Sequence record: NC_070950.1
Direction: 5' to 3' (one strand)
DNA length: 64,000 nucleotides
Part shown: positions 1-64,000 of the stretch, one piece after another
Numbering within the stretch: the first letter of the stretch is position 1
How the letters are laid out: every line of letters begins with the position of its first letter
Notes under the pieces: generated by a model
What the model was told of the DNA's origin: nothing
The model's input: the letters and a program-made list of their open reading frames with translations, nothing else
Databases searched by the model: none
Made by a program: the position numbers and the translations under genes

Positions 1-1837
1 CTTGTTCAATTTCTTTACGAATCGATGGGGTTAGACCGTCTTCGTCTTCCATCCCGAAATAGTTGAACGGGTTAAACCCTTTATCTTGGTCGACGTCTCT
101 CGCCAAACGATAAGATAAGAAACGTTTAGCCTCTGGTGACAACGTTCCATTTTTGTCAATCGCAGAAACCATGTCGGACGTACCTGAGGCCAGTCCGCTA
201 AATTCTCTACCGTTCAACAGATTACGTTTAACGGCATTTTGAGTTTGTTTATGACTTAAGAACTTCCCGCTACGGTAATCGAAACGTTCTTCTTTCAGGT
301 TATCGTTACCCGTACGAATTTTTTCCAGGCTCAGATGAAGCTTAGCGAACCACCCAGGAATGATTTCATTTAACGTACGATCGGATTGACTGCTCCAGTA
401 GCTGGGCTGAGTCAAATCCATCAAGTTACGTTTCTTGAGTTCGTACTGTTTACCACGGGAATCGTTGATATTAAAAGAAAGATCGTTTAATCTATTTCCC
501 AGGAAATTTTTACCTGTTTGTTTTAAACGCCACGCTCTTTCACTTAACCGTTTTTCACCGGGAGCAAGTGAGTCAAGGTAATCGTCGTAGGTGGAAAAGT
601 CTTCTTCGTAGTTAGCGTTATTGCGGAGAATGGTTCCTGCTAAACCAGCCGCGTTAGTTCCGGCGTATGACAGAACACTACCCAACTGTTCCAACTTGCG
701 GTATTGCCGGCGGATGTTTTTGGCTTCTTTTGGATAGAGGGTCGCAAGTTTATTAATAAGCTTAGCGCCCTGCCCAGATTTAAAGAAAGCCGGTCCTCTC
801 TCAATGACCTCGTTAGCTAGCATCTGCCCGATAATGGTTCCCATATTGAGACCCATTCCTTCGGACATCTCCATCCCCATTCTACCAGCGCCAACCATTC
901 CGCTTAAACTAGAAAGCATCCCCTCTCTGGCTTCTTTACCGAACGTCTCGGACAGATAACCCATCACCCCACCGGACCTACGTCCAATTGTGGAGAAGAT
1001 AGAATCGCGTAATCTGCCTTTAGCCGCCATGGCCAGGGAAGTTTTCTCGTAATCGCTCTTACCTGAATTAAGAGTGATCTTTTTAAGCTCGTCAATCTGA
1101 CGATGCATCGAGGCTTCCATGAACTTGTAGTATTTAGCGTTGGTTAAATGCATCCGAGCCAATAAGTTGATTTTAACCGCATCGTTCTTAGCCTGGATTT
1201 TATTCTGGTAACGCAAAATGCCTTGAAGGGTGGTTGAGATTCCGCCTAACAGCGAATTGGTTGCTTGTTGCTGAGCTAATTGACGACCGCCAACTACCGC
1301 GGTCATGTTGTTGATAGCCCGCCCAATACCCACCATCGTTCCTGTCTGCTGGGCCGTAACTCCGCTTATAAAACCGGCTAAGCCATCTTCATCGACTTCT
1401 CCCATACTTGGATCAGAAGGTGTGTATCCTCCTTGATCCCAATGGCTAAAGTCCTTATTACTGAAGGTCTCCAACCCCTGGGCAATTTTATTAGGAACCT
1501 TGTCGCCGTGGCGGTCTAAGGTCATCTGAGCAATTGCCTGGAGATCTTCCACCATATCTTTTGATCCGGCTTTGACCTCACTTAGGATCTCCTGCTTCTT
1601 CCAATCAAACTCTCTTTTTAAATCAAAGACAGTCCCAAATGATTTTGGGAGGAGCATTTTAGCCGTTCTCAACCTACCTTCTGAACTTCCTATCGTACCG
1701 CTGTGGAGCTCACTGAGAAAACCACTCCCCATGCTCGCAAAGAAACCTTTTTTAGGTGCGTTATCGAAGTCGAAGTCGAAATCTATATCGCCGGCGAACG
1801 GGTCGTCTCCCCAATCGTCGAAATCATCTTTAGCCAT
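1..1837 (-). CDS. Large tail-associated protein (phiKZ gp181-like tail lysin / tape-measure type), N-terminal >612 aa, runs off the left edge
   Basis: Not in the ORF track (no stop in window). ATG at 1837 after GAGG gives MAKDDFDDWGDDPFAGDIDFDFDFD; the frame reads as protein at both ends checked (...EDGLTPSIRKEIEQ at the edge). Identity inferred from its position beside the virion RNAP beta' gene. Confidence 0.65.
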   Translation of the reverse strand, partial: MAKDDFDDWGDDPFAGDIDFDFDFDNAPKKGFFASMGSGFLSELHSGTIGSSEGRLRTAKMLLPKSFGTVFDLKREFDWKKQEILSEVKAGSKDMVEDLQAIAQMTLDRHGDKVPNKIAQGLETFSNKDFSHWDQGGYTPSDPSMGEVDEDGLAGFISGVTAQQTGTMVGIGRAINNMTAVVGGRQLAQQQATNSLLGGISTTLQGILRYQNKIQAKNDAVKINLLARMHLTNAKYYKFMEASMHRQIDELKKITLNSGKSDYEKTSLAMAAKGRLRDSIFSTIGRRSGGVMGYLSETFGKEAREGMLSSLSGMVGAGRMGMEMSEGMGLNMGTIIGQMLANEVIERGPAFFKSGQGAKLINKLATLYPKEAKNIRRQYRKLEQLGSVLSYAGTNAAGLAGTILRNNANYEEDFSTYDDYLDSLAPGEKRLSERAWRLKQTGKNFLGNRLNDLSFNINDSRGKQYELKKRNLMDLTQPSYWSSQSDRTLNEIIPGWFAKLHLSLEKIRTGNDNLKEERFDYRSGKFLSHKQTQNAVKRNLLNGREFSGLASGTSDMVSAIDKNGTLSPEAKRFLSYRLARDVDQDKGFNPFNYFGMEDEDGLTPSIRKEIEQ

Positions 1838-1857
1838 TTTAACCTCGTGGTGCGAAT

Positions 1858-3471
1858 ATGCAACCTACTAATATTACGTTATTGAACCCAAACAAAGTGG
1901 CTTGGGCTCTCATGAAAGCCGTGACGTCAACAGACGTCCATGAGGGGATGACCAACAACCTTCATGAAGATGGTTTATACTCTCCAACAATCTTCGGTCG
2001 TGTCGGTACCGACCAACGAGATAAAACTCAATCTTACATCAATGTTAAGATTCCTGTCTTCAACCCGACTTATTTTAAGGCTTTGATTGGGTTAAAGGGT
2101 TTGTATCTCGGAATAATCAAAGGGACGGAATACGCCCTTTGGGACGCATCAGAACGCGACTTCATAAAATCAAACCTCCTGGAAGGAGAAACCGGCTACG
2201 GTTTCTTTATGCGTCACTTTTACGACTTAGAACCTAAGTTAAACGAAAGTTATAAACGCAAACAGCGCGTAGAACTCTTTAATAAATTTAAAGACATCGC
2301 GTTGACTAAAAACATCATTGTGCTGCCGGCTGGTATTCGTGATATCCAGGTTGAACCCAACGGCCAGATCGTGGAACCTGAAATAAATGATTTCTATCGT
2401 AAACTGATCTTCCGTAGTCGCAGCGTGGTTATCCAGGAAGGTGAAGAAGATAACCCGATTTACGATAACATCCGTTGGGCGATTCAAAGCGTGTTCAACG
2501 ATATCGACGATTATATCTTCCGGCTGATGGAAGGTAAGCGTGGATTCTTACAGCGCCGAGTCTCAACTCGTGGTGTTGTTGGGGGTACTCGTAACGTTAT
2601 TACCGCTCGTAAAGTTTCTGTTGCTGATGCGGATGATGATAATGGGGTTGACGTTAACACCACAGATATCGGGATGTATCAAGCGCTGTTGGGTTTCCAA
2701 TACGTTGCACGATATGCGTTACTTAAAGGTTTCTTAAGCCGCGTGTTTACGGTAGGGTCAAGTACGGCTAAACTCGTCGACCCCAGAACCTTCGAATATC
2801 AATACGTTGAAGTTGAGAGCAACATTGTTGACAAATGGTTGTCGGCCGATGGACTCACCGCTCTGTTCAACGGATTCGGAACGAGGCACTTGCGTCATAA
2901 ACCGATCAAAATTAATGGCTATTACATGGGCCTGACCTATGATGACGGTAAATATGTCAAGTTACTCGGTGACGTAACCGAACTTCCTCCTGGGTTTGAT
3001 AAGAAGTTCTGCAAACCATTGACTTACATGGAACTCTTCTATTTAAGTTGTGTCGAAGAAATAGAAAAGAGAATGCTTCAGGTTACCCGCTATCCGATCA
3101 CCGGGATGGGTTCTATCTATCCCAGCCTCATCAAAATCAAAACGACAACTAACGCCGAAAAAAGAATCATCTTAGATGATTACTGGGAAGAAGGTTATCG
3201 TTGCACATACTACCCAGTCCGAGAAACTAAACCGGATTATTTCGACGCCATGAGTGTCGATGGCAGTCGGTTAGGTTTATTGGGTGGGGACTTCGATGGC
3301 GACCAACTTAACAGTAACTCCATCAACGGAGAGGATGCTATTGCTGAAGCTAAAGCTTTAATGGGCAGACGCGATTACTATATCACCGGCACGGGGCAGT
3401 TCCTTTACAGTCCAACGGTGGAACCTCACGAATTCTTATTCCGAAATCTCAGTAACGGACTCAACCTATGA
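1858..3471 (+). CDS. Virion RNA polymerase beta'-like subunit (phiKZ gp180-like)
   Basis: GLYSPTIFG, LPAGIRD, GKRGFL motifs and catalytic GDFDGD; 537 aa. Confidence 0.9.
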   Translation: MQPTNITLLNPNKVAWALMKAVTSTDVHEGMTNNLHEDGLYSPTIFGRVGTDQRDKTQSYINVKIPVFNPTYFKALIGLKGLYLGIIKGTEYALWDASERDFIKSNLLEGETGYGFFMRHFYDLEPKLNESYKRKQRVELFNKFKDIALTKNIIVLPAGIRDIQVEPNGQIVEPEINDFYRKLIFRSRSVVIQEGEEDNPIYDNIRWAIQSVFNDIDDYIFRLMEGKRGFLQRRVSTRGVVGGTRNVITARKVSVADADDDNGVDVNTTDIGMYQALLGFQYVARYALLKGFLSRVFTVGSSTAKLVDPRTFEYQYVEVESNIVDKWLSADGLTALFNGFGTRHLRHKPIKINGYYMGLTYDDGKYVKLLGDVTELPPGFDKKFCKPLTYMELFYLSCVEEIEKRMLQVTRYPITGMGSIYPSLIKIKTTTNAEKRIILDDYWEEGYRCTYYPVRETKPDYFDAMSVDGSRLGLLGGDFDGDQLNSNSINGEDAIAEAKALMGRRDYYITGTGQFLYSPTVEPHEFLFRNLSNGLNL

Positions 3472-6400
3472 GCGTATTATACCAACAGTTCTTCCGCAAT
3501 TTTGTTCTTAGGAAAAAACAAGAAATTACAAATCCTAAGTTTCACCATCTGACGGATATGGTGTTGCCGAGAGAATCGGTAATGATGTATCTACCGAAGA
3601 CGCAAGAAGATATCGGCCCGAGTACCGAGGAGCCCTTAATAGGGACTTACCCTGATGGGGTTAACATTTATTTCAACAGTCTTTATATAACCCCCATCGG
3701 AAGAACTCGACCCGTTCCCTTTAACGAAAAGCAATCTATACAGCTTTATCGTAAAAGCCATTTCAAATACAACTGGGCGAGGACGTTGTCCAACTACCTG
3801 AGTCGTCGTCAGGAACTGTTGGTAAACAACATAGCGATGGGACCTCATCGTCACCGTTATGTCTTTACTCGCTTTGTTCAGTTCGAACGAGCTTACAACC
3901 AACTGGCTTCTGGGATTGAAGCGGTTAAACAAATGAGTAAGGAAACGACCCGCCATCAATACTGGCGAATAGAACTTCCTCCAGCCATCCCCGATTATCG
4001 TCAGCTACTGGTAGCAGTCGATCATTATAAGAAGGCGTTCAAAGACGGCGTTTATACCACGACTGACAATCAGGCGGTACTCCCGTTTAAGGGTTACGGT
4101 TCTTATTGGATCATGGACTGGTATCTCTTCTTGATAGGCGAAAAGAACTACAGTCTGTTTAATCGCTTAGATAAAGAAGAAATGGATAAACTCCACATCA
4201 TCTTTAGTCATAATGGACTCAGCTGGGTAGTTAACCTTGGTATCGTCTCTCAATGGATGGAAGAACTTAACGACAAGCACGGCAATCCCACCAGTATGCG
4301 TGTTAACGCGGCTAAACGGTTCCTGCTTGGATTTAGGGCTCTGATAGCGGGCGGCACGCTAAGTGAAACCATAGAGGAGAAACCTCATGCCGCAGAGAAT
4401 GTCGGATTGGGTACTGGAACGCCAGAAGAGGAAAGAAGAAGCCAGGAAGTTAATAAGGAATCAGAAGAAGAACCGCTGGATCTCGATGAGTCTGAAGAGA
4501 TTACTGATCAGTCTGTTACTATGCTTGATCTTTTCATGGGCAGCAAAAAGGCTGATACAGAATCTGATGATGACCAAGGAGGAGAGGATTCAGGAGGAGC
4601 TGATGAGAATCACGGAGAAGAGTGGGCTGCAGCGGTCGACGATGAATTACTTTATAACGCCGAAACAGAAGGACTAGGGGAAACCAAGAAAGTTATTTTC
4701 AGTACCCCGGAATCTGGCATCCTGAGAGCCTTAGAGCAAAGAGCCAAGGCCGGGACATTAACTGTTGCGGAACAACGTTATTACACTAATCTCGCGCAAT
4801 CATACAAAACAATCAAAATGCCTAACGGTGAAAGTCTTGAAAGTTTTGTTAAGATCGATCAGGCCAAACTCCGCCACCTTCCTGCTAAAATTGCTCCTGA
4901 GATGAGAGGGATCATCGACCCTTCTCAGCTACAAAGTAGAGCGACAAATCTTAAAACGAAATACTCTGAAGAATTCCTTAACCGGGATATCGCCGGGATG
5001 ATTCTTAACATTCAGAACGCCGGTATCGTTTTAACCGACCTGAAACGTGAACGTATCGTCAATGCGGAATCGGCTTACGACGTTTATACCATGAACGTTC
5101 ATCCTGTTGGCGGATCGCCTAAGACCGCAATGTTCCGTATCCCCAAAATTGACAAAGACGGAACCTTCACTGTCGATGGGGTAAAACAACATCTTCAACT
5201 TCAGCGTATGGAAATACCGATTCGTAAGATAAACTCGGAGCAGGTTGCTTTGACGAGTTATTATGACCGCAAGATCATGATGTCTCGTTCTACCAAGGTC
5301 GCCGACGATTACGGATTGTGGCTGAACAAGCAGCTTATTCTGTTGGGCGAAGCCGGTAAAGTATCCGGGGTGTTGGGCGATGTCTATAATCGTAGTTACG
5401 CTGTTCCTCGTACTTATTCTGCGTTAGCCAAACGGTATCGGTCATTAAAGGCGGGTGGGATTGAATTCAACTTCGATCTTTCTAGTCTTGTTGGATCAGA
5501 GAAAGAAATCAATAAGCTGATTTCTCCTAACTGGGTTCCGGTGGCTAAAGAAGGTGACGACTTCATCTTTATGGATGATGGCGGTAACCTTTATAAAGAT
5601 AAGACACACATTGGTTCTTTCGAAAGCCGCTGTGGAATTGACACGACGAAAGCCCCAGTCGATATCGTTACGGTGAATGTAAACGGATACGCCTTCCCTA
5701 TCGGGGTAGTGCTGGCTTACTACTTCGGATTCGACGAACTTCTTAAAGCACTCAATGCTGACTATCGGACCGTTCCGGCCGGTGAGAAAGTTCGGATGGG
5801 TCAGGACGAATACGCGATAACCTTTAACGATGAAACGCTCATTTTCAACAGACGGGATAGTTTAACCGCACTCATTATGGGTGGGTTCCGGAAGTTAGCG
5901 AATTTGAGTAACTTCTCTCGTTATGACCTAAACACGAAAGGTGTGTGGGTGCCGGCTATCGGGGATAAGAAAGTCAAACCGGGTCATTTTGATGAAATGC
6001 GTTTGATGTTCGAAATGTTCATCGATCCTATCACCAAATCTGAACTGGTTAAAAGGGGTTATCCGACCGAGCTTCATTATCTCATGATCGAAGGCGTCAA
6101 AATGCTGAACACCGATCGGACTGCTCACGAGATAGAATTAACTGAGCAACGTTTCGTTGGGTATGAACGTTTCGCCGGTCGGGTCTATAACGAAATTGTT
6201 AAGTCGACTCGTCAATTCAGGAATAAAGGTAATGACAAACGTTTCACCTTCGATATGAACCCTGAAGCGGTTATCATGAGTATCATCACCGATACAAGTG
6301 TAAACCTAGTCGAAGAGGTTAACCCCATCCACGAAATCAAAGAACAGGAAGTTGTTACCTTTGGTGGTACTGGTGGGCGAAGTGAAACGACAATGGTCAG

Positions 6401-7724
6401 ACGTACACGTGGTCAGCAAGAGAACTATGCTGGGGTTATCTCCGAGGCTGGTAAAGACTCCGGTAAAGTTGGGTTCGTGAGTTACTTAACGAGCAACCCT
6501 AAGATCGCCGATTTCCGTGGTAACGTCGACCTAAGCATGCCTGACACTCTGAGCGGCAGACTGTCGGTAACATCCAACCTTTTAGCTCACTCGACCTCCG
6601 ATGACCCCAAACGTGCTCTGTTCTCCGGGGTACAGCAAAGCCAGGGGGTATCTGCGACTAACTATCAGACCAACTGGTTACGCACAGGGGATGAGCTGGT
6701 TATCGCACACCGGACATCTGAGCTTTATTCTAAACCGGCTAAACTCGACGGTAAAGTAATAAAGCTTACCAAAGAAGGTTTAGTGGTCGAATACAAGGAT
6801 GGAACGACGGACAGCTATCCGTTAGGCTTGACTATCGGTAGTGCGTCTGGTGAATTCCACAGACACACAAGGGTTACCGATTTAAAAGTCGGCGATAGTT
6901 TCAACGCCGGAGACATTATCGGTTGGGATGAAATGTACTTTGAAAGGGATTTGGCTAACCCTAATCAGGTCGCGTGGAAATGCGGGGTAATGGTGAGGAT
7001 TGCCTTTGTTGAGAATCAGTTCACGTTTGAAGACTCCATTGAGGTTTCTAAAGACTTCGCTGAGCAGACGAAAACGCCTTATTTGAAGTTGAAAGAATTC
7101 TCTTTAGACTTCGAACAAACTCTCGTCCCTCACGTAGAAGTCGGGTCGGAAGTCGACATGGACGCGATTTTATGCTCGATAGAGGATCCCCACGTAAGTG
7201 GTCTGGACGATTCTGATGACACTTTCTCAGGATTAGAGCGTTTAGGGGTTAAACAAATTCGGTCTAACCATCATGGCCGTGTTGTTAAAATTGAGTGTGT
7301 TTATAACGGTTCAATTGAAGACATGTCAGATAGCCTGAAAGGGTTTGTGACTAAGTTAGATAAAGAACGTCAACAGCTCAATAAGGTCACTCATACCGGG
7401 ATCGTTAACGGTAACGTTGGGGGAAACACGTATGTTAAGAAAGCCAGTGTTGAACCTAATCGGGTTACGGTTAAAATCTTTATTGAGGATCTCAATAGCT
7501 CCGAAACCGCCGATAAATTTGTAGTCGGTAACCAGATGAAAGGCACCGTGGGGAATATCGTGAACTACACAATGCGCACACTGGATGGCCGTATTGTCAA
7601 GATTCGATTCTCATTTAAATCGATGTTCAACCGTATGGTTCTGAGCTTACGAGATAAAATGGGTATCAATGAAGTTAACGCCAACCGCACTTCGGCAGCA
7701 GTTAAAGCTTTCAGAGGAAAATAA
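3468..7724 (+). CDS. Virion RNA polymerase beta-like subunit (phiKZ gp178-like)
   Basis: 1418 aa; DDPKRALF..QQSQ, FEDSIEVS and DKF..GNQMKG beta motifs; acidic insertion near aa 305-400; ATGA overlap with the upstream gene. Confidence 0.9.
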   Translation: MSVLYQQFFRNFVLRKKQEITNPKFHHLTDMVLPRESVMMYLPKTQEDIGPSTEEPLIGTYPDGVNIYFNSLYITPIGRTRPVPFNEKQSIQLYRKSHFKYNWARTLSNYLSRRQELLVNNIAMGPHRHRYVFTRFVQFERAYNQLASGIEAVKQMSKETTRHQYWRIELPPAIPDYRQLLVAVDHYKKAFKDGVYTTTDNQAVLPFKGYGSYWIMDWYLFLIGEKNYSLFNRLDKEEMDKLHIIFSHNGLSWVVNLGIVSQWMEELNDKHGNPTSMRVNAAKRFLLGFRALIAGGTLSETIEEKPHAAENVGLGTGTPEEERRSQEVNKESEEEPLDLDESEEITDQSVTMLDLFMGSKKADTESDDDQGGEDSGGADENHGEEWAAAVDDELLYNAETEGLGETKKVIFSTPESGILRALEQRAKAGTLTVAEQRYYTNLAQSYKTIKMPNGESLESFVKIDQAKLRHLPAKIAPEMRGIIDPSQLQSRATNLKTKYSEEFLNRDIAGMILNIQNAGIVLTDLKRERIVNAESAYDVYTMNVHPVGGSPKTAMFRIPKIDKDGTFTVDGVKQHLQLQRMEIPIRKINSEQVALTSYYDRKIMMSRSTKVADDYGLWLNKQLILLGEAGKVSGVLGDVYNRSYAVPRTYSALAKRYRSLKAGGIEFNFDLSSLVGSEKEINKLISPNWVPVAKEGDDFIFMDDGGNLYKDKTHIGSFESRCGIDTTKAPVDIVTVNVNGYAFPIGVVLAYYFGFDELLKALNADYRTVPAGEKVRMGQDEYAITFNDETLIFNRRDSLTALIMGGFRKLANLSNFSRYDLNTKGVWVPAIGDKKVKPGHFDEMRLMFEMFIDPITKSELVKRGYPTELHYLMIEGVKMLNTDRTAHEIELTEQRFVGYERFAGRVYNEIVKSTRQFRNKGNDKRFTFDMNPEAVIMSIITDTSVNLVEEVNPIHEIKEQEVVTFGGTGGRSETTMVRRTRGQQENYAGVISEAGKDSGKVGFVSYLTSNPKIADFRGNVDLSMPDTLSGRLSVTSNLLAHSTSDDPKRALFSGVQQSQGVSATNYQTNWLRTGDELVIAHRTSELYSKPAKLDGKVIKLTKEGLVVEYKDGTTDSYPLGLTIGSASGEFHRHTRVTDLKVGDSFNAGDIIGWDEMYFERDLANPNQVAWKCGVMVRIAFVENQFTFEDSIEVSKDFAEQTKTPYLKLKEFSLDFEQTLVPHVEVGSEVDMDAILCSIEDPHVSGLDDSDDTFSGLERLGVKQIRSNHHGRVVKIECVYNGSIEDMSDSLKGFVTKLDKERQQLNKVTHTGIVNGNVGGNTYVKKASVEPNRVTVKIFIEDLNSSETADKFVVGNQMKGTVGNIVNYTMRTLDGRIVKIRFSFKSMFNRMVLSLRDKMGINEVNANRTSAAVKAFRGK

Positions 7725-7725
7725 A

Positions 7726-8586
7726 ATGTCTATCGCCCTAACCAAAGCGATTAAAGATATCCAGGTATCTTTAAAAGAGGTGGGGCTTTATCCTTCTAAG
7801 ATCGATGGTGTGTGGGGGGATGGAAGTTCGACTGGCTTCCTTACCCTCATCAACTATTATGCGTCTAAAGAAGGTAAAGCGTCTCAAGTTAAAATCGGTC
7901 CTAAGGTCGGCAACGAAGTAGCCTTTAAAACAGTTCAGCAACAACTCCAAAACGTCGGGCTTTACGGCGGTACGATCGACGGACTTTGGGGTAACGGAAC
8001 CAAAACCGCTTTGGCAACTCTGAACAGCGTCTTCCGTTTAGGTTATCAACTACCTAAATACAGCGCATGCTGGAGTAAGAAGGTTGAACCGGCATTCGTT
8101 GCCCGTTGTAAGAAATGGGTGGACGACGAAGCTCTGGTTCCTGAATGCCTTGATTTCGTCATGGCGATTATGTGTTTCGAATCAGGCGGTACCTTCCGAC
8201 CAGATATTCAGAATCGCGCCGGCGCCAACTATTGGGGTTTAATCCAATTCGGTACTGCGGCCGCAACCGATCTGGGTACTACTCTTGACAAACTCAAGAA
8301 GATGACTCAGATGGAGCAACTGGAGTATGTGTTTAAATACTTCAAGATGCGGATGAAATCGTATAAACTGAAAAGTCTGGAAGATTTCTATATGTCCGTA
8401 TTTTACCCGGCCGCAATAGGTAAATCTCCTGACACCATGATCTTCGCCAATGGTTCTGTTGGTTATCGCCAGAATAACTTACTGGACGTTGACAAAGACG
8501 GTAAGATTACCGTTGGAGAAATCAGCGTTAAAATCTATCAAACTTACTACGACGGGATGCTACCCGTTAATCGGAGAATTGTCTAA
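7726..8586 (+). CDS. Modular endolysin: two peptidoglycan-binding repeats plus a lysozyme-like / transglycosylase domain
   Basis: Repeats LKEVGLYPSKIDGVWG and LQNVGLYGGTIDGLWG; catalytic region FESGGTF...GLIQFG. Start reassigned to ATG 7726 after GAGGA. Confidence 0.85.
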   Translation: MSIALTKAIKDIQVSLKEVGLYPSKIDGVWGDGSSTGFLTLINYYASKEGKASQVKIGPKVGNEVAFKTVQQQLQNVGLYGGTIDGLWGNGTKTALATLNSVFRLGYQLPKYSACWSKKVEPAFVARCKKWVDDEALVPECLDFVMAIMCFESGGTFRPDIQNRAGANYWGLIQFGTAAATDLGTTLDKLKKMTQMEQLEYVFKYFKMRMKSYKLKSLEDFYMSVFYPAAIGKSPDTMIFANGSVGYRQNNLLDVDKDGKITVGEISVKIYQTYYDGMLPVNRRIV

Positions 8587-8747
8587 TGGACGATACCATT
8601 AAAGAAGCGGTCGCTATCGCCAATTTGTTTGAATTGGTTAAAGCAACAACCGGGAAAGTCGGACTTGAATATATGGCCCCCATTGATGATTCTCGTGCCG
8701 ACGAAATTATCAGCGGTGCTATCAACGCGGCAGTAAAAGGACAATAA
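8586..8747 (+). CDS. Small hypothetical protein (53 aa), not in ORF track
   Basis: TAATG coupling to the endolysin stop; MDDTIKEAVAIANLFELV...VKGQ; fills the gap exactly. Confidence 0.55.
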   Translation: MDDTIKEAVAIANLFELVKATTGKVGLEYMAPIDDSRADEIISGAINAAVKGQ

Positions 8748-8749
8748 CA

Positions 8750-10249
8750 ATGATCAAGCAATCTTCCGTTTTCATTGCGTTGCCTATCGCAGAAAGTTTG
8801 GTTGGTGTTAACAAAACCTTTGCTGATAAAAGCCATCCGCTCATCAAAGGCCTAAGCGAATGCAGCTATGGATTGGTTCCCTATACCCTCGATAACCTTC
8901 CTTTGACTTTACCGGAAGTTACTCACGAGGAAATGGAACACGGTTTGCTGCTGGATGAAGCCAGTACAACACTCGCTGAATCTGTTCGTAAGAGTTTCCA
9001 GCAAATCAGCCATTACCTCAAACCTTTCGCGAAAAATCTCATCGAAGAAATTTACAAGGCGACAGATATTGATGAAGACGCTACACGTCAGATTTTTGAC
9101 CGTCTTCAGATTGAATACCGTAAGCTCGATTACAGCTTCTTCGATAGCCCGTTTTACCCGAAAGAGATTGACGGCTCTATCGACTACAGCAAGATCCCTC
9201 TGAAAGATCTGATGTTGCCGGATAACGCAGTTGATAAAGACTTCGGCGGGTTCGCCGATTATATCCAGGCGCCTAACGCAGAGATCAAAGAGATCTTTGA
9301 AGCTTATCAGCCGGGTTGGGCGTTCGATAAATTTATTGGGAACAACAACTGGGCCGACGTCTTCAATATTTTCAACGGTAATGTTGATCTGACAACGGCC
9401 GGTTACAAAGACCCGGCACCTCTGTTCAGTCTGTACGTGCTGTTTACGAAAATGAAAGCGGATGAAAATCCGGCTCCATTCGTAAAAAATATCGAACTCC
9501 ATCAGTATCGTGGTTACGTCAACCGGATGCATAACTTCCTGACCGTAGCGCTTGTTTTTTGTTCTCGCTACTATCAGGGTTTGAAACTCACTCCAATGCC
9601 TGTTTTATCTTTGGTGGGCAAAATGGAAATGGATCGTGGGATTAACCTCCTGCGCGGTAAAATCGTCGTAGGTCTTACCAAAAAAGGTCTTGATCTTTAC
9701 GCAGCGGCGGCACCTGAAGGTTCTGTGAGTGAAGCTCTGGCCGGTAAGGCAGTGGCCATGATCGCAACCAAGTCCGATAAAGCTGGTTTGAACATCGTTG
9801 CAGGCGCAGAGTACTTCCAGGAAGTATTCCGCAATTACCTGGCTGGCGTAACGGGATCTCTGAACGCTAAGATCACTGAATCCTGTCGGGACGCAGTTGA
9901 GAATGCGCTGATCAAGTTCCAGAACGAACACGCGGAACTCAAAGATACCGTGATGGGTCTCAATGACAAAATTGAATTCCGTCGTCTGAGCCACGCTCTG
10001 CAGTCTGACGTGGATGCGTTCGTTGGTGGTTATAAATCGCAAGTTGTCGCTAACGGCGTTCCGCTGGATAAATACGTCATGGGTTCTGATCTCGTTGCCT
10101 CTCTGGGTAACCTGATGGGTATGACGTTCGCGGCGGATGTACTGCGCACCAGTGCTCGCTTGATCGGTTCAGGTGAGATCACCGATGTTCAGAAACGCGA
10201 AGCGCTGACCGAAGCGGTTGTAAAATCTTTAGTTAAACATCTTGTCTAA
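8750..10249 (+). CDS. Conserved phiKZ-like hypothetical protein, probably virion-associated
   Basis: 499 aa, high-expression codon bias, in the protease operon. Confidence 0.55.
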   Translation: MIKQSSVFIALPIAESLVGVNKTFADKSHPLIKGLSECSYGLVPYTLDNLPLTLPEVTHEEMEHGLLLDEASTTLAESVRKSFQQISHYLKPFAKNLIEEIYKATDIDEDATRQIFDRLQIEYRKLDYSFFDSPFYPKEIDGSIDYSKIPLKDLMLPDNAVDKDFGGFADYIQAPNAEIKEIFEAYQPGWAFDKFIGNNNWADVFNIFNGNVDLTTAGYKDPAPLFSLYVLFTKMKADENPAPFVKNIELHQYRGYVNRMHNFLTVALVFCSRYYQGLKLTPMPVLSLVGKMEMDRGINLLRGKIVVGLTKKGLDLYAAAAPEGSVSEALAGKAVAMIATKSDKAGLNIVAGAEYFQEVFRNYLAGVTGSLNAKITESCRDAVENALIKFQNEHAELKDTVMGLNDKIEFRRLSHALQSDVDAFVGGYKSQVVANGVPLDKYVMGSDLVASLGNLMGMTFAADVLRTSARLIGSGEITDVQKREALTEAVVKSLVKHLV

Positions 10250-10264
10250 TCGGGAATTTAATCC

Positions 10265-10990
10265 ATGAACTATTCGGCTCTAACGAGAAATAAGGATCGG
10301 GTCTTTAAAGCATTAAAAGAGTTAGAGGGCCATTCGGTTATCGCTCTGGAGCCGTTAGAGGTTCATATCCCCAAACGCTTTATCGAGCGATCACTAGCCG
10401 ATATCGGTGATAAGGTTGAAACGATCGGTGTTCTGGGGATCGTCATTCCCGATGTCGCTTATTGCTGCATGTATCGCGTGGCTACTGTAACACTGTCACC
10501 AAGTAACATCAGGGAAATCACAATAGACGGCGTAAGATATGTCGTATTGGATTTCGAGAAGGGCGATACAGTCTTTAACAACATCGAGGTCGTTAAAGAC
10601 GAACATCTCAACTATTCTTATTACATGGAGTTCGGGTATTTCGCAAGGGTTCCTTGGTACGTCGATGTAACGATGGCACCTAAGCTTTTCGATTACGCCG
10701 GGCTGATCACCGGTAAGAAAGTAGGGACGAGTCCTCAGGTATTCAGGGTGCTTTACGGATTATCATATCGAGATCCCGATAACTACGAGATCGCTTATCG
10801 TTACGGCCCAGGAATTAAGGCCGGGAAGAAACCTCACCTGGTGGGGCTCAATAACGGCAGCATGTTGATAGATGGAACATTCAACCGCCTCATGGGCGGA
10901 TATCTGGCCGACAACACCATTGCGGCTATTCTTAATCCTGATACCAAAGTCACTGATTCAGAAAAAGTGATGAAGGGATCGCCAGAATAA
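10265..10990 (+). CDS. Conserved phiKZ-like hypothetical protein upstream of the head protease
   Basis: 241-aa ORF in operon; synteny only. Confidence 0.55.
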   Translation: MNYSALTRNKDRVFKALKELEGHSVIALEPLEVHIPKRFIERSLADIGDKVETIGVLGIVIPDVAYCCMYRVATVTLSPSNIREITIDGVRYVVLDFEKGDTVFNNIEVVKDEHLNYSYYMEFGYFARVPWYVDVTMAPKLFDYAGLITGKKVGTSPQVFRVLYGLSYRDPDNYEIAYRYGPGIKAGKKPHLVGLNNGSMLIDGTFNRLMGGYLADNTIAAILNPDTKVTDSEKVMKGSPE

Positions 10991-11004
10991 AATAAGGGTA
11001 AACC

Positions 11005-11868
11005 GTGAGTCAGTTTTCTTTCGGCAACATTATTCTTGCCAGCAACGGTAAGAAAGGACTACTAAAGCCGATCGATGATTCTGGTTACTATCTGCTTAAC
11101 GCGGGGGGATTTAACGTCCCTAACCGTAACGGGATTAAATATACTGCCAATCAGTATATTCAAGAGTGTATGTCCGAGGACTCCGATCTCATGCGTCGTA
11201 TTAAACGCGGTGAGGTTTATGGGGAATGCGGACATCCTCCTATGTTCTTTTACGAACGCGTCAACGGTGTGATAGTAAGAACCAAGATCACCGATCTGTA
11301 TCAATGGATCATGCGTCTTAAAACTATCGACATGGACAGGGCGGCTTTCCACATTCGCAATATCCATTTTGATACTGATGCATGGACCCCTAACAACAAC
11401 GGCCCGATCTATAACAGTATCGAAGTTAAACCTTACCTTTCAACGGTGTTTGGTAAGATGTTTGAAGAGAATCTGTTAACACCTGATATGAACACTTCTG
11501 TGTCTATCAGGACGGTCACCGCTCCTCAGCAATTCGGTCATAAGACTCGTGAGGTCGAATACTTCACTGGTTACGATTGGGTTTATGAAGCGGGCATGGA
11601 TTGGGCTAACAAACACATGACTGCCGGATGCGAAGCCTTCCTGCAAGAAATGGTGTTTGACGAAAAACAATCCATGACGTTGGATACCGATACCGCCATT
11701 CAGCTGATCGAAGCAGGACTGGAGAAGGTTGACGATATTCGTAGCGTTGAAGGGGTAGAAGCCTTTGAATCCATCAAAGGACTGCTCGGGTCTCTTAAAC
11801 GTCACAACGAAGACCGTAAACAGAAACACACCATTTCCTACGCTTCTAACTGCCTGGATTTATTCTGA
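11005..11868 (+). CDS. Prohead (head maturation) protease, phiKZ gp175-like
   Basis: GECGHP (His), SVSIR (Ser) and YDWV motifs of the S80-like jumbo phage protease; GTG start after AAGGG. Confidence 0.85.
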   Translation: MSQFSFGNIILASNGKKGLLKPIDDSGYYLLNAGGFNVPNRNGIKYTANQYIQECMSEDSDLMRRIKRGEVYGECGHPPMFFYERVNGVIVRTKITDLYQWIMRLKTIDMDRAAFHIRNIHFDTDAWTPNNNGPIYNSIEVKPYLSTVFGKMFEENLLTPDMNTSVSIRTVTAPQQFGHKTREVEYFTGYDWVYEAGMDWANKHMTAGCEAFLQEMVFDEKQSMTLDTDTAIQLIEAGLEKVDDIRSVEGVEAFESIKGLLGSLKRHNEDRKQKHTISYASNCLDLF

Positions 11869-11870
11869 TA

Positions 11871-11905
11871 ATAACTGGAGGGGGAAACCCCTCCAGTTAT
11901 TTTTT
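11871..11905 (+). terminator. Intrinsic terminator
   Basis: ATAACTGGAGGGG-GAAA-CCCCTCCAGTTAT followed by a T run. Confidence 0.85.
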
Positions 11906-11954
11906 ACTCACATCCTATTTTTATGTCGACATAACACAATAAGCGAGTTTAACC

Positions 11955-12605
11955 ATGTTTAAGAAAGATCTCTCACTCACTCAACTCAATGATCTGGCGG
12001 CGATCAATTTTCTGGTAACTGTTCCTCTGGAAGTTAAATTGATCAGCAATCTTTACGGCGAGATGGAACGTATTTGGGGTCAGATGCGCGATCAATATGG
12101 TGAGCATCTCATCGAACGTAATCTCGGTGGCGGTGTCAAATCCGACGGCGTAAGAGATTATGCCGAGAAACTCACCGTTCTCGTTTTTAACTCCATCGGG
12201 TCGTTCCAGCGCGGCTTGTCGAAGAAAACCATCAGTGATAAGAATGATGAGGCGACAACGCTCATTCGTCGCGTACCGGCGTACACCGATCTGACAAACG
12301 AAAAACTTTTCAAGATCTTCATGATCAACCTCTTCGGTTACGACGAAGATCTTATCGCAATCTCTTTTGCGACTAACGATAAAGATCGTAGCAAACTGCT
12401 CTTCCGCTACATCCTCAATCGTTTTGACATCGTTCGTAACAATCCTGAGTCCGAAGAACTTATGGAAGGTTTCTATCCTGATAACTTCTTCGAGATCGTT
12501 GCCGAAAGACCAAGCGACGTTTATCAGGAATGTTTCGCGTACATCGTAGAACAGGGTTATCCGGTCATGAAAGCGCTGCAGTACTACGCGTCCTCATTAC
12601 GCTAA
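11955..12605 (+). CDS. Hypothetical protein
   Basis: 216-aa ORF, coding-like composition. Confidence 0.7.
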   Translation: MFKKDLSLTQLNDLAAINFLVTVPLEVKLISNLYGEMERIWGQMRDQYGEHLIERNLGGGVKSDGVRDYAEKLTVLVFNSIGSFQRGLSKKTISDKNDEATTLIRRVPAYTDLTNEKLFKIFMINLFGYDEDLIAISFATNDKDRSKLLFRYILNRFDIVRNNPESEELMEGFYPDNFFEIVAERPSDVYQECFAYIVEQGYPVMKALQYYASSLR

Positions 12606-12608
12606 AAG

Positions 12609-12626
12609 TTTTAAGACCTATATAAC
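12609..12626 (+). promoter_or_regulatory. Putative phage promoter (TTTAAG-x-CCTATATYAY family)
   Basis: TTTTAAGACCTATATAAC right after a stop codon; resembles the phiKZ early TATATTAC motif; related copies at 14330, 27016, 45833, 52480, 57910 and 63243. Confidence 0.5.
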
Positions 12627-12681
12627 TAAGGTGAGGCAAACACAGACAAGACAGTCTGGGTGATGTTGTAACATCATCTTT

Positions 12682-13182
12682 TTGTTTCCTCATCTTTCTT
12701 ATTTTTTTAACATCCAATTTATTATCGAGGACCGAAGAGTGAGCAAACTTAACAAAACTTATGCTGAATCCCAAACTGCCGCTATTGCCAATCTGACCGA
12801 ACACGCGAGCTACGACAAAGCAACGGCGCACACTACCTTTTCAGCAGAAAAGTTTTCTTTGCCTGAAGGGGTAACCCCTGAAAGTATTAAGACGCACAAA
12901 GATCTCTTCATTGACATCACCGGTGCAATCGAAGAAGCTACCGCGCAACAAACGCTGGCTGCTCATAAAGCCGATGAAAAAATTCTCACCACCACAGGTT
13001 CTCTGGAACTGGGCGGGGTCGTCTTTACCTCTCAGCACCACCTGAAACAAAAAGTAGGCGAACACGATCTGTTCGGCGGGAGCGTGACCAGCGTCGATTA
13101 TATCTATTCTCCTGAAGCGACCGAATGGGCGGCAAGCATGCGCGCCAATAACGCGAGTATCGCCGAAGATCTTTTTAAATAA
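12682..13182 (+). CDS. Hypothetical protein (likely GTG start at 12739)
   Basis: Open frame with high-expression codons, followed by a terminator. Confidence 0.7.
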   Translation: MFPHLSYFFNIQFIIEDRRVSKLNKTYAESQTAAIANLTEHASYDKATAHTTFSAEKFSLPEGVTPESIKTHKDLFIDITGAIEEATAQQTLAAHKADEKILTTTGSLELGGVVFTSQHHLKQKVGEHDLFGGSVTSVDYIYSPEATEWAASMRANNASIAEDLFK

Positions 13183-13189
13183 GGCATTC

Positions 13190-13240
13190 TTACTCCTGCC
13201 CTTAGGGCAGGAGTAAATAAGGCGTTTTATTTTTTTAGGG
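13190..13240 (+). terminator. Intrinsic terminator
   Basis: TTACTCCTGCCC-TTA-GGGCAGGAGTAA then a T-rich tail. Confidence 0.75.
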
Positions 13241-13252
13241 GAAGAAAGTAGA

Positions 13253-13531
13253 ATGGCTTCTAAGTCAACCACAAGAATCTACGAACTTGCTGATGGTGGG
13301 ATTCGGATTGGGTTTGTGAGAAATGAAGGATCGATCAAGGTTAAGGTAGAGCAGTTTGACCGAGAGCGCAAACTCATGAATCTGTATGGCGCAACCATCC
13401 ATATTTTAGAAAAAGCGGGCGCCATCACTGAACTAAGAAAAGTATTAGGTAAACAATTTCCGCGTTGGGGATTCGACATGAATCCCGAAGCAAAGGAAGA
13501 CATCGTGCTTACTTTTATCAAATTGTTCTAG
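13253..13531 (+). CDS. Hypothetical protein
   Basis: 92-aa ORF; followed by hairpin GTAGGGGTGC-TTTAG-GCACTCCTAC (13541-13565). Confidence 0.65.
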   Translation: MASKSTTRIYELADGGIRIGFVRNEGSIKVKVEQFDRERKLMNLYGATIHILEKAGAITELRKVLGKQFPRWGFDMNPEAKEDIVLTFIKLF

Positions 13532-13632
13532 TATTTTATGGTAGGGGTGCTTTAGGCACTCCTACTGGACTCATCGTGCATTTTAATTCAACACACAAAA
13601 AGAATGAGACCTGTACTATTTAAGTAAGAACA

Positions 13633-14334
13633 ATGATAGGAGTTGCTTTCATGGATTCAATAAGCTGGTACGGAAAATTTAAAGCAGTAACCGAGGATTT
13701 GATTCCGGTTGATCTTTTACGGTACTGCTTATGGTCGATCACCTTTAATGACAAAGCGCATGATTTGAATCACGTTTATCATGTTTGTAAACAAGGGAAC
13801 GATCTTGCATTATTACAAGATTACGATGACCACTGGCGAAGCCTAGTATTGGCGGGTTGTCTGCTTCACGACATTGGGTGTCGTTACGATCGTAAAACCC
13901 ATCATCTCATAGCGTATGGGTTGGTCTTCGACTTAACCCATCGTTATTGCACTGGACACTATTCGCCGGAAGAGACATTGATCATTGCGAAAAGTTGTCT
14001 GGAGCACAGAGCAAGCTGGGAAGGTGATTTCAGTCATCCTATTTCAGAAACGGTTGCTCTGGCCGACAGAGGTATTCCTGATTTCGAGTTATACTGCAAA
14101 CGAGCCGTTCAGTTCAGGTTAGATCAAAACCTGACTGAAGATGTTTTGGTAGAAGAAGTTCGCGTTCACATGTTAGACAAGTTCCTACCTAAGACGGGAT
14201 ACGTTTGGAAAAACTATCCTGAATTAGGATTGTCTTTATATGAACAAGAATGGAAAGTGTTCCACGATAAACTTAAAGACGAAGTTGTCTTTAGAGAGGC
14301 TGTACTAGAAGCGTACCGTAAATTAAAATCTTAA
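13633..14334 (+). CDS. HD-domain metal-dependent phosphohydrolase
   Basis: H...H (HDLNHV), LLHDIG, EHRAS and LADRG motifs. Confidence 0.8.
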   Translation: MIGVAFMDSISWYGKFKAVTEDLIPVDLLRYCLWSITFNDKAHDLNHVYHVCKQGNDLALLQDYDDHWRSLVLAGCLLHDIGCRYDRKTHHLIAYGLVFDLTHRYCTGHYSPEETLIIAKSCLEHRASWEGDFSHPISETVALADRGIPDFELYCKRAVQFRLDQNLTEDVLVEEVRVHMLDKFLPKTGYVWKNYPELGLSLYEQEWKVFHDKLKDEVVFREAVLEAYRKLKS

Positions 14335-14391
14335 TCTATATTGTTAACGTCCTCATAAGGGGCGTTAACAATAACCTACGAGGAAATCATC

Positions 14392-14886
14392 ATGATTATT
14401 TTACTTGCTGTTTTTGCTATTATCCTTTGTATTGGTTTTTGTTATAAAAAGATCAATATCAAAAACGACATCGGAATCAAGGTTAACAACGCCACAAAGA
14501 TGGTTATCGACATCAACCTTGGTAAAATTAAAGGGGAGTTCAAGATCGTTAAACACAGTCGGTGTTTCAAACCCAGGGTCTCTCCTGGATTAAACGGATT
14601 GGTTTACACCGTTCCTGTGTTTTGTACGTTATCTGAATTCATCACCGGCTTATATTCTGAAGAAATAAGACCTTACGACAAACAAAAAGATAAACACCTC
14701 TTAGACGTCGTCAGAGCCATCGTAGGGGTCGAATTAAAGGACGATGGTATGATTGCCTTATTCGACGACACGACCCTTTGTGAGACCGTAGAGAGAGCCA
14801 GAGAGTCATTTGTGATGAATAAGGATTATTTCTTCTCCGAGAAGGGGTGGAACCGAGGCAATGTTATTGCACCTATCAACCTTTAA
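14392..14886 (+). CDS. Hypothetical protein with N-terminal membrane anchor
   Basis: MIILLAVFAIILCIGFCYKK start; SD GAGG. Confidence 0.7.
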   Translation: MIILLAVFAIILCIGFCYKKINIKNDIGIKVNNATKMVIDINLGKIKGEFKIVKHSRCFKPRVSPGLNGLVYTVPVFCTLSEFITGLYSEEIRPYDKQKDKHLLDVVRAIVGVELKDDGMIALFDDTTLCETVERARESFVMNKDYFFSEKGWNRGNVIAPINL

Positions 14887-14900
14887 TTAAGGATTTTAAA

Positions 14901-15041
14901 ATGTCTGACATGTTTGACGTGGATCAACTCAACAACCTGAACCTGGAAGCGGTTGAAGAGAAAGTCGAATCTCTTCGTGATGGTGGCGGTGAAGTTGTCG
15001 AGGCTTCCGATGAATGTGAAGGCGGCGCCTGCAAAATTTAA
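14901..15041 (+). CDS. 46-aa acidic peptide ending DECEGGACKI (NrdA C-terminal-tail-like)
   Basis: ATG 14901 after AAGGA; the C-terminus resembles the E. coli NrdA tail DGCESGACKI. Confidence 0.75.
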   Translation: MSDMFDVDQLNNLNLEAVEEKVESLRDGGGEVVEASDECEGGACKI

Positions 15042-15050
15042 AACGCATAA

Positions 15051-15104
15051 TAACTCCTACTCCCCATACGGGGAGTAGGAGTTAGCAGTACTTATTTTTT
15101 TTTT
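15051..15104. terminator. Bidirectional terminator between convergent genes
   Basis: TAACTCCTACTCCCC-ATAC-GGGGAGTAGGAGTTA plus a T run. Confidence 0.85.
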
Positions 15105-15105
15105 C

Positions 15106-16002
15106 TTACAGCATGTATTCAGGAGCGGTAACTTTAGCCGCTTCACGAGTCATCGCAGCAAGAGTACCAGAATCAGTAAGACTCTGGAGAATCGCCGTAG
15201 GCTGCAGGAATCCGGATTCGGCACCGCGACCAGCTGGGTTATACATCGGGAGTTTGCTCAGGAAAGAACGAGCAATCTCTTTAGCGGCCTGGGTATCGAA
15301 ATCGATCAGACCGGTGTATTCCATGTTGATGTCACGCATCTGACCAGCTTCGTCTTTGTTACGACGCATCTGGATTTCAACGGTGTTACGCGGCATGATA
15401 CCTACTGCAAGAGCAGCATGGGCAACATCACGCATATTACGCGTCGGTTCCAGATAAATGTTCGCACAAGAGATTTGGTCGATCAGGAGATCGCCTGGAT
15501 CATCGAGGATAACTGCACGAGGATGGCCCAGATCCGGATCGTTCAAACCATACAGAGACCAGGAACGATGGAGGTTAGTATAAACCTCACCTTCGATATC
15601 CACGCCAGCATGGTTGATAACACCGAGGGTACGAGTACCGCCCGACGGTACGGAGAATACACGGCCAGAGAAACGCTGTTCTGCGAATTCGGTCTCGATA
15701 CGTTCAGAGAGACCGGTGATTTCACGACTACGCGTTTCAAACCAGGATTTCGCCAGTGAGTGGAGGATGTTACCTGCCGGCATACGGCTAAACAACGCAG
15801 GGGTGCTGATACAGAAGCACCAGGTCTGCTGTTGAATATGCGGATGCTCGGAGACCATGTTGGCGATATTGGGAGCCCAGCCATACTGGCCCCCTTGAGG
15901 GCCATTCAGAACAGGACGGTCGCCCACGCCGAACGCAGAGTACCATTCAGAACTCCCAGGTACCAGCGTGCTTGTGTTCCTAAACGGAGTGTTGCTTGAC
16001 AT
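15106..16002 (-). CDS. Tail tube protein (phiKZ gp30-like)
   Basis: 298 aa directly downstream of the sheath gene; strong codon bias. Confidence 0.75.
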   Translation of the reverse strand: MSSNTPFRNTSTLVPGSSEWYSAFGVGDRPVLNGPQGGQYGWAPNIANMVSEHPHIQQQTWCFCISTPALFSRMPAGNILHSLAKSWFETRSREITGLSERIETEFAEQRFSGRVFSVPSGGTRTLGVINHAGVDIEGEVYTNLHRSWSLYGLNDPDLGHPRAVILDDPGDLLIDQISCANIYLEPTRNMRDVAHAALAVGIMPRNTVEIQMRRNKDEAGQMRDINMEYTGLIDFDTQAAKEIARSFLSKLPMYNPAGRGAESGFLQPTAILQSLTDSGTLAAMTREAAKVTAPEYML

Positions 16003-16017
16003 TTAGAGTCACCTTAC

Positions 16018-18177
16018 TTAGGAGTTAGTGGTATCGAGATCTTCTTCGTTATACGCAGCAAGACTCATGTTCATCATGTACTTACCTTTACGGAACCAGA
16101 CGTTACCAACGCTGTTCAGAACAGCTCGGCTACCAGCACCGGTTTCGTTGTAAGTGCAATCAACCCGGAGGTCTTTGAACATGGTACCCATACGACGACG
16201 GATAGCTGCTTCAGAAGTATCTTTGACGGTTGATGCATAGGTCGCAGCATCAATAGTCGTATCACCGGATACCAGCGTCCACGCGTCAGCGATAACCTTC
16301 TCAATACAAACCGCAGTGAAGTTAGTGATCAGGTCCTTCAACACGGCGTCGTTATCGTCATACACGGTTGGAAGCGCAGGACGGTAATACTGAGATGTGT
16401 TGTAAGGACGAAGACTGATACCACCTTCATCGAAGTTATTCGCAGCGGCGTCATCACCTTCGAAGTCCATGGTCGGAGAATGCATCTGGGTCAGAATGCG
16501 GTTATCGCCATGATCCGGAGAATTCACCGAGCTCAGGTTACCGGAGCTATTACCGCCAAGACGAGCGAAGAAGTAAGCCAGGTCCAGCGTTTGCGGGAAT
16601 TCAAGGCCGGTGCTTTCGTCGATGATCTTAGCATCCCACAGGGAGATAGCTGCACGGGACGCCGGAGTGCCGTAAAGCGAAGATTCCGGATACAGACGAA
16701 TCTTAGTCGCCAGAGACTGCATCATGGAATAACGCTGGGCGATGGTATTGTCTTCCAGCCATTCGGAAGCCTGCAGGATCAGAATCTGATCTTTACGGGT
16801 GTTCCAGAGCTCGATCAGCGCGTTCTTAATATCCAGGTTATAACCCACATCCCAGATAACAGATTGGCGGTTGCGCGTCCAATCGTTAACAGTGGACGAT
16901 TGGGCATAAGCCTGAATATCAGCCAGATACAGAGACTGGGCTACAGTCCAAGCGTCTTTGATACTCAGCTGGTCAATATGACCGTTGTTGGTCGCCGGGT
17001 CGAAGTTGTAAGTCCCTTCAACCGGAACCGGTGTAGTCCGATCCTCTTTCAGGAACGGAGAGATACCGCCAGCAGCGTCGATATAACCGGAGTTAGCGAA
17101 CGGGTTAGCGTCATCCACCAACATACACGCATAATACGGAACGTTGGTATGGTTGGTCAGAGTGAACGGGTTCATCTGACGAATTGGGTTGACACCCGTT
17201 ACGTTAACAAGCGCCGATTTACCGGCAGCCAGTTCTGCTGCATACAACGCCGCACAAACTTCCTGGATGTTCTGATCGTAGACCTTGACTTCGTAGAACG
17301 GAGCAGGGCGCAGAGTCACCTGACGGTTGACGTTAGCGTTGGTGAAGTCACCTACTGCGGTCGCCAGGCTGTAACGAACATCGTACTTGTCTTTGGTGTT
17401 GAACAGCGTGTACGTTGCCGATTCACCGCCATTAACGTTGGAGAAGAAAGTCGGGACGCCCGTAGAAGATTTTACGTACATTCTCATTGAGAACGGGAAC
17501 ACGCCGTATTCTTCAACGAAATCTGACACTGAATCCCAATCCGTGGAAGCATTGAGGCCCATGGTCAAACCGTGCAGGTTATATGCGTCACCAACACCAG
17601 CCGGGAGTTCGAAGAACGGATACTGAGTAAACGTAACTTCTTCCCCATTCACCGTTTCGGTGAACGTCGATTTTACGAGCTTGCCGTATTCTGGCGTGGT
17701 CGGCGAGGTAACGTCGAGCTTAACCAGTTTAACGTAAACGCCCGGCACCGCGGTACCACCGGTAACAGGGATCAGTTCACCATCGTCGTCGAAAAGATAG
17801 CTGCCGTCAGTCGCACGCTGATACTGAGGAATAGATGTACCGTTCCCGATAGCGATAGCGTAAGCAACACGAGCTACTACGGTGTTGGCAGAAACACGGC
17901 GTACGCCAAAACCACCCTGACCGCCGGAGGTGATCATCGAGATCAGCTGAGATACCGGGGAGTAGTAAGGGGTATCAACATCCAGGATATCGCCGTAAAG
18001 ATTGGTAAAGTCATTCGAGTTTATGAAACTCTGCCCGAGTTCACCCTTGGGGGTGACCACGGAAATAACCGGATAATGACAAGGATACGTAGGCAGAGAC
18101 GTTACCGGGTTTAAGCGGCTCTTATCGTCCATACCGTTATTGATGACTTGTCCCGGAATGATTTTTGTAAAGCTCAT
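16018..18177 (-). CDS. Contractile tail sheath protein (phiKZ gp29-like)
   Basis: 719 aa; IIPGQVINNGMDDKS N-terminus, WDVGY and YYRPALPTVY sheath-type segments; position relative to terminase. Confidence 0.8.
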   Translation of the reverse strand: MSFTKIIPGQVINNGMDDKSRLNPVTSLPTYPCHYPVISVVTPKGELGQSFINSNDFTNLYGDILDVDTPYYSPVSQLISMITSGGQGGFGVRRVSANTVVARVAYAIAIGNGTSIPQYQRATDGSYLFDDDGELIPVTGGTAVPGVYVKLVKLDVTSPTTPEYGKLVKSTFTETVNGEEVTFTQYPFFELPAGVGDAYNLHGLTMGLNASTDWDSVSDFVEEYGVFPFSMRMYVKSSTGVPTFFSNVNGGESATYTLFNTKDKYDVRYSLATAVGDFTNANVNRQVTLRPAPFYEVKVYDQNIQEVCAALYAAELAAGKSALVNVTGVNPIRQMNPFTLTNHTNVPYYACMLVDDANPFANSGYIDAAGGISPFLKEDRTTPVPVEGTYNFDPATNNGHIDQLSIKDAWTVAQSLYLADIQAYAQSSTVNDWTRNRQSVIWDVGYNLDIKNALIELWNTRKDQILILQASEWLEDNTIAQRYSMMQSLATKIRLYPESSLYGTPASRAAISLWDAKIIDESTGLEFPQTLDLAYFFARLGGNSSGNLSSVNSPDHGDNRILTQMHSPTMDFEGDDAAANNFDEGGISLRPYNTSQYYRPALPTVYDDNDAVLKDLITNFTAVCIEKVIADAWTLVSGDTTIDAATYASTVKDTSEAAIRRRMGTMFKDLRVDCTYNETGAGSRAVLNSVGNVWFRKGKYMMNMSLAAYNEEDLDTTNS

Positions 18178-18213
18178 GCTCTAAGCCTCATATTCGGAAA
18201 ACGTTTTATTAAG

Positions 18214-18237
18214 ATATTTTTTTGATCAAAAAAATAT
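18214..18237. repeat. Perfect 24-bp palindrome in a divergent intergenic region
   Basis: ATATTTTTTT-GATC-AAAAAAATAT. Confidence 0.9.
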
Positions 18238-18335
18238 AGATGGCCGGCAATCGTATGTCTAGAGTCACCATAAGTTACTCTCGTTTAATTTAACCGAACC
18301 CGGCACATAACATTCAACATAAGGAGCGGGGAGTC

Positions 18336-19214
18336 ATGCTTCTCAACGCATACGAAACCACAGTTGGCAAACCCTTTGCGATCATGGATAAAGTCCAGGG
18401 CGTCCTAAAATCGTTAGCGACGATGGATGACTTAGACCATTCCAGTAAAGAAGGGGTTTATTTCATTACTTATGAAAACGGCAGCCAACTTCCTCTTTTT
18501 ATTTTCCCTTTAAGTTTATTGGATCATCAGCGTCGTAAAATCACCGTTGTTGACAAGCGCCCCTTCTCCAATAAAAAAGACATCATCATTAGTCCTGTGG
18601 AATTTATCGGGCAATTCACCGCAGCGTGCATTCAGCAAGATGTGTTTGAAGGAAACTTAAACACCATCAAAAATTCTCGTTATCTGACGACTCGCGGATA
18701 CGCCAAATCTCTCAGCAATCGCATTGGCCGTCAGAGCGGGCTAGATCCAAGAGAAATGATTGAACTCGCCATCATTCTCGGTCACTTCTTTGTGTGTCTC
18801 ACAGAGAAGCAAAACGACGATTACCAGTTCGTTAGCGCCAACGTACTGAAAAATGCGTTGCAATTAGATCAGAGTATGACTCAGCCTATTATTGAAGAGA
18901 TGGGGTTCATTTCAACCATCCCTGAGCTGACCAAATATATCGCTGATCGTCCTGGCTTTTTCAAACTGAAGAATTTCACTCAAAAAGATTTTATCGGGTT
19001 GGGCAGCAACATCATCTTCAGTAACCTCGGCAAACAGGTTGTCGGAGCAGCATTGGAACACCCTCCATTATTTACCGGATTGTGTTTTATGGCGCTGAAG
19101 AACAGAATGTACCTTCAGACTGTTTTGGGTCAGCAAATCGATCCTAAGTACAACGAAAGATTAACCGATAGCTTTGTTAAAATGATCAACGGGAATTATC
19201 CCGTCCAACTTTAA
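18336..19214 (+). CDS. Virion structural protein (phiKZ gp28-like)
   Basis: 292 aa, SD GGAG; synteny between sheath and terminase. Confidence 0.55.
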   Translation: MLLNAYETTVGKPFAIMDKVQGVLKSLATMDDLDHSSKEGVYFITYENGSQLPLFIFPLSLLDHQRRKITVVDKRPFSNKKDIIISPVEFIGQFTAACIQQDVFEGNLNTIKNSRYLTTRGYAKSLSNRIGRQSGLDPREMIELAIILGHFFVCLTEKQNDDYQFVSANVLKNALQLDQSMTQPIIEEMGFISTIPELTKYIADRPGFFKLKNFTQKDFIGLGSNIIFSNLGKQVVGAALEHPPLFTGLCFMALKNRMYLQTVLGQQIDPKYNERLTDSFVKMINGNYPVQL

Positions 19215-19219
19215 AAGGA

Positions 19220-21823
19220 ATGGACATGAGTGTGTCGTTGGTTCAACCAAGAACTGACTTGATACGTTACGCCGAGTCCAATATGTGGTCGTCTCCCTAT
19301 AACGATCAACAATTCAGGCTGGAGCTACAACGTATCAGTCCCCCAGTAGGGTTGGTCAATACCTTTACGTATATGGGTAAAGGGAGAGGATTACCTGATT
19401 CTACTACCCCTCATCACGTCTATACTCTTAGTGGTACCTCGCTAGGGTACTGGAACTTCATCAACAAAAATATAAAAACTAATCCAGTTGATACCTGGGT
19501 GAGAGTTGATTGGCTCAGCCATCAGCGTGGTGTTTATATTGAACTTTATCGCCCGGACGGCAGAATCTATCCAAGAGATTGCGCGTGGATCATGCGGACT
19601 TATGACGGTGCACACCTTCTTTGTGTGGAACGTTTAACCAACTACCCGCTGCCATTAAACGATAACTTCTATCTACGGTGTTATACCCCTGATTGGGATA
19701 TTTATCGTGGGGTAGAAGGAACCGACGAAAATAACGGGTTTCAGTATACCAGTTTTGTCGGTCCAACTCAGGCTAATCTCACGGCGCTCCAAACCCAACT
19801 CAATACGTGGAGTGGTTTAGGTGGATTATCGTCCATTTATGTCGATGGAATAAAATGTCCGTCTCTTCCTACGGTGTCAGCTGTTACGCTGAACACTATC
19901 GTAGAGATTTTCTACGATCCGACCGTTTATAGAGTCGATAACTACGACTTGAAAACTCTGCCGGACTTCTATTCTGATTTGGATAGCAAGCGCAAATACA
20001 TCGTTCACCCTCCTAAGGTTGAAGGTGACTGGGCGTTCCGGTACTTCGACGATTGCGACATCTACATCACGACACCGGCCGGGAAAGGGTTATATTTCAA
20101 TATCAATAGCCCTGATGCATTGCGTCAACTCACTCACGCTGACTACAGTGTGAGCGCTGATTACATCGCGACCCTTATTGATACCCTGGCCGATCTTAAG
20201 AATCGAGACGATCTGAAACTGCAGGTGATTTATCGCAGCACGAACTGGAGTCACGATCTCGTATGGGAAGCCAATCGAATCAGGTACCTTTACCGTCTTG
20301 ATGATAATGGAATAATCAACGCAATGACTGCGGTTCACTCCACGTTGCCTGAATGGACAGCCAGTGGTTTGGAAAATTCTTATTCCATGCTGATCAACAG
20401 ACAGAAATGGGGAGAGCTGACCGATGAGAATATCGTTAAAGCGTTAGGGTTTAATGCCCTGACACAAGCTTTAGCGTCATCACCGGTATCAATGCCCTAC
20501 GTGGAAGGATACGCCGGTTACGACGTTCCTGTTAGCTTCCAGGAAGCTTGCGTGGCTTTTGAGTACGATGCCGATGGATTGCTCATCAACAATTATCCGT
20601 TGACTAACGCACTGAAATACGCTCCTAATAATCCAACCTGCGCCATGGTGGAGTTCATCGCTGGTAGTCCGGCTATCACCAGACATCAAGTGATTGGGAG
20701 TGATCCGGTTACACTGTTGAGTAACTGGTCTTATTTAGCATTGCAATCCGGCCGGTTAGTTTCCACTGGGGAATCTGACGGGAAATGGGTACCTGCGGTA
20801 TTGGGGACTGACTATACCGTTACCAATGGTGTTCTTACCTGGATCCATGATTCAACAAACCGGATAGGTAGAGTTATCTTTAACGATGTTTTCCTTTACA
20901 AGGATTTCACGCTATCACATCTCGACAACTCTATTTATTTCGCCATTACCGAAATATGGGAAGGCGGCGGGATAGCTGCGGACATCGCGCCGGCCAACAT
21001 CTATATTTGGATGAACGGTCATCCCCTCATTCTTAACGTCGATTACGTGATGGATTACCCTAGAGTGTTCATCAATAACAAGATGTATTTGAATGAGAGC
21101 GGAGAAAACGATTTTGTCGTGGCTGCGTTCGGGATAAGTACGAGTTTAACTCAGCCGGTAGAAGAATCTGAATTAGGTTATATCGTCGGCGGAACCATCG
21201 GGGTTAACGGGCGTTACAATATCCGGGACGGAAGGGATACGAGGCTTATCGCCGCAGGTCGGTTATTCCCATCTGATGGTATTGACGATTCAGAGCAACA
21301 CGCCCCTCAGAACGCCGGCTATTCTCTCAACGGTTACCCGTATCAGGTTAAGCACGTCTATCAGACCGTTCAAAAAGCGGTGGATTTTAATAACTATCCT
21401 CGGTACGCCGAAGACAGGGATTTGGATAATCGCATCTGTACTTACCTGACGACGTATTGTGAGAAACCAGGACCTATTGTTTGGCCTAACATCTCCGATA
21501 AATACAGATTGTTTAGTCCTTTCCTGAATCAGATCGTAAATGCAATATTGCTGAAAATCATTACCATCCCTGCACCAACCACAGGTGGGGTATTCAGCAA
21601 ACAGGTAATCAATGAGCTAACCAAAGATTATCAATGGTTGCTTGATTACGATCCGGCTTTCTTGAAATACGACTTGCGGTATTACACGATCAATCCGTTT
21701 TCCATGGCGGGTATGCAAACTGTAACAACCGCCCAGTTACTCTTCATCACTCAGGTTAACGAAATCTATCTCAATAGCGCGTGCGGCATAGAGGGATATT
21801 TTGAGGTAAATAATAATGTTTGA
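19220..21823 (+). CDS. Virion structural / baseplate-region protein (phiKZ gp27-like)
   Basis: 867 aa, rich in aromatic and beta-forming residues; synteny. Confidence 0.55.
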   Translation: MDMSVSLVQPRTDLIRYAESNMWSSPYNDQQFRLELQRISPPVGLVNTFTYMGKGRGLPDSTTPHHVYTLSGTSLGYWNFINKNIKTNPVDTWVRVDWLSHQRGVYIELYRPDGRIYPRDCAWIMRTYDGAHLLCVERLTNYPLPLNDNFYLRCYTPDWDIYRGVEGTDENNGFQYTSFVGPTQANLTALQTQLNTWSGLGGLSSIYVDGIKCPSLPTVSAVTLNTIVEIFYDPTVYRVDNYDLKTLPDFYSDLDSKRKYIVHPPKVEGDWAFRYFDDCDIYITTPAGKGLYFNINSPDALRQLTHADYSVSADYIATLIDTLADLKNRDDLKLQVIYRSTNWSHDLVWEANRIRYLYRLDDNGIINAMTAVHSTLPEWTASGLENSYSMLINRQKWGELTDENIVKALGFNALTQALASSPVSMPYVEGYAGYDVPVSFQEACVAFEYDADGLLINNYPLTNALKYAPNNPTCAMVEFIAGSPAITRHQVIGSDPVTLLSNWSYLALQSGRLVSTGESDGKWVPAVLGTDYTVTNGVLTWIHDSTNRIGRVIFNDVFLYKDFTLSHLDNSIYFAITEIWEGGGIAADIAPANIYIWMNGHPLILNVDYVMDYPRVFINNKMYLNESGENDFVVAAFGISTSLTQPVEESELGYIVGGTIGVNGRYNIRDGRDTRLIAAGRLFPSDGIDDSEQHAPQNAGYSLNGYPYQVKHVYQTVQKAVDFNNYPRYAEDRDLDNRICTYLTTYCEKPGPIVWPNISDKYRLFSPFLNQIVNAILLKIITIPAPTTGGVFSKQVINELTKDYQWLLDYDPAFLKYDLRYYTINPFSMAGMQTVTTAQLLFITQVNEIYLNSACGIEGYFEVNNNV

Positions 21824-23531
21824 TACCAGCACCACATCGACCACATCAAGTACGAGTGTTGCGGCGACGGGTCCTCAGTTACCTAACTCGAATGATCTAC
21901 TCACCCCACTCGATATTTCCAACCTTTACGATCCGGATACGGTAGCCGATTCTGATGCGTCAAAATACATCGTTGGTCGTGAAGGCCAAACGGTCATAGA
22001 CGGATTGAACCAACGAGCTTACGTCATTACTCACGTTGGGACTGAAGATGCGAAATACAAATCAACGTTAAAACGGATAGGGTTTGTTACGGATAGCGAC
22101 GACAACTCCAGTGACATCATCGGTTTACCGGGACGCTTTGCCGGCAATGGTGTTTTGGGAATCGACTACAGTGTCAGACCTCCTCGGGCTGTCATCGATG
22201 GTCGTGTATGGGCTCCTGATGCGGCCTACGGTTTGCTTTATAAAGGCGTGGTTATCGGTGATAGCGGTCAGGTCATTTCTGTTCAATACGCAACTAATGG
22301 TGATTTGATTTCTAATCAGGTCCCGACTAAATTAGCTGCGGTTAACAACATGACCAACCACAGTATTTTCACCACTACTGCTTTTTCGGTGACTCAAACG
22401 GCTGACGAACTCCCGGACGGAAGTTTGTGCACGCTGGTGTTCTTCGATGCGGCCGGTAACATGATTCCCGAACCTTATGAACTTGGCGTGATGCACACTG
22501 CGTTGCTGAGAGATCATCAGATCGGGATCAAGTATGTTTCGGCTATTGAACTGATATCTCCTTGGTTCACCGATACGACCGATCCTACTACGCTGAACAT
22601 TCCTATCAACGTTGCGATGAGCTCGGTTCAATTCTCTGCGCGCATCCATTATAACGATGGATCAACCAAAGAGCAATTGATTGACGGGACCAAATGTGCG
22701 ATCATCGGGCTCAATGAATACAAACCTACTACGGTAGGTCAGCGTGCTTCGATCGTACTTCGGTATTCGTTCGATGAGGATGAACAGGCTTTAATTGCTA
22801 CACCTAATTATCCAGACATGATCACCCAGGCTTATCAGATCGTTTGTACTCAGGTTAACGGCGCTTACTCTCCAAAACTCTACACTTATCCGGTGTGGAA
22901 CGGAACAGGGTATTCGCTCAAACATTACCTGTACGATCTTACCCGCGGATATGCAACTGACGTTACTCAGCATGTTACACTCAACGACACGTCGCCAGCC
23001 TTCCAGCCGGCTAACTATGGCGTTCAGCAAGACATGGTGTTTAACCTGACGCTGTCAGACGTATCTTCGACGTTTAAAGCGTGGACGCTGGTACAGCATA
23101 CTTCTATTACGTTGTATAAAGCGAATACCGGGACGGGTCGTCGTTGGGCTATCCAGTACTCTTCTGCGAATAACCCTTACGTCGCTTATAACGTCGGGTA
23201 TACCGAAGCCAATGGTGTTCAGTCCATTAACCTGGCTGGCTCCATCCTCACGATTTCTGATTGGTTGAATCGACTCTACTATCCGGTAGAACCATTGATC
23301 GATACCACGAAAGAATCGGCGGCTCTGGTTCCTAACTATATCCGGTTGGTTGACACTAACGGGGTTACTCACGACCTTGAAATCAACGATTGGAATAAAC
23401 CTCAAGCGCTCACTTCTCCTGTTGCAAGTGGTCAAACCCTCTTCCTGCAATGGATTCAGAAATCAGAGAACGGGGCCGAACTCCAATTGGCGACCACGGG
23501 TGTTGTTGTAGACGTCGCTCCGAGCAATTAA
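21816..23531 (+). CDS. Virion structural protein (phiKZ gp26-like)
   Basis: 571 aa; synteny upstream of terminase. Confidence 0.55.
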   Translation: MFDTSTTSTTSSTSVAATGPQLPNSNDLLTPLDISNLYDPDTVADSDASKYIVGREGQTVIDGLNQRAYVITHVGTEDAKYKSTLKRIGFVTDSDDNSSDIIGLPGRFAGNGVLGIDYSVRPPRAVIDGRVWAPDAAYGLLYKGVVIGDSGQVISVQYATNGDLISNQVPTKLAAVNNMTNHSIFTTTAFSVTQTADELPDGSLCTLVFFDAAGNMIPEPYELGVMHTALLRDHQIGIKYVSAIELISPWFTDTTDPTTLNIPINVAMSSVQFSARIHYNDGSTKEQLIDGTKCAIIGLNEYKPTTVGQRASIVLRYSFDEDEQALIATPNYPDMITQAYQIVCTQVNGAYSPKLYTYPVWNGTGYSLKHYLYDLTRGYATDVTQHVTLNDTSPAFQPANYGVQQDMVFNLTLSDVSSTFKAWTLVQHTSITLYKANTGTGRRWAIQYSSANNPYVAYNVGYTEANGVQSINLAGSILTISDWLNRLYYPVEPLIDTTKESAALVPNYIRLVDTNGVTHDLEINDWNKPQALTSPVASGQTLFLQWIQKSENGAELQLATTGVVVDVAPSN

Positions 23532-23543
23532 GATTCGTTATCC

Positions 23544-23579
23544 TAACTACCGGTCTGAAAAGACCGGTAGTTATATTTT
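23544..23579 (+). terminator. Intrinsic terminator / hairpin
   Basis: TAACTACCGGTCT-GAAA-AGACCGGTAGTTA. Confidence 0.75.
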
Positions 23580-23614
23580 ATATCGAGACCGAGACAAACC
23601 GACAGGATAAAAAC

Positions 23615-26600
23615 ATGTTTGCAAGTAAAGACGAATTAGAACTACATCTTGCAAGAGAAAAACTTGCTATGATAGGCGCGACAGAAAGTCAGCTCCCCGA
23701 ATACCTGCTCGATGACGACACAGAAGCGCTTCCCATCAGGACCCCAGAAGAGTTGCTTCTAGCCCATTATCGAGAAGATACGTTAAGCGCGATCAAAACG
23801 GTCAGGTTCTTAAAGGACTTCGAACGTTATAACGCTAAACCGGATCTGACGACGAAGAACATCTCTTTCTTAAAGGTTGCTGAAATCTTTAGACTGATGG
23901 GGATAAAGAATTACTATTTCTGCCTCCAGCTCAACAATCCGTTGCTGATAGGGGTGGATCCTTACGACCCCAACCTGACAGATGAACAAAAATTCATGAT
24001 CCTCCAGGAGTGCCGTGAAAACTTCTGGTATTTCCTCCGTGAAGTACTTCATCTGAGCGGTGGTATTCAGTTCCAGGCAAACAGAGCAAACATCTGTTTC
24101 TTATGGTGTTATTTGTGCCACGTCAACACCATGCTAATCATTCCAAGGCAATTCGGGAAAAATTCTAAATTAGATTCTCTTGTAAAAATACCCAATGGCT
24201 GGAAGAAAATGGGGGATATGCGCAAGGGTGACGTAGTATCCACTCCTGATGGTAAAACGGCTAAAGTTACTGGAGTTTATCCCCAAGGTGTCACGCCTTT
24301 ATATAAAGTTACTTTTAAAGACGGAAGAGAATCTTACGTTGGGTCTGATCATTATTGGACAGTATGGGATCCGGGTAAGGGCGATGGCGGGGTCTGGCGA
24401 ACACTGACCACACTCGAGTGCCAACAACGCATGACCGAGATGAAGAAAGCGCATAACTATCTTTCCGTTCCTTTGGTTCAGCCTGATAATGATCCAGATA
24501 AGAAACTTGCCATTCATCCTTATGTTCTAGGTGTTTTACTGGGTGACGGATGCATCTCTAATAAAAGCGTTGTTGTAGCTAAACCAGATAAAGAGATGTT
24601 CGATAAGGTTACAGGGCTCATCCCTGAGTCACTGGAAACCTCATGGGTTGATGATAAGAGCTTTATCATCAGACGTAAGCCGACTAACATAACCCAGAAC
24701 AATCAACTTAAAGATGATTTAACCAATCTCGATTTATTCGGATTGCGGTCCTGGGAGAAATTTGTTCCTACCGATTACTTAAATGGTTCTTATCGCCAGC
24801 GTTTAGAGTTGCTACAGGGTTTACTTGATACTGATGGTCACGCAGGTACCGGTGGTAACATTGAGTACTGTACAACATCTCCTAAACTTGCTAAAGATTT
24901 CGTTTACCTCGCTCGTAGCATCGGGGCAATATGTTCTTGTAAAGAACGCCACACGTATTACACACATAATGGCGAGAGACGCCAGGGGAGATTATCTTAT
25001 CGCATTAGTGTTCGACACACACAGCCTTGGGAACTCTTCACGTTAAGTCGTAAACGAGATCGTTTAGTTGACAAAACACGAGGGTTAAAATTTAACAGCC
25101 GTCTAACCATGCGTTCCATCGAGTATGTAGGGGAAGAAGAGACTCAGTGCATTGAAGTGGACCATCCTGATCATCTTTACATCATGGATGATTTCGTCGT
25201 CACTCACAACACGGTTTCTGCCCAGAGCATTATGTTCTGGTTAACTTACCTAACCGGGCAGTCTTATGAGTCCCACTTAATCACCCTGAAAGACGATAAC
25301 CGTAGTCAGTTCGTAGAGGCGTTAAAGGGTATTCGTAACAACATCCCGAGTTACTTAACCAACGTAGGGTGGCGAGATAAGGATAGCGGTAACTCGTTAA
25401 CCTATAGTGCGTTTGGGGATGATAAGAAGAACATCTTCCGTATTAGCGTCCCGCAAATCGGTAGAGAAGCCGCTCGTAACGTTGGTCGTGGTTTGACTAT
25501 CAAAACCCGTATGATCGACGAACCGGCATATATCAACTTCATGGAAGAGATACTTAACGGTGCAGGTCCTAGTACGCTAACGGCTCGTGCTAACGCCAGA
25601 AGAATAGGCGAACCCTATGGGACGGGATTCATTACCACGCCTGCGAGTAAAACGACGGCAAGCGGCGAATACATGTACAACATGTTGATGGATGCGACCG
25701 AGTGGCGAGAAACGTTCTTCGACAGTTTTAACGAGAGTCATCTGTACCAGCGTTTGATTAAAGCGAGTCCTGTGGAGGGAATCACCAGCCCTACAGTAGG
25801 AATGGTTTTCAACTACTTGCAGCTGGGTAGGAATAAGGACTGGGTTAAGAAAACCATAGACGAGTTAAAGTTAAGTTTAGCCGAAGCGAAGATCGACTTA
25901 CTGTTAATGTGGGACGACGCAAGTAAAGGTAAACTTTTCGACGACTTAACCCGAGAAGCGTTAAACGAGGGTAAACGAGGGATACTCTGGAGTCAGGAAG
26001 TAGGGAGCACGGGTTTGTTTATCGACTGGTTTATTACGCCAGAAGAACACACCCGGATCATAACTGGCAACAGTCAGACCTTTTACGTCGTTGGATGCGA
26101 TACCTCTGCTGCGCAAAACCGAGATGCCTGTACAGTAGTGATAAGGGATGTCATGGATGGTAAAGTCGTTGGGGTGGGTCGTTATCCGATAGCCTACTTA
26201 ATGGACGTTGGTGAGGTACTACAAACGATCCTGTTAGAGATTAAGAACAGCTTACTGATCATCGAGCGTAACTTCGCGCATCACATGATCGACCAACTGC
26301 TCGTTAGTCTTCCTGCATTGGGGATCGATCCCTTTAAACGTATCTTTAATCAGATCATACAAGATCCGGTTAAGTACGAAAAAGAAATGATCGAGTTTAA
26401 ACAACGTAATTTCGCTAACAGAGACAGTCACTTCTATCTGAGGTTCAAACACCTGTTTGGGTTCGTTACCAATGCCAAAACGCGTGACGAAGTATATAGT
26501 TTTATCCAAGAAGCGGTAGGAACCACTGGAGATAAAATTTATTATACTAAACTCATCGACGAACTGGTTAACCTCAAAGAGAAAGGCGGGAGGATCGACC

Positions 26601-27013
26601 ACGAAAACAATAAACACGATGACCTGGTTATCGCTTGGTTGTTAGGATTCTGGTTCTTGAAACTGGGTAACAATAAAAGTGAATACGGAATTCCTCCAGG
26701 CATTAGTTTGAGTAAAATCAGCTTAATGCGTGTTGGGGACGATAAGAATGAGGAAACCAACAGTGCGCACAATGAAGCGATGGTTGCACTTTATCGTCGT
26801 AAAGTTGAAGAGCTGAGTGACAGACTTATTAAAACCACCGACAATACCGTAGCTCAAAGGATAGAGTACATGATTGACAAACTCAGCAGCATGATCCCTC
26901 AGGATAAGCGTAAGAGTTTGACCATCGATGAAATCGTTAGGAAAGCCAAGGAGGAAAGAAGTCGTCGAGTATTGGAAGCACGTAAGTTACGCAGTCGTTA
27001 CGCATACATGTAA
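23615..27013 (+). CDS. terL: Terminase large subunit (1132-aa precursor, 782 aa after intein removal)
   Basis: Walker A PRQFGK/T split by an intein, Walker B MIDE, nuclease motifs GCDTS and HDDLVIA. Start reassigned to ATG 23615 after AGGA. Confidence 0.9.
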   Translation: MFASKDELELHLAREKLAMIGATESQLPEYLLDDDTEALPIRTPEELLLAHYREDTLSAIKTVRFLKDFERYNAKPDLTTKNISFLKVAEIFRLMGIKNYYFCLQLNNPLLIGVDPYDPNLTDEQKFMILQECRENFWYFLREVLHLSGGIQFQANRANICFLWCYLCHVNTMLIIPRQFGKNSKLDSLVKIPNGWKKMGDMRKGDVVSTPDGKTAKVTGVYPQGVTPLYKVTFKDGRESYVGSDHYWTVWDPGKGDGGVWRTLTTLECQQRMTEMKKAHNYLSVPLVQPDNDPDKKLAIHPYVLGVLLGDGCISNKSVVVAKPDKEMFDKVTGLIPESLETSWVDDKSFIIRRKPTNITQNNQLKDDLTNLDLFGLRSWEKFVPTDYLNGSYRQRLELLQGLLDTDGHAGTGGNIEYCTTSPKLAKDFVYLARSIGAICSCKERHTYYTHNGERRQGRLSYRISVRHTQPWELFTLSRKRDRLVDKTRGLKFNSRLTMRSIEYVGEEETQCIEVDHPDHLYIMDDFVVTHNTVSAQSIMFWLTYLTGQSYESHLITLKDDNRSQFVEALKGIRNNIPSYLTNVGWRDKDSGNSLTYSAFGDDKKNIFRISVPQIGREAARNVGRGLTIKTRMIDEPAYINFMEEILNGAGPSTLTARANARRIGEPYGTGFITTPASKTTASGEYMYNMLMDATEWRETFFDSFNESHLYQRLIKASPVEGITSPTVGMVFNYLQLGRNKDWVKKTIDELKLSLAEAKIDLLLMWDDASKGKLFDDLTREALNEGKRGILWSQEVGSTGLFIDWFITPEEHTRIITGNSQTFYVVGCDTSAAQNRDACTVVIRDVMDGKVVGVGRYPIAYLMDVGEVLQTILLEIKNSLLIIERNFAHHMIDQLLVSLPALGIDPFKRIFNQIIQDPVKYEKEMIEFKQRNFANRDSHFYLRFKHLFGFVTNAKTRDEVYSFIQEAVGTTGDKIYYTKLIDELVNLKEKGGRIDHENNKHDDLVIAWLLGFWFLKLGNNKSEYGIPPGISLSKISLMRVGDDKNEETNSAHNEAMVALYRRKVEELSDRLIKTTDNTVAQRIEYMIDKLSSMIPQDKRKSLTIDEIVRKAKEERSRRVLEARKLRSRYAYM
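24161..25210 (+). mobile_element. Intein (350 aa) with LAGLIDADG homing endonuclease and class-3 signature
   Basis: Block A NSKLDSLVKIPNGW, block B DHYW, block F QCIEV, block G VVTHN/T; VLLGDG and LLDTDG endonuclease motifs. Confidence 0.9.
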
Positions 27014-27015
27014 AT

Positions 27016-27034
27016 TTTTATAAGTCTATATTAC
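27016..27034 (+). promoter_or_regulatory. Putative phage early-type promoter
   Basis: TTTTATAAGTCTATATTAC contains an exact TATATTAC. Confidence 0.55.
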
Positions 27035-27065
27035 CATGATGTAAACCTCAAATAAACTTTTAGGA

Positions 27066-27290
27066 GTGAACATCATGAATAAATACAACGTTACCTTTAT
27101 CCGTCACGACGATACTCTGGTAGCCAACGTTCCTTGTGTCAACGAGGAAAAGGATGTGTTACTCGGAGGTGGGTTGGTCGATTCTCGTTTAGGTCATCTC
27201 GAAGTCGATATCAAAACGGGAACTCTCGTTCTCAGATCCAATTGCGCTAACGATTCACTTACGGCGGAATGTCGGCTGCATTACATTTAA
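27066..27290 (+). CDS. Hypothetical protein
   Basis: 74 aa with SD AGGAG. Confidence 0.7.
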   Translation: MNIMNKYNVTFIRHDDTLVANVPCVNEEKDVLLGGGLVDSRLGHLEVDIKTGTLVLRSNCANDSLTAECRLHYI

Positions 27291-27293
27291 CAT

Positions 27294-27336
27294 TATACCC
27301 CTACGGCGATTACGCCGTAGGGGTATAGTTTTTATT
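27294..27336. terminator. Bidirectional terminator
   Basis: TATACCCCTACGGCG-ATTA-CGCCGTAGGGGTATA between convergent genes. Confidence 0.85.
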
Positions 27337-27941
27337 TAGTTTTTAATGTAATCCACCAACGCTTCAAAATCACCGTCGTAAAAATACGGTTTAATTTTGA
27401 TTAAAGAACAAGCCGCCGACAGAGCATTTTCGTAACGATGAACGAATCGCTCAAAATACTCTCGGTTGAGAAGACGGGTTTCTTGATCATCTAAAATCGA
27501 TCTGGATCCCGCTCTTTGTAAAAACGTATCGTGATCGATTTTTACAAAGATAAGTTTATCGGGGTACATTTGGGTGTTGAATATTTTTAAAGCCTTTACG
27601 TTGCGTTCTATAACACTGTAAAGACCTATTCGACCATTACCCTGATAAACCGCAGTAGAAATAAAACAGCGATCGGAGATAACTGTCTTCCCTTGATTTA
27701 AAGCAGGAACAACAACTTTATCTCCTAACTCTATTCGCTGAGCAATAGCGAGATAAAGTTTTGCTTCTTCACAAATCCCGTTATCGATAATGAGATTACG
27801 GATGGTTAACAAAGAGTCCGGAGACTTAGCCGGTTCTTCCACTTGAAGAACGTCGTAATTATCGGCCTTCAATCTCTCTGTTAACTGTTTAGTTAATGTT
27901 GACTTACCCGCTAAGTCCATGCCTTCGAGAACAATGTACAT
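27336..27941 (-). CDS. tmk: Thymidylate kinase
   Basis: P-loop EGMDLAGKST and DRCFISTAVYQG motifs. Confidence 0.92.
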   Translation of the reverse strand: MYIVLEGMDLAGKSTLTKQLTERLKADNYDVLQVEEPAKSPDSLLTIRNLIIDNGICEEAKLYLAIAQRIELGDKVVVPALNQGKTVISDRCFISTAVYQGNGRIGLYSVIERNVKALKIFNTQMYPDKLIFVKIDHDTFLQRAGSRSILDDQETRLLNREYFERFVHRYENALSAACSLIKIKPYFYDGDFEALVDYIKN

Positions 27942-28011
27942 AGTGAATTTCTCCTGTAGATTTTTATCACTATAACTTATTTATAACCGTTTTAATTTAG
28001 GAGTTAGTATC

Positions 28012-28377
28012 ATGACCGAAGAAGAGTTTGATGATGAAGTCGAACAAACAGCGAATCTTCATAACCTCACAATTCCTTATGCCGAATATATCGTTATTAA
28101 AAAACTAGTTGGCCCTGAGTTAACATTTGGATTACTTCAGCATCTCGAACATCGGAACGTCCTTCACACCAAAGAAATAAAAAGTTTAAAATTATACATC
28201 TTCGATTATTACAACAATCTTAAACCGGGGATGGTTTTCGCTTATAATCAAGAAGAAGCGATCGCCATGATCAAAGAAGCGGGAATTACGGGTCAACCAG
28301 ATAAGTTCTATTCTTCGGTTAAAGAGATTGAAATTCCTGTCGATCCTATTTATATTCGTTACGCCGCTGGAGAATAA
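28012..28377 (+). CDS. Hypothetical protein
   Basis: 121 aa, SD AGGAG. Confidence 0.7.
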   Translation: MTEEEFDDEVEQTANLHNLTIPYAEYIVIKKLVGPELTFGLLQHLEHRNVLHTKEIKSLKLYIFDYYNNLKPGMVFAYNQEEAIAMIKEAGITGQPDKFYSSVKEIEIPVDPIYIRYAAGE

Positions 28378-28380
28378 ATA

Positions 28381-28827
28381 ATGTCCAATTCACAATATTC
28401 CATTTATGGTTTAAATAATATCTCCGGTGGTATTCGACGCGGAGAAACGATGGTGATAGGGGTACATACATCGTCTAAAACTTCCATGCTGAATCAGGTC
28501 ATTGACGACATCATTCTGAATTGTGGATCAAATAATGTCATGTCGGATGAAGAGGCTTTAACCCAGATCGATAAGCTGAAGAAATTTATTGCTCTTAAGC
28601 CTGTTGATTTTGTTAGCGTTACCGCGCTCAATCTTTGCGTTCAACGTAGTGACAGCACCGATGTACTGATCAGTTTTAAGAAAATGATTGAGTCAGGCAA
28701 TAGTGTTCGGGTAGACGTTATTAAGTCAAGACACGAAGTGGGTTCCGATGAGGACGCCCCTGAAATTTTTCCTCCTCACCCAGGGTGTAAACCGTTGGTC
28801 TTAATGGATCCAGAATCCGGAGAATAA
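28381..28827 (+). CDS. Hypothetical protein with a degenerate DnaB-helicase-like motif
   Basis: GLNNISGGIRRGETMVIG...KTSML and VDVIKSRH resemble DnaB motifs; 148 aa. Confidence 0.5.
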   Translation: MSNSQYSIYGLNNISGGIRRGETMVIGVHTSSKTSMLNQVIDDIILNCGSNNVMSDEEALTQIDKLKKFIALKPVDFVSVTALNLCVQRSDSTDVLISFKKMIESGNSVRVDVIKSRHEVGSDEDAPEIFPPHPGCKPLVLMDPESGE

Positions 28828-28830
28828 AAA

Positions 28831-29781
28831 ATGGAAAAGAAAAAAGAACCGTCTTTATCTGAATCAGACTCGTCTAAAAATATGCTAAGAACCCCGTTTG
28901 ATCTTGTTGACGATTATCAAGAAAATCAAAAGGGTGTTATCGATACAAACCCCCCAAAACTTATTCCTCGGATTACTGGTGTCAGATGTTCCCTTTTTAG
29001 AAGAGAGGATCTTGTTAAAGCCATGCGGGTCATCTCATCGCCTTTCAGGCCAGCAGAGTCGTCAGAGAACGATGCCGCGCAACAGCAACAAAGAATTGAA
29101 ATTCTGGCTAAAAAGATAGCGGGGACATTTGATTGTTCTAGGGAGCAAGCCGAACGGATTGTAAGAGGAGCGCTAGTCCAAAAAGGTATTAATGAAGCAC
29201 TTGACAATATGTTTGATAATCTTAGTGAGTTTCAGGAAATTGGTGAAATAAAAGACGGGCGCCTTACGCTGATTCCATCTAATGAAAAGGGCGTGATTAA
29301 ACTCGCCTTACCTAACGATCAACTCCCTACAGATGTGCTTGGTCAGAAACCAGATTTGGCATGGGATGGAGAACCGGCTTTTAGAAGAGAAGATTTGTTT
29401 AAAGATATTCCTGATGTTGACCTAGAAGAGGCGTATCCGGGTACCCGTAAAACAAATCCTGAACTATACCGGACTTCACCTTATCCGACTCCCGAAGAGA
29501 TGATTACTTCTCAGAACATCGGGATGGGTAAGTTGGTACACGTTACCGACAAATGGTTCTTCTATCGTCATCACCAATTCCACAACATTCATCACAAACG
29601 TCGTAGAGCACACTTCGATGAAATCAGTCTTATGCTGATGCGTTTTAACTGGGCTCGGCACAAAGAAGAGCTGCATAAGAAGAAATATCATATCTTCGAT
29701 AAGACCCCTCGGGCTAAGGCTGAACGTTTAGCACTTAAACGTTCGAGAGAAAAGATTAAATCGACTTTGATGATTAGCTGA
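28831..29781 (+). CDS. Hypothetical protein, basic/His-rich C-terminus
   Basis: 316-aa ORF in operon. Confidence 0.65.
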   Translation: MEKKKEPSLSESDSSKNMLRTPFDLVDDYQENQKGVIDTNPPKLIPRITGVRCSLFRREDLVKAMRVISSPFRPAESSENDAAQQQQRIEILAKKIAGTFDCSREQAERIVRGALVQKGINEALDNMFDNLSEFQEIGEIKDGRLTLIPSNEKGVIKLALPNDQLPTDVLGQKPDLAWDGEPAFRREDLFKDIPDVDLEEAYPGTRKTNPELYRTSPYPTPEEMITSQNIGMGKLVHVTDKWFFYRHHQFHNIHHKRRRAHFDEISLMLMRFNWARHKEELHKKKYHIFDKTPRAKAERLALKRSREKIKSTLMIS

Positions 29782-29789
29782 GGTTAGAC

Positions 29790-30089
29790 ATGGAGATTCC
29801 ATTAGTAAGTTCAGGAATCGGGATACACGACAAGTATTACGAGATAATCAGATATGGTTTTAACGAGTGCTTAAACGGCTTGGACGATGAAAACAACCAA
29901 GCTAGCTACAAAGATTATCACGGCAATATTTTTACGGTATGTCGACTAAAACCTAATGATGGGTCTATTCCTATTTATTCTTTCCGGGTAGGGGAGCGGA
30001 CCCTGTTAACAGGGGTAACTGATCCGAGTACGGTTGACCTGACGGAATACCGTAATCTTTTTAGGTTTATTAAAATCAAAGGTTATTGA
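29790..30089 (+). CDS. Hypothetical protein
   Basis: 99 aa, SD GAGG. Confidence 0.65.
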   Translation: MEIPLVSSGIGIHDKYYEIIRYGFNECLNGLDDENNQASYKDYHGNIFTVCRLKPNDGSIPIYSFRVGERTLLTGVTDPSTVDLTEYRNLFRFIKIKGY

Positions 30090-30523
30090 CGATGAATGAA
30101 CAAACCACTTATAAATCAGGTTATCTCCCCATCCAACTCGAAGGGTGTTCTAAAGAACAACTCATCGACATCAACGACCAGTTATTCAGCAGGCTTAAAG
30201 AACTTCGTAAAACCTATCTTCCGGGAGATTACGAAATCACCCTCATCACCGATATTCTGAAAGGCAAGGAGCCCGAAAAGAATAGTTTCTTTTACAGTCT
30301 GACCTGTGTCAGGAATAACTGCTTAATGGAAAACCCTGTTTCAGAACTTAAAATCAAATTAAATTCTGTGGCGATTTTCCCTTACTCTTGGGTTATCAGG
30401 GGTCATAAAGCCAGAAACGATAAAGATCCCGAAATTAAAAGATTGAAGAAACACCTCTTTCGGATTTATAAACACAATCTTCATAAGCGGTCTAAATTCC
30501 ATAAATTAAGGAAAGGTCAATGA
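30086..30523 (+). CDS. Hypothetical protein
   Basis: 145 aa, overlaps the upstream stop. Confidence 0.65.
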   Translation: MTMNEQTTYKSGYLPIQLEGCSKEQLIDINDQLFSRLKELRKTYLPGDYEITLITDILKGKEPEKNSFFYSLTCVRNNCLMENPVSELKIKLNSVAIFPYSWVIRGHKARNDKDPEIKRLKKHLFRIYKHNLHKRSKFHKLRKGQ

Positions 30524-30840
30524 GATCTTTTAAGCAACCCTTTACGATACATCGATACCCTAGTGTCGATAAGTTAATAAAGGAACCCGGGAACAAATCT
30601 CTGTTGTTATTGAGCTTCTTCAACTTAGAGATCAAAATCAAGAACGCAGAGCTTAGGGCTGTTAACAATCCATTTCCAGGAGATGTGTTCTTTACTGAGG
30701 AAGTCGGTGACGATAAAATTCTCTTAGTTGTCCGGTTTAACCTCGGTACCGGGGAACGTTACTACCAACTCAATAATCTGGAATGGGTTGTTTGCACTAA
30801 CTCTCTCACCGTGAGAGAACTCACTTTACTTTTAGGATAA
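30520..30840 (+). CDS. Hypothetical protein
   Basis: 106 aa, ATGA coupling. Confidence 0.65.
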   Translation: MRSFKQPFTIHRYPSVDKLIKEPGNKSLLLLSFFNLEIKIKNAELRAVNNPFPGDVFFTEEVGDDKILLVVRFNLGTGERYYQLNNLEWVVCTNSLTVRELTLLLG

Positions 30841-30845
30841 TCATT

Positions 30846-31352
30846 ATGAACAATATTAAAGTTATCGGTCAAACAGAACAACGCGTCATCGACAAAGCAC
30901 GCGCCTACAATAACCTCGTCAATGAAACCGATTTCGGAGACGGTAAAATCAAAACGGTTAACGAAGCTATCGTGCAGTGTCTGCTCTGTGAAGCAGAGGA
31001 GCTCGGTTTAGATATCGATCAAGAGCCGTTTGCTTCTCTGGGGAATCGCCAATTCACATTCTACCGCGTCCCGGAAGACGCTCATCTCATTCCATGGCAC
31101 AACCATGTTTTCAACATCTGTCAAGTGGAAGACAAACTTCAGGCGCTTGGCGCCAAAATCGTCGCGATGAGATTGAACGAGTTTGACTATCAGATAGACG
31201 TTGATCCGGAACGAGGAACTCGGACCTACTACCTTAACGGTCAACGTATTTGCGATTGCACCGGTACTCCGACGTTACAAGATTTCAAAGATCTCTTCTC
31301 CGAAGAACGTCGTCGTTATTTCCAACAATTAGAGCAGACCCTTCGGGGTTAG
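30846..31352 (+). CDS. Hypothetical protein
   Basis: 168 aa, SD AGGA. Confidence 0.7.
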   Translation: MNNIKVIGQTEQRVIDKARAYNNLVNETDFGDGKIKTVNEAIVQCLLCEAEELGLDIDQEPFASLGNRQFTFYRVPEDAHLIPWHNHVFNICQVEDKLQALGAKIVAMRLNEFDYQIDVDPERGTRTYYLNGQRICDCTGTPTLQDFKDLFSEERRRYFQQLEQTLRG

Positions 31353-31360
31353 GAGTGAAC

Positions 31361-31852
31361 ATGGATAAGAAAGGCCAAGGTTCTCTTTACGGCAAAATTA
31401 TTTGTACTGGTTTCAATATCGATAAAGCTACAGAAGAAGGGTTTGATCTCCTCAGTCTCGTATGGGGAAGAACACCCGGTGAACTTTCGAACTCTGAAAT
31501 ACCTGGGGTGTATTTAGAACCATTCTCGCTCAAAGTAGAGAGAGTGGAACTGAAGGTGGCCGAAGAAATAATTAGCGCAGGATGTACGGTAAACTATTCT
31601 GGTATAGCGGAAGATCACAAAAGCCACGTTTATCACGTCCGAGCGGAGACCTATGGAAGGGGACATTGTCACTTCGGATTAATTTATAATCACGAAACTG
31701 AGAAACTCCATTTCATTGAACGCGGCGATGTCGACGTCAAAGAAAGCGATGGGTTTCAACAAGCCACTGTTGAAAAACTCATACTTTCCTACGACGTGGT
31801 AAAATTCGAAGGTAGTCCGCAAGAATATATCGAATTTATGAAAACTCGTTAA
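31361..31852 (+). CDS. Hypothetical protein (163 aa)
   Basis: Start reassigned to ATG 31361 after AGGAG. Confidence 0.7.
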   Translation: MDKKGQGSLYGKIICTGFNIDKATEEGFDLLSLVWGRTPGELSNSEIPGVYLEPFSLKVERVELKVAEEIISAGCTVNYSGIAEDHKSHVYHVRAETYGRGHCHFGLIYNHETEKLHFIERGDVDVKESDGFQQATVEKLILSYDVVKFEGSPQEYIEFMKTR

Positions 31853-31860
31853 AACCAACT

Positions 31861-31909
31861 ATACTCTCCTCCCCGATAAGGGGAGGAGAGTATAACTTAT
31901 TTTTTTTTT
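31861..31909. terminator. Bidirectional terminator
   Basis: ATACTCTCCTCCCC-GATAA-GGGGAGGAGAGTAT plus a T run, between convergent genes. Confidence 0.85.
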
Positions 31910-31910
31910 C

Positions 31911-33401
31911 TTACCGGTAGGCGTCTTTAGTCAGCGTTCGTAAAACAATATACAACATCAGACTCGTTCTTAATGAACTTACTGTAATTCGGGTTTTTAT
32001 CCCCGTCAGTTGTCTGACAATGTCATCGCCTTCATCTCGCATCTTAAAGACACTTTGGTTCTGACTGCGGCTACTGAGATACGCACCCCGCATTCGACGT
32101 AACACCTCTCTCAGGTCGTTAGCCCGAATACCGTTTTCCGTTAAGTATTCGAACAGGTGGGTGGTAACTTCGTCGACGAACTCTCTGTACTTAGCTCCCT
32201 TCGGCGAGTTATACTGATCGGGGAATACCCGGATAATTCGCTCCAGCTTATCCCTGGGAGAGTTGTCAATGGCTTCCGCGGCGTAACCTACCAGCTCGTC
32301 CTTGTAAAAGCCTGCAGAAGAACTGAGGACGTTTTGGATGTAGTTTTTATACTGGGTAACGTTCTTCGTCACCTCTCGTACACTTACTCCGTCTTCCAGC
32401 GTGACCATCCCGCCGTCCAATCTGACGATATTGGTTTTCGATTTCACTTCATGGAAAACTTTGTTAATGTCGTTGATCACGCCTCTGAGTCGATCCTGGA
32501 TATCACCGACCATGTAAATGATTTTCTTATCATCATCCATGGTGGTAAACGTTTTATAGTGAATCCCTGTTTTGGGATCTAAAATAAACTCGGCTCTAGC
32601 TCGAATTAACGCCATCCAGCTACCGTAACGTTTGATATCATAACGCATACTTAAACGGTTATAGGTTTCCATGGCGATCTCTTTCTTCGCCAGGTACTTA
32701 TAATCGTTCGCCATAATACTCGTCAAACATTTGTAATGGTACATCGCTAAGATGTTAACCATCGCATTATGTTTAACACGATCATGGAGATCGCTATGAA
32801 ACGTCCGGTACAGCAGGTAAACGATGCTTAGGTTAAATACGTCACCGGTCACTTTCCAGGTCGCATTGATCAGTTTACAGGCGTGGAGGTTTTCTCGTAA
32901 TTCTTCTTCGTCGACATCGAAGATTTCAGTGAACCAGCGGTTTCTGTCTTCTGATGTGAAAACGATTCGGTGGATGCCCAAATAGGGATTTCCGAAGAAT
33001 TCCACGTACTGTTCGTTCTTGGTGGTAAACCCAATGACATACCGAGTTAATCTATCGGCCCAACGGTTATCTATTTCTAAATCGTGTCCGAAGGCGTTAA
33101 ACACGCCGAGTATCGCGTGATCGGTATTGAAATTGTAATTGGGTAGCAGAGCTTCAAAACCAGATATCCCAAATGTTTTTTGGAGGAGTTTTTCGATTCC
33201 CTTATCGGGAGTGATCTCTTCAAACATTTTGACTTCGGGTTCGGCGTCGTACATCCCATCTTCGACCAACATCGGATCTCCGCTTAAAATCCCACTGGGA
33301 TCAAATACCGGTAATCCAGAAAGCTTATCGAACCATTGACGGTCGTCATTCTGAAAATAACTCTCAGAGCCATTGAGACGATCTGCGTATTGATTAAACA
33401 T
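31911..33401 (-). CDS. Conserved phiKZ-like protein, probably virion head (possible propeptide)
   Basis: 496 aa; acidic N-terminus with S/G-x-E protease-type sites such as SGFE. Confidence 0.5.
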   Translation of the reverse strand: MFNQYADRLNGSESYFQNDDRQWFDKLSGLPVFDPSGILSGDPMLVEDGMYDAEPEVKMFEEITPDKGIEKLLQKTFGISGFEALLPNYNFNTDHAILGVFNAFGHDLEIDNRWADRLTRYVIGFTTKNEQYVEFFGNPYLGIHRIVFTSEDRNRWFTEIFDVDEEELRENLHACKLINATWKVTGDVFNLSIVYLLYRTFHSDLHDRVKHNAMVNILAMYHYKCLTSIMANDYKYLAKKEIAMETYNRLSMRYDIKRYGSWMALIRARAEFILDPKTGIHYKTFTTMDDDKKIIYMVGDIQDRLRGVINDINKVFHEVKSKTNIVRLDGGMVTLEDGVSVREVTKNVTQYKNYIQNVLSSSAGFYKDELVGYAAEAIDNSPRDKLERIIRVFPDQYNSPKGAKYREFVDEVTTHLFEYLTENGIRANDLREVLRRMRGAYLSSRSQNQSVFKMRDEGDDIVRQLTGIKTRITVSSLRTSLMLYIVLRTLTKDAYR

Positions 33402-33409
33402 ATCGTCTC

Positions 33410-34255
33410 CTAGATCCGACTTGGGACAGCGTTTCTGATGGCGTTGTATCTCCGATCCGGGTCAGAATACGTCATGAGTTTTATCCAGCGAGTTTTAAAC
33501 AATTCCTCGTACTGGTTAAGACTATCACGGTATTCGGCGATATCGTCACGGATAATATCAACCTGAACACCAGAACGAGCTACGCCTTCGTCGACTTTGT
33601 ACCGAACAGTTTTCCAAATGTAGTTCTTGGTCATCAGGATAACTAAGTCGCCGAACAGATCGTAAGCTCTTCGATGGATCGTGGATAAACCATCGTCGTA
33701 ACTCAGGATAAGTTTACCTGTCAGGGAGAACACCCCACTCGGCGCTCCATGAATCACAAACGAGTTATTCCCGACGAGGGTTATGTTCGTGAACGTCTGG
33801 GGGATTTCTCGGTTGGGTAACATCCCGTTGATCATGGAGTTCAGTGCGTCGTTGACAGTACCTACCCCGCAGGAGTCGGCATTGCCAAGTACGCTCATGA
33901 TCCCACTGGAGGAATTCATCGCCCCCTGATAAACTTCCACAACCGAAATAATTTTCCGGCCGCCCGTCAGGAAATCAGGGACGTTAACCAGCTCCATCCC
34001 TTGGCCGAGATGTTCAATCCGAGATCCGGTTAAATCAATCAGCTCCGTCACCCCACCCTGGACATTACACCGGGGTAGGATGATCGCATGTATAATTTTT
34101 TCTCGAATGCCTTGCTGAACGGTGGTCTGCGCGTACTGGTTATACCAGTTCCCGGTCAGATTCCCGTTAGGGTTCGAGAACGCAAGCTCCAACAGGTACT
34201 CAGGGATGTCACTCCCGTTGAGAACTTTGTTGATCGCGTAGTCCACGCAGTTCAT
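33410..34255 (-). CDS. Conserved phiKZ-like hypothetical / virion protein
   Basis: Start MNCVDYAI at 34255 after GGGAG. Confidence 0.55.
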   Translation of the reverse strand: MNCVDYAINKVLNGSDIPEYLLELAFSNPNGNLTGNWYNQYAQTTVQQGIREKIIHAIILPRCNVQGGVTELIDLTGSRIEHLGQGMELVNVPDFLTGGRKIISVVEVYQGAMNSSSGIMSVLGNADSCGVGTVNDALNSMINGMLPNREIPQTFTNITLVGNNSFVIHGAPSGVFSLTGKLILSYDDGLSTIHRRAYDLFGDLVILMTKNYIWKTVRYKVDEGVARSGVQVDIIRDDIAEYRDSLNQYEELFKTRWIKLMTYSDPDRRYNAIRNAVPSRI

Positions 34256-34270
34256 AATCAACTCCCACAC

Positions 34271-35410
34271 TGAGTTTCGGGACTGGAGAAATTTCCGTCT
34301 CGATAAAAATTCAACTGAGAATTTTTACTCTGGGGTTTTCGGCGGTTATAATATTTCACTGCGGGAATTTAAAAACTCAACGGGTTTACGATCCCGTATG
34401 TTTTTGAGTTTTATTTCCCGTATAAAATACTCCGTGCCGTAAGACAACACCCCACAGAAAAAACCTCGCCTCCGGAAAAAATTCCTCGAAGGCGAGTTGC
34501 CATGATCTCACTCGAGCAAGAATCAATCCGACATACAATCCCAAGTGCTCCGATTTTTTTCTTCGGAATTTTGGTCGTTGGTAAATTTTTACATACAAAT
34601 CTATTTTATATTTGTATTTTTCGCGTGCGCGGATATTCTAAATTTTCAAAGATAATCTAAAACCGATTCCGGTTCTGGGTTTTTATTTTTTCTGTGTTTT
34701 GATTTTCCAAATCCAATTTTCAAAAATCTAAATCTAAAAAATCTAAAATTTTAATACTCAAAAATCCAATTTTCCTAGGGGTCCTTATTACGCGTGCGTA
34801 CGCCCGCACGCATATAAAAAATAAATATAATACGTAGTATTATATTTTCATTTGGTTTTATATTTTTAATTTATTAAAAATATATTAATATAAATTATTA
34901 TAAATATTTTTATTAGTTTGTTTTTATAAAATATATATAAATATATATTTATATATATTTATATTCATTAGGCGCGCGCCAGCGCGTGTGTGCATGTGCG
35001 TGCGCGCACGCGTAATAGAGAAGGGGTTATAAAAATACAAGATTGACCCTGAGAGATTATCCAGAAAAAATCACACAGAGTAAAAATATTAACCGGAATG
35101 ATTTTGAGAAGATTTAATACTCAACCTAGGAATTCGTATCAGTCGGATGAAAAAACGTTTTAGAAATCGATACAGGAATTTTTAGAGGGTATCCCGATCG
35201 AGTTCTCAGGAAAGATTATTCGGAGAATAAAAATATTTTAATCAAGATAATTAATTTTTACGGTAAGTTAGATTTATCGAGACGAGAAGATTTAATCACA
35301 AAGTAATTTCTTACGGAGTAAATAATCTTCTGAACAGGACCGAGATCTCGAATAGCCAGATGGAAATTATCCATCCATTCGAAAGTTAACCTGAATTATC
35401 CCTAAGAGGC
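34271..35410. other. Long non-coding AT-rich region, candidate replication origin or packaging signal
   Basis: No credible ORF; near-pure AT core at about 34813-34969; flanking inverted repeats; 13-bp direct repeat GAGAAGATTTAAT at 35106 and 35284; A-tract repeats. Confidence 0.45.
34786..35017. repeat. Inverted repeat arms flanking the AT core
   Basis: TATTACGCGTGCG (34786-34798) / CGCACGCGTAATA (35005-35017), plus CGCACGCA (34805-34812) / TGCGTGCG (34997-35004). Confidence 0.9.
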
Positions 35411-35418
35411 GATATCCT

Positions 35419-36153
35419 ATGCAACCAGCTAACCCATGGAAAAACAACAAGCACGTTAAATCACAAGACTCAGCAAGTGTTGATCGTTACGAATCCCTGT
35501 TACAAGAATTACCTGATGCGTTGAATGCAACCCCTCGAGATCCCGGATATCTTATAGCGACTAAAAAGATTTTATTAGTCCTGGAAATGTCTGAAGGAAC
35601 CCGACTGACCGTTCGCAACGTGATGGAAAATCCAGACATGATTCGTAAGGTCCACGAGTTGCTGGTGGAGTTAGGCTGGAAGCAAGCGATTAGCCGAGGG
35701 ACTCAGGTTTTCGTCACTCACCAGGATTTAATTAAACCGAGTATCTACCGCTTAATCGACCTCGACGCTAATGGGATTGGTTACGCTAACGAACTGCTGA
35801 ATAATATTTTATTAGACCGTCGGTTCAGTGCTCGGGTAGACAATAACGATATTCGAATCCTCCCAGGAGACCGCAGCGCAAGTAACCCCTTTAGCCTGCT
35901 GTCGTCTAACGTCGTCAGTGGTTGGCGTAAAGCCATACGGGATTACGACAAAAACGTGACGGGTAATCTTATTGGACACATGACGGTTGTCGGCGAAGAC
36001 AATACGAATATCCCGCTTGATTTAAAACTGGTTTTCGCTCTGCTGGATTACATCGGGTGGCCAGAAATGTATTTTACTGGCGAACAGATTTTATTGAGTA
36101 ACCCCATTGGGGATTATCAGACCCTTGAGGTGAATTTCATCGACCCTGAGTAA
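35419..36153 (+). CDS. Hypothetical protein
   Basis: 244 aa, SD GAGG. Confidence 0.75.
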   Translation: MQPANPWKNNKHVKSQDSASVDRYESLLQELPDALNATPRDPGYLIATKKILLVLEMSEGTRLTVRNVMENPDMIRKVHELLVELGWKQAISRGTQVFVTHQDLIKPSIYRLIDLDANGIGYANELLNNILLDRRFSARVDNNDIRILPGDRSASNPFSLLSSNVVSGWRKAIRDYDKNVTGNLIGHMTVVGEDNTNIPLDLKLVFALLDYIGWPEMYFTGEQILLSNPIGDYQTLEVNFIDPE

Positions 36154-36403
36154 TTCCTAACGACAGAGTGATGTTATTAGTAAAGATCTTTGGACTCCCT
36201 GTTGATTAACTAGCGACCCAACCTCATCTCTTTGAACCTCCTTACCACGAGCGAGATAGCCAAAGTAGCTAGAGATTTTCAGGGGGTTCAATCCCCATTA
36301 TTCGTTAATCTTATTAGACCCATTGTCCTTAGCCATGTAGCGACGGCCATTCTCCTGTGACAGACAAGTTTTTGTTCAATGGGATAGATTAACGTTTTTC
36401 TTC

Positions 36404-36477
36404 ACGTCGTGTTATCTGATGAGTCTTCGACGCTAAACAAGACGAAACCTAATGAATCTATTTTATTAGGTCATAAT
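36404..36477 (+). ncRNA. Type I hammerhead ribozyme, predicted cleavage after C36472 (GUC)
   Basis: Stem I GTTAT/ATAAT; CTGATGA 36416-36422; stem II GTCTT/AAGAC; GAAA 36444-36447; stem III CCTAATGAA/TTTATTAGG; TC. Loop II CGACG is complementary to upstream CGTCG. Confidence 0.9.
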
Positions 36478-37120
36478 TCAACCTAAGCGTTGAACGGGCA
36501 GTTAGGGGCAATGGTCCCCGAGGTCTTCAGCTTCTTCGCCTGCCCGCACTAAAAAAGTTCTTTCATGATTAGGAGTGCCGCACTCTACGAGCGGACAATA
36601 AGCAACCGAAAGTGGGAGAGAAAGAAGCGTGTCTGGTCGCTTGCCGGAAAGTTGGTTCAGGCGGGTTTCTTCCCAACCCAAACGACGCTGCCCAAGATAG
36701 GGCTGCAAGTCGTATTAGCGAATTATACCGGTATGCGGGGTTTCCGCGATAAACCGGGTTAGCTACGGGTAAGAAACCGGCCGGAGTAATCAGCCTTTCG
36801 TATTCGGGTAACGTGAGTTATTGTAGAGATATCTCTGAGGGTTAGGCCAACCCCCGACGTTCTCCGAGTCCGAAGGGAAGCTTGCTCAGCTTCGTAGGAA
36901 CTCCAAAATCTCAGACGGTCACACCTCGCAATCTTACGGCAGTATGATTGCCTATTCGTCCTTTGTCGCTCACCAAGGGGCGAGTAGGAAACCTCTGCCA
37001 CGGCGTTTCGTTTGCCTTTTACCATTGCTTTTGTTATAACCTCTCTGTTTGAGTTGAGTGTTAACTTCCCCAAGAGTATAACCTGTTATCTCTCTCTTCG
37101 TGAGGAGTCGGAGATAATGG
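36473..37120 (+). ncRNA. Candidate large structured non-coding RNA
   Basis: Dense series of complementary stems, no ORF with a credible start, begins at the predicted hammerhead cleavage site. Confidence 0.55.
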
Positions 37121-37143
37121 GGTAAATTCTTAGGAGGTTCGTT

Positions 37144-37332
37144 ATGTACACATACCAGTATACCGTGCGATACCGAATACCTAATTCTGTGTTTACGACT
37201 TACAGCGGAGAAATTACTTCTGACTGTTTGCTCACTAACGCTAATCGCATCTTTGACGTTTTGCGCACTGAGGTTCATAAAGCTACTAACGTTAACTCGT
37301 TTAGCATTACGAACTTTAAGCTGAAAGAATAA
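37144..37332 (+). CDS. Small hypothetical protein (62 aa)
   Basis: Strong SD AGGAGG; embedded in the structured region. Confidence 0.65.
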   Translation: MYTYQYTVRYRIPNSVFTTYSGEITSDCLLTNANRIFDVLRTEVHKATNVNSFSITNFKLKE

Positions 37333-37500
37333 GTCGAGCTACGCGCTCAACCTACCTTAGGGCCGGAAGTAGTTACGACTTAGGGGGAAAGAAGAGTCGT
37401 GCCTTTAAGTACCCCAACCCCATTCGTGTGGTGATCTTTCACATCATCCCATGAATATCGCCACATCATCATTAAAGTTCTACCATGAATTTTTATTCCT

Positions 37501-37532
37501 TCCAGTAGGGTTCGGCCCTACTGGACTTTTTT
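37501..37532 (+). terminator. Intrinsic terminator closing the ncRNA-rich unit
   Basis: TCCAGTAGGG-TTCGG-CCCTACTGGA followed by a T run. Confidence 0.85.
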
Positions 37533-37663
37533 CGCGTTTTTTAAATCGGCAGTTGTTTAATTATGTCAGAACTAGATTTTTTCAGTTCTAAATTATTACA
37601 ATGTAAAGCAAAAGATAATGCTTTCCATTCCAACTATCATAATTTCTTTTAGGAGCTAGATCA

Positions 37664-38626
37664 ATGAGTACATTACGTGTTTACGCGTGCGGCGGTACTG
37701 GTATTAATATTGCGTCTAAATGGATTGCCACCGGTGCGAATACGCTTATTCGTAAAGCCCAGTTCATTGGACTGGATAGCAGTGAAAACAACAAACCGTA
37801 TAACGACGCCTTTAAGGTCGAACGTCCTGAAGGAACTCGTGGCGGTGGCAAAGAACGTAAGCTGATCGGTAAAATCGCTGCTGGGTTTATTGACAGTATT
37901 TTGACCAAACATAAACCGGGCGATTTCAACCTGATCATCATGAACGCGGCTGGCGCTACCGGGAGTACATTCGGCCCGACTCTGATCAACCGTCTTCTCT
38001 CTCAGGGCGTTCCGGTCATTGCGCTGGTCGTAGGCGACCTGACTTCTGAACTGGAAAACTACAACACGGTTAAAACGTTTGAAAGCTTGGACAACCAGCG
38101 CATCAATCTGAACGTACCGGTTATCATCGACTACGTGGACAACGCCAAATATCCCAGCCGCGGGTTGGCTGACAAATATGCCATCGGCCGTCTTGATATC
38201 CTGAGCCTGTTCTTAACCGACGAACATGAAGAAAGCGATTTCCAAGACATCCGGAACCTGTTCTATTACAACCAGGTTACCAAGGCGGCGCCTACTCTTG
38301 CTCGTATCGACTTCTTGACCGATACTCAGTTAGACAACGTTACTCCGGGGCTGGTTGCTGAATTTGGTTTGTATCGTAAAGCGGACGATATCGGCAGCCA
38401 TATTAAAAATCTGGCATACCGTTCGACCGGCGTTATTCAGGAAGGCAGCACTAACTTCCCAGCTGGAATAGAACATCTCCACATGGTCTTTGATCATGAT
38501 GCGACGATCAAAGATATCCTGGTTCTGGTTCAGGATCTTAAAGATATCGAGATCCAAAATAACGAACGTTTTAAATCTGCCCAGCAGGTTGGAAACGGCG
38601 GCGATGATTCTGGAATGTCCTACTAA
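37664..38626 (+). CDS. phuZ: Tubulin-like spindle protein PhuZ
   Basis: CGGTGINI (T1), GGGKER, AGATGS (T4 variant), C-tail DDSGMSY; 320 aa; SD AGGAG. Confidence 0.88.
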   Translation: MSTLRVYACGGTGINIASKWIATGANTLIRKAQFIGLDSSENNKPYNDAFKVERPEGTRGGGKERKLIGKIAAGFIDSILTKHKPGDFNLIIMNAAGATGSTFGPTLINRLLSQGVPVIALVVGDLTSELENYNTVKTFESLDNQRINLNVPVIIDYVDNAKYPSRGLADKYAIGRLDILSLFLTDEHEESDFQDIRNLFYYNQVTKAAPTLARIDFLTDTQLDNVTPGLVAEFGLYRKADDIGSHIKNLAYRSTGVIQEGSTNFPAGIEHLHMVFDHDATIKDILVLVQDLKDIEIQNNERFKSAQQVGNGGDDSGMSY

Positions 38627-38634
38627 GTAAAACA

Positions 38635-38684
38635 ATACTGCTACAGCCCTTCTATGGGGCTGTAGCAGTAGTTCTTTATTTTTT
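38635..38684 (+). terminator. Intrinsic terminator
   Basis: TACTGCTACAGCCC-TTCTATG-GGGCTGTAGCAGTA then a T-rich tail. Confidence 0.8.
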
Positions 38685-38740
38685 GCATCTATCTATAGGT
38701 CTAATTAAAAAGTCGCTTATAAACCTTTACAGGAAGCTTT

Positions 38741-39046
38741 ATGATAAAAACAACCAGAGTGGTTAAAACGTTGAGTTTTCGCGAATATCATTCTGTGATA
38801 CTTAATGTCGATAGTAACGTTGCTACAGCAGAAAGGTTGCTCCTCAAGGAGGCTTTAATCGAACACGGTTATCAGATCGACGACGGGTTACCCGAGAGCT
38901 ATCCTTATTATCCAGAATCACTAAGGGAATTCAGAGATATGTTGAAGACCAGTATCGGACACATGACTTTGGGAATTCCCACAAACGCCAAGGTCGAATA
39001 CATCAGCCCTACACTTGGACTCTTTAATATCATTTTTACTTACTAA
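38741..39046 (+). CDS. Hypothetical protein
   Basis: 101 aa, SD AGGA. Confidence 0.65.
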   Translation: MIKTTRVVKTLSFREYHSVILNVDSNVATAERLLLKEALIEHGYQIDDGLPESYPYYPESLREFRDMLKTSIGHMTLGIPTNAKVEYISPTLGLFNIIFTY

Positions 39047-39062
39047 CAGCAGGTGAGCTAAT

Positions 39063-39635
39063 ATGTACTCAGTGGGATCGGAATGGCTTAAGGACCAAAT
39101 TTTAACATTTGGTTATTCAGTAGAAGAAACTTCCGACGGGGACCCGAAGCAGTTAACGAGTTTTATTCGACCTATTATCGATGGTGTGGTCGAAGCGTTG
39201 AATGCGGACGACCCCGATGACATCTGGGATATTATCAGACGTTTTGAGCGGGCAATGGCGGGCAACCATGCCATCGAGCACATCTTTAACTACCTTACTA
39301 CTAATGTAAGAAAGATGGCTAAACAATCTGGTTACGACCCTAGGGTTAAGTTTAGGGTCAGAGAAGTCAAAGCGGGACGTCGGATAAATTTCATTTTTGA
39401 AATGGACCTCGACGCAACAATAGCAGCGGTTAATTCTCTTAATCAAGAAATACTCGAAGAAGAAGATCTCGATGAAATTGTTTCCGATCACCCAGGAGTT
39501 GACGTACTTCAAAAACTTGAAAACGTTAGGAAAAGGGAACTACAAGAAAAACTTAATTCCTTTACACGAAATGTACTCGGAGTTCGTGTCGTACCAGCGG
39601 GAGCTAGCAGACGTTACCTTAATAAAGGAGTCTGA
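39063..39635 (+). CDS. Conserved hypothetical protein
   Basis: 190 aa in the operon between phuZ and the polymerase. Confidence 0.65.
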   Translation: MYSVGSEWLKDQILTFGYSVEETSDGDPKQLTSFIRPIIDGVVEALNADDPDDIWDIIRRFERAMAGNHAIEHIFNYLTTNVRKMAKQSGYDPRVKFRVREVKAGRRINFIFEMDLDATIAAVNSLNQEILEEEDLDEIVSDHPGVDVLQKLENVRKRELQEKLNSFTRNVLGVRVVPAGASRRYLNKGV

Positions 39636-40008
39636 TCTAGAAATCGTTTTTGGCGGATTGATACAGTACGTTATGGATGAGTTCCCCTTATCTGTTCGGT
39701 GTATAACTTTTGATCAAACTTCTTTCGATAAAAGGATAGCGAGAAAACATTATTCCTCGGAAGTACTTGAGGAAATATTGGACGCAATGAAATGTGTAAT
39801 AGCTAAACATATTTATGCGCTCACTCCTAATACTTTGATTAGAAAGCCTGTGTTTTATCATCTGATTAATACTCGCGTATTGGTGATCCATATAAGTGAT
39901 TACGATCTAAGAGAGCCTGACAATGCATCGTATCCTCGTTCCAGTAAAACCCATCGCGGACGCAATGACGACCTTCCAACTCCCCGAGATTGGCGCGATG
40001 ACACATAA
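39472..40008 (+). CDS. Hypothetical protein (true start uncertain, probably downstream)
   Basis: Open frame; the 5' part overlaps the previous gene by about 160 nt. Confidence 0.5.
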   Translation: MKLFPITQELTYFKNLKTLGKGNYKKNLIPLHEMYSEFVSYQRELADVTLIKESDLEIVFGGLIQYVMDEFPLSVRCITFDQTSFDKRIARKHYSSEVLEEILDAMKCVIAKHIYALTPNTLIRKPVFYHLINTRVLVIHISDYDLREPDNASYPRSSKTHRGRNDDLPTPRDWRDDT

Positions 40009-40291
40009 CCAGTTATTAGAAATGATTGTGAAATTGAGCTTAGAAGCTCGTTTTAAATCTTACGGGCTTTCTGGTGCGATTGATATCATCAAGGATTTAA
40101 TCTACGCGTTTAAACCAAAGGATTCAGTCCCAGACATTCTATTGGGTTTTTATCTCCTCCCGGGAATGGTCGCGTTAACGGAAGAAATGACTGCGATTGA
40201 GAAAGCCAGGGATGTTTTCGGATGGGACCTTTATTGTCCTAACATGAAGTCACAACATATCGTCGTCTATGCGGGAGAACCACGTGCCTAA
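39965..40291 (+). CDS. Hypothetical protein
   Basis: Frame of ORF 39923..40291; likely start MTTFQ at 39965. Confidence 0.55.
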   Translation: MTTFQLPEIGAMTHNQLLEMIVKLSLEARFKSYGLSGAIDIIKDLIYAFKPKDSVPDILLGFYLLPGMVALTEEMTAIEKARDVFGWDLYCPNMKSQHIVVYAGEPRA

Positions 40292-40616
40292 GATAACTAT
40301 TCAACTTGCAATACCGCCGGGAACCGATGTGGAAGGATTTGTTTCTGCATATGGTAGTCTCTTAAGAGCACATCGGGTTAAATGTAACATCCCTAGTCAG
40401 GATGTTCAGCTTAACCATCCGTTGGAAGAAGCCCGGGAACAAATTCTGGGAGACTTCCAACGTACCAACTCCCAGCTTCAGTCGATCAGCGCTAAATACG
40501 CAGACGTCTCTGTGTCCAATGTTCTTTCAGACGGGCGCAAGATGACTATCATTTTAGCGTGCGACAAACCCAATAGTGAGTTCATCAATGCGGATTTCTC
40601 ACACCAGTCTCAATGA
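40269..40616 (+). CDS. Hypothetical protein
   Basis: 115 aa, overlapping operon arrangement. Confidence 0.55.
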   Translation: MRENHVPKITIQLAIPPGTDVEGFVSAYGSLLRAHRVKCNIPSQDVQLNHPLEEAREQILGDFQRTNSQLQSISAKYADVSVSNVLSDGRKMTIILACDKPNSEFINADFSHQSQ

Positions 40617-40905
40617 AGAAGCTTTCCTGGAGGCTATCAAACAAATTTATTTGAGAGATGACCCCCTTCCTTCTGATCAGACAATTTACGAAGTCGTTTC
40701 CGAATGGGTTGATGATCTCTTTCAAAATGGTCATGTGGAAGAAGATGTCATTGATCTTTTTCTGGACGGACTCCCGCCTACAGAGCTTTTGAAATCTGTA
40801 ACGGTGCATCCTCTTTTTAGGAAGCGGGTGGTTTATTCAGTCAATCCTTTAAATGGTATGACTGAAACTGTGGGCTTCCCCTTAATCATTCTGGAGTACG
40901 TATGA
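40576..40905 (+). CDS. Hypothetical protein
   Basis: 109 aa, overlapping operon arrangement. Confidence 0.55.
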   Translation: MSSSMRISHTSLNEEAFLEAIKQIYLRDDPLPSDQTIYEVVSEWVDDLFQNGHVEEDVIDLFLDGLPPTELLKSVTVHPLFRKRVVYSVNPLNGMTETVGFPLIILEYV

Positions 40906-41315
40906 CCATTAGTGTGAAGAACGGGGATATCGTTAGTTTTTCCCTGGTACAAGCAAACATCATCAACAACGATTACACCAACGTAACCGTTTTAGGCCAA
41001 GGAATGTTCGACGTTGCTCGGGGAATTGATCCGGAGCTTCGCAATAAACATTACAACCTTTATCCGTATTTCAAGGATAAAGTTAACAATGTGGACGATC
41101 CTAACTACGCGGATGGTTATCTGATCTTAAAGCTATCCAACGGTGAGCTCAGCGCAATTGGGGTGCCTTGGATCAACGAAGATACCTTTGAGGTCATCAG
41201 CGGAGAAACCCGTGTTTACACATTCCCTACCTGGAAAAGTAAATATGAGTCAAGTCTGCATGAGCTCTTGGCTAACCTCGGCGTCGAATATTCCTATACC
41301 AGTACCAAAAAATAA
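40902..41315 (+). CDS. Conserved phiKZ-like protein upstream of DNA polymerase
   Basis: 137 aa, SD GGAG, ATGA coupling. Confidence 0.65.
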   Translation: MTISVKNGDIVSFSLVQANIINNDYTNVTVLGQGMFDVARGIDPELRNKHYNLYPYFKDKVNNVDDPNYADGYLILKLSNGELSAIGVPWINEDTFEVISGETRVYTFPTWKSKYESSLHELLANLGVEYSYTSTKK

Positions 41316-41318
41316 ACC

Positions 41319-41372
41319 GTTACTCTCATCCCATTAGGGATGAGAGTAACCTCTTTTATTATTATTTTTTTA
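41319..41372 (+). terminator. Intrinsic terminator
   Basis: GTTACTCTCATCCC-ATTA-GGGATGAGAGTAAC then a T-rich tail. Confidence 0.8.
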
Positions 41373-41434
41373 TTGTCATTCCTTTTTATTAGACGAAAAC
41401 AATTTTAAATTTTAAAGTGAAACGGAGCTTAAAG

Positions 41435-43519
41435 ATGACTGAGACTTTTTTAAGTCCGTTTGTTGATGACGATTACAGTGCCGATAGGAATATCGTTAAA
41501 CACTATCATGAACAAATGGCTTTGTATCTTGGTAAAAAGCGCAATGAAGATCCTAAAGCTATTTACGAAGTACTTTCTAAACACATCCAGCCCAATCAAA
41601 ACGGTTATAAAGATCGTCGTATGCAGGTTTTAGTAAAAAACAAGTACGGCGATAGAGAAGTTAAAGTCATGACGGCGTCTAATTTCTTTAATGAAGTTAG
41701 ACGTCAGAACTGCCATCTTAGTCCTAGTATGGTTGCTTACAAGAACACTGAAGAAGAGCAATCCGTTAACGCGATAGGAACAGAAAAATTTCTTAGCCTT
41801 CGGTCCCACTATAAAGGGTTAAAACAAAAGGCCAGTGACGAAGGTGATGAATGGGGTAAGAAGGCTTTCCACGAAATTCAAAACGCCTTGAAAATATTCA
41901 ACAACGCCCAATCAGGCGCAATGTCATCCCGTGGGACTCCTCTTGTTAATAAGTCAGGTCATACTGCTCTGACTAGTGCTTGCCGTGCTTTGACCAGTAC
42001 CGCTAACATGTGTAATGAAAAGTTATTGGTTGGTAACCGATTCTTTAACTCGTACGAGCGAACGATGGAGAACTTACTGTCGTTACTCTCGGTTACTGAT
42101 ATGAAGCGAATGGACGAAGTCATCAAGAAACTGAAGATGAACTACGCGACCATAGACCAAGTTATGGAAATGGTCAAACGTTGTTCTCGTCGGTATTGGA
42201 GAGACGTTAAACAACTCGGTTACATTAAAGAGTTTTTGGAGCAACTTCGTCCGGTTGAATTAACGGCTTTGCTTTGCAATATGGATATCGAGGGATTGAG
42301 GGTTACGAATAAAGAAATCCTTTATAAATTCTTTGATGACTTCTCTCACATACCAGAAGTTCCAGAAGGCGCTAAAGCTGAAGATTATACTCCGCCTGAT
42401 AACGGGGACCGATACACACTTTGTGTTTCTAAACTCTTAGCGAAACCAAGCAAAGTTCAGTTAAACTTTTTAAACCAGTATCATCTGGAAATGGAACATA
42501 AATGGAAAGACTTTATTGAAGTCTTCTTTAAATGCTCCATTCCTCCATCGGGCATTTATGAAATCAGGGATATGATCCGAGAGGTAGTTCAAACCTCAGA
42601 TACCGATTCCTCGATTTACACCGTAGATAAAGTCGTAGAGGATTACACCGACGAAAAAGGACAATCGTTGAGATTGAATGGGGTTCTTACTTACTTCATT
42701 CGAATGATAGCGGTTCATCAGCACGCTCAGTTAAGTGAAAACATGAACGTTGCTAAACGCTACCGTAATCGTCTGACGATGAAGAACGAGTACTTGTTTG
42801 GAGGATATGTTACAACATTAATGTCAAAACACTATTTTGCCACACAGCTGATGGTAGAAGGGGTATTGAATAAAAATGTTGAAATGGAAATTAAGGGTGT
42901 ACACTTAAGGAGTTCTAAAGTAGCTCATGAGATAAAGGATTTTGCACACAAACTCATGAGGGAGATATTGGATTGTATCTATGACAAACGTCAAATGGAT
43001 GCAGCCGATATTCTCTTTAGAGCAGCAGAGTTAGAAAGGGCCATCATTAAGGATATCAACGAAGGCCAATGGGGTTGGTTAACACGCAACACGATAAAGA
43101 GTGACGACGTGTACACATTGCCGGATCAATCAGTGTATCAATACCACTTACTCTGGGAGGAAGTGTTCTCCCCTAAATACGGACACGCTCCACCACCACC
43201 CTATTCTGCTATGAAAGTCAACCTTGATTTAGGTAATAAAGGTAAGGTCGAAGAGTTTTGTAAGAATCTGGAAGATAGAGAACTTGCAAATCGTTTATTA
43301 GATTTCTTCGTTAAGAAAGAGAAAAAAGAAATCAGTACGTTCTTTGTTCCTGCTGACGTATTACCAAGATTAGGTAAGTTACCCGATGAAGTTATTAAAG
43401 CCGCGGATATCCGACAGATCATTAAACAGAACTTAAAATCCGTTTATGCTGTGTTGGAAGCTTGTGGGTTGTATATTGTTAACGATAAAATAACGCGTTT
43501 AATTAGTGACGAGCATTAA
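41435..43519 (+). CDS. Family B DNA polymerase, polymerase-domain subunit (phiKZ gp50-like)
   Basis: KIFNNAQSG (motif B) and SDTDS (motif C); no exonuclease motifs seen, consistent with the split PolB of phiKZ-like phages. ATG 41435 after GGAG. Confidence 0.85.
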   Translation: MTETFLSPFVDDDYSADRNIVKHYHEQMALYLGKKRNEDPKAIYEVLSKHIQPNQNGYKDRRMQVLVKNKYGDREVKVMTASNFFNEVRRQNCHLSPSMVAYKNTEEEQSVNAIGTEKFLSLRSHYKGLKQKASDEGDEWGKKAFHEIQNALKIFNNAQSGAMSSRGTPLVNKSGHTALTSACRALTSTANMCNEKLLVGNRFFNSYERTMENLLSLLSVTDMKRMDEVIKKLKMNYATIDQVMEMVKRCSRRYWRDVKQLGYIKEFLEQLRPVELTALLCNMDIEGLRVTNKEILYKFFDDFSHIPEVPEGAKAEDYTPPDNGDRYTLCVSKLLAKPSKVQLNFLNQYHLEMEHKWKDFIEVFFKCSIPPSGIYEIRDMIREVVQTSDTDSSIYTVDKVVEDYTDEKGQSLRLNGVLTYFIRMIAVHQHAQLSENMNVAKRYRNRLTMKNEYLFGGYVTTLMSKHYFATQLMVEGVLNKNVEMEIKGVHLRSSKVAHEIKDFAHKLMREILDCIYDKRQMDAADILFRAAELERAIIKDINEGQWGWLTRNTIKSDDVYTLPDQSVYQYHLLWEEVFSPKYGHAPPPPYSAMKVNLDLGNKGKVEEFCKNLEDRELANRLLDFFVKKEKKEISTFFVPADVLPRLGKLPDEVIKAADIRQIIKQNLKSVYAVLEACGLYIVNDKITRLISDEH

Positions 43520-43522
43520 ACC

Positions 43523-43556
43523 CTACTCCTACTCCCGATAAGGGAGTAGGAGTAGT
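43523..43556. terminator. Bidirectional terminator
   Basis: CTACTCCTACTCCC-GATAA-GGGAGTAGGAGTAG between convergent genes. Confidence 0.85.
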
Positions 43557-43565
43557 TATTATGAA

Positions 43566-44561
43566 TTAAAGTGGGGAACAGCCCTTAATAGTTTTAGCAA
43601 TAGAAGAGATCGTATCCATAAACTCGTTCGTGTTACTTATAATGCTTGAACAAAGTTTAAGAATATTCTTAAGTCCATCGATAAAGGGTTTGTCCAATTG
43701 TTTATCCAGATCATTCCCTTTGTTCATTTCTTCTTCTAATTTATGAATTTTCTTTTCAAGATCAGATTTAGACGATTTGATATTTTCTAAGTTATTGGAA
43801 ATTGCGTTAATGAACGATGAGGAATGTGACAAGAATGTGGAAGCCGAGTTGAGGTCTTTAATCCCGGCCACTTCCTTTTTAGCCTGAACCATTCCGTTTA
43901 AAACGGGTTGGGAGCCCTGAACCAACGCAGATATTTTTTTGCTGATGGTTTCCCCGTACCCTTCGGGAGTAACGGCTGGAGATTCCACTTTCTTAATTTT
44001 TTCAAGCTGATCTAAAAAGCCGGCGTGAAGAGATTCAAGTTTTTTGCTTTGCTTGTCAAAAGAGCTAGACTGTTCCGCATTAAATTCAAAAACTTTCTTA
44101 GCGACTTCTTTTACGCTGGCGGCCGGGACGACGTTAATGCCATTACGTTTAAGGATGTTCCTTAATTCTTCCTTTCGCTGGGCTGCCTGCTGACCTGTTT
44201 TAGATGAGATCTTTTCGACCATTGCGTTGGCTTGAGCCAGAGTCATCTCCGGAGGAGACTGGACTTCTTTAATGGTCTCTTGGGCTTCTTTAACCTCTGT
44301 TTTAACCGCTTCAACTTTCTTCTTAGAAGATCCCCCGAATACCCAATCGAAGATCTTTTTAAACATCCCTTTAATGTACTCCCACGCTTTCTTTATTCCG
44401 TCTGAGACGGCATCTGCAAACCCTTCGTTACCAGAAACAAACGTATTGCTGGGTTCGTTAGCCCAAAGTACACCGCCTAAGTAACGCGAAGCGTACGTTT
44501 CATTCCCGCTGATGCGGTCATACAACCCGTTGAAAACGAGTTCAATGTGATCGTTGTTCAT
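43566..44561 (-). CDS. Probable inner-head / ejection protein (paralog-family type)
   Basis: SGNE/GF protease-type site followed by the amphipathic segment DGIKKAWEYIKGMFKKIFDWVFG and a coiled coil. Confidence 0.55.
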   Translation of the reverse strand: MNNDHIELVFNGLYDRISGNETYASRYLGGVLWANEPSNTFVSGNEGFADAVSDGIKKAWEYIKGMFKKIFDWVFGGSSKKKVEAVKTEVKEAQETIKEVQSPPEMTLAQANAMVEKISSKTGQQAAQRKEELRNILKRNGINVVPAASVKEVAKKVFEFNAEQSSSFDKQSKKLESLHAGFLDQLEKIKKVESPAVTPEGYGETISKKISALVQGSQPVLNGMVQAKKEVAGIKDLNSASTFLSHSSSFINAISNNLENIKSSKSDLEKKIHKLEEEMNKGNDLDKQLDKPFIDGLKNILKLCSSIISNTNEFMDTISSIAKTIKGCSPL

Positions 44562-44570
44562 TTAGTTTTC

Positions 44571-45683
44571 CTATTTAGATAATTTATTTTGTTTTAACAT
44601 GGCGGTGACTTGTTCTAGATATTGCACTTGCAACGGGCCTGGAACGAAATGCTTAATCATTCCTTTGATATCCTGCCTAGCCCAAACATCGATATGACCA
44701 TTGACCGTCCCCATTGCGTTGAAGCTTTTATTATTGAGTGCCAAACTAAGCGTCAATAACTTCATTATTGGGAATTGCCAAATAGCGTTTGTTTGACTGT
44801 ATCGATTGTATCTCTTTGCATCTACAATGAGAGGGTTGACATCCATCGTCATAAAGTCGCCTATTCTCTGTATGACGTGTTCAGGAGAATAGCTCGGCGT
44901 TAGCGTTAAAGTCTCGACCAAGAAGGTTAAGAATCCTTTGAGTAATTCACCCACTGGATTGATATTGAACTCCCCCTTGACTACCGTTAATTGGTCGTCG
45001 ATGTTCTCACCGTTAACCACGACGTTATACAACGAATTGAATACGCTCAATTGATGCTGCAAACATCTTGCGTTAATTAGAGGGGTGCCGGCCAGATAAC
45101 GATGAGGACCCAATCCTGTTTCTGATCCTTCGGCTAATCTCTCGTTAAGGTAACGCCAATACCCTATACCCAAAGCCGTGATATCCACCCCTATTACTGC
45201 GAACCCACCATAATTCATCGGATCGTTTTTGAGCGACGTGGTGTTGGTATAACGGATGTCCGTCTCGGTGCTAATCAGCGGGATGATACTGCAAATGTCC
45301 CTTTCGTCTAAATCGAAATAATCGTCGAGGTTATCTTTAGCCGGATAAGATACCAACATTTCAGTTAACCCATTTCCGTACATCACGTTTTGTTTTACGA
45401 CACCTTTATTGTATATAGACGTGATTCCGATAGTCGACGCCCAACTATCTACCTGCATCTCGATCATTGCTTTAAGGTAGGCCGGATCCCATTCAGGTTG
45501 AATGTTCATTAATGAAAGTAACTGAACCAAAGGATGTTGGTTCTGTAAAACGTAGGTGGTATTGTCGCTCCGTGCGATCCACTGAGCACGATTAAAATCC
45601 AAGATACGTATTACATTACTGAGCCTACCATATTTATAGACGGCAGGACGATGATCGGTTGTTATTAATTTTAAAGGTTTCAT
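44571..45683 (-). CDS. Conserved virion structural protein (phiKZ gp52-like by synteny)
   Basis: 370 aa, divergent from chimallin. Confidence 0.5.
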   Translation of the reverse strand: MKPLKLITTDHRPAVYKYGRLSNVIRILDFNRAQWIARSDNTTYVLQNQHPLVQLLSLMNIQPEWDPAYLKAMIEMQVDSWASTIGITSIYNKGVVKQNVMYGNGLTEMLVSYPAKDNLDDYFDLDERDICSIIPLISTETDIRYTNTTSLKNDPMNYGGFAVIGVDITALGIGYWRYLNERLAEGSETGLGPHRYLAGTPLINARCLQHQLSVFNSLYNVVVNGENIDDQLTVVKGEFNINPVGELLKGFLTFLVETLTLTPSYSPEHVIQRIGDFMTMDVNPLIVDAKRYNRYSQTNAIWQFPIMKLLTLSLALNNKSFNAMGTVNGHIDVWARQDIKGMIKHFVPGPLQVQYLEQVTAMLKQNKLSK

Positions 45684-45832
45684 TGTAGTCCTGTTAGTAA
45701 CTCAGTATTATGTTATTACATATATCTATTATATGTAAACAAACACACCTCTCCGAAAGGAGGGGAGACCAATGCCGCGGAGTAAAAATCCGTTAAGCAT
45801 AAAATCGATCAGTTTTTACCACCCCTAAATAA

Positions 45833-45850
45833 TTTCAGACCGATATTATT
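45833..45850 (+). promoter_or_regulatory. Putative early-type promoter of chimallin
   Basis: TTTCAGACCGATATTATT, followed by hairpin AGATAAACA/TGTTTATCT (45856-45880). Confidence 0.5.
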
Positions 45851-45942
45851 TAGGTAGATAAACAACACAAATGTTTATCTGTTTTGATCAAACTTAATAA
45901 CATCCCCCTTTATAAAAAGCTAATAGCTATTAGGAGTTAAGA

Positions 45943-47955
45943 ATGTCCGACAATCAAAATGGCAACAACTGGGAACAAACCGTCCTGAACACCGCTGCTG
46001 GTAAAGGAGAGCCGATCGTCTCTGCTTCTGCCGAGAATTTCGGTTCTCAGCTGCTCGGTCTGCTCGGCCAGGCTTCTCTTCTGGGTTCTTCCAAGAACGT
46101 GCCGGAAGTAGAAGAAACCGCGGCCCTGATCAAGAAACGCGTAACCGATCTGAAAAACGGTACGCCGGGCGAAACCCAGAAGAAGATCCTGCCGGAAGTG
46201 AACATCATCACCAAACCGATCATCTCTGCACTGCCGGGCATCGTGCTCTCCCTGCACATGAACAACAACCCTGCGGTATACGTCATGCCGGTGCTGTTCT
46301 CTAACCGTCATCTGACCAATACCCTGGAAGAGATCCAGATCGACAACGGCGTTAACCAACAGCGCAAAATGTCCATGCCGTTTACCCCTGATTCCTACGC
46401 TCGTGCTGATCTGTTCGAACAGATCAAAATGCACTACAAAGCGATGCTCCAGGATAAAGGTGTGAGCGAATGCGTGATCATCAACGTGATGGTTATCGAC
46501 CTGGAACAGATCGTTGGTGACGATGTCCTGAATCAGGGCAAATCGCCGCTGCTGCGTGATGAAATCATGCGTAGCTGGGAACAGGGTCTGATGGTACAGA
46601 TCGCGAAAATCGCAGCCAACCAGCCGAAAGCTTCTCTGCCTTCTCCGTTCTCTGCGACCGGTGGCAAAGCCTATGGTCAGCACGGTAATGCGATTGCTCG
46701 CGTTGAACCGATCCGCGGTCAGTATGTTAACGAAGGCCTGCTGTCTCCGGCGAACCTGACCATCCGCATGCAAACTGCTAACCATAACGGTTATCAGGGT
46801 AACGCGGAACAGTCCCGTGAAATCGTCAACACCTACGCGACCGTTAGCCTGATGGGTTCTCCGATCCAGCAGTTCAACCCGCAGCTGACCGGTAACATTC
46901 CGCAGCCGTACCTGCAGACCCCTAACGGTCGTCCTCAGGGCTACACCCCGCTGCAGCCGGTGGTTATTATGAACCACGCTAAAGCTGGCGAAGTGCTGGG
47001 CGATGCGACTGGCCTGTCGACCTACTTCATGGGTCTGTTCTCTCTGATGGCGACCAACAGCAACTACCTGTTTGCTGAAGCTCTGCGTTCTAAGAACGTA
47101 GGTTCTCGTGGCTCCCTGACTGATATGGAACACCGCATCCGTCAGATGGAAAATGGATTACCTCCGCGCACTAAGGGTACTGAGATGACCGACGCTAAAC
47201 TGTCGGATATCGATTTCACCACTAACTGGATTCGCGCCAATATTGGACCTAAAGCAGTCTTTGCTGCTGACCTGATCCAGTTTGGCCCGGATGCGGCAAT
47301 CTCCAACTTCCTGTTCAACCTCACTCCCGGTGCGAAAGACTACATCAAATGCGTGAAAACCGTTATTGCTATCGTCGACTCCATCTCCGGTGATGCGAAA
47401 GCCATGTCTGCGGTTATCGCAGAAAACCAGGCCAACAACAATGCCAATGGCGGATGGATTCCGGGCAAACCGGTGCTGCACGTTTCTAACGCGCTGATCC
47501 CAGTCGGTACTTCTGTACTGGATAACAAACGCATTGCGCTCGGCGAAGTGGACGAGATGTTCCTGTCCAAGCACTATAAAGATCAGGTCGCCCCGATGAA
47601 CCAGTACCTGGAAAACATGTACGGGTCTAACCCGAACGTTCCGGAAAAACTGCGTCGCTACAATCTGTTGATCCAGCTGTCCACCATCTTCTCTGAAGGT
47701 GTAAACCTGTTCGGCTTCGCTCGTCGTTGCTACTGGGATCCGCTGTTCATGGATGCGTTCACTAAAGCGATGAACACCATCGGTTCTCTGCAGGTTACTG
47801 GCTCTATGGGTCAGTTCGCTGCTAACGTTCAGGTCTTCGCTCCTGGCCAGCAGTATATCTCTCAGGCAACTGCTGGTAACTCCGGTGGCGTCGTTCTGGG
47901 TAACGGTATGATGCTGGGTGCAGGTGGCGGTCTGGTGTTTGGCCCGTCCTACTAA
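45943..47955 (+). CDS. chmA: Chimallin, major phage nuclear shell protein
   Basis: 670 aa; strongest codon bias in the window; segments PVLHVSNALIPVG and ARRCYWDPLFMDA resemble remembered chimallins; lies directly upstream of nvRNAP beta'. Confidence 0.85.
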   Translation: MSDNQNGNNWEQTVLNTAAGKGEPIVSASAENFGSQLLGLLGQASLLGSSKNVPEVEETAALIKKRVTDLKNGTPGETQKKILPEVNIITKPIISALPGIVLSLHMNNNPAVYVMPVLFSNRHLTNTLEEIQIDNGVNQQRKMSMPFTPDSYARADLFEQIKMHYKAMLQDKGVSECVIINVMVIDLEQIVGDDVLNQGKSPLLRDEIMRSWEQGLMVQIAKIAANQPKASLPSPFSATGGKAYGQHGNAIARVEPIRGQYVNEGLLSPANLTIRMQTANHNGYQGNAEQSREIVNTYATVSLMGSPIQQFNPQLTGNIPQPYLQTPNGRPQGYTPLQPVVIMNHAKAGEVLGDATGLSTYFMGLFSLMATNSNYLFAEALRSKNVGSRGSLTDMEHRIRQMENGLPPRTKGTEMTDAKLSDIDFTTNWIRANIGPKAVFAADLIQFGPDAAISNFLFNLTPGAKDYIKCVKTVIAIVDSISGDAKAMSAVIAENQANNNANGGWIPGKPVLHVSNALIPVGTSVLDNKRIALGEVDEMFLSKHYKDQVAPMNQYLENMYGSNPNVPEKLRRYNLLIQLSTIFSEGVNLFGFARRCYWDPLFMDAFTKAMNTIGSLQVTGSMGQFAANVQVFAPGQQYISQATAGNSGGVVLGNGMMLGAGGGLVFGPSY

Positions 47956-47976
47956 GAGTTCGGCTGTAAGCTCACT

Positions 47977-48010
47977 AAAGGAGGAGGCGGAAGCCTCCTC
48001 CCTTTTTTAT
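47977..48010 (+). terminator. Intrinsic terminator
   Basis: GGAGGAGGC-GGAA-GCCTCCTCC followed by a T run. Confidence 0.85.
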
Positions 48011-48041
48011 GCATTTCATTTTTTGAGTGAACGGAGACGTT

Positions 48042-49457
48042 ATGGATCAGTACGGTGATCGTATTATTGATGCATTAACAGCGCCTGAATTTTCATCATT
48101 GCAACCAGAGGCTCAGTTTAAAACTTATGCCGAACAATACGGTGGTGACCTTTCTGACGACAAACGTTTTTATGAACCCCTTTATCCCGACTTCACTGAC
48201 TATAACCGTTTGCATGATACTGCTAAGGTCGATCCGGTTTACCTGAACGATTTCGATTTTTGTTTGGAAGAAGACCGAGAACGAATCGCATCTTTGATTC
48301 GTATGGACTTCAACACCGACACATTCGAAACCGTCGCGAGATGTAGCTGTGGGCATCTGAAGGGCAACTATTTGTTGGGTCAGAAAAGATCATGTCCCAT
48401 CTGTCAATCCCTTGTAGAGAAAGTCGTAGAGACTTCCTTAGATACTAAGGTATGGGTCAGGGTTCCAGAAGGTGTAGTTGGATTTATCAGTCCGGCTTAT
48501 TACAAAACCTTCTTATCGAAGATCGCGACCAATTCTCCAAAGATTGAGATCGTGACTTGGCTCATCGATCCGTCTTATCGTCGGGGTAGTCGGGCTCAGC
48601 ATACTGAGTCTGGTCGTCGGATGTTGGCTGAACTCGATAAACTCGGAATAGTCCCCGGGCTTAACAGCTTTATATTGAACGCGGACAGATTCATGGAACA
48701 CTTCCTTGTTGGTGAAGGAAGAGGTGCTGTGAGCATGAAGCCGGCTGATGGTAAAAAGCATTTGGATAAGTATTACGAATATCGTCATCTTATCTTCCCG
48801 CGCTATTTGTCCGTACCCAATAAACTCGCCACCATCATCGAGCAAGATGGTAAAGATAAGTACGTTTCTTCAACCCAATTGAAAACCTCGGCAATCTACC
48901 AATCTATTGCAGATACGAGAGATTCTACTGAGTTTTATAAATGTACGATTAAGGATCTTAAGGAGAACGCTGATATCGTCGGGAAGGCGATAGTTCGATT
49001 AGGTAAGCAGAACTCTGATAACTATAAGAGTCAGCTGTTTGCTAAATCGAGCCTGATACGTAAACACGTAATCGCGGGATCGTTATCTTTATCAGGTCGT
49101 GGTGTTATCACATCAACGACTGGGTTGCATGATGCCGGTGTTGCTAAGATACCTTGGATCATGGCAGTGGCTATGCTGAAGAAACACATCCTGGGATATC
49201 TTTACCGTTTAGGGTACAGCCCCCTGAAAGCCGAAAGTGTAATCAGTACAGCAGCACACCAAGTCGTCCCGGTAATCGATCAATTCTTTACCAAGCACGA
49301 AAAGCAAAAAGACATTGTCTGCATTTTAGGAAGAAACCCATCAATTCAGTACCTGTCAGCAAAAGCCTTCTTCATGTCGATCAACCGAGATTTAGAAGAC
49401 GAGTCGATAAACTTACCAATACTCTCAGTTAAAACCTTTAATGCTGACTTCGACGGT
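48042..49457 (+). CDS. Non-virion RNAP beta' N-terminal subunit, exon 1 (phiKZ gp55-like)
   Basis: Zinc finger CSCG..CPIC, RNPSIQ, FNADFDG at the exon end. ATG 48042 after GGAG. Confidence 0.9.
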
Positions 49458-50872
49458 AAACGTGTTGCCGTCCATAAATTTCTCTAACTGCTGGAACACC
49501 CTAAAGCTCGTTTAGCTACAACGTAATCCGCAAGGATAACCGTGAATGCGGTCGAAAGACAGAAAAAATAAACGAGATGATCTATGCTTAATATCTTGAT
49601 TAAGGATTTAATTGAGTGCTAAGGATTTCTAATGGGCGATCAGCATCGAAGCTTCCTTATGGGAAGAACGTTCAACGACTAAATACATCGAATTCGTGAT
49701 GTTAACGGGAAAGCAGCTTACAGGATGTGACTGCAAGATATAGTCTCAACCGGTGCGAAAGTGTCGGATAGCAAATGCTCTAGCCAGGCATTTGCTCTTG
49801 GATTAACGACCCAAGCAGCCTCTTTATTATGATCCTTTAAAATGAGAAAATTAATACCCGGAACTAAAAACTTCTATGCGGGTGACGACAATCAGATTTA
49901 TGATTCTGAAGGAGTCCCTAGAAAACAATATGTGAATGGTGACGGTTACAAAACAGCTTCCGTTCTATTGGAAGACGGAAGATGGGTAACCTTTGGAGTT
50001 CAGCGTTTAGTCGCCATGGCCTTCAAAAAGACCGACGTACCATTTGCTTTACTAACAGTCAACCACATCGATAAAGTTAAATGGAATAACACTCCGCCTA
50101 ATTTGGAATGGGTGTCGAATAAGCATAACGTTATTCACGCTATTCTCCTTAATAAGAAATCTTTGAGGCCTTTAATTTCTTGCGAGAAAGATAACGAAAG
50201 TTTCTTTTTAGCGGATATCTATGATGCTGTTATCCATTTTGATTCAGACGTTGAATCAGTTTGGGGAGCTATCAGAGACGGTAAAGAAATTGATGGGTGG
50301 AAAATTTCCTACATTAAGGCCTCTGATAAAAGAAACCAGAGGATTATAGTGAAGGCCCCTAAGGAAAGATCTGGCCATGAAAGGCCGTTGACTATGATGG
50401 ATGTGGAAACAGGAAATATTAAAGAATTTTCTTCCATTAAAGAAGCCGCGAGCCATTTCTCTGTCTTAATAACCCATATCCGGATTAGAATTTCCACTCC
50501 AGGATATCCTAAGGTTTTTAGGGGGAGATATGTTTTCGTAGATAAGGGAGAGAGTTTTGATTTTCTAAATGAGGAGGTATTGGGAAGATTAAAAAGAACA
50601 GCGCCGAAACAGGTGTTAGCTTATAATTTGGAAACGTCGACTTTTCGGACGTATGATTCGGCTCGATCGTTTATTCAAAATAATAAGCTCAGTAAAAAAG
50701 CAGTCTCGGTGAGACTGAAGAAAGAAAAATTGGAATCGGTTTCCGGTTGGTTATTTAAATACCAAACCGCTAATCCAGATTCTGATAAGAAAGCATTATT
50801 AGAGATGGCTAGATCTCTCTTAGTGTAGGAACATATGAGGCGATAAAACCGGTTAATCCGGACAATGCGAAG
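49458..50872 (+). mobile_element. Group I intron (IA-like, 1415 nt) with internal HNH ORF
   Basis: P1 GACGGT/GCCGTC with a U-G wobble at the splice site; P10 GTGTT/GACAC; core elements AACTGCTGGAA, GATCAGCATCGAAG, GTTCAACGACTA, AAGATATAGTC; terminal G50872. Splicing restores NADFDG-D. Confidence 0.92.
49842..50828 (+). CDS. Intron-encoded HNH homing endonuclease
   Basis: VNHIDKVKWNNTPPNLEWVSNKHNVIHA HNH motif; NUMOD-like repeated C-terminal modules. Confidence 0.9.
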   Translation: MRKLIPGTKNFYAGDDNQIYDSEGVPRKQYVNGDGYKTASVLLEDGRWVTFGVQRLVAMAFKKTDVPFALLTVNHIDKVKWNNTPPNLEWVSNKHNVIHAILLNKKSLRPLISCEKDNESFFLADIYDAVIHFDSDVESVWGAIRDGKEIDGWKISYIKASDKRNQRIIVKAPKERSGHERPLTMMDVETGNIKEFSSIKEAASHFSVLITHIRIRISTPGYPKVFRGRYVFVDKGESFDFLNEEVLGRLKRTAPKQVLAYNLETSTFRTYDSARSFIQNNKLSKKAVSVRLKKEKLESVSGWLFKYQTANPDSDKKALLEMARSLLV

Positions 50873-51061
50873 GACACTATGTACTGTTATGTATTGAGTG
50901 ATTTGAAAGGTAAGGCCAAAGCGTATGGGTCGTTCGGTCATCAGTCCATGCTTGATGAAAACGAACCATTTACAATAAGTCGATTTGCTGATCAAACTTC
51001 AACGAATTTGATGAACCTCAACAACATGATGAGAGGAACACCAATCAATGAATGCGGCTGA
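50873..51061 (+). CDS. Non-virion RNAP beta' exon 2 (62 aa, DTMYCYV...)
   Basis: Continues the frame after splicing; spliced product about 534 aa. Confidence 0.88.
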   Translation, partial: DTMYCYVLSDLKGKAKAYGSFGHQSMLDENEPFTISRFADQTSTNLMNLNNMMRGTPINECG

Positions 51062-51683
51062 CGCGTTTAGCTTTAGTTGTGCCGGCGCTATTGACGAAGG
51101 TCGAATGCGTCAGTATGCCGGCTACGTTCAAATGAATTTTGATAACGTGAAAGGTATGGGAGGTTGGCTGGCGAAAGAAGCAGAAAAAACGTTAGACCGA
51201 TTTTCTAACTTCATGAATTCCAGGGCGTGGGAGTTATCCAAAATCCTAACGGGGAATGGCGATGGTGAATACGTAGGACGATTTGACATCGGTTATTTAG
51301 GTTCCCTCAACGCTCAACAGCAAGCCCAGGGTTTCATGCGGGATTACATCATGGCTAACCCATTGGTTATGCAGATGTATCTGGATGGAGGATTGGAAGG
51401 CTACGGTGGTGAGTTCTCCCCGTTCTGTAATGCCGTTGGTAAGAACAACGTTTTCTATCGTAACGCCACCCATGGTATAGTACAAACTGAAACTAAAGAC
51501 GACGTTCAGAAAACTTGGTTCAGTCACTTTGGTGATGTGCCGGGCACAGGAATGTCATTTAGGGAACAAGCAGACATCATGAGAACTTGGAAAGCGACCA
51601 ATCACCTGATAGGTTCTCAACTCTTTGATATGACCTCACCATCGAATAAAAAGATGAATGAGGATAACGAAGAGGAAACATAA
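51048..51683 (+). CDS. Conserved hypothetical protein
   Basis: 211 aa, SD GAGG. Confidence 0.7.
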   Translation: MNAADAFSFSCAGAIDEGRMRQYAGYVQMNFDNVKGMGGWLAKEAEKTLDRFSNFMNSRAWELSKILTGNGDGEYVGRFDIGYLGSLNAQQQAQGFMRDYIMANPLVMQMYLDGGLEGYGGEFSPFCNAVGKNNVFYRNATHGIVQTETKDDVQKTWFSHFGDVPGTGMSFREQADIMRTWKATNHLIGSQLFDMTSPSNKKMNEDNEEET

Positions 51684-51689
51684 ACATTT

Positions 51690-52094
51690 TTGGGGGAGGA
51701 AACTCCCCCATTTAACATCGAGAGTAAACTTATGAATAGCGAACAAACCAAACCCATGCATAGTGTTTTTATGCAAATCATCAGTTCCGAAGAAATCGGT
51801 AATTTGAAGAATGCCGTTCGGAATACCGAATTCCTTTTAGCCGAGTTAGGCGAATCGGAAGACGGCAAACCACTGGATCCATCCCATCTGATCTTTATTG
51901 TAACTGACATGTCTTTTGACGAACACGGAAACTTGATGGGAAGAGTAACTCCCACCGGCCCATACAAGGACAAGGGACGGGAATGGATTTCAACTAAAAA
52001 ATATAAAACACCTATTTTTAAGTTTATTCCGAGAGTGGCTACGAATAACCGCAATTGGACCTTCATCAATAAACTCGACGTGGTGGTCAAATAA
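51690..52094 (+). CDS. Hypothetical protein (likely ATG start at 51732)
   Basis: Open frame in operon. Confidence 0.6.
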   Translation: MGEETPPFNIESKLMNSEQTKPMHSVFMQIISSEEIGNLKNAVRNTEFLLAELGESEDGKPLDPSHLIFIVTDMSFDEHGNLMGRVTPTGPYKDKGREWISTKKYKTPIFKFIPRVATNNRNWTFINKLDVVVK

Positions 52095-52456
52095 TGGAAA
52101 CCACTCGGGATTATACAGCGAAGATCAAATGGCCTTTTGTTGTTGTGTTTAATCTCAATGATGGTCCGGAGGAAACTTCCTCCGTGATCATTAAAACCAG
52201 GATCCCTTCTGGCGGATATAAGGAATTCCACATCTACTTAAAAGATTTAATCGACCGTGCTCGTTTAAACGTTCGAGGGTCAATCTCGGATAAAGATTTC
52301 TTAACCGATATTAGCGAGTATTTTATTTCGTCTGTTGCTTCTAAATCAGCGGATAAGAAAACCTTGGCTGAGGCCTGTCGGTCGGTTTTAGAAGGAAACG
52401 TGTTTAATCGTAAGATATTCGTTCCCTTTTACGGACTCAGGCCGAGAGAAGAATAA
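52094..52456 (+). CDS. Hypothetical protein
   Basis: 120 aa, TAATG coupling. Confidence 0.65.
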   Translation: METTRDYTAKIKWPFVVVFNLNDGPEETSSVIIKTRIPSGGYKEFHIYLKDLIDRARLNVRGSISDKDFLTDISEYFISSVASKSADKKTLAEACRSVLEGNVFNRKIFVPFYGLRPREE

Positions 52457-53741
52457 TTGACATGCAGATAATTATACATCGATATTATTTAGTCGGAGGA
52501 ATTAAATATGTTTATTTCTAAACGAGGTAAGCTCCGACTACATAAAGATGATTTAGAAACAATCGAAAGAACTTTTGGTTGTCGGAGGTTTGTATGGAAT
52601 CAGCTTTTAGGATTTCATAAAAATCAGTATGAAAAATGGAAAGAAGATTGTACTTTAGAGAAACCTAAAGTTTCTATTTCGGCTTTTAGAGAGGAATTTA
52701 AACGTCTTAAATTAACACACCCTTGGTTAAATGAAGTAAGCTCTATCGTTTTATATGAGACTATTACCGATCTTTATAATGCTTTTCAGGGTTTCTTTAA
52801 GAGCGGTAAAGGTTATCCTAAATTTAAATCTAAACGAGGGATGCAATCTTTTCGAATAGCTTCTCGATACAACATGCGTGTTTCAGGTAATCGAGTTAGG
52901 ATACCTAAGTCGAATTACTACGCTAAGTTCTCTAAAAATACGGTTTTAAACGATCCTTCGTCATATACGGTCACTCGTGACAACGTAGGAGATTATTTCA
53001 TCTCTTTTGTAGACCAGATCGACGAGATCGAACAAGAGCCTGAAAGTAAAGGTAAGCACGTTGGTATTGATTTAGGGATTAAATCTTTAGCGATTATCAA
53101 CTCTAATAAAGGGGAGTCTTGGGAGTTAGAAAATCCCAAAACCTACGTCAAGTACCAAAAAAGGAGAACGACGCTACAACGTCGTTTAATGAAAAAGAAG
53201 AAAGGGAGTAACAATCGTAACAAAGCCAAAATTAAATTAGCAAAGTTAGAACGTAAAGTATCTAATATCCGTAAAGATCTTTTACACAAATTTACCACTA
53301 AGATTATTCGTGAAAACCAAACCATAGTTTTAGAGGATTTAAACGTAAAAGGAATGGTTAAAAATCATAAACTGGCTAAACATATTCAAGATTGTTCTTT
53401 TGGTACGATTAGAACAATGTTAGAATATAAAGCTAAGCGTTATACCAAACCAAAAGTGATTTGTCTTGTTCATCGTTTTTATCCCAGTACTCAACTCTGT
53501 TCTCATTGTGGCATGAAAAGTGAAGTGAAAATCAAACTTCATATAAGAGAATGGACCTGTGGTCACTGTGGGGTTAAACACGATAGAGATATCAATGCAG
53601 CTACGAATATCCTTAACGAAGGATGTCGTTTAACAGCCTCCTAGGTTAAGGGTATTTAATTACCCCTACCCTTGGTCTGAGGGGACGTTAAGCCTGTGGA
53701 GCCGGGTTGCAGTTAGGACCCCCTATGAAACAGGAAATTGA
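52455..53741 (+). mobile_element. Solo tnpB element (IS200/IS605-type, no transposase in window)
   Basis: tnpB plus downstream scaffold-like sequence, bracketed by AATTGA at 52455-52460 and 53736-53741; boundaries are inferred. Confidence 0.5.
52508..53644 (+). CDS. tnpB: RNA-guided endonuclease TnpB
   Basis: N-terminal HTH (FGCRRFVWN); RuvC residues GIDLG, EDL and DRDINAA all intact; zinc ribbon CSHCG..CGHCG; SD GGAGG. Confidence 0.92.
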   Translation: MFISKRGKLRLHKDDLETIERTFGCRRFVWNQLLGFHKNQYEKWKEDCTLEKPKVSISAFREEFKRLKLTHPWLNEVSSIVLYETITDLYNAFQGFFKSGKGYPKFKSKRGMQSFRIASRYNMRVSGNRVRIPKSNYYAKFSKNTVLNDPSSYTVTRDNVGDYFISFVDQIDEIEQEPESKGKHVGIDLGIKSLAIINSNKGESWELENPKTYVKYQKRRTTLQRRLMKKKKGSNNRNKAKIKLAKLERKVSNIRKDLLHKFTTKIIRENQTIVLEDLNVKGMVKNHKLAKHIQDCSFGTIRTMLEYKAKRYTKPKVICLVHRFYPSTQLCSHCGMKSEVKIKLHIREWTCGHCGVKHDRDINAATNILNEGCRLTAS

Positions 53742-53745
53742 AAAA
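53600..53745 (+). ncRNA. Putative TnpB omegaRNA scaffold
   Basis: GCCTGTGGAG (53693-53702) and TGAAACAGGAA motifs typical of tnpB 3' ends, plus hairpin GGGTA/TACCC. Ends approximate. Confidence 0.6.
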
Positions 53746-53781
53746 TATGAGACAGAATATTTTATTTATAAGGAATCTATT

Positions 53782-53907
53782 ATGTCAATCATCGCCTCTA
53801 TCGCCATCGTTGTTATTATCACCGCAGTAGTCTACGTGCTCACCAAAGATGCCGTGGAAGAAATCTTCCCGGTGCGTAAAGAAATGGCTGTTCGTAACAA
53901 ACGTTAA
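53782..53907 (+). CDS. Small membrane protein (41 aa)
   Basis: ATG 53782 after AAGGA; hydrophobic IIASIAIVVIITAVVYVL; followed by hairpin CTCCCCTCC-GAAA-GGAGGGGAG. Confidence 0.65.
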   Translation: MSIIASIAIVVIITAVVYVLTKDAVEEIFPVRKEMAVRNKR

Positions 53908-53965
53908 TTTATTGTTACTCCCCTCCGAAAGGAGGGGAGCCTAACCGCGATTATTTTTTTTTTTC

Positions 53966-54373
53966 ATGAGGTTCATGATGACCGGATTTTGCGTTGCAAC
54001 AATGTCGACGTTGGGCTTTATAGCCGATGACGTTAAACTCGCTATGGACAGACACCTCACTTATTGGTTTGCATCCAGACGCGATCAAAATAAGTTAATA
54101 GGTGAGGTCGATTCCTTTGAATATCTTCTGATGACCTACCAAGGTAATCGGAGCGCTTTGGTCAGTAATGTCGAAAGCTCACTCAGGACTTACTTCCAGC
54201 AGATTTTCAGTACTGTAGAAGTTCAAGTGTCAGATTCCGATATGCCGGGTGAAACAGAAAACTTTACACTGGTCATGGCGCTTAGGGTGACACACGAAGG
54301 CGTCCCTTATGACCTTCAAAATGCCGTTATCGTATCCGGCGCTTCTTATACTCTTCTTCCGAGAGGTAACTAA
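53966..54373 (+). CDS. Conserved phiKZ-like hypothetical protein
   Basis: 135 aa; synteny before the SbcD-like gene. Confidence 0.6.
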   Translation: MRFMMTGFCVATMSTLGFIADDVKLAMDRHLTYWFASRRDQNKLIGEVDSFEYLLMTYQGNRSALVSNVESSLRTYFQQIFSTVEVQVSDSDMPGETENFTLVMALRVTHEGVPYDLQNAVIVSGASYTLLPRGN

Positions 54374-54375
54374 CA

Positions 54376-55137
54376 ATGTCCGACAAAATGCCATCCGAAC
54401 ACTACGCGCTTAAATTCTTAGAGGGCGGCACCCCTAAGGTTATCAATGGTAAACGCTACCTGGAAATGAACGGCGAACTGGTGAACGTCGCCACTTCTAT
54501 TTCAGAGGCGACCTTCGTCAGAGATTGGCTTCTCGGATTCTCGTTAGGTTATGTCGGCGAGAAGTCTTATTTTGATTTTGCACGGTGGATGGAAATTAGT
54601 AACGAAGGACGCTCGGCTGTTATCGTCCATGATAACGAAGACGAAAATAAACCTATCTTTGTTGTTCCTCCTCTGACCGATACGAAAATGACAGCTCAGG
54701 AAATGGAAGTTCTTCAGGTAGCCGCTGGCGTGATGAGCAATGCTTATGGCGCGCAATTCGGCGGATCGACCAGCAGAAGTACCGAAATACTTTTACAGGG
54801 TCTGTCCATTATCCAAAAAGGTCTGCAGTCTGGCGAATACACCATAACTGATCTCGTCCCACCCTTCATCTATGAAAAATACTCGATCAATCCTCGAGTA
54901 TTTAAAAAGATGATGCATTGTAAAAATACCTTTGGGTTGGATACCAATGATGAGAGCTGGAAAGTTCTAGAAGCTTGTTTCAGAGTCATTGACGAAGGTA
55001 AAGTGTTAAAACAACAACAGTACGACTTCTTAATGGCGATCACGCAAAATACAGCAATCGTCCCCGATCAATGTAAACCTGACAGTAAAAATAAACAGGA
55101 AGATCAATTTACAGAGATCAACCCATTTGAGTGTTAA
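54376..55137 (+). CDS. Conserved hypothetical protein
   Basis: 253 aa, SD GAGG. Confidence 0.65.
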   Translation: MSDKMPSEHYALKFLEGGTPKVINGKRYLEMNGELVNVATSISEATFVRDWLLGFSLGYVGEKSYFDFARWMEISNEGRSAVIVHDNEDENKPIFVVPPLTDTKMTAQEMEVLQVAAGVMSNAYGAQFGGSTSRSTEILLQGLSIIQKGLQSGEYTITDLVPPFIYEKYSINPRVFKKMMHCKNTFGLDTNDESWKVLEACFRVIDEGKVLKQQQYDFLMAITQNTAIVPDQCKPDSKNKQEDQFTEINPFEC

Positions 55138-56270
55138 GCATGATTAATTCCCCCAAGAAAATTAGGATGTTGTGGTCAAGTGATCATCACACACTTCATG
55201 AAGGTACCCCCACAGTTCACATCTTAAGTAACCTGGGGGAATTCTTTTATAAGTACAATTCCCTGGCAGAAACAGACATCGTTGTTTTTGGCGGTGATTT
55301 TTTTCATAAGCTAGTCGATGCTTCTAACAGCTCGATGCGTTTATGTGAATATTGGATTAACAAATTTTTAATTCGGTGTGCTGAAAATAACGTTGTGGTG
55401 AGAGTACTGGAAGGGACGAGTTCTCACGACTGGGAACAACCGGAAATATTCCAAATATTGAGCCCGGATAACCTTGATTTAAAATGGGTTAAAGAGCTGA
55501 GTATTGAGCGCATTGAAAAACTGGATATGACCGTGCTTTACGTTCCGGATAACATGGGGGGTAAGAAGCCCGAGGTTATTTGGGATGAGGTCATCGACCT
55601 TCTAACTAAGCATAACCTGGAGAAGGTAGATTTTGTCTTTTTCCACGGATCGTTTAAATACCAGTTGGACGAACGTTTTAGTAAACATAGCCATGATGAA
55701 AAATTGTGGTCGACGATTGTTAACTATTATATCTTTGCCGGGCACATCCACAAACCTTCAGAATGTGGGCCGATCAGATGTTCAGGATCCTTCGATAGAA
55801 CAGGTCATTCGGAGGAGCATCCTAAGGGCGGATATATCGTTGATTACTTCCCAGAAGATAAGAAGTGCACCGCCACCTTTTATGAGAATAAAAAGGCGCT
55901 GCCTTATATCACCCTGAGAATTACACCGGAAACAACAACAGAAGAACTAAATGATAAGCTTGGGTTCCTAATGGATAAGCGATACCCCAAAGCCAGTCAT
56001 TTTTGGATTAGAGGAGGGAATCCTCTCGTCGTTAATCCGATCATTCAGTTCTTCAAACAACAATATCCTCAGTATGACTTTAAGAAAGAAAACGTTGTTA
56101 CTCATGAAGCAGTAATTGACGATGAGCTTTATACTGAAGATCTTTATTCCGGCATAACGTTAACGAAAGATAACATCATCCCTTCTCTAATGGGCTATTT
56201 GAATAAGAAGATTTTGTTAGTGGATGAAGAGTTAGATTCCCTAACAAAAACAATGGAGGAGTTTATCTAA
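55131..56270 (+). CDS. SbcD/Mre11-like metallophosphoesterase nuclease
   Basis: SDHH, GGDFFH, GTSSHD, FHG, GHIH and SGSFDR motifs. Confidence 0.85.
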   Translation: MLSMINSPKKIRMLWSSDHHTLHEGTPTVHILSNLGEFFYKYNSLAETDIVVFGGDFFHKLVDASNSSMRLCEYWINKFLIRCAENNVVVRVLEGTSSHDWEQPEIFQILSPDNLDLKWVKELSIERIEKLDMTVLYVPDNMGGKKPEVIWDEVIDLLTKHNLEKVDFVFFHGSFKYQLDERFSKHSHDEKLWSTIVNYYIFAGHIHKPSECGPIRCSGSFDRTGHSEEHPKGGYIVDYFPEDKKCTATFYENKKALPYITLRITPETTTEELNDKLGFLMDKRYPKASHFWIRGGNPLVVNPIIQFFKQQYPQYDFKKENVVTHEAVIDDELYTEDLYSGITLTKDNIIPSLMGYLNKKILLVDEELDSLTKTMEEFI

Positions 56271-57070
56271 TGAGGGCGTTAGGGGCGTTAAATATCTCGG
56301 TAGGGACGTCTTTAGCATTCGAAGGGGCGGCTAAAATACAGTTGCTCCAATCGGACTCCTTACTTATCAATCTACGGACGATAGCACGTAATGCCAGGGA
56401 GGCTTACGATAAAGATGATTCCGACGGAAAGGATGTCGATCTTCTTACAGCAGCGGCAAGCGATGATTTGATAGGTCTCATTAAAACCGTTCAGGGATGG
56501 ATGGGACAAAAAACGATCAATCTTATCGTTTATCTTCCTTCTTACAGATCGCTCCCTAAGATTTTTAAAAGGGCGAATCTCTGGGAACCGACAACGGATA
56601 TCCAGAAAGAAAAAGATAGACTTGATACCGCCGTACTGAATAATTTAAAAAAACGGTTCGGGGCTAACATTAAGGAAACGGACGTCAACCTTCCTGAATT
56701 TATAGGGAATGGTTTGATTTTAACGCATCACCCCATTGATCTTGTAATGACAGGAAGTGGAACAAGGTTGCGTTTAATCGAATCCTATACTGGGACTTTG
56801 AAAGGACATTCTCAGTGGTACACAAAATTTTCCGGTGGGGAAAAACTGTTTAACATTCCCCTAAACAAATTAACCATTCAGATATTCGGGGATGGACCGG
56901 TTAATTTTAAATCGGAAAAAAGTCATAAACTTAAAGACCTAATAAAAGATATCGCTATTAAAGGTAAATGGACCTCGGTAACGACTCTGGACGCAGTGAG
57001 ATCTAGTATCAATGTTCACGCTAAAGGATTTGACCGAGATGGGTTATTAATACTTTTAAACGGCGGGTAG
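56270..57070 (+). CDS. Conserved phiKZ-like protein, possibly 5'-3' exonuclease-related
   Basis: 266 aa, TAATG coupling; function tentative. Confidence 0.45.
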   Translation: MRALGALNISVGTSLAFEGAAKIQLLQSDSLLINLRTIARNAREAYDKDDSDGKDVDLLTAAASDDLIGLIKTVQGWMGQKTINLIVYLPSYRSLPKIFKRANLWEPTTDIQKEKDRLDTAVLNNLKKRFGANIKETDVNLPEFIGNGLILTHHPIDLVMTGSGTRLRLIESYTGTLKGHSQWYTKFSGGEKLFNIPLNKLTIQIFGDGPVNFKSEKSHKLKDLIKDIAIKGKWTSVTTLDAVRSSINVHAKGFDRDGLLILLNGG

Positions 57071-57110
57071 CTTTATATTAGCACAAACCCAATTTCAAAG
57101 GATTTACGTC

Positions 57111-57851
57111 ATGAGTGATTTCAACAACGGTAACAATGGTAACTCCCGTCCCAAAACTCCACTGAACGATTATCGTTACCCGCACCCTAAAACCAAAGAA
57201 CCTCTTCCGGGCGGCAAATACCCTGCGCAAGCGTACTGGGAACTGACCGCCGCTGGTAAGGTCGTTTTCAAAGTACAAGACGGTGTGTTCGGCGGCGGCG
57301 ATAACGCGTACAAGAAAAAAGAAATTGAAATGATCGCGTTCGAGCGCAATGCCATCTTCCAGCTTCTGAGAGAAGCAGCGACCGATCCCAATTTCACCAA
57401 ATCCCAATACACTGTTCGTGATCGCCAATTCATTCGTGAAGGTGGTCAGGCTAAGATGTCCGACAACCCGATGACCATCGGTGTGTTTACCGTCATCCGC
57501 GATTCGAACGGTGTTGTTCAGCTCGGATTCAGCAAGTCTGATTTCAAAGCTCTGTTCGTTTTCGACAATGCCCGCGAATCCACTCTGGTCGATTTTGTCG
57601 ACGGCGAATTCAAACCGGCTCACGCTCGCATGAGTCGTCTGTATGTCCTCGGTTATCTTTCGGCCGTGGAAGGCTGGCTGAACGCTGCTGAGTTCTCTCG
57701 CTACCAACCGCCTAAACCGAAAAATGGTGGTAACGGCGGCGGTGGCTGGAACAACAATAACGGTGGCAACCGCGGTAATGGCGGCGGTAACAGCTGGGGC
57801 GGTGGTGGCAACGCACCGGCCGATGACTTCGCGGAAGACATTCCGTTCTAA
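57111..57851 (+). CDS. Nucleic-acid-binding protein, ChmC-like (phiKZ gp67 position), with an SSB-like acidic tail
   Basis: Synteny upstream of the gp68-like gene; G/N-rich disordered C-terminus ending DDFAEDIPF. Confidence 0.6.
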   Translation: MSDFNNGNNGNSRPKTPLNDYRYPHPKTKEPLPGGKYPAQAYWELTAAGKVVFKVQDGVFGGGDNAYKKKEIEMIAFERNAIFQLLREAATDPNFTKSQYTVRDRQFIREGGQAKMSDNPMTIGVFTVIRDSNGVVQLGFSKSDFKALFVFDNARESTLVDFVDGEFKPAHARMSRLYVLGYLSAVEGWLNAAEFSRYQPPKPKNGGNGGGGWNNNNGGNRGNGGGNSWGGGGNAPADDFAEDIPF

Positions 57852-57865
57852 AAACAAAGATACTC

Positions 57866-57900
57866 TCTCCTACTCCCTAGGGAGTAGGAGATTACTTTTC
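57866..57900 (+). terminator. Intrinsic terminator
   Basis: TCTCCTACTCCC-TA-GGGAGTAGGAGA. Confidence 0.75.
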
Positions 57901-57969
57901 GTTATAATTTTTTAGCACTATATTATTTACTGGTAAACCCCGGCTATAAAAATTATTGGGAGTAATAAC

Positions 57970-59556
57970 GTGGAATTTAAACTCAGTTTAAAACAGAGTG
58001 GGAAAAGTCCATTTGCTGGAGTTATTGCGCAATATGGCGAAAGCATTATCGAGTTCAAAGGCAGTGGCAGATTAAATTGTGGTACGATTTACGATGATCT
58101 TTTCTTTTCTTTTAACGAATACGTCGGGCATTTAGAAGAAAAGAATAAGGCCCGTTTATGGGAACTGATGGTTGCGGGTAAGACCATTTTGGATCCTTCT
58201 TATTTCGACATTGATAACGTCGACGAAGAACTGATGTTGAACAACCGGGATTATAATTTCCTCGTTAAGAAACTCAAGCCCATCGTCGCTGAAATCTTCG
58301 ATGTGTTGAAAATGAAGAACTACGAGTACTTCATGGAACAGTCCGGGTATATCGATCCACCTAAAGATCTTACCTCGATGTCTGGTCTTGGAGAGTATCC
58401 GGCCGAGACAACTATCACCGCCGAAGATTATCGTAATCTGGCGGCGTTGGTTTTAGGTTTACGCGGTCCACTCCCCATCATCACCGAGATGATTTATAAA
58501 GTCGAGAGCATCGCTGGTAAAGCATATAAGGAAGTCGTAGCTGGAGATCTGATAAACGATATCGAGTGGGTCAAGCAACACGTCGGCTGGAATCGTTTAA
58601 ACGAGTATATCTCTTTTACTTATAGTGCGAAGGGAAGGGGACCTAATGGGCTGAGAATAGATATCGTCAGTGACGATCGTTTCACTACTCATGTCGTCTA
58701 TAAGGCGTTGTTCGGGCGTTTATGTTTAAGTCACGTGCCCAGCAAAGATCCACGAAAGAATTTGGTTAAATCGCTTTATTCTATCGTCAACCAATCCGAC
58801 AAAGTTCCTAGTAGTGTAAGGGAAAAGAAAGGAGGGGGTAAAGACGAGAGTAACGATAGAAGGAGTTCTTACGAGATCTATCAGTTGCGAGAAGAAGTGA
58901 ACGCAACCGATGAAGCGGCTGTGGCCGAGTTCTTTACTTTCGGTATGTTTGATGAAGATGACAATCCGATTTATAAAGATCGATTCGTACATCAGTGTAA
59001 CGGTTTGAACATAGCTGATCCTAACAAAGCAGAAATTCTACATGATCTTCTGCCGGATAACTGGGATTATGAACCGAGACAGCATATCGTTAAATTGTGT
59101 CAGATGGCTTTCTCTGACGACATTCCCTTTAACATTTATTATGCGTTGGATTATCATCAATTGATGTCGGCCATTGTTTTGGCTCAGTTAAAGCTACATC
59201 AAATGGGATATCCTCACCTCGCGGTATTGTTAACGTCAGTTGAGGATCCTGAAGGTGAGCGAATCAACGCAGACGTAATCTTCTCTTTAAACCAAACAGA
59301 ACGTCAACGTATCGAATCGTTATGTGATGTAGTTAAAGGAGACGGGGCCACATCAACTAATAACGAAGCAGTATCAGCGGCACTTGAGTTCTTTAAGGAA
59401 CTCGGTAACAGTGCATGGCAGTCAACCATAGAGCTTGGCCTTATCGATGACGATAAAGCTTTAGAAAGTGCACCACGTGGTTTTTTATACGAAGTCAATT
59501 TGGATATTCAGATTAAAGAAGAGTTCATTCGTCTTTATGAAGAAATCAACAGTTAA
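57970..59556 (+). CDS. Non-virion RNAP specificity subunit (phiKZ gp68-like)
   Basis: 528 aa; size and synteny only; promoter-like motif at 57910-57927. Confidence 0.6.
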   Translation: MEFKLSLKQSGKSPFAGVIAQYGESIIEFKGSGRLNCGTIYDDLFFSFNEYVGHLEEKNKARLWELMVAGKTILDPSYFDIDNVDEELMLNNRDYNFLVKKLKPIVAEIFDVLKMKNYEYFMEQSGYIDPPKDLTSMSGLGEYPAETTITAEDYRNLAALVLGLRGPLPIITEMIYKVESIAGKAYKEVVAGDLINDIEWVKQHVGWNRLNEYISFTYSAKGRGPNGLRIDIVSDDRFTTHVVYKALFGRLCLSHVPSKDPRKNLVKSLYSIVNQSDKVPSSVREKKGGGKDESNDRRSSYEIYQLREEVNATDEAAVAEFFTFGMFDEDDNPIYKDRFVHQCNGLNIADPNKAEILHDLLPDNWDYEPRQHIVKLCQMAFSDDIPFNIYYALDYHQLMSAIVLAQLKLHQMGYPHLAVLLTSVEDPEGERINADVIFSLNQTERQRIESLCDVVKGDGATSTNNEAVSAALEFFKELGNSAWQSTIELGLIDDDKALESAPRGFLYEVNLDIQIKEEFIRLYEEINS

Positions 59557-59589
59557 CATCCCCCATTAATCTTTTTAGGAATAATTATC

Positions 59590-61062
59590 ATGTCTACTGA
59601 AGGCAAAATCTATCTGGTCCGTGCGCGTTTTGGTTTGGCCAACATCTATCAAAATCAGGTGAATAGAACACAGAGCATGAGTATCAACTCCCAAGATGTC
59701 GATCTGCTCAACGTTTCAAAAATTAATGGTCGGGTTAGCCAGAACACATTGCACGAAATCGGTGTGCGGACAGGCGGAGTATCCACTCAGGCCGACGGTT
59801 ACGCATTTATCGAAGATGGTTGGGATGCACCCCGTCGTGGTCTGGCGATGCTTGAATTCGAAATTGAATCAGCGATGAACGTCGAAGAAAAACTTCATAT
59901 CCTCGGTTATTTAGCTGGCGGTAGTGCGTCTGTTGATGAAGGTGTTCCGGAAGACGTTATGTTTGTCCCGGTGCGTAATTGGGTGGTTAACAAAACCATG
60001 CAAATGTTACACACCGGCATGATGAAGTCCACAAGTAATTTGACAAGTGCGTCTCAGGTCCTTTTAAACAACCCGATGGCTTCAGGTGGTTCGTTCGCTA
60101 TTCGTCCTCTGGATATTGTTGACGGCGCCTCAGGTATGGTCGCTGATGACGTCCAGGACCAATCGATGAATGGCGGGATGGAATCCCAGTATGTCGGAAC
60201 CAGTAACTCCATTCTTCAGCATAATGGCGCCGCTTACTCTAAAGCCAAAAACCAATCTCCGGGGGAATACGCGAAACAATTGCTCAAGTCGAGTTTACGA
60301 GCCGGGTCCTCTATGGAGACTTCTCGTGATCCGTATGGATCCATGGGTGATGCATGCATGGACCCTGGTCTGAGCGAGACGGCCCTGCATCGAGACCCGT
60401 TCTTTAAAACCATGCGTCATGCGTTAGGCATGGGTCAGATGCAAGGATTCCAAGGTTTCTCCGTGGGTCAGATCGCATACGTCTTTGAGAATCTTCCTGA
60501 CGTTATGGACCTCAGTACATGTGACGACAATCGTTTCCAGATAGAGGACCATCGACTGACGACGAATGAACTGGGGTCGTCTAACTATAACGAAATCATC
60601 GGCAATGAGTTGAGTAGCCTGGCGCAGTATATCCTCGTTGAATCAGAGTTGGGTTATCTGGACATCGTAGCAACTAACAATGTCCAGAATTCCGTCGATA
60701 GCATCAATGGAATGCCGGTAGGTTTCATTGTGGGGGAATCCGGGCTATTGGTTGATGGGCTGGAAGGTTCTTTGGAGGAACGTGTAGAGAAAGCAAAAGA
60801 GCTCTTCTTGAGCCATTTCTTCTTGAAGTACGCTACTCCGTATCTGCATGATCGCACTTTGATCAGCTTCCGTATGACGATGCGTCTCTTCGGCGAAACT
60901 GTTATCGAGATCTTCACTAATGGTGATGAAAGCAACAAACGCCGTATCGCTTTCCCGACCTTCTCGACTAACCGAACCGACCTGACTCTGGCGTCTATGG
61001 AATCTGCGGTTAACACCGGCACGACTTTCTTCCGTAACCTGAAAGACTATTTTAACTTTTAA
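59590..61062 (+). CDS. Nuclear import factor PicA/Imp1-like (phiKZ gp69 position)
   Basis: 490 aa; conserved synteny after the gp68-like gene. Confidence 0.55.
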   Translation: MSTEGKIYLVRARFGLANIYQNQVNRTQSMSINSQDVDLLNVSKINGRVSQNTLHEIGVRTGGVSTQADGYAFIEDGWDAPRRGLAMLEFEIESAMNVEEKLHILGYLAGGSASVDEGVPEDVMFVPVRNWVVNKTMQMLHTGMMKSTSNLTSASQVLLNNPMASGGSFAIRPLDIVDGASGMVADDVQDQSMNGGMESQYVGTSNSILQHNGAAYSKAKNQSPGEYAKQLLKSSLRAGSSMETSRDPYGSMGDACMDPGLSETALHRDPFFKTMRHALGMGQMQGFQGFSVGQIAYVFENLPDVMDLSTCDDNRFQIEDHRLTTNELGSSNYNEIIGNELSSLAQYILVESELGYLDIVATNNVQNSVDSINGMPVGFIVGESGLLVDGLEGSLEERVEKAKELFLSHFFLKYATPYLHDRTLISFRMTMRLFGETVIEIFTNGDESNKRRIAFPTFSTNRTDLTLASMESAVNTGTTFFRNLKDYFNF

Positions 61063-61077
61063 TAGGAACGTTTAATA

Positions 61078-62466
61078 ATGAATAACCTGAACAAACTTTA
61101 TCTGTCCATGCTGGAAGCTTGGGGTGCTAAAATGGAACCCGATCATAGTCTGGTTATGGTTCTGGATGGAGAGAAGTACCCTATTAAGGTTGATGGAATG
61201 AATGTCTATCTCCCGGTAGACACTGTTCTGGATGGTAACACCATGGATAAAGTTTTCTTCCATCCGGCCTGCGAAAGTATTATCAGCCGTGAAACCGAGA
61301 TCTTTAAAGTCATTCGTAAACTGACCGGCATGAAGCTTCTGGATACCTTTAAAAAGCTCCCCCTGGTTCTGTTCAATATCGCGTCAAAACGTTCCAACAA
61401 AAATCTGCGTAGTGATCTGGTTGATATCATCGATCCGTTACGCGACGTCAAAGAAGCAACGCGTAAAGAAGTAATGAATCTGTTTGAACAAATGCGCGTC
61501 GATCTCGAAGAGAACGCAACTGTCGACAATCGTTTCATTCACTTCCAAACAACACGCGGCGGCCGTAGCAAAGTAGGCGGGGAAAAGATCTGTTATAAAG
61601 CTAAACCTATTTTCCCGTTCTATTCGGAAATGGCGAAAAAGCTGAATCGCAGTGAAGGTCTTCCGGATAACCAATCTGTTGATGTTAACGGATGTCAGAT
61701 TAGTGTGGGCGGGCTCCGGATCGCCGTGGGTATCTTTAAAGCAGTGTTCCCGGAAATCGATACACCGGACTTCTACGAGTTCGAATATCATCATCCGGAT
61801 GCCGCTCGTCTCTGCGCGTTCTCTGGGGCGTATGTCAACGTGGCTGAATCCATCAACTCTCTGCAGAACTCGTTCCGTACTGAGTTCGATAAGGTTGGAG
61901 TGTATGGGTTGGAAGTGGGCTTCTTTGAGAAGATGGATAATATCTCCGAATTCTACAAACAAGTTCCTGCCATGAACTATAACTCCCAGAATACGGTGGC
62001 GGATAGTTCATCAGGTAAATCACATTTGATCGACCAGGTGATCAACACTCAGTCGGTGATTAGCCAGAATCAGCCGCAGCAGAATCCCCAACAACATATC
62101 GGTGGCGACAGCAACAACGGGTTCCGTTCTGTTGTAGAAGCCAGTATGCAGCCTGGTGAAGTTTATCAGGGTTGGTATTACGACCAGAACACATCGTTCT
62201 ATATCCACACCACGATGTCTACTGCCGGTCAGGTAAGCTATCGGATAACTCGCGCCGGTAACTTACTCAGCCGAGAATATAACGGGGTACCTCAGCAGCA
62301 AGGGATGTATCCGGGATACGGTCAGTATTATCAGCAGCAGTATATGCAACCTATCGCTTACGCTAACGTAGGTGCGCCTCAGCAACAATATGTGGTGGCG
62401 ACTCCTCAGATGCAGCCGTCGGTTGTGAACACTGGTTATCAGCAGCCGTCCATTGTGACTTTCTAA
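61078..62466 (+). CDS. Conserved protein (phiKZ gp70 position) with a Q/Y/P-rich C-terminus
   Basis: FFHPACE motif; synteny. Confidence 0.55.
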   Translation: MNNLNKLYLSMLEAWGAKMEPDHSLVMVLDGEKYPIKVDGMNVYLPVDTVLDGNTMDKVFFHPACESIISRETEIFKVIRKLTGMKLLDTFKKLPLVLFNIASKRSNKNLRSDLVDIIDPLRDVKEATRKEVMNLFEQMRVDLEENATVDNRFIHFQTTRGGRSKVGGEKICYKAKPIFPFYSEMAKKLNRSEGLPDNQSVDVNGCQISVGGLRIAVGIFKAVFPEIDTPDFYEFEYHHPDAARLCAFSGAYVNVAESINSLQNSFRTEFDKVGVYGLEVGFFEKMDNISEFYKQVPAMNYNSQNTVADSSSGKSHLIDQVINTQSVISQNQPQQNPQQHIGGDSNNGFRSVVEASMQPGEVYQGWYYDQNTSFYIHTTMSTAGQVSYRITRAGNLLSREYNGVPQQQGMYPGYGQYYQQQYMQPIAYANVGAPQQQYVVATPQMQPSVVNTGYQQPSIVTF

Positions 62467-62477
62467 CTTAACCTGTG

Positions 62478-62512
62478 TAGTGAATGGGGAAATCCCCATT
62501 CACTATTTTTTT
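62478..62512 (+). terminator. Intrinsic terminator
   Basis: TAGTGAATGGGG-AAAT-CCCCATTCACTA followed by a T run. Confidence 0.85.
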
Positions 62513-62522
62513 GGGATAAAAT

Positions 62523-62873
62523 ATGCGATCTGTCGTTTTAACTAAAGATTATTTGCTTTACTGGGAAAAGCAAAACCGCATTACGGTCAGAAATATTGTA
62601 AATCTCCTCAACGTTAAACCAGTTTACGGGGAGCTTTTATCGGATCTTCATACCAGAGTGGATTCAGAAAGACTCACCGTTGAATTTCGTAACGTCGTGG
62701 CGAAGTTTGAAAGATTTAAACTAACTCCCCAATTGAATATTGAAGCGGACGTTTCTTTCATGGGAAGCCTAAAAGAAAACACGCCTCCCTCCTCCGACGT
62801 GGTTTACCACGCCAGAGGATTTTTAATGGGAGACCGTTTAAACGTTGTTGCTATTGACGTTTCGTTGAAATAA
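62523..62873 (+). CDS. Hypothetical protein
   Basis: 116 aa. Confidence 0.6.
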   Translation: MRSVVLTKDYLLYWEKQNRITVRNIVNLLNVKPVYGELLSDLHTRVDSERLTVEFRNVVAKFERFKLTPQLNIEADVSFMGSLKENTPPSSDVVYHARGFLMGDRLNVVAIDVSLK

Positions 62874-62907
62874 ATTAAAACTACACATTGTATCTTAAGC
62901 GACTATG

Positions 62908-63231
62908 CTAACTTAACCTCTGAGTGTTGGCTTTGGAAATTAAGTTGTCGACGATTTGCTGGTCGACATAAAGAAACGTAGTCATTCCACTAACGTCTTG
63001 ACTTGGATCCGTGATTTTATTTAAAAAACAAGTTATCCATCTCATTTCAATGGGTATGTTGTGCGCTCTCAAAACACGACTAAAATCGTACTTGTGTGCA
63101 TTAAGAAAACTTCTATCGGAGATAACCTGGGTCTTAGCCATGGAAGTTAAATAATCAATGTTGCTGCGTAATAAGACCTTGGTATCCTCGGAGAAGTAAA
63201 CGTCATCAACGGTGACAAAATTACTGAACAT
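62908..63231 (-). CDS. Hypothetical protein
   Basis: 107 aa, SD AGGAG on the minus strand. Confidence 0.65.
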   Translation of the reverse strand: MFSNFVTVDDVYFSEDTKVLLRSNIDYLTSMAKTQVISDRSFLNAHKYDFSRVLRAHNIPIEMRWITCFLNKITDPSQDVSGMTTFLYVDQQIVDNLISKANTQRLS

Positions 63232-63306
63232 AAGCTAACTCCTTTAAGACCTATATCATCGCGATGTACCACAACTTTAGGAATAATAACGATAGAGGCA
63301 CGTTTC

Positions 63307-64000
63307 ATGGTAGAAAAATTTGTCTATAAGAAACCCACAAACCAGCTTAAACCAGAGTTGATGTCTATCAATATTAACTTGAACTCATTTCCCTGGTCGG
63401 TTTCATCGTCACGTCAATATATGTTGGGTGGTAACGTAGCTAAAGCGGTTTCCGTACAAGGTGCGTCGACAAGACGCAATCCTACCGGCTTCGAACCAGA
63501 ATATGCTAAGTACGCTCGTAAAGTCGTAGCGCCGTCAAACATGACTGTAGAGAGAACATTTTATCAGCGATCTCTACAACCCGGTAGCAATCTTGCAGAT
63601 GATTGGGCGGAGATCCACGTTATCTTCTTTAATGAAGAACACCAGCTTTATGATCTCTTAACTATTCCACGATTTAATACGCAGAATACTTATGTTGGGT
63701 TTGAGTACAAACTTAACAAGGATAACCTTCGTAAACTCAGTACAGAATCACCGACCTTTAAGAAAGGCGATGTGTTTGCGTATTCTCCAAATATCAGCGA
63801 TACTGGAGAGTGGATGTTTGGTACTGAGGCGATGGTTTGTGGGATGACCGCACCTTATACCGAAGAAGACGGCATTGCTATTACTGAGAGTTTTGCTCGT
63901 AAGCTGACCAGCATCTTCCAACATTCTCGTAAGTTCTCCTGGAACGAAGCAGAGTACGTGCCGCTGAATCTTTATGGAACATTAGATTCTCCACGGCCTT
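63307..64000 (+). CDS. Non-virion RNAP beta subunit (phiKZ gp71-73-like), partial
   Basis: Not in the ORF track; MVEKFVY... with SSSRQYM and EEDGIAITESFA beta motifs; open to the window end. Confidence 0.85.
   Translation, partial: MVEKFVYKKPTNQLKPELMSININLNSFPWSVSSSRQYMLGGNVAKAVSVQGASTRRNPTGFEPEYAKYARKVVAPSNMTVERTFYQRSLQPGSNLADDWAEIHVIFFNEEHQLYDLLTIPRFNTQNTYVGFEYKLNKDNLRKLSTESPTFKKGDVFAYSPNISDTGEWMFGTEAMVCGMTAPYTEEDGIAITESFARKLTSIFQHSRKFSWNEAEYVPLNLYGTLDSPRP

Follow-up and report, generated by a model that had tools for sequence, protein, structure and literature searches.

The gp244 locus of Klebsiella phage Miami

The DNA analysed, a stretch of 64,000 nucleotides called the window below, spans positions 186001-250000 of the record of Klebsiella phage Miami (MT701590.1 / NC_070950.1; 253,383 bp; genus Miamivirus), record position 199600 being window position 13600. 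The 2.5 kb surrounding gp244 agree with this record at 100% identity. Annotated genes for a nuclear shell protein, the PhuZ tubulin and multisubunit RNA polymerases identify Miami as a nucleus-forming jumbo phage. Scans of the window for tRNA genes and for Rfam families gave neither.

The product of gp244 is a short polypeptide with 13 acidic and 3 basic residues that terminates in DECEGGACKI. Its start codon (ATG at 14901) and stop codon (TAA at 15039-15041) were read directly from the sequence; the other features of the locus are given in Table 1. The initial annotation had described an acidic peptide of this length and end, with its own Shine-Dalgarno sequence and a terminator behind it, and each of these elements is present. 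The hairpin lying between gp244 and the convergent tail tube gene folds with -28.9 kcal/mol (z = -7.45) and is likely a two-way terminator. A simple terminator scan made no call at this hairpin because the T-run is displaced, starting about 7 nt beyond the stem.

Table 1. Features of the gp244 locus and of two distant genes of Miami, in window coordinates
Feature	Position	Strand	Remarks
Upstream gene	13633-14334	+	Weak match to HD-domain phosphohydrolases (Pfam E = 0.005, under the family cut-off)
Upstream gene	14392-14886	+	164-aa phrog_35362 protein; N-terminus looks hydrophobic
Shine-Dalgarno-like AGGA	14890-14893	+	7 nt before ATG; ribosome_binding_site annotated in NC_070950.1
gp244 (YP_010667423.1), 46-aa microprotein, phrog_10239	14901-15041 (including stop)	+	Annotated hypothetical protein
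gp244 residues 1-25, variable acidic N-terminal half	14901-14975	+	D-F-D...L...A-V-E-x-K-V-E pattern from homologue alignments; helix predicted in homologues
gp244 residues 26-46, RDGGGEVVEASDECEGGACKI	14976-15038	+	Homologue of the flexible redox tail of the class Ia RNR alpha subunit
Cys39 codon of gp244	15015-15017	+	
Cys44 codon of gp244	15030-15032	+	
15-bp GC-rich hairpin between gp244 and gp245	15051-15084	none	Terminator annotated in the record
T-run after the hairpin	about 15091-15104		
gp245, tail tube gene, convergent to gp244	15106-16002		Pfam Phage_TTP_14
Unannotated ORF, 328 aa	49842-50828	+	In a 1.4-kb RefSeq annotation gap between gp282 and gp283; HNH_3 and NUMOD1 domains
gp287, annotated transposase	52508-53644	+	Matches OrfB_IS605, Cas12f1-like TNB domain and HTH_OrfB_IS605

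The two upstream genes of Table 1 do not accompany the peptide gene in other phages. Far downstream, the domains of the unannotated ORF identify a gene of the homing-endonuclease type, and no group I intron was found near it or elsewhere in the window. The annotated transposase gp287 is a TnpB-type gene within the genome of a nucleus-forming phage. Record OR529409.1, assigned to Stenotrophomonas phage BUCTxx100, is 98% identical to Miami across the 2.5 kb queried, and the host label of one of the two, Stenotrophomonas or Klebsiella, looks odd.

The gp244 family and the redox tail of NrdA

The carboxyl terminus of gp244 resembles that of NrdA, the alpha subunit of class Ia ribonucleotide reductase (RNR). 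The E. coli protein used for comparison (761 aa; L022:710-2995) was reached from the dihydrofolate reductase of Miami through the C-terminal piece of nrdA in the T4-like phage Whisky and then nrdA in an E. coli RefSeq genome. It terminates in DGCESGACKI (longer end ...YYQNTRDGAEDAQDDLVPSIQDDGCESGACKI) and is identical to gp244 at 8 of the last ten residues and 7 of the last eight; the 8/10 figure of the initial annotation thus holds against the retrieved protein. The complete Miami genome contains 3,938 stop-to-stop frames with 30 codons or more; a single one of them scores 8/10 at its C-terminus against the NrdA decapeptide and the runner-up scores 4/10, so the match is beyond chance.

The likeness is real and longer than first noted, spanning the entire flexible tail of NrdA with its RDG anchor, acidic linker, EVVE and terminal C-x4-C-K-I. 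The structured core of NrdA proteins closes with ...NTRDG, to be followed by an acidic disordered linker and then by the cysteine pair, an arrangement that occupies about residues 735-761 of the E. coli protein with Cys754 and Cys759. The RDG, EVVE, DE-x-C and GGACKI-stop elements are common to the peptide core and to the NrdA tails of phage PH357 (...NTRDGANDSQGDEVVEVEDESCSGGACKI) and Colwellia phage 9A (...NTRDGASEGIEEEDESCGGGACKI). Peptides of the Alexandra-type Erwinia and Dickeya phages, which terminate in ...RDGGGEVVD(D/E)KDADGCESGACKI, reach 10/10 identity with residues 752-761 of E. coli NrdA, and one of them is 56% identical to residues 735-761. The identity over the last ten residues therefore ranges from 8/10 to 10/10, and both the peptide and the NrdA tail are predicted to be disordered. 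The nrdA of Whisky (L021:10177-12419), whose protein ends in ...NVRDGADGTEDASECSSCKL, has one break in its annotation, perhaps a frameshift or an error in sequencing, that splits it into overlapping ORFs of 511 and 236 aa; the second of these is called hypothetical, and this C-terminal piece was compared as annotated, unjoined.

A profile built from eight diverse members of the family and searched against all PDB sequences aligned E. coli NrdA end to end at residues 751-761, with E-values (0.55-0.9) that are weak because the aligned segment is short. The single gp244 sequence found nothing relevant in the PDB, and neither Pfam nor NCBIfam holds a family for it. The peptide aligns with the last 11 residues of NrdA only and, unlike NrdA, has no catalytic alpha/beta barrel with active-site cysteines, no ATP cone and no body of any kind. 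It also differs from NrdA tails by its own N-terminal acidic helix and GGGEVVE segment, and by being free-standing or fused to unrelated domains in phages that have no NrdA. As in NrdA, the cysteine pair would sit on a flexible tail at the extreme C-terminus, C-x4-C-K-I being followed by the stop. AlphaFold2 (AF2) models of fused homologues depict the module as a short helix (pLDDT 54-70 or 51-55, depending on the fused domain, type B or type A, described below) followed by a disordered tail with pLDDT below 50. The shared elements are best read as common descent of the peptide core from the 3' end of an nrdA gene, not as convergence. A blastn search with the 3' 81 nt of gp244 had no match in 5,426 E. 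coli genomes; nothing thus points to a recent origin by capture of an E. coli-like nrdA.

Two other identities were rejected. A redoxin of thioredoxin fold (Trx, Grx or NrdH) does not fit a product that has no Pfam or NCBIfam match, a C-x4-C instead of a C-x-x-C motif and a tail predicted to be disordered. A mimic of the C-terminal tail of NrdB in the N-terminal half of the peptide was dismissed since that half has no likeness to the end of E. coli NrdB and the family profile found no NrdB chain in the PDB at E up to 10.

The family already exists in the PHROGs v4 database as phrog_10239, which matches gp244 at profile positions 6-47 of 47 (E = 2e-4); the entry gives neither a function nor a link to RNR. 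The peptide gave tblastn matches in 86 phage records, from phages whose hosts include Klebsiella, Raoultella, Erwinia, Dickeya, Serratia, Salmonella and Yersinia. Among the 60 matches listed, all lie under small CDSs, nearly all of which are annotated as hypothetical proteins. Four of the 86 records belong to Colwellia and Pseudoalteromonas phages and are probably true NrdA tails, because these phage genera encode a full NrdA with a closely similar tail. A second query added FBKp24-like, KpLz-like and PhiEaH1-like phages to the carriers. At least 72 clusters, 41-94 aa in length, are present in protein databases, many of them on contigs of 200-300 kb, and carriers of the family are almost exclusively jumbo phages. 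The isolated ones infect Enterobacterales, with the exception of the Stenotrophomonas-labelled records. Across 185,579 species-representative bacterial and archaeal genomes the free peptide occurs on 3 MAG contigs only, while the bare cysteine motif matches at least 599 stretches, presumably nrdA ends. An IMG/VR scan returned 10 loci, apparently mostly from isolates that are already sequenced.

All 72 of 72 homologues end in C-x(2-4)-C-x-[IL], mostly C[ED][GS]G[AG]CKI, with both cysteines in every one, and this motif falls within the pattern of gamma-proteobacterial NrdA. It is preceded by GGGE[VI][VL]E[AP]S[DN] and, further upstream, by an acidic helix-like motif. Residues M1, E23, E31, C39, G42, C44 and I46 are invariant in the alignment of the eight diverse members. 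Over the last 20 codons, pS exceeds pN in the comparison of Miami with SA002 (0.99 vs 0.14), with PCH45 (0.70 vs 0.23) and with pEa_SNUABM_7 (0.37 vs 0.00); across lineages the tail codons have pN of 0.00-0.33 and pS of 0.29-0.99, the out-of-register Alexandra pairs being left out of these ranges. Such an excess of pS over pN means that the sequence is maintained as protein by purifying selection, and gp244 is a genuine, selected microprotein gene. Its last 66 nt (14976-15041) have 92% DNA identity with the Erwinia Snuvirus phages (L002:6001-6066) and all the differences are synonymous; the rest of the 2.5-kb Miami query is unmatched in those phages. This suggests that the small gene may have been exchanged fairly recently between lineages, or that an extra constraint acts on it at the nucleotide level.

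Gene context, reductase genes and fusions in the carrier phages

Homologues of gp239-gp243, gp245 and gp247 are absent from the vicinity of the peptide gene in 13 other phage loci, and its annotated surroundings differ among pEa_SNUABM_7, PCH45, phiR1-37 and FBKp24. A conserved neighbourhood was rejected on these grounds: no neighbour in Miami is common to other carriers, and the upstream genes of Miami and SNUABM_7 are alike in size by coincidence only. The peptide gene moves as a single unit. Its variable neighbourhood argues against a RiPP-like operon and yields no guilt-by-association clue; a role as RiPP precursor peptide was discarded also because no conserved maturation genes adjoin the peptide gene. 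Metagenomic contigs as long as 325 kb (581 kb on record) carry the 47-aa member P0046 (L023-L026, gene at 10001-10144). Its gene starts directly after a MYG1/UPF0160 gene and has RND efflux pump genes, an acetyltransferase gene and a nucleoside deoxyribosyltransferase gene nearby; seven of its neighbours were tested and had no PHROG match.

The initial annotation had held that variable cysteines or a silent gene would speak against its interpretation. The cysteines are conserved throughout, and near-silence is seen in one relative. This is g117 of phiR1-37, the most divergent homologue among those examined, for which the supplement to PMC4848604 gives RNA-seq values of 3.91, 1.51 and 1.16, the adjacent g118 having 34,486, 27,327 and 22,550. 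The almost complete lack of g117 transcripts keeps alive the notion that the peptide is a decaying, functionless remnant of an old nrdA 3' end with little or no expression. A core homologous to a gene end and a tiny ORF, always annotated as hypothetical, would be in line with this notion, which we nevertheless consider very improbable: the tail codons evolve under the constraint described above, diverse phages show no variation at the cysteines, one glycine and the terminal residue, and the gene has its own ribosome-binding site, is found in varied genomic contexts in unrelated jumbo-phage lineages and occurs also in stable fusions.

The absence of an RNR gene from the window, reported in the initial annotation, extends to the whole Miami genome. 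None is annotated among its 300 CDSs, and tblastn of E. coli NrdA and NrdB against the complete sequence matched the peptide itself and nothing else. The complete genome of PCH45 has no NrdA and codes for an NrdB with 80% full-length identity to that of E. coli (L032:24783-25889), with 13.6 kb between nrdB and the peptide gene. PCH45 thus already depends on the host alpha subunit. Neither NrdA nor NrdB is found in the complete genome of pEa_SNUABM_7, so that a partner NrdB beside the peptide is absent from this phage as from Miami. The absence of NrdA rests on these three complete carrier genomes, which are of different lineages, RNR classes II and III being excluded by annotation only. The part of the published gene table of phiR1-37 that was accessible (PMC4848604) lists no phage reductase either. 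The NrdA-bearing Erwinia jumbo phages (pEa_SNUABM_12, 47, 50 and their relatives) are not among the peptide matches listed.

These genomes bear directly on a split RNR, one of the readings of the initial annotation, in which the peptide would supply its tail in trans to a tailless phage NrdA. It follows from the NrdA likeness alone, and an NrdA devoid of the C-terminal cysteines was to be sought elsewhere in the phage genome. Miami has no NrdA homologue, with or without cysteines, and the split enzyme is refuted for the lineages of Miami, PCH45 and pEa_SNUABM_7. The only matches suspected to come from NrdA-bearing phages, those of Colwellia and Pseudoalteromonas, belong to genera whose full NrdA has a tail of its own. 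For the family as a whole a split RNR is barely tenable; the tail likeness on which the initial annotation was built stands, and this use of it does not.

Miami retains downstream enzymes of nucleotide metabolism, namely dihydrofolate reductase, thymidylate synthase, thymidine kinase and thymidylate kinase, together with MazG. A crude screen of its ATG-started ORFs of 65-200 aa for CxxC gave seven, and the two annotated ones, which were checked, had no thioredoxin-fold match.

When 1.84 billion representative proteins were searched with a profile, the 44-aa module appeared in full also at the C-terminal end of longer proteins, which fall into two unrelated kinds. The domain fused in type A is about 200 aa long, with a mutual identity of only about 30%, and that of type B is about 105 aa long, with a mutual identity of 25-47%. 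Type B and the module form one CDS of 163 aa in Salmonella phage SA002, and type B is a separate gene directly upstream of the module gene in Erwinia phage pEa_SNUABM_37, to judge from the consecutive locus tags _00102 and _00103. Pfam, PHROG and NCBIfam assign no function to either type, and no PDB fold matched, at E ≤ 0.001, either the AF2 model of type B (core pLDDT about 90) or that of type A (mean pLDDT 64). One JGI label, 'YciI', given to a fused domain was not reproduced.

The fusions suggest a different client for the module. It could have retained the NrdA-derived chemistry as a portable dithiol arm, or as a tail that binds metal or a partner, in the service of phage proteins, for example those of types A and B, its NrdA likeness reflecting ancestry only. 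Capping of two unrelated conserved domains by the same 44-aa module, with type B fused in one phage and adjacent in another, would accord with such a role. The GGGEVVE segment and the N-terminal helix, which are more strongly conserved than in NrdA tails and are not features of these tails, likewise hint at a partner other than NrdA. However, alignments of the type A and type B domains contain no conserved cysteine that the module could reduce, and homologues of these domains were not found in the DNA examined of Miami, PCH45 and SNUABM_7, where the peptide stands without them. A cysteine motif within the gamma-proteobacterial NrdA pattern, in phages whose isolated members infect Enterobacterales bar the Stenotrophomonas-labelled records, also fits poorly with mere ancestry. 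We regard another client as doubtful.

Candidate roles on the host ribonucleotide reductase

We tentatively favour the view that gp244, a detached homologue of the NrdA tail, acts in trans as a shuttle that supports or re-routes host dNTP synthesis. Host NrdA with its thioredoxin/glutaredoxin relay is the most economical target to propose for a mimic of this tail, and host proteins are the likely partners because the carrier phages have no NrdA. Thioredoxins reduce the cysteines of the alpha tail, which in turn restore the active-site pair to its reduced state, and nucleotides contend with the disordered tail for the pocket of the active site (PMC11903788). According to PMC10897161, which cites NMR structure 1QFN, Grx1 and a free peptide with the tail of E. 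coli RNR become linked in a specific mixed disulfide, so that a detached tail can be specifically recognised by a host redoxin. That peptide is a laboratory construct of the enzyme's own residues, whereas gp244 is the product of a natural, separate viral gene with extra conserved segments, and its binding is putative.

The Cys39/Cys44 pair of gp244 would be reduced by host thioredoxin or glutaredoxin in the manner of the native tail. The reduced peptide would then enter the active-site pocket of NrdA and exchange with the catalytic disulfide, as a diffusible copy of the tail that acts in trans and helps or redirects host dNTP synthesis. The beneficiary would be a phage that codes for downstream dNTP enzymes and has no reductase. 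The native tail is tethered to NrdA and hence present at high local concentration. To matter, a free peptide would have to be very abundant or have a place to dock. Docking probably falls to the acidic helix and the GGGEVVE segment, which are kept beyond what an NrdA tail needs. Several observations count against this shuttle: the module is fused to two unrelated domains of no matched fold, the gene neighbourhood offers no functional link, the NrdA sequence scores are weak when taken alone (PDB E about 0.6-0.9), the helix and GGGEVVE, foreign to NrdA tails, hint at a different partner, and g117 of phiR1-37 is nearly silent in RNA-seq.

The main rival to the shuttle is a competitive inhibitor or decoy. 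The free tail would fill the NrdA pocket or the tail-docking surface, or soak up reduced thioredoxin or glutaredoxin, and regeneration of the host RNR would be slowed, which could serve host shut-off or the exclusion of competing phages. It draws on the same tail mimicry as the shuttle and on the contest of alpha tail and nucleotides for the pocket (PMC11903788), and the additional conserved helix and GGGEVVE would suit tight docking. Small disordered proteins that block regeneration via the R1 C-terminus have a precedent in Sml1; Zhang et al. are said to have reported in 2007 that yeast Sml1 interferes with the R1 C-terminal tail. Regulators of the Sml1 type resemble gp244 in being small and disordered, and their effect on the large subunit runs via the role of its C-terminal tail, but they have no sequence relation to gp244 and are eukaryotic inhibitors without a copied cysteine pair. 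An inhibitor appears unlikely because carriers without an RNR of their own would starve themselves, because PCH45 brings an NrdB that is workable only with host NrdA, and because the presence of both cysteines in every homologue suits a turnover substrate better than a trap. The last two points are also those that make us prefer a supportive shuttle. The booster of host RNR and the thioredoxin/glutaredoxin decoy, both put forward in the initial annotation, still stand, as the sequence alone does not separate them; each binding and redox step, and the direction of the effect on the host enzyme, support or inhibition, are inferred.

On an evolutionary scale, it is conceivable, and we put it forward with some reserve, that jumbo phages dropped the large subunit of RNR and kept its 21-residue tail as a diffusible microprotein which commandeers the re-reduction half-cycle of the host class Ia enzyme, in some cases alongside a host-like but orphan beta subunit, as PCH45 has it, and works as a shuttle or as an Sml1-like brake. 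Other parts of the RNR relay or holoenzyme that are encoded apart or fused differently are whole folded domains or subunits with known activity, whereas the gp244 family keeps only the disordered tail. The peptide would thus be a natural free-standing RNR alpha tail, the tail module of NrdA itself being already known. A full-text literature search found no description of this peptide, and its likeness to NrdA suggests that the phage acts in a previously undescribed way on the supply of DNA building blocks of its host.

Re-reduction through the C-terminal tail is a central and poorly visualised half of the RNR catalytic cycle. If the proposed role is true, this half-cycle can be served or blocked in trans, reductase-less viruses have a new route to steer the dNTP supply of their host, and RNR researchers gain a ready-made probe for tail docking and redoxin recognition. 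The family, so far annotated only as hypothetical, would also show clearly how the disordered end of an enzyme gene can give rise to a microprotein that then spreads over unrelated jumbo-phage lineages.

As a separate observation, host-like NrdB proteins 73-76% identical to that of PCH45 are encoded by further jumbo phages, pEt-SU, AH04, Ea35-70, RAY, Kc263 and OBP among them. The nrdB of Ea35-70 (L035:5001-6134) has no NrdA gene within 5 kb on either side, and all of these phages are absent among the best 60 NrdA matches. Carrying NrdB without NrdA seems to be common.

Follow-up and report, generated by a model that had tools for sequence, protein, structure and literature searches.

Bacteria and phages have few large structured RNAs under strong sequence constraint, and those discovered to date have all led to unusual biology. 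The RNA biology of nucleus-forming jumbo phages, including export, translation, and competition with the host, is barely charted, and to our knowledge a large structured RNA has never been described in them. A synthetic ribozyme insulator is an engineered part, about 75 nt long, in which a hammerhead and a hairpin are placed ahead of a message. Natural hammerheads were found in intergenic positions of phage and prophage transcripts, and division of long transcripts into defined units was suggested as their role (Perreault et al. 2011, PMC3088659). In the haloviruses HF1 and HF2, a hammerhead shortly before a gene matches the position of a mapped 5' end (PMC3088659). For phage phiKZ, Putzeys et al. 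2024 (PMC10914365), citing Gerovac et al. 2021, describe short noncoding RNAs (ncRNAs) arising from 5' untranslated regions (UTRs) by premature termination, one of these leader-derived ncRNAs, of 196 nt, being situated in the gp40 leader.

Here, we analyze a 64-kb window, that is, the whole stretch of DNA under study, to which all positions refer. It matches Klebsiella phage Miami (MT701590, genus Miamivirus), a nucleus-forming jumbo phage, at 100% identity, record position 222150 corresponding to window position 36150. A gap of about 990 nt, with gp267 (35419-36153, plus strand) on one side and a 62-aa ORF (ORF62; 37144-37332, plus strand) on the other, hosts a hammerhead ribozyme followed by a large structured RNA. 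We consider it probable that a highly structured leader RNA of ORF62, delimited by the hammerhead and representing a new family, has its body at positions 36473 to 37143.

The hammerhead ribozyme and its genomic setting

The following features define the 5' part of the module and its downstream neighbor:

36190-36291, plus strand: leader hairpin of about 100 nt, with a 13-nt C/U-rich box (36236-36248) in its apical loop
36411-36477, plus strand: type I hammerhead ribozyme, recognized from sequence and alignment
36411-36415 paired with 36473-36477, plus strand: hammerhead stem I
36416-36422, plus strand: hammerhead core CUGAUGA
36423-36427 paired with 36439-36443, plus strand: hammerhead stem II
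36444-36446, plus strand: hammerhead GAA
36447-36453 paired with 36465-36471, plus strand: hammerhead stem III
36472, plus strand: hammerhead C17
36472/36473, plus strand: self-cleavage site predicted from the hammerhead geometry
37664-38626: phuZ (tubulin gene), 3' of the 62-aa ORF

Relatives were obtained through neighboring proteins. Comparison with related phages by BLASTn, advised in a preliminary description of this DNA, was of limited use, as DNA searches returned near-identical phages only, and it was the protein neighbors that led to further lineages. The contigs L007 and L008 were reached through PhuZ homologs (PhuZ 74% and 49% identical, respectively), L011, which shares its sequencing run with L007, through a gp267 homolog, and L042, L043, and L044 (PhuZ 47% identical) as well as L045 with a small-ORF profile. 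L042, L043, and L044 belong to three sister NCBI assemblies (GCA_013565735.1, GCA_013558375.1, and GCA_013565755.1) with contig numbers above 11 million. In the phage database, only seven Miami-group records matched, by DNA or by the small ORF, and JGI metagenomes contributed one more Miami-like genome. IMG/VR, searched with three DNA patterns, the box-plus-core pattern, PhuZ, an ORF62 profile, and a PhuZ profile, contained two module-less Vibrio phages as the only relatives; 20 matches to the box-plus-core pattern in this database were without a hammerhead and unrelated. The hammerhead pattern was absent from GTDB genomes, where six core-pattern matches, the number expected by chance, included no ribozyme, and blastn against 5,426 E. 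coli genomes and 72,556 plasmids gave no match. The DNA preceding phuZ in Vibrio phage Aphrodite1, Photobacterium phage PDCC-1, and Erwinia phage RisingSun showed no similarity, hammerhead, or box. RisingSun, Aphrodite1, and PDCC-1 possess gaps of 500 to 1300 nt before phuZ (L006 4675-6000; L004 5503-6000; L005 5363-6000), the RisingSun gap carrying small minus-strand ORF calls. Some segments of these gaps fold well, with z-scores down to -5.6, and the local folding scores are ambiguous.

The order hammerhead, RNA, small ORF, and phuZ is complete in Miami, L008, and L042. L011 and L007 jointly provide both ends of this order, and the L045 contig begins within the RNA and shows the RNA and the ORF only. 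Wherever a contig reaches that far, phuZ comes next after the RNA, the ORF, a 3' UTR, and a terminator. The unit of ribozyme, RNA, small ORF, and terminator ahead of phuZ, as it was originally delineated, is conserved as a unit, with ribozyme, RNA, ORF, and phuZ all present in three lineages.

The surroundings of the module show some peculiarities of their own. Within the Miami group, gp267 has about 81% nucleotide identity, with 36 to 41 of 244 residues and 33 to 47% of four-fold degenerate sites changed, and it evolves far faster than its neighbors, the adjoining RNA being about 98% identical. No family match was found for gp267, and its fast change could be due to recombination or diversifying selection. 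Upstream of gp267, the region 34650-35400 between divergent genes, previously labeled origin-like, is strongly AT-rich (GC 0.21 to 0.36). A perfect 15-bp hairpin located 3' of phuZ (38636-38670) attains terminator scores on either strand and is also the source of spurious weak Rfam matches (mir-55, PyrR, and tmRNA).

The hammerhead is the sole site of its kind within the 64-kb window. Since stem I is the open one, stems II and III being capped by loops, it is of type I, and an open stem I also means that nearly all of the ribozyme would be left on the upstream product. The layout of core and stems puts the predicted cut between C36472 and A36473, in line with the start of the downstream RNA proposed before. 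Judged from this geometry, cleavage would yield an upstream RNA with a 2',3'-cyclic phosphate end and a downstream RNA with a 5'-OH start.

Comparison between lineages corroborates that the hammerhead is genuine and conserved. The catalytic core (CUGANGA ... GAAA) is intact in all ten hammerhead copies, and the lone core substitution in the family affects position 7, which is free to vary. The nucleotide at the cleavage site is C, or A in L042, and never G. When the 17 pairs were scored in seven sequences from four lineages, 98.3% of the cells were paired, versus 17 to 52% with the partners slid. Six pairs, spread over all three stems, were altered on both sides, which was equaled in 0 of 500 shuffles. 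A covariance model built on six hammerhead copies then detected the copy of the fourth lineage, L042 (50 bits, E 2e-11). The best Rfam match of the Miami ribozyme is Hammerhead_3, with a score of 23.7 bits (24.8 bits for L011), which lies below the gathering threshold of 48.5 and in this respect weakens the proposal of a ribozyme-delimited leader. This match mis-pairs the outer stems because the Rfam model has a different permutation.

Upstream of the ribozyme, Miami, L011, and L008 have exactly the same C/U-rich box. In each of these three, a long hairpin is predicted to present it unpaired at the tip, the counterparts being situated at about 1461-1563 in L011 and about 429-522 in L008, and the stem sequences differ between lineages. 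In Miami, 36234-36242 is complementary over 9 nt to the Shine-Dalgarno sequence of ORF62, and the box may resemble the ribosomal anti-Shine-Dalgarno sequence. After cleavage, the box-bearing hairpin would reside on the upstream product. Inspection by eye did not reveal the box upstream of the ribozyme in L042; in L045, a similar CACCUCCUU lies inside the RNA (L045:77-85). A promoter function of the box was rejected because it occurs only once in the window, and another promoter candidate, TTATTA(C/G), lacked a positional pattern; no promoter of the unit was located, which counts against the proposed leader transcript.

Conservation, strandedness, and helices of the structured RNA

Downstream of the predicted cut, the following elements were distinguished:

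36473-37143 (671 nt), plus strand: large structured RNA, also the 5' leader of ORF62, delimited by conservation, plus-strand pairing, and homologs
36477-36494, plus strand: P1, first hairpin after the predicted cut, with same-place hairpins of unrelated sequence in L008 and L042
36632-36648, plus strand: hairpin Pa, with the invariant motif AAGUUG directly after it, up to 36654, in Miami, L008, L042, and L045
36716-36765, plus strand: nested helices Pb, Pc, and Pd, with pair changes in Pc and Pd
36839-36893, plus strand: GGGUU/AACCC hairpin (36839-36853) and GAAGCU/AGCUUC hairpin (36877-36893), in a block 97% identical in L007
36928-36988, plus strand: hairpins Ph and Pi, with same-size hairpins in the same places in L007
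37011-37052, plus strand: hypervariable patch with a 9-nt indel, 52 to 62% identity within an RNA about 98% identical (Miami group)
37082-37121, plus strand: hairpin Pz, last helix, 22 to 43 nt ahead of the start codon

The preliminary description had placed a structured RNA at 36473-37120. Its 5' limit agrees with our analysis, and its 3' limit has to be moved, as the conserved noncoding stretch ends at 37143. The Miami segment 36473-37120 has a minimum free energy (MFE) of -229 kcal/mol (z-score, -3.9; 0 of 20 shuffles as low), and z-scores in relatives are -5.0 for L008, -4.6 for the part available in L007, and -3.2 for L042. The GC content of 0.50 to 0.53, compared with 0.21 to 0.43 in adjacent intergenic DNA, bears out the GC enrichment noticed initially. 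Key hairpins of differing sequence are shared by up to five lineages. Among the complete lineages, the RNA measures 671 nt in Miami, 522 nt in L042, and 351 nt in L008; the two remaining copies are partial, the family is thus small, and the helix map across these five lineages is partly hand-made. MAFFT mis-registered short hairpins between lineages, and pairs were therefore counted by script from coordinates.

Conservation of the RNA exceeds that of its surroundings. The core (36473-37010) is 97.6 to 98.0% identical among the seven Miami-group sequences. The RNA diverges by 2.0 to 2.4% within this group, compared with 8 to 47% at four-fold degenerate sites of the neighboring genes, with differences of 8 to 12% for ORF62 and 10 to 26% for phuZ. 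The spacer before phuZ is 83 to 85% identical.

The substitutions in the Miami group follow the pairing of the plus-strand RNA. Of the variable pairs in the RNAalifold structure, 16 are kept and 4 are broken on the plus strand; with the same pairs read as the minus strand, 2 are kept and 18 are broken, and slid controls keep 2 to 7. Structures of single-sequence MFE predictions, made without covariation information, behave similarly, with 13 to 18 pairs kept and 7 to 9 broken on the plus strand and 3 to 9 kept and 11 to 18 broken on the minus strand. Only 21 of the 52 variable columns fall in paired columns, though 65% of all columns are paired.

The sequences of all ten stems originally listed are present in their assigned places, and eight stems are comparatively supported. 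P1, GCGG/CCGC within the CCGG helix, GGGTT/AACCC, GAAGC/GCTTC, GCAATC/GATTGC, and TTATCTC/GAGATAA are backed by conservation or compensatory change, and CGGGCAG/CTGCCCG, CCGC/GCGG, and ACGAC/GTCGT are invariant and found in the Miami group only. One stem, TGGGA..GAAA/TTTC..TCCCA around AAGCG/CGCTT, is contradicted; it clashes with hairpin Pa, the loop of which is CGCTT and which is kept in four lineages.

The stems of Pa differ between these four lineages yet are fully canonical, and among Miami-group members a U.G pair changes to C-G. Pd consists of 4 bp and a GGNUU loop of 5 nt, and in L008 three of its pairs are swapped with the loop size unchanged. In Pc, U-A is replaced by C-G in three of the seven Miami-group sequences; in L008, the GGU/ACC core of this helix is simply conserved. 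By inspection, the L042 and L044 counterparts of the GGGUU/AACCC and GAAGCU/AGCUUC hairpins carry compensatory changes, and within the L042 lineage a CCGG/CCGG hairpin changes to CCAA/UUGG. Ph has 6 bp and a GGCA-capped tip and encloses 12 nt, as does its L007 counterpart, and Pi is a long hairpin of 15 bp; their equivalents in L007 have other stem sequences, with every pair canonical. The lower stem of Pz and the AAUG after it are conserved in five lineages, and the upper stem is different in each and still canonical. A long terminal hairpin of L008 was considered as a counterpart of Pi and ruled out, since L042 shows its correspondence to Pz. The hypervariable patch is predicted to engage in long-range pairing with a variable spot at 36572-36605, where changes are mostly from G-C to G.U.

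Known RNA families do not account for this segment. An Rfam search of the whole window produced no gathering-level match, and besides the sub-threshold hammerhead no family appeared at E<=10 in 35000-38800 or at E<=1 in L007, L008, and L011. GOLLD, ROOL, OLE, and HEARO, the large RNAs recommended for comparison at the outset, as well as raiA, gave no covariance-model match. tRNA and tmRNA were not found by ARAGORN, and in agreement with the reported lack of hallmarks, no tRNA, tmRNA, RNase P RNA, or group I or II intron was detected by ARAGORN or an Rfam model. A plus-strand 65-codon frame inside the RNA has no ribosome-binding site (RBS), consistent with the earlier view that no ORF here has a credible start, and its changes are mainly nonsynonymous. 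Full-text literature searches on jumbo-phage hammerheads, Chimalliviridae noncoding RNA, and phage Miami yielded no account of the RNA. Taken together, comparative sequence analysis makes it very likely that the structured RNA first noticed 3' of the hammerhead is real, conserved, encoded on the plus strand, and a member of a previously undescribed hammerhead-associated family outside Rfam.

ORF62 and possible roles of the RNA

The 3' part of the unit consists of the following elements:

37132-37137, plus strand: Shine-Dalgarno sequence of ORF62
37144-37332, plus strand: ORF62, encoding a 62-aa protein conserved across lineages
37333-37500, plus strand: structured 3' UTR, comprising a helix that is conserved and begins at the stop codon, and the invariant motif CCUUAGGNCCG
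37501-37533, plus strand: intrinsic terminator of the unit, with an 11-bp stem and then a T run, conserved in L007

ORF62 homologs have 62 to 67 aa, with 12 residues invariant among five homologs, and no match to ORF62 was found in Pfam or PHROG. The AlphaFold2 model (pLDDT 92.5) shows a beta-beta-alpha-beta fold. In the PDB, it best matches ribosomal protein LX/eL20 of archaea and eukaryotes (TM 0.6 to 0.72, rmsd 2.2 to 2.8 A), with weak E-values of 0.025 or worse. Because of these E-values and a net charge varying from +2 to -4 among homologs, we base no conclusion on RNA binding by ORF62. In the 3' UTR, the helix at the stop codon is followed by CCUUAGGNCCG and a second hairpin with G-rich and C-rich strands; the stop-codon helix displays one compensatory pair between L007 (432-560) and L008 (1127-1250).

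The terminator at 37501 is the only strong plus-strand terminator from the ribozyme to phuZ. The RNA had initially been regarded as a free-standing ncRNA released by the hammerhead. This notion is not upheld, as neither a terminator nor a second processing site was found between the RNA and ORF62 in any lineage, and in Miami no second ribozyme lies between 36473 and the ORF. The roles suggested along with it, as a scaffold, sponge, or decoy or in nucleus or spindle organization, gain no support from our data. Thus, in every lineage the RNA is physically the 5' leader of ORF62.

We propose that transcription would enter from upstream and that the hammerhead would fold and cut between C36472 and A36473, leaving a phage transcript of about 1.06 kb, of which the structured RNA would form the 5' two-thirds. 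The downstream RNA would have a clean 5'-OH start four nucleotides ahead of P1. The cut would separate the large RNA from the rapidly changing upstream sequence, and this uncoupling might enable the RNA to fold independently. Extrapolating from known 5'-end-dependent decay in enterobacteria, the 5'-OH end would be a poor substrate for decay that depends on a 5'-monophosphate. The RNA comprises a conserved core (P1, Pa with AAGUUG, Pb to Pd, Ph, Pi, and Pz) and expansions specific to lineages, Pz closes it right before the RBS of ORF62, and the structured 3' UTR and the terminator follow the ORF. The layout of a ribozyme and a hairpin fits an insulating role. By its fold, the RNA might act in cis on stability and translation of the ORF62 message. 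That such control or stabilization is the main job of the RNA, rather than a function of its own, is a tentative suggestion, to which we give slightly less than even credence. An additional, independent role of the RNA is conceivable, considering that its constraint exceeds that at ORF62 synonymous sites. Two observations sit uneasily with the leader interpretation. Constraint across 538 nt, including loops, exceeds what a simple stabilizing leader would need, and sequestration of the RBS, as expected for cis regulation, is predicted in each lineage but with differing partners (in Miami, 37063-37069 with 37133-37139).

A different, and in our judgment unlikely, explanation is that the RNA acts in trans as a free ncRNA, for instance as a scaffold, a decoy or sponge, or a ribonucleoprotein (RNP) with the ORF62 protein, its linkage to ORF62 reflecting mere cotranscription. 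Divergence is about four times lower in the RNA core than at ORF62 four-fold sites (about 2% versus 8 to 12%), and a core with lineage-specific expansions from 351 to 671 nt is the pattern of a large functional RNA. The resemblance of the ORF62 model to LX/eL20, an rRNA binder, would suit an RNP as well, but the fold matches are weak, the fold is small and common, and the L008 homolog is acidic (net charge -4, pI 4.7), unlike an RNA binder. The missing 3' processing signal or terminator ahead of the ORF in all lineages argues against release of the RNA, and no antisense target of the RNA or of its hypervariable patch rose above noise within the window.

Going further, the RNA could represent a new large-RNA class confined to one clade of nucleus-forming jumbo phages, ribozyme-processed, locked to the phuZ locus, and with a role of its own, such as an RNP scaffold, a new catalytic RNA, or a translation device with the RBS-complementary upstream loop. 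We regard this as distinctly unlikely.

It is quite improbable that the RNA is a riboswitch-like cis-regulator of ORF62 sensing a ligand or protein, or a second ribozyme of a new type. The same ORF is always downstream of the RNA, Pz is always situated 22 to 43 nt ahead of the start codon, and the RBS is predicted to be paired in Miami and L008. However, with 351 to 671 nt the RNA is far above the size of known riboswitches, Rfam contains no riboswitch or ribozyme match besides the hammerhead, and the pairing partners of the RBS are not conserved, the Miami pairing being weakened in six of seven Miami-group members.

GenBank annotates two minus-strand ORFs on the RNA:

36502-36708, minus strand: Miami gp268, judged spurious; no family match, not conserved in L007 and L008
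36759-37073, minus strand: Miami gp269, judged spurious; no family match, absent in L007 and L008

That these are real proteins and that folding of the RNA is incidental appears very improbable. Six of the seven Miami-group sequences retain the open 104-codon frame of gp269, which is not shifted by the 9-nt indel; at 97 to 98% identity, however, an uninterrupted frame of such length says little. A frameshift interrupts it in one Miami-group relative, its N-terminal part falls into the hypervariable patch, neither gp268 nor gp269 has a match in Pfam or PHROG, and the substitutions obey plus-strand RNA pairing. Minus-strand gene calls atop the RNA occur in relatives as well (L002 3420-3915 and L042 740-1297), and the hypothetical proteins called on this strand over the RNA are probably annotation artifacts.

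Finally, we give practically no weight to a DNA-level element conserved for protein binding, such as a replication origin or a packaging or partition site, for which strong nucleotide conservation beside the AT-rich region 34650-35400 might speak, since G.U-tolerant substitutions are strand-asymmetric, hairpins persist across lineages despite sequence change, and an intact hammerhead is always coupled on the same strand.

Comparison with known systems

The leader RNA proposed here is a well-delimited candidate, with a predicted exact 5' end, natural minimal (351 nt) and expanded (671 nt) versions, and a conserved partner ORF, and it is therefore directly usable in transcript mapping and structure work. 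Our analysis also corrects database annotation, as the RNA is overlain by minus-strand proteins in three records and one metagenome gene call. Even if it were merely a stabilizing leader, it would be a clear natural case of a ribozyme insulating a downstream RNA from its upstream context.

In its description, the Miami RNA resembles the phiKZ leader RNAs in being located in a leader in a nucleus-forming jumbo phage. The phiKZ gene gp40 is the one next to phuZ (gp39). Unlike the Miami RNA, the phiKZ leader RNAs are portrayed as short, derived from premature termination, and ribozyme-free.

The Miami ribozyme shares the catalytic core, the three-stem layout, and the intergenic place on a phage transcript with the hammerheads compiled previously (PMC3088659). 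It differs from these in occurring in an enterobacterial nucleus-forming jumbo phage and in preceding a structured RNA of 351 to 671 nt instead of a start codon. Like GOLLD, ROOL, OLE, HEARO, and raiA, the RNA spans hundreds of nucleotides, contains many helices, is strongly conserved, and belongs to a phage or mobile context; in contrast to these, it is found in another host group and only in a narrow clade, is predicted to be processed by a hammerhead, and is always fused to a small ORF. As in synthetic insulators, the hammerhead is predicted to strip variable upstream RNA and to provide a fixed first nucleotide with a hairpin following at once. Unlike those engineered parts, the Miami module is natural and conserved, and it stands before a very large fold.
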